Shown here piece by piece: positions 1 through 64,000 of a DNA stretch of 64,000 nt. This DNA is from Octopus vulgaris (taxonomy: Eukaryota), in contig OX597815.1 in the NCBI GenBank assembly GCA_951406725.2, positions 136,710,001-136,774,000 on the forward strand, written 5' to 3'. Positions within the stretch are counted from its first letter, which is position 1. The number at the start of each line of letters is the position of its first letter. The notes under the pieces were generated by a model. The model ran no database searches, had not been told where the DNA came from, and was given only the letters and a program-made list of their open reading frames with translations. A program made the translations under genes and the position numbers.

Positions 1-61
1 GATAGGATGAAATATGGAATCACGTACACAATCATATATATATATATATATATAAATATAA

Positions 62-424
62 ATATGGCAAATGAAAGGCGGAAGATGGAATATACAAGAA
101 TATATTATAAATCACAATTGGTTCGGCACATCTAGCATCGATTCGTCATGGGTGGGACTCTCAACAACTTGTTCAGGAGCATCTAGCCGTGTAGATGTAT
201 ATCGTCGGTCGATAAATAAATATAACTCATTAAAATAACTATTACTATTTTCTAGAAAGAAAAGCAGCTAGATGAGTGAAGGCATCTCGAGAGTCGGTCA
301 GAAATTCTGAACCAGTTGTTGAGTGTCCCACATATGATCTATAGATGCTAGATGTGTCGAAACAATTGTTGTGATTAATAACAAATTCTCGTATATTCCA
401 TGTTCCGTCTTTTATTTGCCATAT
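62..424. mobile_element. Diverged fold-back element between (TA)n tracts, probable Penelope-derived
   Basis: 62-178 (tatggcaaatgaaaggcggaagatggaatatac...caacaacttgttcag) is the reverse complement of ~306-424. The right arm has GAAACAATTGTT, resembling HHR GAAA plus palindromic stem III; no clear CUGANGA. Confidence 0.6.
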
Positions 425-497
425 ACAAACGTTCACTGTAAAATTGACTGTGCTGTACGAGTAAGCTACCGGGTGTAAATTATTCGTTTTATTGTCC

Positions 498-569
<72 letters not shown>

Positions 570-708
570 AATTAGAGAAAAACCACTGGAATGTAATCTA
601 AACATTCATATAGAAATATCATATAGAAAAATAAAATATATTATAAAACATATATCTAGATCACAAAATGTACATAATAATGAATAAACATTATATAATA
701 TGTAAAAA

Positions 709-810
709 GACTACGTACGTTTCGTGGCTATAACTTCAATTCGAATTACGATTAAATTTAAATTTTATCCAAAAACAATTCAATTTAAAATTATAGTCAC
801 TCCTCAGGTC
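709..810 (-). ncRNA. Type-I hammerhead ribozyme motif (left arm)
   Basis: Minus strand reads gac-CTGAGGA-gtgactata...tatagccac-GAAA-cgtacg-TA-gtc. Confidence 0.75.
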
Positions 811-1370
811 AACAATAATAACAATAATAGTTAAATAAATACATATTTTTAATAAATAATAAAATAGAATTAAACAATTTTTTTTAAAGAAGTAAAAACA
901 TGATTCTCCTTATAGAAGAAACTCCGTTAACTAAATTTGAAACTTAAAAAAGTAGGGCCAGGTGTCTATAATACATTTATCATGCTAAAAACCTAAGGTA
1001 AAAGATAGAGTAAATACATAGAAATATGTATGTTATCTGTGAAGATATACTTTAGCTTTGAGAATAATTTTAACAAACTATAGTATATCTTTACTGGAAA
1101 ATAGAGTAAATAGATAGAAATATGTATTTTATCGGTGAAGAAATAATAGGGTAATATATATGATTATTGATTGAAAAATATGGCTTTCTATTTTTGTTTA
1201 TTTAATTATAATATAGATAAGTACATTTATTTAATTATTCTTATTATAATAATTATTATATATGAACTAAAATCTAAAAGTATTAAGTTTGGTTTCTTTG
1301 TGAATTAGATTGTGACATAAAATAGTTTAGTATAGGTAGTGTAAAGTTTTTATATTTTGTACTATTGAAT

Positions 1371-1405
<35 letters not shown>

Positions 1406-1406
<1 letters not shown>

Positions 1407-2280
1407 TTGACCAGAAGCAAACCCATCAGTGGCTACGGAGTTCAGGGCTAAAAGCAGAGAGCGAAGGTTTCATCCTGGCTGCTCAAGATCAAAGCCTATT
1501 AACCCGGAACTACCAGGCCAATGTGATGAAAAATGGAGCAGACCCAAAATGCCGATTCTGCAACGACATGATTGAAACAGTGGACCACCTAATCTCTGGA
1601 TGTAATGTCTTAGCACCAGTGGAGTATAAATTAAGACATGACAGAGTTGGCTAATATCTACACTGGCTAATAAGTCGGCATTACAATATCAAAACTGCCG
1701 ACAAGTGGTATAATCATCACCCTGAAGCTGTAACTAAAGGAGAAAATGTAACCATTCTGTGGGACTTTCCAGTACATACAGACCGAACCATCAAAGCCAA
1801 TAAGCCAGATATTGTTGTGAAAGACCAAAACAATAAAATTTGCTTATTGATCGACATGAGCATCCCCTGTGATCATAATATCTCAGCGAAAGAGTTTGAC
1901 AAGCTCAGAAAATATAAAGACCTGCTCATTGAAATTGAGAAAATGTGGCATCTCAAGGCGGTTACAATACCAGTGATCGTAGGAGCACTAGGAATGATCA
2001 AGAGGGGAACCGACAATTATATGAGAATGATCCCTGGCTTACCATCCCTGCAAGAAGTGCAAAAGATTGTTATAACTAGTACATCACACGTATTGAGAAG
2101 AGCATTGTCGATGTGAGAACTATTACTACCCATGTATTTTAATTTAACGTAAAAAATATGAACGAACTAGTGCGTTTAGTTTAATGGCTTACCAATGTAT
2201 ACTATGAGTTTCTTTGCCCTAGGAGTAAGGAAGACACTCGGCAAGAAATGGAAGCAAATTTGAAAGAAGAAAAAAAAAAG
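1406..2280 (+). mobile_element. 5'-truncated R4/Dong-clade non-LTR retrotransposon (zinc knuckle + restriction-like endonuclease), pseudogenised
   Basis: Translation gives EGFILAAQDQ...CRFCNDMIETVDHLISGC...RHDRVG* (in-frame stop), then KPDIVV...CLLIDMSIPCD...KYKDL...PVIVGALG. Flanked on both sides by (AAT)n, the known Dong target type. Confidence 0.85.
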
Positions 2281-2295
2281 ATAATAATAAAAATA

Positions 2296-2350
<55 letters not shown>

Positions 2351-2353
2351 TAA

Positions 2354-2772
2354 TTGTCAGAGATCATAGTTGTTAGAGATCATGAAGAAAAAAGATGCTT
2401 TCTCATTGATGTATCAATACCAGCAGATGACAACGTGTCTATAAAAGAAATGGAGAAACTTTCAAAATACAAAGACCTGGAAATACAGGTAACTACAATG
2501 TGGAATCTAAAAACAGAAACAATTCCTATCATAGTAGGTGCATTAGGCATGATAAAAAAAATATTCAGACAATTACATAACAAAACTACCAGGACTTACA
2601 AACACATATAGCATACAGAAAATTGCACTACTGGGCACTACACACATCCTACGCAAAACACTTTCAATAGAGTAACCATCAGAGCATCACATCAAAACAC
2701 AGCACATACCCAAGGCACACAGAGCTGCGCTCGTTAGTGAAGTGAAAGTACGATATAAAAAAAAACTACTGA
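2354..2772 (+). mobile_element. Second R4/Dong-type 3' fragment (different subfamily)
   Basis: IIVVRDHEEKRCFLIDVSIPADDNVSIKEMEKLSKYKDL...IPIIVGALG, followed by a 3' UTR ending in (AAT)n. Confidence 0.85.
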
Positions 2773-3159
2773 ATAATAATAATAATTATTATTATTATTA
2801 TAATACATACTTTTCCATAAATAAATTTATAAACGCTAATACATTTTTAGTTTTGAATTTTTGAATTTTTTATTTCATAAATATCTTCCGAAAGATAAGT
2901 ATATAATATTTATTTTAGATGTAATGGTGTAATTCATTTATTTATATGTTTATTGATTGAAAAAATATGGATTCCTTATTGCTTTATTTGTTAATTATAA
3001 TTTAGATAGGTACATTTATTTAATTATTGTTAGTATTATAATTATTATATGTGAACTAAAATCTAAAAGTATTAAGTGTGATTGATTTGTGAAATAGTTT
3101 GCAACGTAAAATATTATAGTATAGTTAGTGAAAAGTTTTTATTTTTTATACCATTGAAT

Positions 3160-3217
<58 letters not shown>

Positions 3218-3236
3218 TAATAATAATAATAACAAT

Positions 3237-3316
<80 letters not shown>

Positions 3317-3987
3317 TAATAATATGTACTTTTTTCATGAGTAAATTTAAGAACGCTAAGTAATACGTTGTTAGTTTTTAAATATCTTCGAAAAGATAAG
3401 TATACAATTTATATGATTGTTGATTTTAAAAATATTGATTTCTAATTTTCGATTTTTGATTTTTTGTTAATTATAATTTAGATACGTAGATGTATTTAAT
3501 TATTCTTATTATTATAATTAGTATATGTGAACTATGATCTAAAAGCATTAAGTGTGATTGCTTTGTAAAATAGTTTGTAACGTAAAATATTATAGTATAG
3601 GTAGTGAAAAGTTTTTATTTTTTGTACTATTGAATTTAATCATAATATTAACTACTTTTGTTATTCCCTTTATAAGCGAAGTATTAGATCTAGACATATA
3701 AACGCTAAGTTATACGTTTTAATTTTAAATATATTTAGTTCATAAATATATTCGAAAAAATAAGTATACATTTTATTTAATAAATAATGGTGAATTTATA
3801 TAATAATTGATTAAAAATATGCATCTCTAATTTTTTATTTGTTAATTATAATTTAAGATACGTATTTTTATTCTTATTATAATTATTATATAAGAACTAA
3901 AATCTAAAAGTATAATTTGTGGTTGTTTTGAGAAATAGTTTATAACGTAAAATATTATTGTATTTTTTTCTTTATATACTATTGAAT

Positions 3988-4120
<133 letters not shown>

Positions 4121-4767
4121 TAAGTACTTTGTTTATTTTATCAATGAGTGAAATATTTGTCCGAGGCATAAATTAATTTACTTATATAATAATTTGAAAT
4201 TTATTTGTGAATATATTGTTGAAGTGTATACAAAATACTATTGCAGGGTTGTGGCTACAACGCTGTTGATATAAGATATATTATAAGTCTACAATGTATT
4301 GTATAGAGTTTAGTACATAGTTAGTATCGGATCAAATTAGATGTTAATTTAATTAATAAATTAATATATAATTCATTTAATTAATAAATATAGATTAAAT
4401 TATAGTAATTTAGCTTATCTTGAGCATATGGTTTATTTTAACTATTTTTATTTTTATTTTTTGGACTCTTATATTTTTCCAGTAAAGATATACTATAGTT
4501 TGTTAAAATTATTCTCAAAGCTAAAATATATCTTCACAGATAAAATATGTATTTCTCTCTATTTACTCTATTTTTTTTTACCATAGGTTTTTAACATGAT
4601 AAATGTATTATAGACACCTGGTCCTACTTTTTAGGTTTCAAATTTAGTTAACGGAGTTTCTTCTATAAGAAGAATAATGTTTTTACTTCTTTAAGAAATA
4701 TTTTTTAATTGTATTTCACTATTTATTAAAAATATGTATTTATTTAACTATTATTGTGATTATTCTT

Positions 4768-4863
4768 GACCTGAGGAGTGACTATACTTTTAAATTGAAT
4801 TGTTTTTGGATAAAATTTAATTGTAATTCGAATTGAAGTTATAGCCACGAAACGTACGTAGTC
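4768..4863 (+). ncRNA. Type-I hammerhead ribozyme motif with long stem II (right arm)
   Basis: Stem I gac/gtc; core CTGAGGA 4771-4777; stem II gtgactata/tatagccac; GAAA 4849-4852; palindromic stem III ACGTACGT; predicted cleavage after GUA at 4860. Confidence 0.8.
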
Positions 4864-5720
4864 TTTTTACTCATTATATAATGTTTATTCATTATTATGT
4901 ACATTTTGTGATCTAGATATATGTTTTATAATACATTTTATTTTTCTATATGATATGGTTTATGTCTATCATTGTCTGAATTACATAATGGCGAATTTTC
5001 TCTAATTTATACATATTATATATTTATATTGTGAAATTTGATCAGGATATTGAATATGTTAACACTGTTTTACTTAAGATGTCGGCTAATTGATGTTTTC
5101 AAAAGTGTTCACACGTTTAATGCAGTTTGAAAAGAATATCCTTTAGCTCATGTTGGAATAAAAAGTAACGTAAAAGAGAGGTATTAATCTTGTCTTTAAA
5201 AACATTGTTATTACAGACAAGGCCTAAACAAATTCTAAACAAATTTCAATTCTTATTAAATGTTAGTATAATTCTTTCAGATATATCTACAGTTACTTGC
5301 ACATATTTAGGCAGGTTGAATTGACAAAAGTTGCACCATAAGTAGGCATCATCATGTGAAATTCCTGCAGAAGATCATATATGCCGTACAGAGATCTGCA
5401 TACAAGAGCATGCTATTCAATGCCTAACAGATTTTGCTACCACCTCTCACTCTCTCTCTCACTCTTTCTCTCCCTTCCTCTCTCCCTCTTTATACCCTCT
5501 CTTTCTCTTTCTCTCTCTCCCTCCTCTCTCTCTGCATATAAATACATATCAACATATAAATACATATATGCATTAACATATGTATATACACACATATATA
5601 TATATATGAACACACATACGCACGCACATATACATATATATGTGTGTGTGTGTATAAGTGTATATATATATGTATATATATATATCTACGTATAGATATA
5701 CATATATATATATATATATA

Positions 5721-5798
<78 letters not shown>

Positions 5799-5799
<1 letters not shown>

Positions 5800-6375
5800 A
5801 AGGAAATGAAGAAAATGCTGACAAAATAATTTAAGTAAGGGAGAGTGTATTTAATTAGGTGAAAGTTCTTTTTTTAAACAAAAAAAGAGAAAAATTGGGT
5901 TAGAATACAATGTTCATTTTTTGTGAATGATTTCAGTGTATAAGAAAAAAAGGAAGAGTCTTTTACAGTGTTCTGTTGCAGAATAAAATATTTAGTAAAA
6001 GCGTGTAATATACAGTTTTTGTGGAAAAGTTCAATGTCAGATTTCAGTGTAGAATAAAAAAAAAGTAAGAGTTGAATGACTTAATGCACAAATTTCGAAA
6101 GAAGAGAGAACAACAAATCTGTAGCCGGTCATTTTATTCTACACAAAACTTTATTCCACAAAAAACTGTATATTACACGCTCTTATTCTGCAACAGAACA
6201 CTGTAAAAGACTCTTACTTTTTTCTTATACACTGAAATCATTCACAAAAAATGAACATTGTATTCTAACCCAATTTTTCTCTTTTTTTGTTTAAAAAAAG
6301 AACTTTCACCTAATTAAATACACTCTCCTTACTTAAATTATTTTGTCAGCATTTTCTTCATTTCCTTTTTTATAT
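5799..6375. mobile_element. Young fold-back element (~250-bp near-identical inverted arms) between (TA)n tracts
   Basis: aaggaaatgaagaaaatgctgacaaaataatttaagtaagg... at 5800 is the reverse complement of ...ccttacttaaattattttgtcagcattttcttcatttcctt ending ~6367. No complete HHR recognised. Confidence 0.85.
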
Positions 6376-7247
6376 ATCACAACTCGTGTTCCACATCTCC
6401 TTTTTTAAATATATATATATATATATATATATATTCATCTATATATTGTGCATATAAATTAAAATGAATATGAATGTGTGCGCGTCTGATAGAGCTAACG
6501 AGCAGAACAAAAGCCTAAACCTTTACATAGTACTTTTCACTAACGGTTTGGAAAAATTACAACAACAATGAAAGCGTTCGAATTTAGAAACATCTATTCA
6601 GTTCCTAATTAAACCCTTCGTGGCAATAGCATTAATTATTGAAAAAATAATTTTAAGGTATCTCATCGCCGTACTCTAAATTCAGAAGTATCGATAGATC
6701 TCGACCTATTCATATTCTACTCACATTAAAAAATTTGAATACATAATTCATGACAAAAGCGACAATCTTCACGAAACATCCATTTATTTCCAGTAATATC
6801 TATTGCATTCCTTCGAAAGTGGGGGCTTATTTGAAACATTAGTATGCGATAAGCTATCAGTTATATGCATATATTACGGCTTATCTTAAATAACAGTGAA
6901 GATTACGTTAAGCCGGGTGAATGACTTAATGCACAAATTTCGAAAGAAGAGAGAACAACAAATCTGTAGCCGGTCATTTTAATCTGAAAGCTTAAACAGC
7001 TAATAACTTCACAATCCATGTCTTACAATAGAACTACTACCCAGACAATCAGAGAGAGGAAAACAGGAAAAATCTTTTATATCTAACTCGATACTATTCA
7101 TTACACATGGTTTAATCAAACATGGGGTATTAGTGATCACACTGAAGAATTTCAAAAGGTAACGATCTATAGAGATATACTTATAGATCGTGTATGTATA
7201 TATCTATATACATATATCTTGTATGTATATATATATATATATATATT

Positions 7248-7289
<42 letters not shown>

Positions 7290-7370
7290 GATAGATATAT
7301 ATATAAGTACACACATATATACATATCTGTGTGTAAATATGTACACATTGGTACACACAAACATACATTC

Positions 7371-7401
<31 letters not shown>

Positions 7402-8320
7402 CATACATACATACATACATACATGCATGCATATAAAATATACAGTAAGAGATGAATAACGATTCATGCACTGCATATGTTTCCAGTAAGTTATTTTTAT
7501 TGATGAATAGAAATATGACATCTTACGGAAAAAAACGTTTTCATCAGGTGAATATACACGAATTACGTAATTCAAAAAAACATTCCGAATATCACCAGTT
7601 CCTGCCACTTCACGATTCCCTGAGCAGTAATAGTGTCAGGGAATTATTAAGTGGCACAAACTGGTGATTTTTGGAATGTTTTTAAATGTGTAATTTATGT
7701 ATATTTACCTTATGGTAATGATTTTTTTGCATGATGTCATATCTGTATTTATCAATAAAATCCCGTTTGAAACAGCTGTAGTGAATGAAACATTATCTTT
7801 CTCTCGTTATTTATTCACCATACTCGGAATGTATCATTAGCGTGGATTCGGACTCTATTGAATGCAGTACAATTGGTCCAATGAACACCCCTAAATATTG
7901 CTGTGAGACTCATAGTACACTTTGTCGGGTGCAGTCAATTGTATATACAACTGGAATAATAATAGTCTTTCCGTACTTCAGTATGTAGTTATTTCTTCCT
8001 CTGATTTCGTTGTATACACGATTTCTTTTTCTCTTTATCCGACCCTGTGCTTTACCATTTAAGTACATGATTCACTTGAATCCTGAACATTTATAATACT
8101 TTTACACACAAATTCATGCACGCACACGCAAACACACACAGTTCCTCAATCTTTGTATCTGAATAATGCTTATAATTCTTCAATGTAACTCTTTCGACTA
8201 CTTTCAAAATCTGCTGCTTGATTTTAGAAAAGAGAAACCATACAGACATCGCTCTCATTGGCCAATCTATCATATACCATTATAAGTGAGAAATATTGTA
8301 ATTTTTTTAAAGACATATCG

Positions 8321-8533
8321 GTTTCTACAGTTTAAGAGATGAGGAATTATGTACATCATTTATATTATTTACATTTGACGGATATTTGTCCTCGTCGTGT
8401 TTGTTGTTCAGCCTTCATCAGGAGTCTTGGGGTAATTTCTCATTCCTAAAGTATTATTATCATCATTATTATTATTATTGTTGTTGTTGTTGTTGTTTTA
8501 ATGCTGTTGTTATTATTATTATTATTATTATTA

Positions 8534-8601
<68 letters not shown>

Positions 8602-8627
8602 TCACTGCGTGGAATCGAACTCGGAAT
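8321..8627 (-). mobile_element. tRNA-head/(AAT)n/HHR-tail composite SINE, minus-strand copy with internal deletions
   Basis: B-box (ggaatcgaactcggaat 8611-8627), then (TAT)n 8452-8597, then tail homologous to 8947-9070 and 20115-20290. CTGATGA retained (tcatcag ~8415-8421); GAAAC segment deleted. Confidence 0.7.
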
Positions 8628-8808
8628 GGGATTAGTAATAGAAGCAGCACATATGCTAGAACACAACATCCTCCTAAGCTGGAAGGGTAGAAGAATATTA
8701 GATATATAAGTCTTAAAATGGGATTAGTAATAGAAGCAGCACATATGCTAGAACACAACATCCTCCTAAGCTGGAAAGATAGAAGAATATTAGATATATA
8801 AGTCTTAA
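8625..8808. repeat. 92-bp tandem duplication
   Basis: aatgggattagtaatagaagcagcacatatgctagaacac... at 8625 and 8717, about 2 mismatches. Confidence 0.9.
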
Positions 8809-8837
8809 AATTCACTCCATAATTGCTCACGGACATA

Positions 8838-9070
8838 TGGCGTAGTTAAGAGCGTGGTTAAGAGCGCGGGCTCCAAGATTCCGAGTTCGATTCCAGGCTG
8901 ACCTGAATAATAATAATAATGATAATAATAACAATAATAATAATAACTTAGGAGTGAGAACCTATGTTCGAAATTTCCCCAACAGACCTGATGAAAGCTG
9001 GAGGAAATATCAACCGAAACGTTATGTTAACAACAAACAAGGACAAATAAACGTCTAATGTAAGTAATAT
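8838..9070 (+). mobile_element. tRNA-head/(AAT)n/HHR-tail composite SINE
   Basis: A-box-like tggcgtagt..ggttaagagcgc (8838); B-box gagttcgattcc (8883-8894); (AAT)n 8906-8946; then CTGATGA (8988-8994)-aagctg..caacc-GAAACGTT (9016-9023). Confidence 0.75.
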
Positions 9071-9507
9071 CAGCTTCTATCCGAAAATATGAGGTATTAA
9101 ATCGCTGCAGATAATCTTGAAAATATATTATTTTGATATTAAGTCCTGTTCTACAGAACAGCTGGTGTGCATAACTTTTTCTCACGACCAAAGTTTTTAA
9201 CTGTTACCATCTTGATTATCATTTGGAAATTGTTGGGCATTATTATTCTTTCTGCGATCTCTTGTCGCATTTCAGCTTTATAGATATTTATATAACTTTT
9301 ATATGACCTTTCAAAAACGGCTCATTCAAAAAAGGCTCTTACTTTCTGTTATTCAAAGTAATTTCATTTGATATTTATGTGTAGCCAACTATTCGTCATC
9401 AATAAGTTGTATTATCTAACAGGCTCCATTTATTTTGAAGTGACATAAACTCTTGTCTACTTAGATTTCGATGTAAATTTCGTTAATGAAAGCGGTATCG
9501 AAGCAAG

Positions 9508-9555
<48 letters not shown>

Positions 9556-10563
9556 GTGTGTAAACAGGTTGAACTATATTTCGTCCTTTTATTTTGGAGG
9601 GTTCCAAAAAACGATTTCTAATAAGGATTCTTCATATATTGCTCGTAGCTTACTGGCGTAAGTTTGGGAATATGAAATTAATATTTGTATAATGTATGTT
9701 ATGTGAATTTATGGAAAAGCATCCCATAGAACTCAACAAATTTGTTAAAAATGAAGAAGAGAATTTTAATACATGCATACGATCGTTTCAAACAGCGATA
9801 TTAAAACATTCAAATTCAGCTGTAAAATATAGTTAAATATCAGCTGTAAAATATGCATACATACATACATACATACATACATACATACATACATACATAC
9901 ATACATACATACATACATACATACATGCATGTATATGCACACACACTCACTAACCCATACACATGCGCAGAAACAAACAAAAAGGAACGCAGTGTGAATA
10001 ACGGTCAGAGTCAAAACTATTGAAAAGGTTGCAAGACGCAACGAAAACTTTAGAAAAATAAAGGATATAAGTGGAAATTTTATCGGTGAGTGTGTTAAAT
10101 TATAAGGCACTAAAAGAGAATGACTCTCCCCAACACAACAGTATATGCTTCAATACACGAACTCACATGAAGAATCTTGTAACTCAAATCCAAAAACGAA
10201 ATATATATATATAGTTCCGGCCAATCAGTTACCAAAGAAGCAGATTTCAACTCAAACCAGCAGTAACTTTTCTTGTTTTTAGTCCCAGAACTCTGGAATT
10301 CTACTACACTACTATTTTACAATCATTAGAGGATAAATTTACACAAATTTATATACAACCCGGAGAAACAAATATAAACCAAAACTAAACACAAGACTAG
10401 TTCTAAAACTAGTCCCGTGAGTACAATACTTAAACACACCGCTCATTCTGATTTGTACTAAATACACTAAACTTTTCCCCACACACCCAGATATAGCCAC
10501 GCATTTCCGAATATATCAACACAAACTTTTCGACAGTGCATTCACTATTATAACTGACATACA

Positions 10564-12356
10564 GTGTATGATACTGTCCCACTGAATATGGCCAATAATA
10601 TTCTAAAACGGAACTGGGTAGATAATGAAATCAGTGCACTGATAAACGCTTGGTGCACTCTCCATAACGATTGTGTAAAAGCTAATGTTTACTGTAAAAT
10701 CGCTGAAAAATTAGCGTCAAAATCCTTTTACAGATCTTTTCATACTTTACACGCGCACATGTCAACATTAGAAGCCATAGTTGTCAACGGATGTAGTCCA
10801 CCAACTGGCCCAACTCCAACAGGTCAGGGGCCACTTCAACGACCCGCTAGCCAGTAACACACAACAGTCTTATTGATATCGTTATCTGACCTAATTCCAC
10901 TCAACACTACCGCGGCAGGCCAGGACTCATTACCACAACAACAACAGCCTGCTACTGCTACTACATTGGAAGCACCTTGTTTGGCACCAGTATCTGACCC
11001 GATTCCATCCAGCCCTACTGTTGCAAGTGGGGTTTCACTGCCACTACAACAACAACAACAGTCTGCTACTGCTACTACGAAAGGACCACTGACCAACGAG
11101 CCAACCAGTACAGAATAACCTCTACTATGCACACGTCAAAAGCCCTATCGTTACCATTCTCAAGGCAACTGTAGATTTGGCCCCAGCGGCACCAACAACA
11201 AGGGACGCTGTGCTTTTTTCCATCCTACCTTATGCCGTAGACTTGTTAAGGGCACCTGTCCATATGTTATAACGGAAAAAACTGCCCCCACTTCCACCCC
11301 AAATACTGTCCTAAATACAGAGTCCATAGTCCTGATCCTAAATATGGATGCACAAAATGCAATGGATGCACCTTCTTCCATCCTAAACTGGGCCAAACGT
11401 CTGTGTCACAAAGGATGTGCTTGAACCCAGAATGCAACCACCACCATCTGAAGGACACAAAACGATCGAAAAATAAATATAAACAGCAACAGAGGAGACC
11501 TACGACAACAAAAAAAAACAACAAAATACAACCAGATTTCACCTCCTACAATCATACAACGAAGACAGAATTATGGAAAAACCATAACACCAAATAACAT
11601 AAATATGAACTGTGTATCCTCTGACCAAGTGAGAAACCAAAGAGGCAACTCCTTTTTACTAATTTATCTAGAAAATATGAAGGCCGACCTAAGCCAGGAG
11701 ATCTAACGAGCTATCAGCAACCATTTATGCAAATCACAAGAACACACATCCACTACCAACTAGAAAATCATACACACACAGGTCCATACAAAACTACCCT
11801 CATTGCTACCACTGATCAATATAAAACATAACTTAGGACAATGCAAACATCAAACTACCCTTACCTCGACATTCTTGTTAAATGTACGTGGCATCAACCC
11901 ATCAATCATTGCCCAAAAATGGAAGATCCCATATATAGAGAGTTGGCCTCCCGTTATCCTTACTGAAACTCACCTAAACAACACACATATGGATGCCGAG
12001 GTGAAAATAAAAGATTTCACCATCATCCGTGCAGATCGCACAGACCGAAATAAAAAGGTGACCGCCATCTTTCTCCATGACCCCTTTTCAGTTGATGCCA
12101 AGGACACATTTTCCAATGGCTATTGTGAATCTATATCACTATTCAATAAGGCCAAAGACATAATCATTGTTAGTCTTTACAGACCTCTCCAAGCCTCTCT
12201 AAAGTGCTTTGAAGAGTGCCTCAACAAAATCAAGTCCTTCCTTCAAAAATACGGAAACATACTAGTGGTGGGTGATTCTAACCTCCCTCATATAAACTGG
12301 CCCACAAATACTTTGAAGTTAGACAAATGCTCTACATCAGATAAAGCAACAATATG
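10564..12356 (+). mobile_element. Degenerate CR1/L2-group LINE 5' part: ORF1 (Myb/SANT-like segment, CCCH-type Cys/His repeats) and APE endonuclease of ORF2
   Basis: ORF 11803: LLNVRGI...ILTETHL...IIRADR...SLYRP...VVGDSNLPHINW are APE motifs. 11125-11450 encodes C..C..FFHP repeats with frameshifts. Truncated at (TA)n ~12363. Confidence 0.8.
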
Positions 12357-12359
12357 TGT

Positions 12360-12402
<43 letters not shown>

Positions 12403-12637
12403 TTATATATGAGGATAATATCGATATTTAAGTATCAAAATTATCAAGTGGCCAGCATGAAAGAAATACCTCACAGAGGTAAAAAAATTTTTAACAATTA
12501 AAAATGAGGGTGTCTAAAAGACACCAACATGCCGAAATAGCAGTCGAAATTCTGACTATAAAACCACGTTAAATGTTCATATCGTACCATGAGGTAAAGC
12601 GGAGGGACAAAGCATACAAGCAAAAATTATTGAATAA

Positions 12638-12695
12638 TTCAAGATCCAAGGATTTCTGGTTCTGCTTTAAATAAGCTTTACCGTCATCAATTGAA
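12638..12695 (-). ncRNA. Hammerhead motif (C3U core variant), unit 1
   Basis: Minus strand: ttcaa-TTGATGA-cggt...acca-GAAA-tccttgga-TC-ttgaa. Stem I ttcaa/ttgaa; predicted AUC cleavage. Confidence 0.65.
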
Positions 12696-13117
12696 TATAT
12701 CAAGGGTACATAAATACAGATATATATATGCACAGCAAACGATATACTTACATATACGAGCGTCGTACATACATACATATGCACGTATGGACACAGCCAG
12801 TTGAATCGCCCGCCAAATCACCGCATAATCACGATATGGTTAAAATAAGCACCGCAGTGAATATAATAACGAATTATATAAATTTATATATGAGGATAAT
12901 ATCGATATTTAAGTATCAAAATTATCAAGTGGCCAGCATGAAAGAAATACCTTACAAAGGTAAAAAAATTTTAACAATTAAAAATGAGGGTGTCTAAAAG
13001 ACACCAACATGCCGAAATAGCAGTCGAAATTCTGACTATAAAACCACGTTAAATGTTCATATCGTACCATGAGGTAAAGCGGAGGGACAAAGCATACAAG
13101 CAAAAATTATTGAATAA

Positions 13118-13175
13118 TTCAAGATCCAAGGATTTCTGGTTCTGCTTTAAATAAGCTTTACCGTCATCAATTGAA
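13118..13175 (-). ncRNA. Hammerhead motif (C3U core variant), unit 2
   Basis: Identical to 12638-12695, 480 nt away. Confidence 0.65.
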
Positions 13176-13451
13176 TATATCAAGGGTACATAAATACAGA
13201 TATATATATGCACAGCAAACGATATACTTACATATACGAGCGTCGTACATACATACATAAGGTAGCATATTTACGGCAAGAGAACCCTATAGAATAAGTA
13301 GCAGACTTGAAAAATAAGTACTATAGTGCATTTGCTCGACAAAACAGTGCAAGGCAGTATGTCCGAAGTCCAATGTCTAACACAAGTACAAAGTGAAGCC
13401 TAAAAGATAATACAAATAAATGAACCATATAATATTATATATAAACATATA

Positions 13452-13678
13452 TACTCTTACCCTTTTACTCTTTTACTTGTTTCAGTCATTTGACTGCGAC
13501 CATACTGGAGCACCGCCTTTAATTGAGCAACTCGACCCCGGGACTTATTCTTTTGTAAGCCCAGTACTCATTCTATCGGTCTCTTTTGCCGAACCGCTAA
13601 GTAACTGGGACATAAACACACCAGCATCGGTTGTCAAGCAATGCTAGGGGGACAAACACAGACACACAAACACACACA

Positions 13679-13750
<72 letters not shown>

Positions 13751-13910
13751 TATACGACGGGCTTCTTTCTGTTTCCGTCTACCAAATCCACTCACAAGGC
13801 TTTGGTCGCACCGAGGCTATAGCAGAAGACACTTGCCCAAGGTGCCACGCAGTGGGACTGAACCCGGAACCATGTGGTTGGTAAACAAGATACTTACCAC
13901 ACAGCCACTC
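13452..13910 (-). mobile_element. tRNA-derived SINE (family 1) with internal (CA)n(TA)n
   Basis: Minus-strand head gagtggctgtgtggtaag...ccgggttcagtcccactgcgtggcaccttgggcaagtgtcttc; same head at 53562-53730. Confidence 0.85.
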
Positions 13911-13930
13911 TATCTATTTATCTATCTATG

Positions 13931-14089
<159 letters not shown>

Positions 14090-14313
14090 ATATTTCGGGA
14101 TGGTCTTTTTCTTACGTCTCTTACCCAACTCTTCGTCGGGAAGGAAAGGCAAGAGCACACACAAATACGGAAGTTATCGCCGAGCAGCTCACAGATATGT
14201 GACGAAAGGTTTTTGTACAATGGACACGAGTTACAATACGAAAACTACTAAACGCCTTCTCATCAGGAATCTTGTAACACAAATTTAGAAGCGTATATAT
14301 ATATGTATGTATG

Positions 14314-14347
<34 letters not shown>

Positions 14348-14411
14348 TGTATGTATGTATGTATGTATGTATGCATGTATGTATGTGTGTATGTATGTAC
14401 ATACATATATA

Positions 14412-14955
14412 CGAGCAAAAAACCCCCCGTCCAATGGACGGTGCTGAATCATATCGGTTGAATAAAAAGCAATCAGTGTTTTCTTTTAATTAAAAAATAA
14501 TTAAGCATGCCTGCCTTTATTTCAATAAAATTTGTGGTTTTGTTAAACAAAGTTAAGGCAAAAAAAAATTCTTGAGAAACCAAATAGTTTTTCTTTCCTT
14601 CATGCCAAGTTTGAAGAAAATATCTTTTTCATCTTACTTTTTGGGTCTCTTAAATATACTGCATTTTGTGGCATTATTTCAAGTCAGCCGGCTTTTTTTG
14701 GCGCAAAGTGCACGTGCATTTTTCTCTCGTACGCGTAGTATTGATCGCAACAGTTAATGCACTTGCGCGTACAAATGCACGTTCCCACGGCTTTATCGAT
14801 CGTATTCTCACCTAGAATCGATTTTTGTAATTTTTTCAAGACTTATACACGCCCTGATACCGTCGGTATCTACATATCAAATTTGAGCGCAATTGGATGG
14901 AGGATGCCCGAGTTCCTAGAAGACACACAGACAGACAAAACGATTTTATATAATA
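14412..14955 (-). mobile_element. Non-autonomous Helitron-like element
   Basis: Subterminal hairpin ccgtcc-aat-ggacgg (14427-14441) about 11 nt from a CTCG (CTRR-like) end on the minus strand. The other end resembles the 5' end of the adjacent Helitron. Confidence 0.55.
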
Positions 14956-15353
14956 CTAGCAGTATCGCCCGGCGTTGCTCGGGTTTGTAAGGGAAATAAC
15001 AATATAAGCATTTTTAGAGAGTTATAGCCAAAAAATAGCAAAAAGATGCATTAAAAATGGGAAAAAATGATGGTAATTTTTTTTTAATCGTTGACTCATC
15101 GTAGACATTTTTAGAGACTTACTTCCCTTATATAATAGCGAAAAAAATGGATTAAAATGGAAAAAAAAATGAAGGTAATTATTTTTTAAAATCGTAGACT
15201 CATCGTAGACGCGTGCTAATACCCAGAAGGGCTCGATATGAATCACGACTATAAGATACTCGGTTTTTGTTAAACTGCACCGCAAAATGTGGTAGTAGTT
15301 AGGAATCTAAATCGTAGGAGACAGACACACAACTTGACTTTTATATATAAAGA
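14956..15353 (-). mobile_element. Non-autonomous Helitron
   Basis: Minus strand starts A|TCtttatatataaaag and ends cccgagcaacgccggg hairpin-cgatactg-CTAG|T; inserted in AT with no TSD. Confidence 0.8.
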
Positions 15354-15794
15354 TAGATATATATATATATATGTATATATATACAGATATACATATATAT
15401 ACACACACACACACGCATATACAGTCGTGGGTGAGTAGTAAGGGAGATTGCTTTCTAACCATGTGGTCTTGGAGTTCAGTCTCACTGCTTTAGGTGAATT
15501 TTAAAATTGATCTCAACAATCAAGACTTGAATATCGTATGTTTTCCTCGTGACCGGTCTAAGGTACTTCAATCTTTATATTTTACTTTGAGTAGCCAGGC
15601 CACAGCGGACAAAAATATCCAAGGTGAAAACTGGCGAAAGTGGAGAAGGGAATAACAGCGAGAGGAGGGTAACTAGACCTAAAAGTCATGAGGGGCTAGA
15701 AACACGCCCCCAGGGTCGTGTCGACTTTGTTGAATATATGGACACCCCTTCTTATGTCACTGTCGCCGGTCTTTAGCGGTGTTTGATGCCACGA

Positions 15795-15930
15795 GGTCTT
15801 AGCCCTTGAAAAGAGTGTATGGCAGCATAAGTGCAGCTTCTTTGCTGAAGTGGAGTAACTCAAATTTATTCTCGTTTAGCTGCATATTGTGTTTTTCTGT
15901 CCATCGGATATCTGCGATATCTATTTGTTT
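15795..15930 (-). mobile_element. CR1 RT fragment
   Basis: WTEKHNMQLNENKFELLHF, matching the CR1 RT segment at ~55390-55450. Confidence 0.65.
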
Positions 15931-17117
15931 TTCTTTCAATACGTTTTTGCATTTCAAATACCTTATACATTTCTGGTGATTCGAAATTTCCGAAGAACTT
16001 TTGAGCACCTATTATCGATACTTTATGTATGGCCATAAGTTTCTCTGAGGTAAAGCTCAAAGAAACAGAATGACTACCTAATACTAAAACTATGTGCAGC
16101 ACGTATTCATTACGTAAAGTATCAATTACATATTGACCTAGACTACCCAAAAGCTACGAAACAAAAACAAATATCTGATGGGGATTTAGAGCAAAGGAAT
16201 GTGAAACTATAACTGTCTTCCAATCGCCCACTGCACCTCAATACTTTTTTGCATGCAGAAGAATTACAATGTTACCTCTCGGCCCACATACCTACTATCG
16301 TCCCACTGAATGCCAAACATTTTCAAGCCGAAACTTTTGCTAAATCCTTCACTTTCTTCGCATGAATAAATCCGCTAACTGATTGAACGTCTTATTTTAT
16401 TCTTAGAAATTAAATGCTAACTTCTATCTGCACACAGTCTTTCAGTCTGAACAAGAGCCTAATAAAATATCTACGAGATGTAACGATAAGTTTAATCTCA
16501 AACTTTGAAACTGCTTCTGATCTAGCAAACCTCTGACTAAAGAAGCATTTAGAGAAACAATTCTCAGAAACCAATCCCTGTAGATTATGTCGTTTCGGTT
16601 CTCTCTTTATATCCAATGACAATCTACTTAAGCTTTATATAGATTTAAGAAATCCTAGTAACATATCACACAACTATATTATGAATCCTAACATAATATA
16701 TATGATATTGCAATCGATAGTAATACTTAATACATTCAGTATATATAGCTTATTGCGATACTACATGATATAAATTGATATATAATAATCTGTTTATGTA
16801 GCTTTGTTATATGTAATGTACACTGTTATGCAAAAGAATTCTCATAAAGTGATTTCTCTAACCCCAAAGTAGCCATCATCGATTAACGCCTCTTAATAAA
16901 GATTAACTACGGATTGGCACGGTACTTGGTATTCCAACAAACACAATTTTTAACATGTAATCGTGTATGTGTGTTTGTGTGTGTGTGTGTGTGTGGAGCG
17001 AGAGAGAGAGAGTGAGAGAGAGAAAGACAGACAGATTGACTGACAGATGGAGAGAGAAAGACAGACGGACGGACGGACAGATAGCTAGCTAGCTATATAT
17101 ATATATATATATATATA

Positions 17118-17539
<422 letters not shown>

Positions 17540-19069
17540 GTCGATTACCAGCGAAAATGTATTATAATGAGTCTATTTGCTGTGTGTTTTGACACTTGTT
17601 CTTTAGAGAGAAACTATATACCTCAGTATATCAGAATGACAATGCCTATATCACGGCCTTCCCTTTTCACATTAAGCTAAAAAAATCAAAGGACGGTAAA
17701 ATTTAATGTGAATTGCTTGGTGAGGGATGGGAGAAAGAAAAATATAACGTCAGCTGTGTATAGTGTGGGGAGAGTGCGATAAGGGACGTAGCAAGTAAGG
17801 AGAGGGGTGCTTCATTTTATAACCTGAGCCGAGCCTGCTGGAGTTAGAGGATAAAATGGAGGTGATGATCACACGGTGAAATGAAAAGTGTGGAGGTGGG
17901 AAGCAAACCAAGAAGGAAAATGTCAAAGGAAAAACACAAAATAAAACTGACGTGCATATGGGGTTAGAGAAGCAAAGGAAACAGAGTGTGAATAAATAAG
18001 CAAACAACTTCGAGTAGTGCTAAGAATTATCTAAAATTAAAAATTTTCATACAAAACGAAGTAGAAAACTTCAGATTTAGAAGACAATTGCGGTGGCCTA
18101 TGTCGAGCTATATGAATGCTATTTCTTGCATGGTGAGCTCGCATGCAGAGGCATTCCCTCGTTGGCTTGAAGTAAACTAGTTCCTTGTAAACTAGTTCAA
18201 TCCTTAATCGATATGACTAATTATGACATGTGTCCCACTTCCCATCATTTCGACTTTACATACATATATATAATTACATATGATACGTGATAATAAGCAT
18301 TGTGATACGGATTACCTAGTTTACAATTAATCAAGGGGACACTTATTTATTCAATCGCATAAACATTATCTGATAAAGATGAAACTGAAATGAAAAAGAA
18401 AGAGTTAATGAATAATCATTGAATAGATACACGAAAGAATGTATGAATAAATGAACAGATCGGTAGATGTATAAAATGGCTTAACCTGTAGCGAACATAA
18501 ATATTTATAAGAAAAGATAGGATGCACTTCTGGTTTCATTTCTAAAGCCACTATCTTTTGTGAGCAGATATGATAGTGAGTTTCATGTTTCGTGAGAGGA
18601 CAAAGTGCGACACCGACAAGCTATCATCCTGAAAGATACCTTTTTGGTAGTGAATGCTATCCGACTGAATTTGCTCCTTACCACTCCTAAAGAGCAAAAT
18701 GGTGTACTAAGTCTTGTTCAGGTGTTCAAGCACTCACTAGTGGTTGTAGAACACTGGCTAACGGTAAAGCCTCGATAATCCACTCAGGCAGTTTACTATC
18801 AAAAACCTGTTGATATTTCAGCTACAATATGGTTACGTTCCTCAGACTTTTTTACTGTTTTTCGCGGATCATTGTGTTAACAGCTGCTATATACAGTACT
18901 GCCCCCGCCTCCTATTTATCTCCAGCTTGCTTAAGTGTTATAATGTTTTTGGTGGTTCAATGAGCCTGCAAAAACCGGATTGCTGCACCCAGTATAATGT
19001 TTTTAGCAAGTGTGGTTTGACTATTTTAGGGGATAATGAGAGTAGTTGCACTTGATAAGTATTCAGGTA

Positions 19070-19771
19070 GAACTATGTTACTACATTTTAACCCCAGGAA
19101 AACGACTTTTCCAGCTGATTAATGGCACACAACTTGTGTCCGATATATTGTGAGTAAGGGAGCGAATCACTCCCCTCCTGCTTGTTAAAACCAGTAGATG
19201 AGAGATAAAGACTCAAAAACCATGGACTATTGGTCTTGCCAAGCTGGAGGGGAGTAATTCGCTCCCTTACCATATATCGGCTACAGGTAGTGTGTCGTTA
19301 ACCAGCTGAAGAAAATATTTTCCTGGGATTAAAATGTAGTAACAAAGTTCTTTATAGAACAACCATGTTATAGTGGCAAAAAAAACGTTACCGTCTAGTA
19401 TTGTTGCTACTTATATCTGGTTTAGAGATTTTAGAATTAGCTACTCTGCGCATTACGAGATCAGCGGCTCTCTGTCGCTTCTCTGTTTACGTATTATGAG
19501 TAGGGACGATTGACTGCCATTTCTAACGGGCAGGTATCCAGTGCCGATGAAGGGTAAAGACTAAAAAACCATGGTCTCCTGGTTTTACCAAGCTGGAGGT
19601 AAGTGATTCGCTCCCTTACTCACAATAAATCAGACAGGTTGAGTGTCGTTAAGCAGCTGGAAAAGACGTTTTCCTCAGGTTAAAATGTAGTAACATAGTT
19701 CTTTATAACATGGCCATGTTACAGTGGCAAAAAAACACCTTACTGTCTAGTATTGCTACTACTTATATCTC
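19070..19771. mobile_element. PLE-type arrangement: one inverted copy plus two direct ~350-bp-spaced copies with degenerate HHR
   Basis: 19070-19195 is inverted relative to 19225-19350; 19205-19418 recurs at 19555-19771. HHR-like ccagtg-CCGATGA-ag..ct-AAAAAA-ccatgg-TC-tcctgg at 19538-19582. Confidence 0.75.
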
Positions 19772-19784
19772 ATTATTTACATTA

Positions 19785-20290
<506 letters not shown>

Positions 20291-20309
20291 GTACTTGTAT
20301 CTCGTTATG

Positions 20310-20371
<62 letters not shown>

Positions 20372-20377
<6 letters not shown>

Positions 20378-20470
20378 CAAAGCAGCAGAAAATTCAACAA
20401 AACCTGTTACCCGTTGCCGTTCAACTCAGAGTACCAGGTTTTGTTGAATTTTCTCCTGCTTTAAATAAAG
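20372..20470. mobile_element. Short fold-back with HHR stem-III remnant (aactcagagta)
   Basis: aaagcagcagaaaattcaacaaaacctg / caggttttgttgaattttctcctgcttt. Tail gcatattactct shared with the 28777 element; starts at (TA)n. Confidence 0.65.
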
Positions 20471-21807
20471 CATATTACTCTGGTGCCAGATATGAGTAAT
20501 TTATTTCGATACACCACCACTCCCAGGGGACGGGGTATCTACAACCGAAAACCCACATAGAGGTATTTGCAATTATTATTATACACATAAAATCGTGCTT
20601 CCTCTTCATTTCCCACAAGTTTGGACTTAATGCACAGTTCGTCCGTTTTCTTCTTGCTGCAAAATGTGGTAGTATTTACTAATGTCATTTTATTATTTTT
20701 ATTAAATTTATTACGTCAATTTATCGGTCAAGGGAGGAGCCACGTACGCAGCGCTCTTTGACTTGTAGATCATAAGAAATCGATGCGTGCTTAAGGCGTG
20801 TTTTAGCGGAAGTAACATGTGGTAATTATAAAAACCACGTTTGGGAGATGCTCCAGAACATCAGCTTCCAGTTTCTGAATCAGTTCAGCAATGCTAACAG
20901 ATTTATAACTGTAAATGCGTCATACTTTTCGACAGTAATCTCCAGGGTTTCTTCTCTTTTTTTAGGCCTTAGTTTTCACATGACATTAAGGGACAGTATT
21001 TACTTGTGAACTATTCTGCTGATAGTTGCCTTGACGTAAGTCGTATAAATGGGATTGTATTAGTATGAATTTCGTACCACATTTGCAGTGCTCTATATAG
21101 CCAACACAGAAAAGAGACGTTCCTAATCAAAATACCACTCCCTGTATCAAGTATTTTGATGACATTGTTATTGTAGCAGGCTAATAAAAAAAAAAGAAAA
21201 TCTCGAAAATTATTCCGTCCTTACAATCAGACGTAGTTCTAGTATAAATTCTGGCCCAAACCCTACCCTGTCTTAGATAATAACTTGGCAATACAAACCA
21301 CAAATATAGCATCTCCGTATATTCAAAAAACACATAGAAATACCTGTGCAGTGAAAGTGACCTGATACAGGTCAATTATCTACGGCCAGATGCTTAGACG
21401 GACTTTTGAACTTTCGTCCACTGAACAATTTTCATATAAAAGAAATACTGGGTGCAAAACTAAAATGATAAAATGATAAGAATATTAAAACTTCGACGTC
21501 ATACAGTGCTAACTTGCACAAAAATAAGAAAGGAAAGAATAAAAACGTGGACAAAGAGAAATAATAAGTACAGCCATAGTGCACATGGTAAAATGCAAAA
21601 ACACAGTTAATTGAGAAATAAAACTACCATAAAGAGAAACATGTGCATACTCACGTCAGGAATAATGTTAGTGAAGCAAGTAATTTTGTGGTAATTTCCT
21701 TGAAAAATTAGCATACCAGGTCATACCAGAATAAATTCTCTCATTCAGCAATCACTGACGCTACAAAATACAAACATATCGTCTATTATAAGAACAAGAA
21801 ACGTTCT

Positions 21808-22018
21808 GAGGTGGCAGAATCATTAGCACGCCGGACAAAATGCTTAGAAACATGTCGTCTATCCTTACATTTTGAGTCGAAATTCCGCCGAATTCGACCT
21901 TGTGTTTCATCCCTTCGGGGACAATAAAATTGGTACCGGCTGATTTTGAGATTGATGTAACCAACTATCCCGCTTCTCCAAAATGTTAGGCCTTGTGCCT
22001 ATTGTAGAAAGGCTATTA
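21808..22018 (+). mobile_element. tRNA-derived SINE (family 2, Nin-domain-like), diverged
   Basis: gtggcagaatcattagcacgccgg...aaattccgccgaattcgaccttgtgtttcatcccttcgggg. Confidence 0.75.
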
Positions 22019-23879
22019 CAAAGACGATGTGGTCACAGATTGGATAAATACTGCTATAACTTTTAAAGCAAAACATAATATATAACATTCAACCGAAAAT
22101 TTATTTTTAGAATCACCAGAAGATAAAATCTCCTCATTGCCATAGACAACCAGCATAATATAAAAAAAAAAAATTCAATGTAAACATGAAAATTACAAAT
22201 CTCATTATACCTAACACACGTTACATCTGACACACAAATAAGGAAATTTCTCCTCGTTAACGATGCATGTAGATCAAAGAGAAATCTCAACGCATTATTA
22301 TGGAGTTCAAGAAATAAGAAAAACATTATTTGACAGGCTCAGAATTTTATGGAGAAATTCGCAAAAAAAAAGACAAAAAAACAAAATGAATAACTAGGGA
22401 GGTTTACTAATCACTACATACAAATTAAAAGACAAATCAGAGAGACAGAAAGACACAAACAGACGGAGAAGTAGAGACAGACTGACTGAGAGATTATATT
22501 ATAGAATGAACTAAGAAACCTCCCAAGGTTTAAGCACTGCATTATTTTAACACGTTACTAAATTTATAGATTATAAAAGACTTCCAATAACTGTTTGCGA
22601 CCAACGCTTAAGCACGCATACAACATGCGTTTCATTTTGAGCACGATGCTATTAAAGACTTGAAATGTTGACAGATAGAATGAATTTAGAACAAAAACGT
22701 TTAACAATAACATAAAATAACGAAAAGAATTTCAAATATATTCAAATCAAATACAGTGAGTCTTTAATACATATTCACACACACAAGACACAAGATGCAC
22801 ATCCATATTAGCACACACACTCATATATATATATATATATTAAAACATACTACTGGTATATACATATATTATTGATGCAAACATGTATATACATATACAT
22901 TATGTATTATATGTCGGTATATTTTTTGTATATATACATATATCTGTGTGTGTATGTGCACGCATATATGTATGTATATGTACATGTACATATATACACA
23001 TGTGTGTTTGTTATATTATATCGGGCCATATATGTAAAATGTTGGAGTGTACGCGGTTTGTGGTGAGAAGGAGGATGCTTTTGATTTTTGTTTTTCTTTG
23101 TCGTTAATGAATAGAATGAATCAAGAAAAAAGCTGTATTGATGCAGCTACTATTCAGGAGTTTAATGGTTAAAATAATAAACTAACAGAAAAGTGAGAAA
23201 GGATCAACTAAATAACGTGGGAAAACTTATTACATGATAGAAAAGAGTAGAAGAGAATAAAAAATGTAGAATCAACGAGAAAAAAAAAGAAGCGTTAAAA
23301 GAAACACTCATATTAACTATTGCAGTGATCTCATAGTTATTTTCTGCGGAGTAGATTGTACAAAGCTGCATCTAAAACTGCACCAGAAGCTGCATACAAG
23401 CAGTTGCATCAGAACACTGCTTGTATAAATGAAAGCTTTTAAAAACTGCATATCTTCTGAGGTGATATAGAGCAACACTGTGCAGCATTGTGCAGCGGCG
23501 GTGGTCTGCGGTACGTTGCAACTTGTGCAGCCTGGTTGAGAACACAGAGCGGTGAAAAAGAAGCTGCAAACTTTCTTTCGGGAGGACAATCCAAGTATAC
23601 TGAAACAATATATTTATATATAAAAAAAACATTAACTCCGGCAGAGAGTTATATCTAGCTACCTATCTACCTATGTAGATCTATCTATCTCAATGAATCT
23701 ATCCATCAATCTGTCTAATTATCTATCTACCTAACAACGTATATATTCCTCTGGATTTCTGCCAGTCAACCTGCCTACATATATACGTACACAATGAAAC
23801 ATATATTTATATTAATCTACTTAGAATCTCTCATTCACTCTCTTCCTCTCTGTCTCAACCTTTCTCTCTCTTCCCTACA

Positions 23880-23970
23880 CACACACATACATGTGCGTGT
23901 GTGTGCGTATATATATATACACACAAATATGTACATATATGTATATACGTGTATATATATATATAAATAT

Positions 23971-24014
<44 letters not shown>

Positions 24015-24058
24015 CATATATATCTATATATATATATATATATGTATATATATGTATA

Positions 24059-24116
<58 letters not shown>

Positions 24117-24168
24117 CATATGTCTATATAAATATATATACGTATACATACATGTATACTTGTATGTA

Positions 24169-24211
<43 letters not shown>

Positions 24212-24556
24212 TTATGCACATGCACATATGTATATACATATGTGTGTGGGTGTACGTAGATGTATACATACGGATATATATATTTATATATGCCGGTGTG
24301 TGGCTATGTAAATATGTATAATTTCCTGTGACACGAATATGTACAACTTTTATGTAGACTTCGAATGCGACAACGTATACTTGCTATATGTACAATAGAA
24401 TAAAATAATAATTATGTATTTATACCATTACATACCTACATATATATATCTTTATACATATCTACATATATATATATGTATATATATATATATACATATA
24501 TACGTACACGCATATGCATATATTGATGATATATATATATATATGTATATATATAG

Positions 24557-24609
<53 letters not shown>

Positions 24610-24705
24610 CATATAAATATATACATATAAATATATATATATGCCTATATATTACAGAGATAATTAGACACACGCACGCACACACAAACACACAAACATA
24701 TAGAC

Positions 24706-24756
<51 letters not shown>

Positions 24757-24995
24757 AGAGACAGGCAGAGACAGACAGCAACAGCTATATTCACATATGT
24801 ATATATAGTTAGATGCATACATATATAGATCTGTAGACATGTAGTTATAGTTAATTAATCATGTATGCCTCCGTGTATGTGGTGTATGAGTGCGTGTTCG
24901 TTTCAAAGTTGTAGGAATTGGACGATATGGGATGAGTCACACAGACACGATATAATGATAGACAGAAGACCAATAGTGAAGTAATATATATACAT

Positions 24996-25026
<31 letters not shown>

Positions 25027-25082
25027 GTATGTATATATATATATATATATATATATGAGTGTGTGTATATATATATATCTAC

Positions 25083-25113
<31 letters not shown>

Positions 25114-25178
25114 TATGAGTATATATATTTATATGTATATACATATATATACATATATATACATATACATGCATATAC

Positions 25179-25211
<33 letters not shown>

Positions 25212-25230
25212 CATACATGAATACAAATAT
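23880..25230. repeat. Extended imperfect (TA)n/(CA)n/(GA)n microsatellite region
   Basis: Seen directly. Similar large tracts at 5570-5795, 27190-28300, 37710-38290 and 39525-39790. Confidence 0.95.
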
Positions 25231-26066
25231 TTATTTGTATATACATATGTTCATACGTTTGTATATTCTTAGGCTGAATGCCACGCAGATAGGTGGTTAG
25301 TTAGAACAGTTAGTAAACCTGGACCTCACTCCTTAAGCATTTCTGTTTTCACTTCTAAGATTTTTTATTAACATCAACTGTTATTAAAATACTATGTCTC
25401 AATTTATTATGCTATCAACGATTCTTTTTAATTAAGCAGTAACGATAATTATACTAAATTAATTATTTTACTTAATGTAACATTACAGTTACAGAATTAT
25501 TAATATGATCTATCAATATCTCGAAGGTGTCATTTATGGGAAACGCTATTGAAGAATCATAGCTTTAATTTACTATTATTTAAACGAATACATAAATATT
25601 ACGCAACATAATACATAATAGAAATATGCAAATGAAATGCTAAATAGAAAACAGATAAATCCATCTAACTGCCACTGCATTAGTCGGCTACCCCGAAAAG
25701 TCGATAAGTCTAGAAGTTTGCATAAGAAAACGTAGTAAAATGTTTGCAACAATTTTTGTAAGATGAAATTTTGTAATACGAAGTAATTAGCTTTAACAGC
25801 CTAAATATAATCATAGTTTTATATTCACTAACTTAAATTACTTGAGTATTATAGGTTCATAAGTTCTCTTCTAAAACGCAAAACAGCCACCACCCCGCCG
25901 GCACTCACACACGCCACAGTCTCTATCCTGTCACCTCTTTCTTTCTCTATCTCTCTCCCTCTCTCACACTCAGTCCCTCTCTGTTTTACACATACAAACA
26001 TACACACAAATGCACATTAATAACACACACGCATACATGTATGATATATATATATATATGTGTGTG

Positions 26067-26112
<46 letters not shown>

Positions 26113-27374
26113 CATATATATATATATATAATTATATAATAAATATATGTGTATTATACACACACATATTTATATATATACATATATGTGTATGTGCCTT
26201 TGTATTTTAATATATTTATATATATATGTGTGTGTGTGTCCCTGTGCATGTGTGTATCGTGCGTGTATGAGTGTATGTGATTTGAATGAATATATGTATA
26301 TGCATCACACAGACACTTATACAGAAGCTGAACGGACAGTCGCAACAACACACACAAACACACCCATATGATTATGCGTGTGTTTATACAGTTATTCTGT
26401 TGTTCTTAACTATGAATTTTTTTCTATTTAGATCAGCAATATTTTTTTTAATTCATATCCTATTCTTTCTTTGTTTATTTTTTTTATTAATGTTCGTAAA
26501 ATAACCTCACTTATGTTTCGATAAAAATTTTCGAAATATTCTCCGCACAATAATTTCATAACTTCCATAATATCAAACAAAAACCAAACAAACAAACAAA
26601 CAAAGGAAGAGAACAGACAAAAAATAAATATGTATGCAAAAGTAAAGAATGACCCACCCATAACTCAATGACTCCCAACCTTCCTCTCACTCCCTCACCT
26701 TCTGTATCTTTCTCTCTTCACCCTCCGTCTCTCTCTCTCTCTCTCTCTCTTTCTCTCCCACACACACACTCACAGAACTGCTCTCAAACATATAACCACA
26801 TACATACGCATATTCACTCACACTCACACGCACTAATATACGCAAGCGAAACAAACCAGCTGACATTGAGAACAAGCTGCCATCGCATCGACTCAAAATT
26901 TCAACGTATTGTACAGACAGGCCTCCATCCACTGTGTTATACTGTAAGTATTACTTTTACGCATTGTTTTATATACCAAGTTGTTTTTGTTGTTGTTTTT
27001 TGTTTGTTGTCAAAATTTTCACTCTTTTATACTAATTGTTAATCTTTTGCGTTGCTTAGAAAAATAAGTTTACGGAATGGAGAACTCAATATCATACATT
27101 GAGTAAGATATTTACAAAATAGTTCACTTAATAACCCATTACTCAGGGCTTCACACCTGAAAGCTCAGATGAGCTTCCGTGTGCGTGTGTGCGCGTATAT
27201 ATATAGCACGTATGCATATAGATATATATATACACAATCATACATACACACACACACACATATATATATATATTATATACATATATGAATATAAATACAT
27301 GTATATATATTTATATATATACGCATATACATGCAGGTATGCCTATGGATACCTATATATAAATATCAAATATA

Positions 27375-27425
<51 letters not shown>

Positions 27426-27452
27426 AATATATGTCTATATATATGTGTATAC

Positions 27453-27502
<50 letters not shown>

Positions 27503-27756
27503 ATATATATATATACGCATATGGAAATACCTCTACTCATATCACTACATTACTGAAAATATTTTAAAACTCTATATAAACGTTGATTAACTTATGAAAA
27601 GAGAAACTGCTCACAAAACTGGGACTCTAAAGTTAGAACTGGTCAGAAAACTGATACCGGTAATGGTATTGCTGTAATATCTAGTTTTTTAACTTAATAT
27701 TCTTAGACTACGTAAAACATTTTACGAGTTTCCGTCTCCCCGTATACTACTACCAA

Positions 27757-27864
<108 letters not shown>

Positions 27865-27962
27865 TAGGAATAAGAAGTATTAAAAGCAGGATCACAGCAA
27901 TAACAACAGTAATAATATATTAATTGCCACTGGATTAAAAGATGAGTAAATTATATATACAC

Positions 27963-28048
<86 letters not shown>

Positions 28049-28107
28049 GTATATATATATATAATATATATACATATATAAATACATACATATATATATA
28101 TATATAA

Positions 28108-28138
<31 letters not shown>

Positions 28139-28200
28139 CATATATATATATATATAGATAGATAGATATATATCTATATATACACGTACATATATAAATC

Positions 28201-28233
<33 letters not shown>

Positions 28234-28578
28234 TTATATATATAATGTATATATATATATATATATATGCTTATATATATATATATATATAAATATATAT
28301 AGAAACATAAAGTATATGATTGCATGTCTATTATATGTCTGTATGTGTACGTTTTTATTTAAGATATGTAGACATGCATTCCAAACCATGGTAGCGTTGA
28401 ATTCATGGATGAAAGAACCAAGATATCTGATCCCTGTTTACTTCAGACCTGAATCAAAATATATCAAACTCTGCACACAAATTAAATGCTGAGTGCAACA
28501 CATTGATGTACAAAATAAGAAAAAATTATTACATACACTGGCAAAATCCCACGCACTTACAGTCACAGATATGAAGAT

Positions 28579-28624
<46 letters not shown>

Positions 28625-28688
28625 TATACGTATATATAAGTATACATATATATAAGTATAAATATATATATACATATATATATATATG

Positions 28689-28722
<34 letters not shown>

Positions 28723-28736
28723 TACACACATACATA

Positions 28737-28776
<40 letters not shown>

Positions 28777-29035
28777 CCTTATTATTAAAGCTGCGAAAAC
28801 ATCGCAAACATGTCACAAAAAATTGCTACTCCGAGTCTCACTTCCCCGTTCATTGGGCGGTGAGAATGGATTCCATTCTGGATCACAACTGCCCGATGAG
28901 CGGGCACGTGAGACTCTGAGTAGCAGTTTTCTGTAACTTTTTTGTGATGTTTTGGCAGTTTTAATAATAAGGCATATTACTCTACCTGCTGTTATCCAGT
29001 ACTATTGTTTCCATCTTGTTTCACACTTATATACT
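28777..29035. mobile_element. Fold-back element with HHR-like motif in both arms
   Basis: 28777-28860 is inverted relative to 28889-28972. Right arm: aactgc-CCGATGA-gcgggcacgt-GAGA-ctctgag-TA-gcagtt (28887-28928). Apex mini-palindrome agaatggattccattct. Confidence 0.75.
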
Positions 29036-29036
29036 G

Positions 29037-29074
<38 letters not shown>

Positions 29075-29123
29075 GCGTGTGTGTGTGTGTGTATTCATAT
29101 ACATATATATGTACAGATGCATG

Positions 29124-29208
<85 letters not shown>

Positions 29209-29329
29209 TCACACAAACGCACACATAGACATATGCTGTGTGAGACTGATAAATCTGCACATCTGCATTATGTCATTTGAATTGAACACTTTTAAGAATA
29301 TTTTCTATATACTTTGTGTGTATGTGTTA

Positions 29330-29373
<44 letters not shown>

Positions 29374-29536
29374 AGATGGATCTATTCAGTCAGTCATACA
29401 GACAGACAAACCAGCAAGCAGACTGACAGACAGATACACAGGCAGATTGATAGATGGATGGATGGTTAGAAGGCAGGCAGATAGATCGACAGACACACAG
29501 ACAGACTGAATAACAGACAGACACAGAGAGAGAGAG

Positions 29537-29632
<96 letters not shown>

Positions 29633-31944
29633 CTTGGCAAGATGTAACAAAACACGAAACGATACGAAGCAAAACTCTTAAACACAAATTGTTAGATTCA
29701 AAGAAATTTGTCATTAACTTGTACTACTTCCTCAAACTTAACATTGGAACTCCAGGTCTAGTCTATTCTCGTTTATTTAAGCTAGCATAACCACTTCGCT
29801 GTATAACTGTTCATCATTAATTGACAATAAAATAATCCTGTTTAAAGCATAGCCGGACGTTCATGAAAATGTGTATAAGCCATTTTCCCGCTGACATCTA
29901 GAAAATTGGTATTATATCGTAACAACTAACATGAATTACGAACAATATACCCCACAAAAGCGAAGGTATCTCATTATCATCACTGCTAATTTCAAATAAC
30001 AGCAATGACTGATAGCATGATGCCTTAAATATGAAAATACTCAAAACGACCAACTATTTCCATCTTTATAGTTCTGCTTCCAGTGATCAAATTTTTTAAG
30101 CACGACTTAATTCTATCTCTTCTGCATCAGTAAAGATGGAGAGGGTCATCAGCAACACCTGAAAAAGAAATCTACCATCTCATCAACTACAAAACCCCCA
30201 AATTACGAAACTGAATTAAACGTCTATGCATTGCACGGCCTACAAGATGTCTGAGTTCCAAACTGACAGTTGAATCAAACACCAAGGTGCATACACAATT
30301 TCCATACTTGTGCAAAACTGCTAGATGTACAATTACTCTATAGGTCGCTGTCTTTCATGTAAAACCGCGATAATACCTGTTTATACACAAAAAAGAATTC
30401 AACCGGAACAGCATACCAGTTGTTTCACCGGCATATCTAACTGTCTGTAACCAAGCAAACATGCTTGATCTCGGGAAACTAATCCATAAAGATACACAGT
30501 TGTATCTTAATCCAAATGATAGCAATTCCAGTAATCCTCATTTATAGCAATATTCCTAAAGCAATTGAAACAGTTACAAATGTTCACCATCTTCTTACAT
30601 CAATAAATGTCACACTGCTACTTCTTCAATACTGTTATAGTTTCCGCAGATCTCCCAGGAATTGCACTCCAAACTCACAAACGGTAATGCGTCTTCTTCA
30701 AATGTTCGGTGGCTGCATTGATTTTGTCCCTTTGCTAAGCCTTCTAATCTACTTGCCACCCATATGCTCCACTTGTATTTAACATATTCGAATTGAAGTT
30801 TAATATGTCAGGCCGCCCTATTTTAGCGCACACTAGGTTATTCCCATCTGTGATGTACAATCAGTTATTTCAAGTGTTCCCGAAGTTGCATTAGGTCTTG
30901 CGGACTCTTCATGTATATTAATCATCAGTTTGTGGTTAATATTATACGCAGGTTATAGCAAATTATATGCAAATAATACCATTTGATTTTAAATACTTTC
31001 ATAAAACAATACAACGAAAAAATATTTCAATAGGGATTGGGCGACCTAATATTTTCCAGATTAATATACATATCAATCAGTTAGTAACGTTTACAAACCA
31101 AGGTGAGAAAACCATAAAAGAATTGATCATATATTCTGCCTGTTTTTGTTGTATAGTACGAATACACTCAAAATCGAGTTCAAGAGAAGTAATTTCCGAC
31201 CATTACAAAGAATCACTAATCGCCTGTCAGTAACTGAGAGAGCGGTTTAGGCGCTCTCTCATCTTTCTTCCTCTTATACTGATACTTCAACTACTTCTAA
31301 TCCTCAGAATTCTAAATCTAGGGTAAATGTCTGCATTCATGTCTATTGGCCTTAGCGCGAGTGAACATTTTTGATGCGACTGACCTATTGCTCTTCAGAG
31401 CACTGAACAAATTTGTATCAATTTGAAATTTTTTCCATACTGCTCATTTCTCAACAAACAGATGTGAAGCATTAACCACGTAAGTTCTACCAGTATAGAG
31501 CAATATCTGTGTGCAGTAATGAATACTGTTTTTCCTGGATCATTAATTTCAGAACACGAATGAGGTTTACTGTAGGATTATCAGTCTGTTTCCAGTTACA
31601 ACGGTGCTCTGAATTCAGTGTGTACGAACAAACCCTGCTTTTCAAGTGACATTGTTTTAGTGAAAGCATTAAAATTGCTGACAATAGAAAGAGATTTTTG
31701 CATAAGTTTATTATTTTAAATCTAGAACATTTTGGTCTTGAACACTGGCTTACGATACGCCTTGGGAAGTTCACTTCTCTCTCACAAAATTACAAGTCTT
31801 TAAAAATGCTTGTATCCCTCACCGAATTACAATCCAGCCAATTCATATATGATCAAACTATTTTGAAAGATTTATGACATTATATTGAATCTTTATAATC
31901 TAAACCGCTATAGATTTCAATATTGCAGAATTTCCTTAACCTAC

Positions 31945-33070
31945 CAGGGTTGAGTCAAATTTTTTCGTATATCAAGCTTTAATTAAGAGTACAAACAAAT
32001 TACATGCGAAAAGCATTAATTCATCAAAATATACCCCATCAAATTCTATTGTCTATTGCCATCCTTATGCCAGAAGTTTAATTCTATGCTTATAAATTTT
32101 GGCTCGTTTAAAGACAAATACCCCCTGCGCATGTTTCAATCCCATCCATCTTGTCGAACCTCCGTCCGGACAATAAATGATAAGTCATATGCTTGGAAAG
32201 GATGGTAATCTGAGGATTCAAAGTCTGGACTGTAGGCAGGGTGAGACAGAATCTCAAGTTCCTCAAGTTTCGGCTGGTTATATTGGTAGTGTGTGCTAGG
32301 GCACTGTCATGCCGTAGGAGTGCACGCCTTCGATTGACAAATGTAGGGTAACGCCCTTTCAGAGCATCACATCCGCGCTGCAGTTGTTAAGCTTAAAGCA
32401 TGAACATCTGGGAGAAGCTCAAAGACCAACACACCTTCACCATTCCAACAAAATCACATGACATTCTGTTCAAACTGCAGAAACAACAGTTTCTGAAGCC
32501 TGGCAGGAACGAAACCACTGATTTCTCTTTTGAGGATCATGAAAATTGGTTCATTGTTCATCACCAGTAACCATTCGACACCAGAACTGGGCATCTTGTC
32601 AGCAGTTTGCAAATGTCCACACATCGCTGAGTTTGATTATTGGTCAGTTGATGAGGAGCTTCTCGACAGCGTCTGATCCCAAAGATGAGCTTATGGAGGG
32701 TCTAGCGATGGTGCTTGCCGAAGGACAAAAGTCTGTGCTTCATCTTCCTTCGCTTTGGTTTGTCTTCCAGATTGGTGTTACCTTCCTCGAAACGTTTGAA
32801 CCAGTTTTGCGTTATACATTCCTTGACTGTTCTTGAGCCTTCCTCATAATTATTTTCTTTTGTTGCTGCCCTGCCACTCAGGCCATTTTCATTATCAAAG
32901 TCATAAAATAAAGAATAAATAATTGATCATTATATGTTATACATGAAAATAAAGAATAAACAATCCAGTAATTATTATAGAACAAGTCGTATCTATTAAT
33001 GATGTAACATGGAGATACAAGTTGCCAAAACTCATCAGTGAAAATCCGAAAAAATATTTTGATCCAACGA
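31945..33070 (-). mobile_element. Decayed mariner transposon
   Basis: Minus-strand motifs MVTGDEQ, LLRHDSALAH and HPAYSPDFESSDYHPF; many stops and frameshifts; ends approximate. Confidence 0.75.
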
Positions 33071-33739
33071 TTATTAATTAGATGATGGGAACAGGAAACG
33101 ATTCAGTAGAAAACGGAAGTTGACATTATCTATTTGGACTTAAGCAACTCATTTTTAAAAAAATAGGATCTTAGTAGTAACTACTGTAGTTTGCATAAAA
33201 ATCGGCATATCAGCACATTCAACGACTATGAACATGGTGGTACAATCAAGCTCGGTGAAATTCATGGGCGACTTTTGTTAAGGACATATTCATGGTGCCA
33301 CACATTGCCCTGGCTAAATCGTTGTTCAGGTTTGTCGATCATTCTCAGTTATCGAAGCAAAATTTTCATCTCTCTTTGCTCTTCATTGAAGAAAATATAA
33401 CTGCAAGTGAGAATATGACTGCCAACTGGATCAGAATCCCAATAATCCATCGATATCCACCCAATATATGTCTTATAAAATTCAACGTTGGACGATATGG
33501 TATAGTCAAATTTAAACAGTCACAGCTACACATTTTTTCAGACCTCCAAGTGATAAACGAGATAGTCAAAATATTTGGCATTAGAAACTGACTGAAAGGA
33601 GAAAAATATATTTCAGATCGGCATTCACTATTTTCTGCCGTATTATTGAAATGTAAATAAGATTTACAAAAATAAAAGAAAAAGAAGTAATACGAAAAAG
33701 AGAAACAGTTTTATCAATAATGATATAAATAAATATTGG

Positions 33740-34266
33740 TTTCAAATGGCTCAGTACAATTTAATATATAAGTCGATTATATCGACTACGAAAATATGAA
33801 AGGCTTTTGAACTCAGAACGAAAAGTCAGACGAAATGCTACTAAGCATTTTGCTTGGCGTGATAATTTCTGTGACAGCTCGCCGCCAAAATCTTCTAAAT
33901 AAATATTCATTTCTACTCTAGGCACAAGGCCCGAAATTTTGGGGGAGGGGCCAGTCGATTTGATCGACCCCAGTAAGCAACTGGTACTTAATCTATCGAC
34001 TCTGAAAGGATGAAAGGCAAAGTCCACCTCGGCGGAATTTGAAACCAGAATGTAAAGACAGACGAAATACCGCTAAGCATTTCGCCCGGCGTGCTAACGT
34101 TTCTGCCGGATCACTGCCTTCTTCTAAATATATATTAGTTTCAAATTTTGGCACTTACTTATTTTATCTACTTCGAAAGGAACTTGAACTTACAACGTAA
34201 AGGGCGGACGAAACACGGCAACGCATTTTACTCGGCCTGGTAACGATTCTATTAGCTCGCCGCCAT
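33740..34266 (-). mobile_element. Three tandem family-2 SINE copies
   Basis: Repeated ...gaactcagaacg...gacgaaat...aagcattt...gctcgccgcca units ending at ~33886, 34120 and 34266. Confidence 0.8.
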
Positions 34267-34861
34267 AATCTTATAAAATAATATTAAAAAATGGCGACTA
34301 GAAAAGTAACTTATTGATTGCGATATGGCCGTGATGATCACAACTACAGCGGCGACGTTGATCATAAGGCTGATGATGCTGAAGGTGCAGATGTTAAAAA
34401 TGATATTGATAATGATGACGACGATGGTGACGATGCCAATGGTTATGACAGGGAGGAGGCGGAAAAGAAGAACAGGAGAAATGAGTAGTTATGAAAAAAA
34501 CAAGGACACTGAAATTGAAACTGATGTGAAGAGTGGCGACGTTGTTGTGGAATCAGGCGCAGTTAAGTAAGTAGTGGTGGATATTGACATTGAAGAGGAT
34601 GCGGGTGATCAGAACTATTTTAATGCTGAAAATGGTATGTTGTTACTTATTTCTTTTTAATCTCTGCACCATTGCTCCTCCTCTCCACGTTTACACAGTT
34701 ATAATCTCTCTCTCTCTCTTCACATTACTATTATTATTATTTTCACTTTGTAATATAATTAACACTAACCCGAAGATGGATTTCACTTCACACTTTCTAA
34801 CAGATATTAAACAATGTATAGATGATGCTAATAGAGACCACACAGAAAATTGTAAATTATA

Positions 34862-34921
<60 letters not shown>

Positions 34922-35028
34922 GATACATACCTACCTACCTACATACATACATACATATGTACATACATATGTACATACATAGACAGAGAGCCAAACAGAC
35001 TAACAGATAGACGTACGGAGAGACATGC

Positions 35029-35115
<87 letters not shown>

Positions 35116-35126
35116 CAGACAGACAT

Positions 35127-35207
<81 letters not shown>

Positions 35208-35990
35208 CATATAGATAGATAGATAAAAACTGGAACACAATGACAAACGAAATACGTTAATGCATTGTCATATATACGTCTGTCATAACGATCAAGCTAT
35301 TGATTAATTATGAGGACTGTAATGCTAAACAGGAAGAAGCAACGTATTGCTGGTACTTGTTTTGTTGACTCATCACAGTTGCCTTTATTCATTTCTATAT
35401 ATGCATGGTGGTGGTGGTGGTGGTGGTGGTGATGGCTGATTGTAAAACATTATTTAAACACAACGATTTGATTACTAGATATATATTTTTTTATCATGTA
35501 TATATGAAATATACACAAATTTCTGTGAACAATAATATCCTTGGCTATCCATAATCTCTTCAATTCAGTTCTTGCGATATTCAAAGAAGCAAATTCTGAA
35601 ATAATGCATTGGTGTCTTAAGAGTGTTAACTCTTCTCGACGACCAAGCATTTCTTTGTTTGGTGTTTGTATATGCTGTATATATTTTGTAGCTAGCCTCC
35701 AAATATTTTAAACCCTAGCTTTTTGGGGCCTAACGCAACTAAGGGCTCCAATTTCGGGCCGGTGGATTAGTTCATTAATTCGATCCCAGCATGTTAGCGA
35801 TTCTGCCAGTTCGTTAACATAGCAATGATTAAAATATTGACGTTATTTAGTATTCGTGTAAACGAACGAAATAATCTTCCAAACATTGGTTATACACATA
35901 CAAAGAGAGTTTCCATACATTTCCATAAATTCCATGCCATACATACTAGAACAAAGAGACAGACACACTCACGCACACATACACACATGC

Positions 35991-36049
<59 letters not shown>

Positions 36050-36152
36050 CATACATATATACATACATACATACATACAAACATACATACATACATTCAT
36101 ACGTACGTACATACATACATACATGCTTGCATGCATAAACATGCATAAACAC

Positions 36153-36191
<39 letters not shown>

Positions 36192-36354
36192 TTTACATTC
36201 ACCCGATATCAAAACCTAGTTAATGAACGATATGTTACATGTTTCATAAGGTAAGTAGTATTTTTTTTTTGTTTGTGATGTCAGTTCATTATTCTGAATC
36301 ATATCCTGAGTAGGACCATACTAAAATTTCACACAGTAATATATATATTCCAAC

Positions 36355-36682
36355 ATCACCATCAAAATACAGGTCCAGATACTGCAACAGCTTGGGTTTC
36401 AGAGGACCACAGCTTTTCAACATCCTCCCTAAATGCCTGAGAGACTTACATGGTGTGGATGTGGGTTTCTTTAAAACTAAACTGGATCTCTTCTTGTTGG
36501 GAGTCCCAGATGAACCTACCTCACGACAGGAGACACGGATGCGGGCAGCAGCATCGAACTCCCTTGTTGATCAAGTGCCACGTATCAGAGGTGGATTCAC
36601 AAACTAGTGTGGCTCATTCAGCGGTGGTGCCCCAGCATGGCCGCGGCCTTCGGGCTAAAACATTTTTAAGGATTTAAGGATT
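36355..36682 (+). mobile_element. CR1 LINE 3' end with (TTAAGGAT)n tail
   Basis: RYCNSLGFRGPQLFNILPKCLRDL...FKTKLDLFL..VPDEP, then a short tandem tail abutting (TA)n. Confidence 0.8.
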
Positions 36683-36712
36683 TATATATATATATATGTA
36701 TACATTTATACA

Positions 36713-36780
<68 letters not shown>

Positions 36781-36946
36781 TATACACACACACACTCACA
36801 TCGGCAACGTTCGTCTCATCCTTGAAAATGGGGTCATAACACCCGAAATATTTAATGTCAACATTAATTCACATATTTGCTTTTTTGTGATTTACCATGC
36901 TTTTACTTCGCATTGTTTTGGCCCTTCCCACCATCCTTTATACAAT

Positions 36947-37038
<92 letters not shown>

Positions 37039-37718
37039 CAAGCTTAAATGTTAAATTTAATCAACTATTTCCCAAACCATTTCTATAGGACGTATAAATA
37101 TAATTGCCATTTAACATTCAAAACATATGTTTGAAATCATGGGAAACAACTGGTTTATTCATTATCAATTATTTGCATCAAAGGTTTCTTTTTTTATATA
37201 TCATAAATATCAATAACACTATCATAACTATAAAAAGGAAAATTACAAGAGATGATTTGTTAACAAATATTTCTAAATATAATATCGATACATACATAAC
37301 TATACATAAATTTGAATACGACGTCTGAAATGCAGATTCACAGCCATACGTTTCCAAATCTTCATGCTCTTATCGTTTGTGCATATACACACATACATAT
37401 GCAAATGTATTTGTATACAAATATATTTATATACATCTGGATATAAAATTCGTGTCATTATATTATTTTGTGTCATTATGTTACACGTATAATTATGTTG
37501 CACGTATAATTTTCACTTTGTTACTTAAATTAAGTATAACGATTGGTCTTCACTGGAGCCAGTATTAGTCATAAAATTTTTTAATCTTGGATTCAAAAGT
37601 AATTGAATTTGATCTAATTGTTGTTAACGTTAATAGTTAAAGTGAAAACAACATTCTATATCAGGAGATAAAGAAGTTTTGCTCACTTCAACATTTTTCT
37701 TTTTGTTTTGTGTATATA

Positions 37719-37764
<46 letters not shown>

Positions 37765-37820
37765 CATACATAAATATATGTATACATATAAATATATATA
37801 TATGTATATATATATATATA

Positions 37821-37954
<134 letters not shown>

Positions 37955-37967
37955 GTATATATATATG

Positions 37968-37999
<32 letters not shown>

Positions 38000-38066
38000 G
38001 ACATGGTCTGGCCAATAATAAACCTATCAAAGTATCAAAGTATCAAAGTATATATGTATATATATG

Positions 38067-38100
<34 letters not shown>

Positions 38101-38106
38101 AATATA

Positions 38107-38175
<69 letters not shown>

Positions 38176-38177
38176 TA

Positions 38178-38220
<43 letters not shown>

Positions 38221-38248
38221 GTATATATATATACATATATATATACAC

Positions 38249-38285
<37 letters not shown>

Positions 38286-39524
38286 TAGAGAGAGATTTAC
38301 GTTTATGTAATATAATATATTTGTACCCATTGATTAATTACTTGTTTATTACATTTATATTGCTAATTTTATATCTCTCTTTTTCATTTTATACAGCAAT
38401 ATGATAAAAAAAAATCAAAGGATTTTCTTATTTTATCATATCATGTTCTAGTCTTTGTGTCCTATTCATACAAGTTTTTGATCTTTACATCAAATAAATC
38501 ATTACTGTTTTGAGGATTGTTTGGTGTGTTTTTCGTTCGTTCATCTTTCTTTTTGTGTGCGGTGGGCTCTATTCAGAAAGAAGTATTTTTGCCAGCTGAC
38601 TCTTATTTTGAAATGCTTTCTAAATCCACATCAATTTGTCTGATAATGAATTTGTGTAACGTTCTCTATGCTTTTAATAGTCAAAATTTGTTACTTAGTT
38701 ATTTTATACAAGTGTTTGAATAATTCAAACGACACTATTAGGATTTCTACATCAACTTTTTTTTTCTCTTTTCTTAAGAAATATTCTAATTTTGTCTTTT
38801 TCTTATTTCCTCATACTCAATATATTTTCAATACACTTTAATATTTCATAAGCGAAAGAAAATTTTAAATAATGTTTATGTTCTCAATGTTTTGTAAGCT
38901 ATAATATTTTCAGTGTTAACTTCAAGAAGTTTTCTATAAGTTTTAATTGAGAATCACTGTCACTCTCGAAATGTTACGTGTGCATATAATGTGTTATTTG
39001 TATGAACAAAATCTAAATCACTTTAGGAACTTCGAACATATATTTAGGATAAGAATGATTATTGTATTTTCTCATTTACATCTTAAGTATTTAATTCTGT
39101 ATTCAAATGTGAGTTTTAAAAAAAGGATTTTAAAATCATCATTTTTTTAGCATTTTCCTTTCGGATATTGTTTAGCTGAAGAATTAGTAAATACTATTAT
39201 TTTTTGGAAAGTACAGTTTCACCTGTGTTTGTTTCTTAGATATGCTATTTACACTACTGTCTTTAAAACATTTCTCTGAACTCCCACTGAAATTTTCATA
39301 TACAATCGTGCAACACATGTTACTCTCAAAATGATTCTGGTGCGTATAATAACCCTAGTTTCATAAGAATAAATCTGTCACTTCGTTTACGTTAAAATCA
39401 TATTGGGAAAAGGCATCAATGCTATAAATTCCCATTTATATATTTTGTGTTCTTACTAATACAACAGTATCATGCTTTTGCTAGAGAAAGAATATATAGG
39501 TGCTTGTGGGTGCGTGAATATATG

Positions 39525-39638
<114 letters not shown>

Positions 39639-39639
39639 G

Positions 39640-39718
<79 letters not shown>

Positions 39719-40570
39719 CACACATACATATATATACATATTCATACATATATATACATATTCATACATATATATATGTATGAATATGTATATATACTCA
39801 CCTATGTGTGTAAGTGTCGGTATGCATGACTATCGTACAGGCATATATATATGCTGCCAATATTAAAATGGTTACTCTCGAAATGCTCGATAATGCGTGT
39901 AAATATTCGGAATGCATATTTTGGTCACTATATTTGTTACCTGTTACTCTGAAACAATCATGCCACCTACGTTGGCTTTTGTTGAACCGTACAAACTTTG
40001 TTACTCTCTAGTGCTTGTGGTGTGCATAAAATACGAGTTCTGTTGAATTCAAAATGAAATACATAAAACAAAGAATATTCATATATGAAATTAATGAAAA
40101 AAATGGAATTAACATAATGCAAACTCAAAGAAATACAGTTTAAAAGACTTCCACCCTGACGTGTGAAAACCGTTTTGTCGAAATGTATAATCATCGACAG
40201 AGAAGTGTGTAAGTATACGATTATTAATAATTTATTTCTCCTCGATTACATGATTGAAAAAGTGGATATTCCTCATTCGCATTGTATAATCAAATTGATT
40301 TCGTAGCTTGAAAAACCTGAAAAGATGCTGCAGGCAAAGTGTGTAATCTTGAATAAACCTTATAGTGAAGAATGTGTGCCAATCTAAACTAGGCACTCAG
40401 TCTTGGTGCTGTTATATTGATACTATAAATATTATATATTCTGTTTAAGGTAATCCAGAACGTTTAATTTTGAATTGTTTGCATGTTTGAATGTTAGATC
40501 TCAACAAGAATCGTATGGGTTCACTAAAATTAATTAGCGCTGAGACAATTAAGAGAGAATATATAATATA

Positions 40571-41110
40571 TTGGGTTGTCCGGACAGTTCGTGCTGATTT
40601 TTAAAGGAATGAAAAAGGTCAATAAATACTCGCCATTACATTTTAATCAACCAAATATGAACCATGTTGTTGCACAATGCGTCTCCATCTTACCTTTAAC
40701 TTGAAAATACTCTCTTCCCAGAATTGAGGTGGTTTCATGGCAAATAATTCCTCAATGTATCTTTTTAAGTCATCCAAGGAATTGAAAGTTTTACCATTAA
40801 GACTATGGAAATCCGAAGGAGTAATATCTGGGGAACATGGAGGGTGGGGTAACATCCCAGCTGAGCTGCAGCAATTTTCATCTGGTTCCCAAAGCATCAA
40901 GTGCCGAAAATGAACTTTCTTATCTTCCATTTTAAAGGGTTACAGAATTAACACAGGTTATAGGAACATAAACCTTCTTCCACGAAAAGATAGCTTAAAC
41001 TGTGCTATAAATGGAGGTGTAGTAAAATCCTATTTAATGGACTCAGTCATGTTCTAATTTAAGTCGAAAGGTAAGCTAATAAATCGGCACAAACATTTCG
41101 GACAACCCAA
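40571..41110 (-). mobile_element. Internally deleted mariner (MITE-like) with TIRs and TA TSD
   Basis: ta|ttgggttgtccgg...tcggacaacccaa|ta. The ORF fuses N-terminal MEDKKVHFRHLMLWE to C-terminal HPPCSPDITPSDFH. Confidence 0.9.
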
Positions 41111-42422
41111 TATAATATATTGGGTGCGCTACAAGTGAAAGTAGTCATTGAGGTTTGATAGAGTCAAAAGAGCATAAAAGAAAATGATTTCTCACTCTAC
41201 CACAAGAGCACAAGTCTATTGAAAAGGTGTAAAGATAATGGAATACAATCACGGAATGGGCCTTATATTCACAAGTTACAAGGAAAGATAAGTTTATTCT
41301 GGTGTGATATTTGAACCTTACAAAGTAGAGCACAAACTTTTTACAGTATGTTTTGTACAGCTTTGAAGCTACTAATAACCGTTAGTTTTCATATTGTCAT
41401 TGAGCTAAATATTTTAAGATTTAGTATAGTATTGAACCGACCAGAATATATTTCATCGAGCCGTAAGAATAAACGGTAAAGTCTGAAGATGTAAAATAAT
41501 ACGATTAAATATCACAAGGTATTTGAGCCGAGGCTCCACCAATTTTGCCTATATATTGTAACTCCAATTTATATTTGTTTCTCGTAAAAGCAAAAAGCCA
41601 ATTTTTGAGGAATCGTTTAGACGATTCCATATACCATACTACTTTGCTGATACTTTATTTTTGCAATCCCGAAAGAATGAAAACCTAAGTTGGTAACATA
41701 AATAATTTAAAATCAGAACAGAAACAAATACACCAAGACAGTTTTTGTGGCTCATTTTAGATTCTGCCCATCAATACATCTTCTTTGCATTAAATAATAA
41801 ATAGTATCAAATTAATCGTTGATGTTGTTTGTACAGTGTGAGTATAGAAACGATAGAATACGGGACTAAAAATCCCGTACTAAGTAATTGAATCTTACAC
41901 ATTCTGAATTCAGCTCCTGACGGATAACTGCTAGCATCGGTGTGCTACAGAATTTGTTGGCTGCCATATTGTCAGATGTCAACAAAATAAATTCAATTCA
42001 TGATTTATTTAGACGAAAGGCCTCATCTGAGGACGGAATGGCTGTGTAACAAATAATAATTGTTATAAATATTGTTGATTTAACACTTTCAACATCCGGC
42101 ATTTTCCCATCACATTATTCTCTTGATTTCACGCACAAAGCATAAGTATATTTTCATCATTCGTTAAGCTATTTTTCGTCCATTCCACAATATTATCATA
42201 GTAAACCAAACATGTATTCCAATAAAATAATTTGTTCTACTGTGTGATGTTAATTCTTTGCATGCAATCTTATGAATGTTCTTTTTAAATAGTAACCTAT
42301 TTTGATTTTAAATTTAAACACACACACGCACACGTCGGCATTTTCTGTATCTCGTGTGGGGTAATGATATGTAGAAGGTTGAAAAGGAACACACGAGTTG
42401 ATATATCTCGGGAAATAATTGT

Positions 42423-44282
42423 CAAGGTAGAAGATGCTAAAATAACTTTATAAAAAACATTTCAGTACCGGTTTCAGTCATAGAGATTTTTTCAACTGTA
42501 AGTATGGAAAGCAATTGAATTTTGGAAAAGTTAAAAGAACAGTTTTTTAACAGAATATTTGCATAGCATTCAAATTCAAGGGGCATTTTCCTTGTTTCTG
42601 CCTGTCTCTGTCTCTCTTGTTTACTCTTGTGGGTTCGAGGTCTTTGTGAATTCTTGGTAGGGAAGAAGAAGAAAAAGAAGGAGGCGAAGGAGAAGGACAT
42701 CCTTATTAAGAAATGTAATGACCTAATAGAAACAAATATATACTGTAAACCCACGGACTCCAAGCAATATCTACCGTTCAACTCATGCCACGCCAGACGC
42801 ATCAGAATGAATATCCTCTTCAACCTAGCAAAAAGGATATGTACTATAGTTTTTAATGCTAACACTAGAGACACAAGACTACATCAAGTAAAGGATACAC
42901 TCATTACCAGGAACTACCCATCTTCACTAAATGACATATGCTTTTAACGTGCCCTTCAACTCAACATCCAGGAACTCAGACATCCCAAATTTAAGAAGGA
43001 TTTACAACCGAAAGCCTTACCATACATCTCCACACACAACCCTCATAAAAAGTAAGAGACAACTCAAATCTATGAGAAGTCTCCTTACACAAGCCCGAAT
43101 ACGCTCAACAACAACACGGTAGCCTTCAGTAAAAAAAATGTGGAAGACTCAACTATGGGATATGCGTCAATTTAATTGAGGGATCAGAGTTCTCCTTCAA
43201 ACAGGGACAACGTTTCAAAGTGGAAAGCAACATCACATATGCTTCGGAGAACCTGATATACGCACTAACCTTCTCTGGATGTCAAGAGCAATACATAGGC
43301 CAAACAAAATGCACTCTACGTAAAATAATGGCTCTGCACAGATCCCCGATCAAAATTCCCCAAAACAGAAAAATAGCATTCAGCCGACACCTCGACATTT
43401 GCACCAATAACAAAAATCAGAATTTTGCCCTCTACCAATTCAGAGACGATATAACCTGTAGCCAACGAATTAATAAAGAGACTCTCTTTATTACAAAATA
43501 CAGACCTCTTTTGAACGCGTCTACAACTAACGACATATTCACCACGGCCTTAGAATAACACAAACACACGCGCAAATATTAAGAATGTTACACTCAAGAG
43601 ATTCCCAACAATTCATTAAAAAAAAGTCCCAATCACTGCTATAATCCATAACGAATCACTTTTAATTCATTTGACCATTTAGCATCTTACTACTATTATG
43701 CTACCTACATTCCTTCTTATTCTCCCTTCTCTTTCTTCTCCTTCTTCCTCTTCGTCTTTTCTCCTCTTCACCACTTCCTTCCTAACTTTACAACTATTGC
43801 TGTTTAGAATGACACCTACGCAAATTTTATAACCAAAACTTTCAAAAGAGACGTGTCAAGAATTCAATCACTACTACCATCCACAACGGATTCACTTCAA
43901 GGGCACTTGACTATTTAACATACTACTCCCGTATTCTTCTTTTTCTTCTGCTTCTTCTTCACCTTCTTCTTCTTCTTCTTCTTCTTCTTCTTCTCCCTCC
44001 TCCTCTTCCTCCTTCTTCTTCTTCTTCTTCTTCTTCTTCTTCCCTACCATGAATTCACAACGACCTCGAACCCACAAGAGTAAAGAAGAGAGACAGAGAC
44101 AGACAGAAGCAAAGAATATGCCGCTTGCATTTGAATACTATGCAAATATTCTTTTAAAAGACTTTTCTGTTAATTTTTCCAAAATTTAATTTTTTTCCAT
44201 ACTTACAATTGAAAAAGTCTCAATGACTGAAACCGGTATTGAAATGTTTTTTTATAAAATTGTTTGGCATCTTCTACCTTGG
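42423..44282 (+). mobile_element. 5'-truncated Penelope-like element (RT thumb + GIY-YIG) with inverted pseudo-LTR, ending at (TA)n
   Basis: TNIYCKPTDSKQYLPFNSCH...RICTIV (from ~42700) and SENLIYALTFSGCQEQYIGQT (from ~43240), frameshifted. 42423-42697 is inverted relative to ~44010-44282. Confidence 0.9.
44206..44241 (+). ncRNA. Hammerhead motif in PLE pLTR (U3-A8 core); mirror copy at 42463-42498 on minus strand
   Basis: caa-TTGAAAA-agtc-tcaat-gact-GAAA-ccgg-TA-ttg; the other arm has stem I cag/ctg. Confidence 0.65.
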
Positions 44283-44299
44283 CCTTTTTTCCATATACA

Positions 44300-44420
<121 letters not shown>

Positions 44421-44949
44421 ATGTATGTATATGTGTGTGTATGTATGTATGTATGTATCTTTTCCCAACCGGGCGTTGTGAGTGTTTATTTAGCGAAAAC
44501 ACCTAAAAGTTCGAGGCTCCGGCAGGATGGTGGTGATCCCTGCTTACTCTTTCACCACAACTTTCTCTCACTCTTACTTCCTGTTTCTGTTGTACCTGTA
44601 TTTCAAAGGGCGCCTTGTCACTCTCTGTGTCACGCTGAATATTCCCGAGAACTACGTTAAGGGTACACGTGTCTATGGGTCTCAGCCATTTACACGTTAA
44701 TTTCACGAGCAGGCTGTTCGTTGATTCGGATCCGAACCCTGTCGTCGTAACCGACGGAGTGCTTCCAAAAGAGTATGATCTTTACATTTCATGAAAACAA
44801 ATAAGTTAGCATACAAACCTGCTGGTGTTCCTTATTCCTTTGTCTTTCTGCTTTGATTCCCTACTCCTAAATGTCTTTCTGGTGGCATTTCTTTAGATTT
44901 CTGTGTTTTTGTTGTCTTGAAGACCCCAAAATGAATAATATTATCAATA

Positions 44950-45445
44950 CACATATAGTCCTTAAATGCAAAAGACAACATAAATCATTGAGAAAACGCG
45001 TAACAAATGCCAAACTTCATACAGCACATCCACCCCCATTAGTTAAAAAATGTGCACGCCCTAATTGTGGTATCTGCCCCTTCCTACTTGAAAGCTCTGA
45101 ATTTACTTTGAAACAAGGAACAAAGTTTAAAATCAAGACCAACTTCTCTTGTTCCTCCGAGAACCTCATTTACGTTCTTATATGTGCCGATTGCCAACAG
45201 AATTATATCGGACAAACGAGACTTCTTTTACGCAGAAGAGTAGAAATCAATAAAGAACAGATAAATCTCCCATAACACTGTCAATATTGCACTCAGTAGC
45301 CACATAGATTCTTGCGCTAGAAATAAAAATCCCAAAATTTCATGTATTCCCTTTCTATCAATGTAAAGGCAGAATCTCTACACAAGAAAGAATCAACAAG
45401 GAGAATCTTTGTATTGAAAGATTCCAGACGCTCCTTAATATGCAA
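44950..45445 (+). mobile_element. Penelope-like (Neptune-type) GIY-YIG fragment
   Basis: KKCARPNCGICPFL...FSCSSENLIYVLICADCQQNYIGQT: Cys-rich linker plus GIY-YIG. Confidence 0.85.
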
Positions 45446-46017
45446 ACTCCACGGTGACCGTATTCTTTTTTCTAGCATCCTGTCTGACAAAAAATAGATA
45501 AAAACATCCTGTTTGACAAAAAATCCAGCATTCCAATTAAATAGTATAAAATCCACAGAATTGTCTCCCCTTACTCACAGGGAACTGGATAACTCCTACC
45601 CCATTTCCTGTTTTGACATATAAACATCTAACCTTTTCAAACAAAACACTACACATGCATCCTAATCCTCTAAAGAAGTTTTTCCATGGACTAATATTGA
45701 ACTCTAAAGGCATAAAGACACTAAAATTTATTGGTATACTTATTTCTTAATTTTTGTAAATATTTATTATTTTTTTGAAAAAGCATTGTAAATTTTTTTT
45801 TTCCCTTTCCTCAATTTCAAAAAAAAATTTTCTTTTCCAAATCTTGAAAATTGGCCTTGCCCGGTTTGATTTATTTTCTTAACTTTTAATACACCCATTT
45901 TTATTAAAAATTACTTTCACTTTAGAATTCTGCGTTATTAATTTTTCCTCTCCTATCATTTCTCCACGTGTGGTTAACACAACCCCACCATTTACTGACT
46001 TATATATATATATAAGT

Positions 46018-46602
46018 AATATTAGTAGCCACATTAACATGGCTGTCCGTTCGAGCGGACTCTACTGCGATCTCTTCAACCCTAAGAGGACATATCCTCT
46101 AGCTGGTTAACGCTGCAGAGCTGCATCCGATAAAATTGCGTGCGGGGAAGCGAACCCCTACCATTTCCGATCGACGTGACCAGTAGACAAGTTCTGAGTT
46201 GGGGCTATTTTTGCCGCTCCTCAGTACTGGACACCTCGTCTGCTAGAGATCATAGCAGCTCGCTTCTGCACGCAATATATAGATTTCAAGCGAACAAAGC
46301 AGTCGCTGATTTTGCAACAAGCAAAATTGCTAGTTCTATAATATCTCTAACAGATCAACGCAGTGGAAGTAATGACAAGTAATATTCGTCGCCACTTTAA
46401 CATGGCTGTCTGTTCGAACAATTTTATCAGATGCAGCTGTGCATCATTAACCAGCTAGAGGAGATGTTCTCTTGGGGTTAAAAAAATCGCTGTAGAGTCC
46501 GCTCGAATAGACAGCCATGTTAAAGTGGCGACCAATATTAATTGGCAGTACAACTACTGCATTGATCTCTTAGAGAGATTTTAAAACTAGCATTTTTCCT
46601 TG

Positions 46603-46605
<3 letters not shown>
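46018..46605. mobile_element. Nested double fold-back element between (TA)n tracts
   Basis: 46018-46138 is inverted relative to 46419-46540; 46318-46417 is inverted relative to 46503-46602. Confidence 0.75.
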
Positions 46606-46637
<32 letters not shown>

Positions 46638-46881
46638 CCGGGCTGTGTATTTATAATTTTTGCACACACAAACCGAAATAGATATCTATAAATGTATACA
46701 TCACGGCAAGAAACTAAAACGAGATGAGCAATATCAATCTACCTCCATCTGCAAGGTAGCAAATGCCAACCACTTGAGAATCGCAATTGAAAAGGTGAGG
46801 ATACTGATTAGTAACCCTACAAGACACAGCCTTTATCTTGAAAATCATAAAAGAATAAAAGACTATACATACATACAAAGA

Positions 46882-46915
<34 letters not shown>

Positions 46916-48673
46916 CATACATACATACATACATACAATCACAGATATATTTGCTTTCAAACTTTTGTGTTAATATGTCGCAGAATAACCTATTTTGTAT
47001 TATACCGTGTTGATATTGTTGAAAATATTCTATGATCTCAAGATCGGTTACATTATTATCTTGACTTCTTTATAAGAAATCAATATCTTTATAATAAGAA
47101 ATCAATAACTAATGTCTGCAAAAGAAATCATCCAAAATTGCTTGTAATATTATAATCTGAAGTTGATATCCTGCTTTGCGTTTATTTGCCGAGTTGTTCA
47201 TGTTTTGCGCGATGTGTTCCTTCTATTAAAATATGTTAGAATGCTTCAATGCTCTGTAATTTTTCAGAAAATGCAAAATACATGAGACTAAGGACAATTA
47301 TATCTAATCTAAATTAGGAGCAAGCTGTTGTCGCGATATTTCCTTCGTAAAACCACGATATAATCAATGATTAATAACGGTATTATGCCCATTTGTAAGA
47401 TGGGGAAAGTTCAAAGATTTAAGCAACAAAAATATTTAGAATAATTTTGACTTCCGTAGACTACCGTACGACTATTCTGCTGTGTGAGAGAAATGGATAA
47501 ACTTCATCTAATATATGCACACACAAACACACACACGCACGCGCATGTTTGTATGCGTGTATGTATGTATGTATGTATGTTTTTTCATTGAATTCCAGTT
47601 AAGACAGTTCAAGCCGGTCTATAAAATAGTGACAATAATTTTTAAGGTAAGGGAGTTCCCGGTGTTTTTTGATATGCGGTTGTGTTGGTATGTTTGTTGA
47701 GCTGTCGATGCATCGAAGTCTGTGCACCTATTCATTCAAAAATCGCAAATGTAAATCCTTTTGATAAGTATTCACTGTGTCGCTAATAGATTGGATCTGG
47801 AATCTCCACATCAGTTTGCTTTGCTCCTTCTTCGAAAAACCTGGTATTTCTAGTTTTATTGTGATTGTTTTTGTCTTTTTTGTAAATTTGTTGGTATTTA
47901 TTCTAATGCACCATGTGAGGATAGGTACAAATAAGAAATTACAATCATGGTTTAAGTGTTGTAACTTCTGTATTAATTAACCACAAATATTCGTTTGATA
48001 GTACATTGACATCCGCTGAACAGCTGACCTCTATAGCAGTACAAGACAAATGTTCCCTGTCCTACAGAATAACAGTTTATATGTTTTGTTAGCACCGAAC
48101 TGTTGTTTCTATTGGAGCGTTCTGCCAATAATCCATGCCTTTAAACGTCGGGAATTTAGTACCTAACACAAGACTATCGTACACCTGAAGACGTAGCTTA
48201 AATTCGGTATTATTTTTAACGATTTTTTTGCAATTTGCATCAATGCAGACAAGCTAGTAATTTATTTATTATTAAATATAATACAAATTATTTACAGGAT
48301 TTTGAAGTTATGAAACAATTTGTCGTATTAGAATTTTCTTAAAGTTAGACAAAATTTCATAAAACCATTTCTCTGTTATTTATGACTTCTAATATAATAA
48401 ATGCGAAAACAAATTTCTGTGTGTCAGTGTGTCACACTTTGTCCCCCCACACACACACCTCACACTATTCAATGACACTTCATCGTACTGGGGTGGGAGT
48501 AATAGCAGGTATAGAAACGGTGAGGGTGGTAGCAAAGACAGAGAGAGAAAGATTAGGTATTTGACAGATAGCAGAAAATCATGTACAACTTTCTGGAACA
48601 GAAATTCCTCTGGTCAGCATCCTGAACAAACTACTGGTCACTATAATTTTTATTGTATATTTTGTTTCCTTAA

Positions 48674-48744
<71 letters not shown>

Positions 48745-49084
48745 CTCTCGCATAGTATTAATAGAAGAGCTGCCCATAGTTTCATGAGCCGAATTTGGAG
48801 AGTGGTGTGTCCTCCCGTTCCACGAATGAATTTTGTTCGTGTGTAAGTAACATTACCAAAAAGTATATATATATAATACAAAATGGGTCAAGAATGCAAA
48901 ACATTCGGACAGCTAGGTGATACAAAAAGTGACAACAAAACATCCAAATTGACGATACAAAACAAAGACGGGTAATTCGAAGCCCTCTATCCTCAATCAA
49001 CCAACAGATTATCGTCGCAATATCGGCTGATTATTCTTGAGATTGCTCCAATCTGGCCAACCCCAAGGAAAATGTTAAGCTTAA

Positions 49085-49132
<48 letters not shown>

Positions 49133-49140
<8 letters not shown>

Positions 49141-49652
49141 TTAAAATGAGGGGGAAAATGGGATATTACTTTGATAACATCAATTTAACACCAGTGGTCT
49201 AGCATATTAAAAACCTGAGGTTCAGTAAATAGTATTACATATATATAAGGGGGAATTACCACTATGTGGAAACCCTAATGCTAGAAGTAGATCCGCTATG
49301 GTCATTACCACTAAGAATTGTTCTCTAGAAAATTTAGCAAACACCAGAAACGTAAGCGAACAAGGCAAATGAAAAGCAACAAAAATATAGATTAATCATA
49401 AACAATGTTTCACTATTAACAAATTACGTAATGTTACTTACGCAGTATTACTCACTTTCGTAAATAAAATTACGTAATAGTGAAACATTGTTTATGATTA
49501 ATCTATATTTTTGTTGCTTTTCATTTGCCTCTTCTATTGCTGAAGAGCATATTTATGAAGTCATACACAATACCTTGTCTGATACGTTCTGAAATAATTT
49601 AATTTTAAAATGATAAAATCGATACGAATTTAATCCATAATCTGAGCATATA

Positions 49653-49660
<8 letters not shown>
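49133..49660. mobile_element. PLE-like fold-back between (TA)n tracts
   Basis: 49363-49418 is inverted relative to 49476-49530 (contains GAAACATTGTT). Possible further HHR: CTGAAGA 49540 ... GAAA 49591. Confidence 0.6.
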
Positions 49661-49714
<54 letters not shown>

Positions 49715-50184
49715 CGCTCGCATAGTATTGATAGAAGAGCTGCCCATAGTTTCATGCGCCGAATTTGGAGAGGGTGGTGTGTCCTCCCGTTCGATGAATG
49801 AATATTGTTCGTGTGTAAGTAACATTCCCAAAAAGTATATCGTATAATGCTAACTAATCACACACTGGTGTAGCAAATAGCCGACAGGCTTATTTTTTAA
49901 AAAAAGGTTAGCGACGGAAATAGTATTAATAGCTTATAGAAATCTGTATACCTACTAAACGTTTTCAGAGCGCCGTATAATGTAGTATTATTTTTTTTTT
50001 TAGGGATCCTTTTAGATAGACATTAAGAGCTAAAATCATACCAGACACGTCTTGCTTGCTTCGATGTATGTCTGAACTTTTACCACTGTATATTTATCTG
50101 AAACAGCCTCTAAGTATTCAGCGCCCTGATAATATAACTACGCTTACTACATTAAATTGATTCGGTCCCTTATCTATATATATA

Positions 50185-50785
50185 CACACATAATTAAGGG
50201 ATTAGTAAAAATTTCCTTCACCACATACCGAAATTTAGAAATAGCAGTCAAAACTACTAATTCTTCTACTACAATATATCTCTACACACAGCAATACTCG
50301 TAATACACATAGACAAAAAAGAAGAAAAAATAACGTAACTAACCAGCCTTTATTTAATCATGTACGCGTTTCAAGGATTAGAATTATGTAAAAATTCATG
50401 ATATTCAAGATTATAAATTTATAATCTTTAATATCCTGCTGACGAAGAAAACGAATTTTTACAAAATTCTAATCCTTGAAACGCGTACATGATTAACAAA
50501 AGGCTGCTTAGTTTCGATATTCTTCCCGTCTTTTTTCCGTATGTAAGTTACGAGTATTGCTGTCTGTAGAGATATATTGTAGTAGAAGAATTAGTAGTTT
50601 TGGCTGCTATTTCTAAATTTCAGTATGTGGTGAAGCAACTTTTGCTAATCTCCTAATTATGTTTATAATTAAAAAAAAAAAACTTTCTGTATGTTTTTAT
50701 CGATAATGTTTTATTTCCATACCAAACTACTCGGTAAAATTTATTAATTATTAAATTAGTAATTCTTTACTCTATATCTATAATA
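50185..50785. mobile_element. Fold-back element (~210-bp arms) with HHR at the apex
   Basis: 50190-50397 is inverted relative to 50453-50662; the right arm extends to (TA)n. Confidence 0.85.
50433..50493 (+). ncRNA. Type-I hammerhead motif
   Basis: atcctg-CTGACGA-(imperfect stem II)-GAAA-CGCG-TA-catgat; palindromic ACGCGT stem III. Confidence 0.7.
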
Positions 50786-50793
50786 TATATACA

Positions 50794-50932
<139 letters not shown>

Positions 50933-50983
50933 CATACATACATACATACATATATACATATACATATATTATATATATATACA

Positions 50984-52219
50984 CGAGGGGTGTATGTAAA
51001 GTCTTGAGCCTCAAAGAAACAAAACATGGTAAAAGACTTCAACATAATCTCCCTCGATGGCTGAACACTTTCTCCAGCGGTGTTGAAGCGCCATTATCCC
51101 GGCCTAGAAGAACTCTTTTGTTTGATACTCCAAGAAACTTCCTACATCGTCTATGACGTCATTGTCACTGGCAAAATGGCAACCAGCCAGGGCTTTTTTC
51201 ATTTTTAGAAGTAGATGAAAGTCAGACGGGGCTTTGTCTGGCGAATATGGCGGATGGTGAACAAGTTCGTATCCACAATCATGAGTTATTGCCATGGCAA
51301 CCACTGAGGTGTGGGCTGGAGCATTGTTGTGATGAAAAAGGACTCCTCTGGTGAGCATTCCCGGCCTTTTTTCTTTGATTAATTCTCGGAGGCGTTTCAG
51401 TACCTGAGAATAATACAGCCCTGTCATGGTGTAACCTTTTTCAAGGTAATCGATCAGCAAGACACCTTGAGAATCCCCCAAAACGGATGCCATGACCTTG
51501 CCAGCTGAAGGAATGACCCTGGCCTTCTTTGGGGTAGGAGAAGATGTGTGCTTCCACTGCTTTGATTGTTCTTTGGTTTCAGGCTGGTAGTGATGAACCC
51601 AACTTTCGTCCATAGTAATGAAACGTGCAAGAAAATTCTCTTCATCGGCTTCAAACAGTTCCAGATTGCTCGTGGACAAAGTGCACCTGGTGCGTTTCTG
51701 TTCAGGAGTCAAAGGGCGAGGGACCCACCTTGCAGAAGCCTTTGAGTTCTTTTGTCACAATGTTGTCTGCTCTTTCAGTTGAGATGCCCAGTCTCTCGGC
51801 TATCTGACGACATGATATTCGGCGATCTTGCATTATCATACCAAGAGCAAGGTCAAGGTTGTCCTTGGTGGTTGCAGTTGGAGGTCTCCTTGACCTAGGA
51901 TCAAGTTCCACACTCTTCCTGCCACACTTGAATTCATTTATCCAGCTGTTGCATATGATGCAGCATTGTCTGTAAGGTTCTCATCATATCTTCATGGATT
52001 TCTGATGGAATAATTCCTTTCAAATGAAGGTACTTTATGACAGCACGATACTCACTTTTCTCCATTTTCCTTGTAAACGCGAAGCTTGTTTATTCAATAA
52101 TCTGCAATAAAAAAATTAAAATATCAACTCCAAAAAGACTGTACTTATCAGAAAAAATAGTTTCAGCTCTGTAGCAGCCCAGTTTCTAGGTTAGGCTCAA
52201 AACTTTCATACACTCCTCG
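50984..52219 (-). mobile_element. Near full-length mariner (DD34D) with frameshifted transposase
   Basis: TIRs cgaggggtgtatgtaaagtcttgagcct / aggctcaaaactttcatacactcctcg. ATG at 52065 (MEKSEYRAVIKYL). Motifs ITMDESWVHHY, HHNNAPAH (second D mutated) and YSPDKAPSDFHL. Confidence 0.92.
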
Positions 52220-53180
52220 AAAAATACAAACTGGGACAAGAACGTAAAACATTTAGAAGACGATACAAAAAACACGGACAGGACATTCGAAGCCTTCAAT
52301 ATTCAGTCAAGAACCGGATCATCCTAGCAATTTCGGCTGATTAATCTTCAGATCGATCCGATCCGACCAGCACCAAGGAAAAACTAAGGTACGAGTATTA
52401 GATTTCTTGGAAGAAGGATCGAATGTATACGAAACAGGGACAGAAAAACGGACGATGCTACACGAATATAAAATGCAAAAAGCAATAATGGTAAAAACAG
52501 GACAAAAACAGCGGGTGTCTTACGACTAATAAACAGCACAACAAGTTTAGCTGGCGTATTTGGAAATAATGCCTTTATCGGCAGACGAAGACAACGATGT
52601 CCTCACGGCAGTAGTCGGAGGCCAAAAGGCTGATTTTGACCAGCGGTCACGTGATGAAGAGACAGAAAAGAAAGGGGGCAAAGGAAACAAAGAGAGAGAG
52701 AGAGAGAAAGAGGGACGAAGGCAACAAAGGGGGGAGAGAAGAGAGAGAAAGAAGGAATTAAAGAGGGGAGAAGAAAGAGTGCGTGCCAAGGATTGGCTAG
52801 TGAGTGCAAAGTGAGTAAGACAGAGAATTGTGAGAGAGTGGGGAGGAAGAGTAGATCAAAGAATCAGAGGCAAGAAAAGAGAAAAGGAGGAGAAGTAGAG
52901 AGAGAGGGAGAGAGAAGAGGACAGTTTAAAGTAGAATGCAAAGTGTGAAAAGCAGAGAAATGTAGGAGAGAGAGAGACAGTGTGTAGAGTCGTACCAAAT
53001 TACAGGAATATGTACTTACATAAGGCCAACGAGGGTACGGACTTCGCTATATATAAATATGTAGAAAAATACAAACTGGGACATGCATGTTATGATTTAG
53101 AACAAATAAAAGTTTGCCATTTTAGTTCTCTTGTTGTAACTTTTAGTTATTAGTATATATATATATGTATGTACGTGTGT

Positions 53181-53216
<36 letters not shown>

Positions 53217-53235
53217 ATGCGTGTGTGTTTGTTTA

Positions 53236-53441
53236 TATAACTTAGATAACTTAGATTGGCTGGTAGGTAGTTTATCCAGTATTTCCTGGAGCAATTAGTT
53301 GGGGTACCGTTTGAAAGTTATGGGGTCTTTTCTACTTTAATTTCTTTCGGGATAACATTGAATATTGCAGGACCATTTGCAGTGAAGAAATTGTAGCGCA
53401 ATGTTCTTATGTGATGTGATCTCGACCTTTGTAGGGGACCC
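53236..53441 (-). mobile_element. CR1 3' fragment
   Basis: Minus strand RSHHIRTLRYNFFTANGPAIFNVI..., homologous to 55980-56130. Confidence 0.65.
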
Positions 53442-53459
53442 ATTGTAAACATAATATCG

Positions 53460-53810
53460 ATGAGCTGGCAGAATCATTACCGCCCCAGACAAAATGCTCA
53501 AAGACATTTTTTCTGATTGAACGTTCTGAGTTCAAATTCCGCCGAGGTCGACTTTGCCTTTAGGCGCAGGAGTGGCTGTGTGGTACGTAGCTTGTTTACC
53601 AACCACATGGATCCAGGTTCAGTCCCACTGCGTGGCACCTTGGGAAAGTGTCTTCTACTATAGTCTCGGGCCGACCAAAGCCTTGTGAGTGGATTTGGTA
53701 GACGGAAGCTGAAAGAAGCCCGTCGTATATATTAGCACTAAAGGTTACTGTCGAAATAGCTTACAAACACCGGAAGCGTGCTAACGTTTTTGCCAGCTCG
53801 GCGCCTTAGC
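53460..53810 (+). mobile_element. SINE cluster: family-2 head, family-1 head, inverted family-2 fragment
   Basis: gagctggcagaatc...gtcgactttgccttt | ggcgcaggagtggctgtgtgg...gaagcccgtcgtata | gtgctaacgtttttgccagctc. Confidence 0.8.
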
Positions 53811-54150
53811 ACTGATATAAGTTATTTTTCCTCCAAGAAAAGGAAGAAGAGGACTGTTATCGTTCTATCACATTTAATTTCATTGTGATATATATGTAAA
53901 TATTATACGTTTATTTATTTTTTATGTGTAAATTTTAAAATTGTCTTCATGCTCGTAATTCGATTTTCGTAAATTCTGCAAGAAATTAAAGGTTAATGGT
54001 TAAGAGGCTTCGAAAATTAAAGTTTTGCGAGTTCACTGTGATTCCTTGTATGTATTTTTGCATGTGTATATATATATAAATACATACAGAGAGAGAGAGA
54101 GAGTTAGAGATTGATAGATTAACTGATAGCTAGCTAGATAGATAGCTAGC

Positions 54151-54182
<32 letters not shown>

Positions 54183-54198
54183 GAGATAGAGAGTGAGC

Positions 54199-54256
<58 letters not shown>

Positions 54257-54814
54257 TTGTATATGTATGTATGTATGTTTATATATAGTGAGAATTTACA
54301 AAAAAAAAAAGACGAAGACTGGTGTGTAAACAATTAACAGATGTATTCGTTTAACGCTCCAGCAGTGAGAAAGTCTTTTACGTTTTGATCCTACGCTCTT
54401 CGATAGAAAGGAACACCGAAATAAACAGGCAGAGAAAATAAAAAATACGATATATATAGAGAGAGAGAGAAATGTGTGTGTAGGTGTATATACATTATAA
54501 TATTGACAGATATATTTCTGCATATATAGTGAATCATATATACATATACCTAAAAATATGCAAATATATTATAGGTATATGTTTTTAATGCAATACATAC
54601 ATATACGTATCATATTATGCATTAATTTTGTGCATAAGAATATGTAAATATATTTGATAATAATGGAGATCAGATACAGGATTCGGTAGAATGTAGCCAC
54701 CTCAAAATGTAGTACGCGAGGGATGACTGGATAATTAGTATTGAGCTGAGATTAATTAAAATGACCCTTAGTTTTCACTTATTTCTGAAAAATTTCTGTA
54801 CCAGTCCGTTGTCC

Positions 54815-56290
54815 GAGTTTTCAAAAAGGGAAACAAGTAACTTGCAAAGGACTATTGCCCGATCTCACTCACCTCTTGTATCATCAAAACATTTGAGGGG
54901 GTAGTGAGGTCACGAATAATCCACTTTCTTGAAAGCAACAGATTGCTTAACCCCAACCAACATGGGTTCCGTAATGAAAGGAACTGCCGAACGCAACTTC
55001 TGTATCACTTCGATGACATTTTGAGAGCTTTGGGAGAGTGCTCTAACACCGATGTCATCTACCTTGATTTCAGCAGGGCCTGTGACGGAGTTGCTCATAA
55101 GATTCTCTTGAAAAAACTTTCCAGCATTGGTGTCTCTGGAAAGTTCTTACAAGAGATCAAGTGTTTCCTGACTCAATCCGTTGTCGTCGAAGAAATATAA
55201 TCAAGCTCATGGGAAGTCAGTAGTGGTGTTCCACGAAACACTGTGTTGGGCCGACTTCTTTTCATTATCTAAATCAATAACAATTGCTAATATCCTCAAG
55301 AGCAGCAACATAAGAAACTTTGCAGATGATCATCAGTGGAGTGGGTGACTGGATATGATTTCAGTCAGACCTACTGGATCTCATCCAATGGACAGAAAAG
55401 AACTATATGCTGTTGAACGAGGACAAATTTGAGTTAATCAACTTCCGAAAAAATGATATCCTGAAACTCTCATTCTCCCTTCTTTCAGGTGAAACCCTCA
55501 TGGCATCTAACAATATCAGAGACTTGGGAATAATTGTGGACAACAATATAAGCTGGGCCGCTCATATAAACAGCAAATATGACATGGGCCGCAGAATGTG
55601 TTCCTTGATTCTCAGAACTTCCCAGTCGAGAGATATTCACACCATTATCCTTCTCTTCTCCACTTTTGCCCGACCAAACCTTCAATACTGTTGTCCACTA
55701 CGGTCTCCAAACACGGAATAAAGTATCATGAAAGTTGAAGAACTTCAAAGGTCAAGAACTTCAAAGGTCAATTTTAAAAAAGATGCATGGCCTGACAGGC
55801 CCTGACTATTGGGGTCGACTAGAAAAGCTCAAGTTTTATTCTCTCCAACGTCGCCATGGAAGCTATATCATCTGCATGAAGTGGAAAATATTATATCAGC
55901 ATGGCCCAAATGATGTTGGCATCACCTGTAGGATATACCCAAGATTTGGGCCCAGTGTAATCCGTGCACAACATAAATCACACTCGCATCTCATAGCAAC
56001 AATACGGCACAATTATTTCACCTCAATTAGCGCCGCTTTCTTTACATTACACTAAAACACATTAAAGCAGAAACAGACACCATAACGTTCAAGAAGTCTT
56101 TGGACAAATTCCCTCAAGAAATCCTGGATAAAACTCATACACCCGGATATATCTACGTAAGAAATAACTCACTACTCACGTGGACCATGTTGTCAAATTC
56201 TTGATTTGAATGACTTCGCCATGTGGTGCTATGAAGTTAGACTTGACCTGGGCCAATACTGGCCGAAAAAGTATCAAAGTATCCTAAGTA
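54815..56290 (+). mobile_element. CR1 LINE RT region to 3' end, pseudogenised
   Basis: YCPISLTS...NQHGFR...DVIYLDFSRACD...SGVPRNTVLG..FADD; tail aagtatcaaagtatc. Confidence 0.9.
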
Positions 56291-56353
56291 TGTATATATA
56301 CATAAACAGCACACATATATACACCCGCCCGCACACGCACGTGCACACACAGA

Positions 56354-56402
<49 letters not shown>

Positions 56403-57311
56403 TAGCATTATGACCCGGCGTTGCCGAATCATAATGCTAGTTTGGTATAATTTTGTTAAATTAAAAATTTGGGGTAATAAAACATACAATGACATAATAA
56501 AAAAGACGAATTAAAATTTTAGAGAAAAATACATAGAAGATACATATACAAATTTACAAAAATACATAAAATACCAATTAATATGAAAAATATCATATAT
56601 TTAAAATTGACACTACCCTCGTCAGGATGTTTTTTTACACACAACGCATAGTACACGGAAACAAATGCACAATTACATACCTGCTACATGCGAAAGACCA
56701 GACATTACGTACTCCCCAAAATTTTCATAGGTACTGAATGCTACTTTGTAATCATATAATTCCATCTAGCAGCTATAGTAAATGGTATGTGCAAAGCTCC
56801 ATCTGGACTAATTCACTTCTGCACTAAATTAAATTTTTCATCTTTTAATTTCTCCCATTCATGCAAAGCCACATATTCGAGTTCAAATCCTTGATACATT
56901 TTATACTAATTGCTATTTTTTTTTTAATTGTTATATTACGATTTAATTACCATACTTTAGTTTTATTTTAATTACTACTTACCATATTTACTATATTTAA
57001 TTCAATTGTTATTATTACCTCTAACTTTTATTGCAATTTTTATTTCTAACTTTCTTATGGAACGTCGAGTGGATCTTATGCGTACAATATATTTTTATAT
57101 GATGCTTATATATATAATATGTATATAGGTATATATGTCAAAATCAATCTAAGATCGTGGAAGTGTACGTGTAGTTTTATTTTTAAAATAAAATTTTGAT
57201 ACCTGCTTGATATTACTTAAAAAGAAATTGAAGATTCCTATTTTGTTATCAATAATACTACCGCGTAGTATATATAAATATATAAAGAAAGAAAGAAAGA
57301 AAGAAAGACAG

Positions 57312-57408
<97 letters not shown>

Positions 57409-59411
57409 TATATATTCATATATATATATATATATATATATTCAAATATGAGTTAAAAGCAGTAGAATATAAACAATATCGAACACCCATACAAACTCTA
57501 TGCATTTTGCAAGTTCGTTCGTGGCGTTCGTGGTTAGTCAACACTTATAGGCGTCAGAGAATATATTATCTTCTTGCACCTGGCGTTAAGACACTCGGAA
57601 GTCGTAGACAAGTGAGATAACTTACAACAGATCCCATTCAGGTGCGATAGACATCGATGTTTCGTCTTTTTTGTGACTTACCAATTCTGCGTACACAAAA
57701 TGAGACCTGCTGCAGACTATATAATTTTATAGAAACCATATATCGTAGTATATAATGCGGGCGCATTTACCTGGAAACACCCTAAATTTAAAGCGAAAAT
57801 TAAAATATAATAAAACCATAGATATTAATGTCGTCACCAATAAAATACTCTAGCTTCTCTTTATGAGAAAAAATGTCACTGCATACTTAGAAGATAGTGC
57901 TTTACAATTTTAATGAAAGGAATAAGTATGCTTTATATTTTTATAAAATATACACCATTGGAATTAATTCATGTAAAAGTTTAAAACATCAGTCATCAAC
58001 TTTCTTCGATGTTGCTTTTTTCAAATCCTAAGAATTTGCAAACATCTTTTAATGGGGAATCTTTGCTACTCTCAGAATTATCTTCGTACAGAAAAGTAGT
58101 CAAAATCCTTTCTAATGTCACATATACTGAAGGCATTTATGAAAATATTTTTATTTACTTCATACCTTTATTTCTTTAACCACTGTTTGATGAGCGCCAT
58201 ACTCGAATGTCCAGATTGGTTAGTTCGGGTGAATAATTCATCCATTTTACTCACATGACATTGTAAATTACTGACGTATGAAATTTCATAAGAGTTTGTT
58301 CATTGACTCATCCATTGTTTACATCTGCGAAATCAAACCACTAGAAATCATTACCATTTTGGTATCAAAATTATATAAAAGAGTTTTCGTAAAATACATG
58401 AGTTCTGAATTGATATAGTTCTTGTAAGGATGACGACGGTTTTAGCTTCCCACCTGGACGTCTTCCTAACATTTTCTCCACACAAGTGTTGACTGCTTTG
58501 ACATCCACCCTACATTTCAGGTTATTATAAATAAAATTATATTTTAGATACCTGGAAATTTGTAAAGTGTGGTAACTTTTTGCGACCTTAGGTATAAGCT
58601 AGGAACGATGATATATTGCTGTTGTTTTGATGGCCATTGAGCTGGACCGTTTAAAACCAGCAGGTTTGTTCGAAAGGGGCAGAAAAAGCGGACGGAATTT
58701 GATAAATGAAATCCAACTTCTCATCCCCATAAGCTTACGGAATTCTCTAAGAAGCTATCGCTCTTCCCTAGACATAATCATAAAACCAATGGAATCCACC
58801 TAAGCCAAACAATTGTTACCAATGATGCCCGACAATGTACTCTAATGACCGTACTTGTCGTCGTGATATACATAAATGACAACACATATTTCATGATGCA
58901 CACAGATTAAAAATATGTGTTGCTGTCTCTAAGTTACAAAAAAATATCTACAAAGAAAACATCAGAATAAATCTCAAACCTGACTTCCAGGATATAAGTC
59001 ACTGGGTGACAGAAAAGGCAATATATCGCCAAGCGATTGCAAAATTTAAACATGTGTACACAGAAAAATAAGTTCTGCTAAAACAAGAATATTCACTCCA
59101 TACAACTTCTCATGGCATCTGATAACATCAGAAACCGTACAATATCTTTTGTTGACAAAAAACTCAGTCGGCGCATCCATGACGACAATAAAGTTGACGT
59201 GTCAAAAGTGTGACTTTCTAGAACTTCAAAAATTTCTGGTTCAGCTAGTCAAATGGCATTAGTATTTTCTAATCTGGTGTACGATCACAACTGAAACACT
59301 GTTGTTCGTGGCGAGTTACCCATATTAAACAGATGTTTCTTAGGTTTAAGATACCCGAGATATTAATTACAAGCATAAAACATATTAATTTCCAAGTTCA
59401 AGTTAGATATG

Positions 59412-61725
59412 TGTTGTAATGAAAATGGTACACTCCTTCCCACGTGACAGAGTCAGACTGTTAGTCGTTGTAGGAGGTCAATAGTAGTAGAGTCGTTGTA
59501 CGAGTTCTCAGTTGGAGTCAGTGACAGTTACGTGATATATACGCGTTCAAGTTACCGTCAAGGTTGATGTTTGTAAAGTTCTTGTTTTGGGGAGCTATCA
59601 GCGATAGCACGATTGACGAGTCAAAGATAATAAGACGCAGAATACCGGCACAACATATTAGTGGTGACGAAAATATTACAGTGCCGACGACAACACTATA
59701 ACAGTGGCGGTGAAAATATAAACAATTCACGCAGATAACGTTGAAAAATTTTTTTTCACGGGAAAATAAACAATTCACGGACGATGTTGAAATTTTTTCA
59801 CGTGGAGAAATTAAAAACTCGACAAGGGAGTTAGAAATATTTTTGTTGTATATATTTTACAAAAGTCAGTAAAAATTATGGAAAACTTGTTAGAGGGCTT
59901 ATTTGAGTTGCAAAAACAGCAACAACAACAACAGCTCAAAGAACAATAAGAGCAAGAACAAATGTTACAGCAACAAATGCTATAACTGATAAAGTTGGTA
60001 ACAAAACCGAAAAATACGTTTTCGTTAGACCATATAGCGAAATCAATAAATGAATTTAGATATGACCCGGGGCATATTACTGAAGATTTGAACAACTTTT
60101 CGAAAGAGAATGTCAAGACTTGACGGACGAAATAAAACGCGTCTAATTCTGAGGAGACTGGTGACGATTAAACGCGAGAAATACTGTATTGCCTAAAACG
60201 TTTCTGACATAAATTTCACGGACACAGTTGATATGTAGGATGTTTAATGAAAACACATCGTTGTTCAACACACGTTGGCAGTGTTTGAACACTGAAAAAA
60301 GCGATGACGAAGACTTTACCACATATGCGGGTCGAGTGAACAGAGAGTGCGAGAAATTTAAACTATATAAACTAACTCCAGCCCTGTTCAAGTGCCTGAT
60401 TTCTGCTCAGGGACTTACTGCTAAAAAGGACGCCGTAGTCAGAATGAAAATTCTCGCAAATCTAGAAATGAACCAGGATATAACTCCAGAAACTGTCAGA
60501 AGAGTGCGATATGATATTAAATGTAAAGCACGACACAGAAGAAATCCAACGCAGAGATCGTTTACAGATAAAACCAGGGCGAAAAAGTCAGGGGGCAGAT
60601 AGTCTTTCACAAAAAACACGATATATATCAGGAGATAAACCCATGTGTGGCATGTGATACTAGACACCTGAGAAAAAAGTGTCCGTTCAAAAAAACCCAA
60701 GTGTTTTAATTGTAGGAACATAGGACATATTAAATCGCTCTGCAGACCAAAAATTGGACCAAACGAGACAAATAGTTTGTCATCAGAGAAAAAGTTTGTA
60801 AAACGAAACCAATAGTATCAAAATGCAATTAGTCATGGGTAGTGACATCTCTGTCAGAAATGAAGAAATATTTCGGTAAGCCGAAATTATTTAAATCAAA
60901 TTATGTAGCATATGGTGTTACAGGAAAGCAATTATATTTCATCGGCGAATATATTTGCAATGTAATTTTCGAGGTGAAACGAAAGGAACAATCATTTATG
61001 TGTTGAAAAATCACTAAATCTATTTGGCACAAAATGCATGGAGTTATTTAAAATGTGGGATACTCCCATTAGTGTTCTGTGAAAATGTAGTCGGCGCGGT
61101 TAAAAGTTCGAATGAATTCGAATAACTGAGACAGAAAATTAAAAATTTGTTTCTTAATGTTTTCTTGGAAGGATTAGGCTGTTGCATTAAAACAAAAGCG
61201 AGGATCGCAGTAAAGGAAAAGGCTACACCTGTTTTTAAGCCCGAACAGAACGTGCCGTATGCACCGTTGGACCAGATCAATACAGTTAGAAAGACTAGAA
61301 ATTCAGCTATAATTGAAAAAATCGACCATTCAGACTGGGAAGCTCCGATGGTTTATGTAAAGAAAACAAATAATAAACTAAATTGAGGAAAACTTTTCTC
61401 GAAGTTAGATTTCTCGGAGGCTTACCTACAGATACAGGTAGAGGAAGATTGCGCACACCTTTTAACAATCAATACACGCAGTGGATTGTATAAATTCAAG
61501 TGGCTTCCTTTTAGAGTAAAAGTGGCATCTGCCATATTCCAACAAGTGTTGGACGCGATGTTAAATGATTGTAACTTCGCTATCGCTTATCTCGATGATA
61601 TTTTGATAAAGAGCGAGTCAATGGAGCAATCTATTAAAAAGATATTCGGAAAAATAAATGAATACAGGTTTAGACTAACAAAGGAAAATCGTGTATTTTT
61701 TATGAAAAAAATAAAGACACGGAAT
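59412..61725 (+). mobile_element. Truncated, decayed Ty3/Gypsy (Mag-like) LTR retrotransposon
   Basis: LTR TGTTGT(59412)...ACAACA(59655); PBS-like tggtgacga at 59662; Gag from 59878 with knuckle CFNCRNIGH; RT SDWEAPMVYVKK, SKLDFSEAYLQ, YLDDILI. Confidence 0.85.
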
Positions 61726-61739
61726 GCAGCCACATAATT

Positions 61740-62345
61740 ATTTCTTTACTACCCACAAGGGGCCAAACACAGAGGGGACAAACAAGGACAGATATCGACC
61801 CCAGTACGTAACTGGTACTTAATTTATCGACCCCGAAAGGATGAAAGGCAAAGTCGACCTCGACGGAATTTGAACTCAGAACGTAACGGCAAACGAAATA
61901 CGGCTACGCATTTCACCCAGCGTGCTAACGTTTCTGCCAGCTCGCCGCTGGCACATAATAATCTCTTTATTTCCACAGGGGGATAAACACAAAGGGAACA
62001 AATAATGACAAAGGGATTAAGTCGATTACATCGTCCCTTGTGCCTAACTGGTACTTATTTAATCGACTCCCAAAGGATGAAGAGTAAACGTAAAGACAGA
62101 TGAAATACCTATTTCTTTACTACCCACAAGGGGCTAAATACAGAGAGGACAAACAAGGACAGACAAACGGGTTAAGTCGATTATATCAACCCCAGTGCGT
62201 AACTGGTACTTATTTAATCGTTCCCGAAAGGATGAAAGGCAATGTCTACCTCGGCGGAATTTGAACTCAGAACGTAACGGCAGACGAAATACCGCTAAGC
62301 ACTTCGCCCGACGTGCTAACGATTCTGCCAGCTCGCCGCCTTGGC
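61740..62345 (-). mobile_element. Cluster of three family-2 (Nin-domain-like) SINEs
   Basis: actggtacttaatttatcgaccccgaaaggatgaaaggcaaagtcgacctc...gctaacg..tctgccagctcgccgc repeated. Confidence 0.85.
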
Positions 62346-63334
62346 GCCAAGAATCTGACAGTGCCGATGACAACATATATATTGCCGAACGACGATCCAT
62401 ATTATAACAATACACAAACTAAAATTCGTTACAAAATCTGATTCTGTCGTTAATAGCTAATTTATAAAATAAATAGGACACCAAGCCTAAATTTTTGCGA
62501 GCGTTTAAAAACATCATAGTCTGTTCCTTCAACACTGCCTTGAACTCATCTTTATCTGTACGATATAGAATATACACTAACCGCATTGCCTTAAATATCT
62601 TAACATCAACTTCAAAAATTTACACAACGCTGGTACCCCGTGTTGTATGCTCCAAGTACCAGTCGGACATTCAGCAACAATTTCGTCTCAATCGGTGCAG
62701 CTGAAATTATCATTATCCCGAAACAATCACGAAAGAAATAACATTCAAACTATGCCAGGACAAATTCCGGCAAGGAATATCAGGCACGCTCGTTATCCTT
62801 GAAAGTGTTGCCACCAAAACAAATCCCAGGTCAGGCGTGCTATAATAATATAAATAGGTTTTAACCATTATTGTTAAGTTTTCTTAGTATTTGTATATCA
62901 GACTCATAGAGACACGTCATCAGTCATGTACCTCCTCTATTTCAGACATGTGTATTTTATCTGTATCTTATTTCACTTTAATGTTGTGATACAAGTATAG
63001 CCTCAATAATCAATCGTTTTATTTTTAAAGGAATTCTATATAGTATTGATATCTTATATATCAATATTTTTTTCCTATCTAGACACGTTTTATTGTGTGC
63101 AATTTATGGAGTAGCAATTACTGCTTGCTGTAAATACAAGACTCCATAATTGTGTCATGAAATCTAGGAACAATAAAAAACAAACTAATAACATATGATA
63201 CCCAGTTAATATATAGAATATATATCGGTAGTAATAGTGAAATCGGAAATCGAGAAATTAAAAAGGGTATTCAGAATTCTATCATTTCCTAGTTCATTAA
63301 AGCCCATTCCAAATCCAGTGTACAATTTAAGGTA

Positions 63335-63445
<111 letters not shown>

Positions 63446-63487
63446 ATGTATATGTATGTATATATGTATATATATATATATACATAT

Positions 63488-64000
63488 ATAATTGTGGACA
63501 ACAACATAAGCTGGGCCACTCATATAAACACCAAAGTTGACATGGCCCGCAGAATGTGTTCCTGGATTCTCAGAACTTTCCAGTCGAGAGATATCCACAC
63601 CATTATCCTTCTCTTCTCCACTTTTGCCCGACCCCACCTTGAATACTGTTGTCCACTGTGGTCTCCCCACACAATACAAGGTATCATAAAAGTTGAAGCA
63701 CCTCAAAGGGCAATCACAAAAAAGATAGATGGCATGACAGGCCTCGACTATTGGGGTCGACTAGAAAAGCTAAAACTCTATTCTCTCCAACGTCGTCGTG
63801 AGCGCTACATCATCTGCATGATGTGGAAAATATTCCATCAGCATTGCCCAAATGATGTTGGCATCACCTTTAAGGTACATCCAAGGCTTGGGCCCCGTGC
63901 CATCCGCCCAAAACAAAAATCGCACTCTCATCTCATAACAACAATACGGCACAATTATTTCACCTCAATTGGCCTCACTCTCTTTAACATTACACCAAAA
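63488..64000 (+). mobile_element. CR1 LINE 3' region, 5'-truncated at (TA)n, runs off the window
   Basis: Closely similar to 55530-56050, with the reading frame less disrupted (PHLEYCCPLWSP..., YSLQRRRERY). Confidence 0.9.

What the first reader, a model, noticed from the sequence alone, without database searches (positions are those of the whole stretch)
8321..9070. Tripartite SINE: tRNA-derived Pol III head + (AAT)n + hammerhead-containing PLE-like tail
Seen: two divergent copies both join a B-box head (gagttcgattcc...gacctga) via (AAT)n to the same tail, which carries CTGATGA...GAAACGTT; the tail recurs at 19785-20290 with an intact core. Known: SINE 3' ends normally derive from LINE partners, and Pol III + HHR repeats are described in few animals (e.g. 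Schistosoma Sm-alpha). Inference: this may be a SINE mobilised by Penelope RT, using a ribozyme for RNA processing.
Basis: partly seen in the sequence, partly recalled or inferred. Interest (0 to 1): 0.8.

Follow-up and report, generated by a model that had tools for sequence, protein, structure and literature searches.

The report
Penelope retrotransposon with tRNA-type promoter
This is not a separate SINE but the end repeat of an abundant protein-coding Penelope-type jumping gene; the repeat begins with a tRNA-derived promoter sequence where most copies start, so the element is likely read by RNA polymerase III (untested), which I did not find described for a coding retrotransposon.

Summary
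The head, (AAT)n and hammerhead tail are real and travel together (tail downstream of 76 of 90 heads). But they are not a free SINE. The two 'copies' at 8321-9070 are one head-to-head insertion inside one 13-bp target duplication, and the right arm runs upstream into the last codons of a GIY-YIG endonuclease. Genome-wide, head+(AAT)n+tail is the pseudo-LTR of a Penelope/Poseidon-type element with one 835-aa RT-endonuclease frame that starts inside the 'tail'; insertions show Penelope hallmarks (84 of 92 inverted pairs have a one-sided ~30-nt tail). What is unusual: the pseudo-LTR opens with a tRNA-Arg-like A/B box, 51 of 90 copies begin within a 13-nt window at its start, and the 2.6-kb sense strand has no TTTT. 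Short and long copies share the same variants, so short copies look like run-off products of the coding element. Pol III use is inferred, not shown: two host LINEs also avoid TTTT, and palindromic pseudo-LTR ends are known in Penelope elements. The scan noted this family before on other DNA of this genome.

The parts
8315..8327 (+). left target-site duplication (13 bp)
   Evidence: matches 9067-9079 with 2 transitions; family duplications peak at 12 bp
8328..8452 (-). left arm tail, long 3' end with the ~30-nt extension; hammerhead 3' half deleted
8453..8597 (-). left arm (AAT)n/(AAC)n tract
   Evidence: sequence
8598..8637 (-). left arm head, 5'-truncated, B box at 8620-8612
8625..8719 (+). 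local 95-nt tandem duplication of the inversion junction and endonuclease end
   Evidence: 97.9% identical to 8717-8811
8733..8801 (+). last codons and stop of the Penelope RT-GIY-YIG frame (internally deleted)
   Evidence: same peptide ends the frame in L053, L062, L065
8802..8824 (+). 23-nt spacer between stop codon and pseudo-LTR start
   Evidence: 758 exact genome matches of the family 22-mer versus 2,931 for the head
8825..8834 (+). short palindrome at the family's main 5' boundary; predicted transcription start 13 nt before the A box
   Evidence: 5'-end pile-up; start site inferred
8831..8906 (+). tRNA-Arg-like head: A box from 8838 (split here by a 9-nt duplication), B box 8885-8893
   Evidence: best match among 30 host tRNA loci is tRNA-Arg
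8907..8945 (+). right arm (AAT)n tract
   Evidence: sequence
8939..9066 (+). right arm tail: start of the coding frame (family ATG is GTG at 8954 here) overlapping a minimal type I hammerhead (core 8988-8994 and 9016-9023); short 3' end
9067..9079 (+). right target-site duplication
19772..20291 (.). second insertion: two tails back to back around (AAT)n, no head; one short and one long end; 12-bp duplication at 19760-19771 / 20292-20303

Best explanation
[quoted passage not shown] Shown: unit of about 2.65 kb = one 835-aa RT-GIY-YIG frame, stop, 23-nt spacer, palindrome, tRNA-like head, (AAT)n, then the frame's ATG and the hammerhead; two 3' ends ~30 nt apart; 11-14-bp duplications; a sharp 5' boundary at the head. 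Inferred: Pol III would start about 13 nt before the A box and, meeting no TTTT, could read through the coding frame into the next repeat; the RT would prime inside the frame start (as for anole Poseidon) and copy back. Priming in the first repeat would run off at the RNA 5' end and give the ~250-400-nt SINE-like copies, often folding back at the palindrome; priming in a later repeat would give ORF-linked copies. Short copies likely lack the downstream RNA the RT needs and so would not spread on their own.
For: Linkage: tail after 26 of 30 and 76 of 90 heads; 25 of 30 endonuclease ends run into the head; head, tail and ORF variants are linked (P 1.6e-8 and 0.002). One open 835-aa frame from an in-script majority, cover at least 27; RVT_1 hits; relatives carry RT and GIY-YIG domains. 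84 of 92 inverted pairs have one long and one short end, 36 of 92 duplications are 11-14 bp, as described in PMC8557442, PMC3846280, PMC11167929. 5' ends: 51 of 90 in spacer positions 22-34, 0 in 12-21, ending rate 8.1%/nt there versus 0.35-1.0 elsewhere; 16 of 28 for copies with unrelated flanks (P 6e-6); 4 of 4 head-bearing copies in 400 kb of arbitrary DNA; same boundary in contigs of three other organism codes. A and B boxes intact at tRNA spacing while the cloverleaf is lost. No TTTT in 2,619 nt (P 0.029 by synonymous permutation) versus 1-42 runs in 6 of 6 full-length relatives. 0 of 29 relatives have a B box after the stop. No short-copy-specific variant among 102 short and 46 long copies.
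Against: TTTT avoidance is not specific: majority sequences of two host LINE families have 1 run in 1,758 nt and 0 in 1,050 nt, and Markov controls give P 0.08-0.20. Palindromes at pseudo-LTR 5' ends and fold-back junctions are known in Penelope elements without tRNA modules (PMC3846280), and an initiator-like TCACT sits in the spacer, so a Pol II start or a hairpin stop could make the step. 5' ends spread over 13 nt rather than one base. Box bases are only slightly better conserved among copies than neighbours (4.1% vs 5.4%), as expected of dead copies. RNA reads show both directions about equally and no start pile-up; copies are 6-10% diverged, so the family may be inactive. The RT-binding argument rests on analogy with anole Poseidon only. 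Pol III RNAs are uncapped, so how the frame is translated is unexplained.
Confidence: 0.6

Rival explanations
1. Same Penelope element, but the tRNA segment is a captured relic; the element is transcribed by Pol II (or read-through), and the 5' step comes from self-priming at the palindrome or from a Pol II start near it.
For: Drosophila Penelope uses an internal Pol II-type promoter at the repeat start (PMC2377424 section read); palindromic 5' ends and Inr-like TCACT in Adineta pseudo-LTRs; host LINEs also lack TTTT; 52 of 90 5' ends abut inverted sequence; some copies span ORF end, repeat and ORF start (L441, L445, L446).
Against: The step persists in non-inverted copies (16 of 28); no ends at spacer 12-21 where the Inr-like motif and the longer hairpin arm lie; a template hairpin should stall RT on its 3' side, yet the largest peak is at its 5' edge; both boxes are intact in the family majority.
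Confidence: 0.25
2. One reading: the short head+(AAT)n+tail unit became an independent SINE, re-transcribed by Pol III from dispersed copies and mobilised in trans by Penelope RT.
For: Short copies dominate (71 of 90 heads start at spacer 22 or later), have both boxes and no internal TTTT, so they could be transcribed; roughly 30,000-50,000 loci.
Against: No variant private to short copies; the two subfamily markers occur at the same rate in short and ORF-linked copies; short copies end at frame positions about 123-129 or 154-160, while anole Poseidon needs RNA to +172.
Confidence: 0.12
3. Chance nesting: Penelope tails inserted into the (AAT)n tails of an unrelated simple SINE.
For: Penelope endonuclease prefers ATT motifs (PMC11167929); 14 of 90 heads have no tail within 900 nt.
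Against: Fixed orientation and junction, no duplication at the (AAT)n-tail joint, linked variants across the joint, head fixed 23-30 nt after the ORF stop.
Confidence: 0.02

Closest known systems
Penelope/Poseidon-clade elements (anole Poseidon PAc, PMC11167929; Adineta Pen2a, PMC3846280; D. virilis Penelope, PMC2377424)
   Same: Single ~840-aa RT + C-terminal GIY-YIG frame; pseudo-LTR that includes the first codons; hammerhead overlapping the frame start; inverted 5' copy; one-sided ~30-nt tail; short target duplications; palindrome at the repeat start.
   Different: Their described promoters are Pol II-type (Inr/DPE, TATA/Inr); none of the passages read mentions a tRNA-derived module. Here the repeat start is a tRNA-like A/B box plus (AAT)n, and the endonuclease motif reads CVY...YKG.
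Minimal hammerheads of Penelope-like elements (PMC4209133)
   Same: Type I core, 5-bp helix I, unpaired base before helix II, G10.1-C11.1 pair, palindromic ACGU helix III needing a dimer.
   Different: Nothing essential; activity of this one is untested and the window copies are damaged.
Schistosoma Sm-alpha / Sj-alpha hammerhead SINE-like repeats (as reviewed in PMC6765202)
   Same: Pol III-type promoter followed by a hammerhead; upstream repeat drives the next in tandem arrays.
   Different: Those are non-coding with no identified partner in the passages read; this is the terminal repeat of a coding element.
TRIMp3: Cassandra, Helenus, Ajax (PMC10886601)
   Same: Small-RNA-gene promoter inside a terminal repeat, cloverleaf lost, boxes kept; probably born by capture of a tRNA or SINE.
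   Different: They are non-autonomous LTR elements of at most 1.3 kb; the author argues autonomous partners must use Pol II. This one is a 2.65-kb coding Penelope element.
tRNA-derived SINEs (SINE2), including octopus tRNA-Arg SINEs (OR1/OR2, recalled, not checked)
   Same: tRNA-derived head with A/B boxes, simple repeat, partner-derived 3' part, tens of thousands of copies.
   Different: No separate lineage; the head belongs to the partner itself; Penelope-type, not LINE-type, ends.

Membership tests
Penelope/Poseidon EN+ PLE | single ORF with RT and C-terminal GIY-YIG endonuclease | tested here: met
   835-aa frame; RVT_1; endonuclease end aligns to an Anolis relative, E 8e-40; Pfam GIY-YIG itself did not hit the octopus-like fragments
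Penelope/Poseidon EN+ PLE | pseudo-LTR formed by partial tandem, including the first codons | tested here: met
   tail runs straight into the ORF body in L092, L423, L428, L446
Penelope/Poseidon EN+ PLE | inverted 5' copy, one-sided 30-40-nt tail, short TSD | tested here: met
   84 of 92 pairs one-sided; TSD mode 12 bp
Penelope/Poseidon EN+ PLE | minimal hammerhead in the pseudo-LTR | tested here: met
   helix pairs kept in 89-98% of copies, core intact in 103 of 183; Rfam has no hit; cleavage not tested
Penelope/Poseidon EN+ PLE | clade placement by RT tree with named references | not tested
   no named references held; no CxxC finger in the RT-endonuclease linker argues against Neptune/Nematis per PMC8557442 passage
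SINE2 (tRNA-derived SINE) | tRNA-derived head with A and B boxes | tested here: met
   boxes at head positions 8 and 53; tRNA-Arg best of 30 host tRNA loci, z 4.1-5.6 (few isotypes sampled)
SINE2 (tRNA-derived SINE) | non-autonomous lineage with its own source genes, distinct from the partner | tested here: not met
   head is part of the coding element; no private variants in 102 short versus 46 long copies
SINE2 (tRNA-derived SINE) | transcribed by RNA polymerase III | not testable with these tools
   indirect only: 5'-end pile-up, no TTTT; RNA-seq uninformative
Non-LTR retrozyme | head-to-tail arrays of non-coding hammerhead monomers | tested here: not met
   copies are single or head-to-head

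The most novel reading that the evidence does not exclude
A fully autonomous, protein-coding retrotransposon that swapped its Pol II promoter for a captured tRNA-Arg promoter and is transcribed end to end by RNA polymerase III as a 2.6-kb terminator-free RNA, translated without a cap from an AUG behind an (AAU)n leader, and shedding tens of thousands of SINE-shaped run-off copies: a snapshot of how a SINE could be born from a Penelope element.
Probability: 0.35. Interest if true: 0.82.

Novelty: new variant of a known kind. Interest (0 to 1): 0.6.

Why it matters
The promoter and RNA 5' end of Penelope-like elements are poorly known outside Drosophila. Here the 5' ends of thousands of copies point to a defined start at a tRNA-type promoter, which makes three open questions testable with one short construct: whether Pol III can drive a coding retrotransposon, how an uncapped RNA with a ribozyme inside its frame gets translated, and whether SINEs can arise from Penelope elements. 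It also warns that repeat annotators would file these short copies as tRNA SINEs.

Tried and rejected
ARAGORN and Rfam found no tRNA or hammerhead in the window or in L075. Single-strand folding did not recover the hammerhead (z +0.4 to -0.5 for three arms), as expected for a dimer-type motif. The repeat finder was swamped by microsatellites. No RNA holder was listed on record; raw RNA reads of organism B gave both directions equally, no begin/end peaks, and about 1:300 depth of ORF start versus tail: no evidence either way on the polymerase. Viral contigs held no relative. A second hammerhead family from the window had no detectable ORF and could not serve as an in-genome control. TTTT absence as proof of Pol III was weakened by host LINE controls. 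Independent insertion of head and tail, and a purely local inversion, were rejected. A separate donor SINE identical to the head was not seen among 12 A/B-box hits in 464 kb. My note of 26 of 30 for one search was a miscount; it is 25 of 30.

Full report
Observation. The window lies in a 2.8-Gb, AT- and microsatellite-rich genome; I take it to be octopus-like from its repeat landscape and from the scan's earlier notes, not from a call that names it. They are not chance: the hammerhead 27-mer has 4,734 exact matches and a head 22-mer 2,931, with 0 for reversed controls; 7 loci lay in 400 kb of arbitrarily chosen DNA and none in 92 kb around tRNA genes, so about 30,000-50,000 loci (my estimate). 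Three corrections: the arms at 8328-9066 sit inside one 13-bp duplication and those at 19772-20291 inside one 12-bp duplication, so each pair is one event; the left arm lacks the GAAAC half of the ribozyme; and the right arm continues upstream of the head into a reading-frame end.

What it is. Walking upstream from head-bearing loci reached a GIY-YIG-type endonuclease end and then a Penelope-type RT. Of 30 loci picked by the endonuclease end (one is the query's own locus), 25 run on into the head about 30 nt after the stop. A majority sequence built in a script from loci L001-L120, refined with L421-L450 (cover at least 27), gives one open 835-aa frame whose ATG lies in the 'tail', 70 nt before the predicted ribozyme cut. 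A relative from another organism (P0004, 63% in the RT) reads through its hammerhead in the same frame. The unit is therefore: frame, stop, 23-nt spacer, short palindrome, tRNA-like head, (AAT)n, frame start with hammerhead. Tail follows head in 26 of 30 and 76 of 90 loci, and variants in head, tail and ORF are inherited together.

Insertion signature. Of 92 inverted pairs, 84 have one end near tail 149 and one near tail 176; duplications peak at 12 bp. Inverted 5' copies, a one-sided 30-40-nt tail and short duplications are the described Penelope pattern (PMC8557442 and PMC3846280, passages). In anole Poseidon the tail is the gap between two RT start sites inside the frame start, the RNA is needed to +172, and ribozyme cleavage is not required for insertion (PMC11167929, parts 1-2 of 4). 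The hammerhead matches the minimal dimer type of PMC4209133 (parts 1-2 of 4); its helices pair in 89-98% of copies and the core is intact in 103 of 183. Copy ends do not fall at its cut site.

The unusual part. The head has perfect A and B boxes at tRNA positions 8 and 53 but no cloverleaf; among 30 host tRNA loci covering few isotypes, tRNA-Arg fits best. None of 29 relatives from other organisms with at least 150 nt after the stop has a B box there (29 of 80 loci qualified). Among the first 90 exact head matches on contig C1 (90 of 2,931), 51 begin at spacer positions 22-34, none at 12-21, 3 at 1-11, 16 in the ORF and 20 inside the head; the step holds for copies with unrelated flanks (16 of 28). 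Position 24 is 13 nt before the A box, a usual place for a Pol III start (own knowledge). Contigs of organism codes D, E and F show the same boundary and the ORF start. The sense strand has no TTTT in 2,619 nt: P 0.029 by synonymous permutation, 0.0015-0.007 by looser shuffles, 0.08-0.20 by Markov models. Six of 6 full-length relatives have 1-42 runs, and none of 59 scored control frames (of 80 loci) fell below P 0.13. Against this, two host LINE majorities are also nearly free of TTTT (1 in 1,758 nt; 0 in 1,050 nt), whereas a mariner has 5 in 1,245. So TTTT absence permits Pol III read-through but does not show it.

SINE or not. Short (102) and ORF-linked (46) copies have the same majority, no private variant, and the same subfamily markers at similar rates (the sets were picked by similarity, so age comparisons are not valid). 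Among 30 loci holding the ORF start, two begin at the head (L423, L428) and three carry an upstream ORF end (L441, L445, L446), as expected of a tandem source. I read the short copies as run-off products of the coding element. They end at about frame +123-129 or +154-160, so by analogy with Poseidon they would lack RNA the RT needs. A late, independent SINE phase is not excluded by 148 copies.

Mechanism, shown versus inferred. Shown: anatomy, linkage, Penelope-type integration, sharp 5' boundary. Inferred: Pol III start at the boundary; read-through of the frame; internal priming; fold-back at the palindrome; dead short copies. Unknown: ribozyme activity, translation of an uncapped RNA, present activity. 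RNA reads of a related organism code were uninformative. The main rival keeps the Penelope identity but makes the tRNA a relic: Drosophila Penelope has an internal Pol II-type promoter (PMC2377424, abstract and section 14) and Adineta repeats have 5' palindromes and an Inr-like motif also present in this spacer.

Prior art. Nearest ideas are Sm-alpha (PMC6765202, passages), TRIMp3 (PMC10886601, passages; all non-coding) and retrozymes derived from pseudo-LTRs (bioRxiv 10.64898/2026.07.22.740005, part 1 of 5 and a word search with 0 hits for tRNA; supplements closed). Eight searches listed no paper on a tRNA-headed Penelope element; I saw only listings for most. Two cephalopod repeat papers (PMC13282606 part 1 of 3, supplement listed but unread; PMC8967140 passages) give class totals only. 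Repbase and Dfam could not be searched, so the family may already have an entry. The scan's earlier notes describe the same family at other places in this genome, some as a SINE and some as a pseudo-LTR; I had recorded my reading before seeing them and they are not counted as support.

Verdict. A new variant of a known kind: an ordinary Penelope/Poseidon insertion pattern carrying an unusual, testable promoter module. Interest 0.6.

Noticed in passing
window 50291-50560: Inverted pair of a second, older family with another minimal-hammerhead-like motif; about 40 relatives scored, no ORF detected in 30 loci.
   Followed up: partly
window 19069-19770: One inverted and two tandem ~200-330-nt units of an unknown repeat, Penelope-like in layout, abutting the 19772-20291 insertion.
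   Followed up: no
window 51038-51935: Mariner-type transposase fragment (recognised by motif, recalled), repeated elsewhere.
   Followed up: partly
L153:2987-4247 and L184:3367-4433: Majority sequences of two host LINE families (RTE-like and CR1/L2-like, labels recalled) nearly lack TTTT on the sense strand; a general constraint on retroelement RNAs in this genome may exist.
   Followed up: partly
L422, L432, L434, L437, L293, L294: Forward joins of internal ORF sequence to the tail or to the head start, suggesting frequent RT template jumps.
   Followed up: no
L317:3062-3136 and L377:3432-3511: tRNA-like or tRNA-Leu sequences about 400-500 nt upstream of truncated Penelope frames in metagenome contigs; probably chance neighbours.
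   Followed up: no
family tail position 59: The one common non-CpG variant in the hammerhead core falls on the free N7 base and changes Asp to Glu in the overlapping frame, fitting a double constraint.
   Followed up: partly
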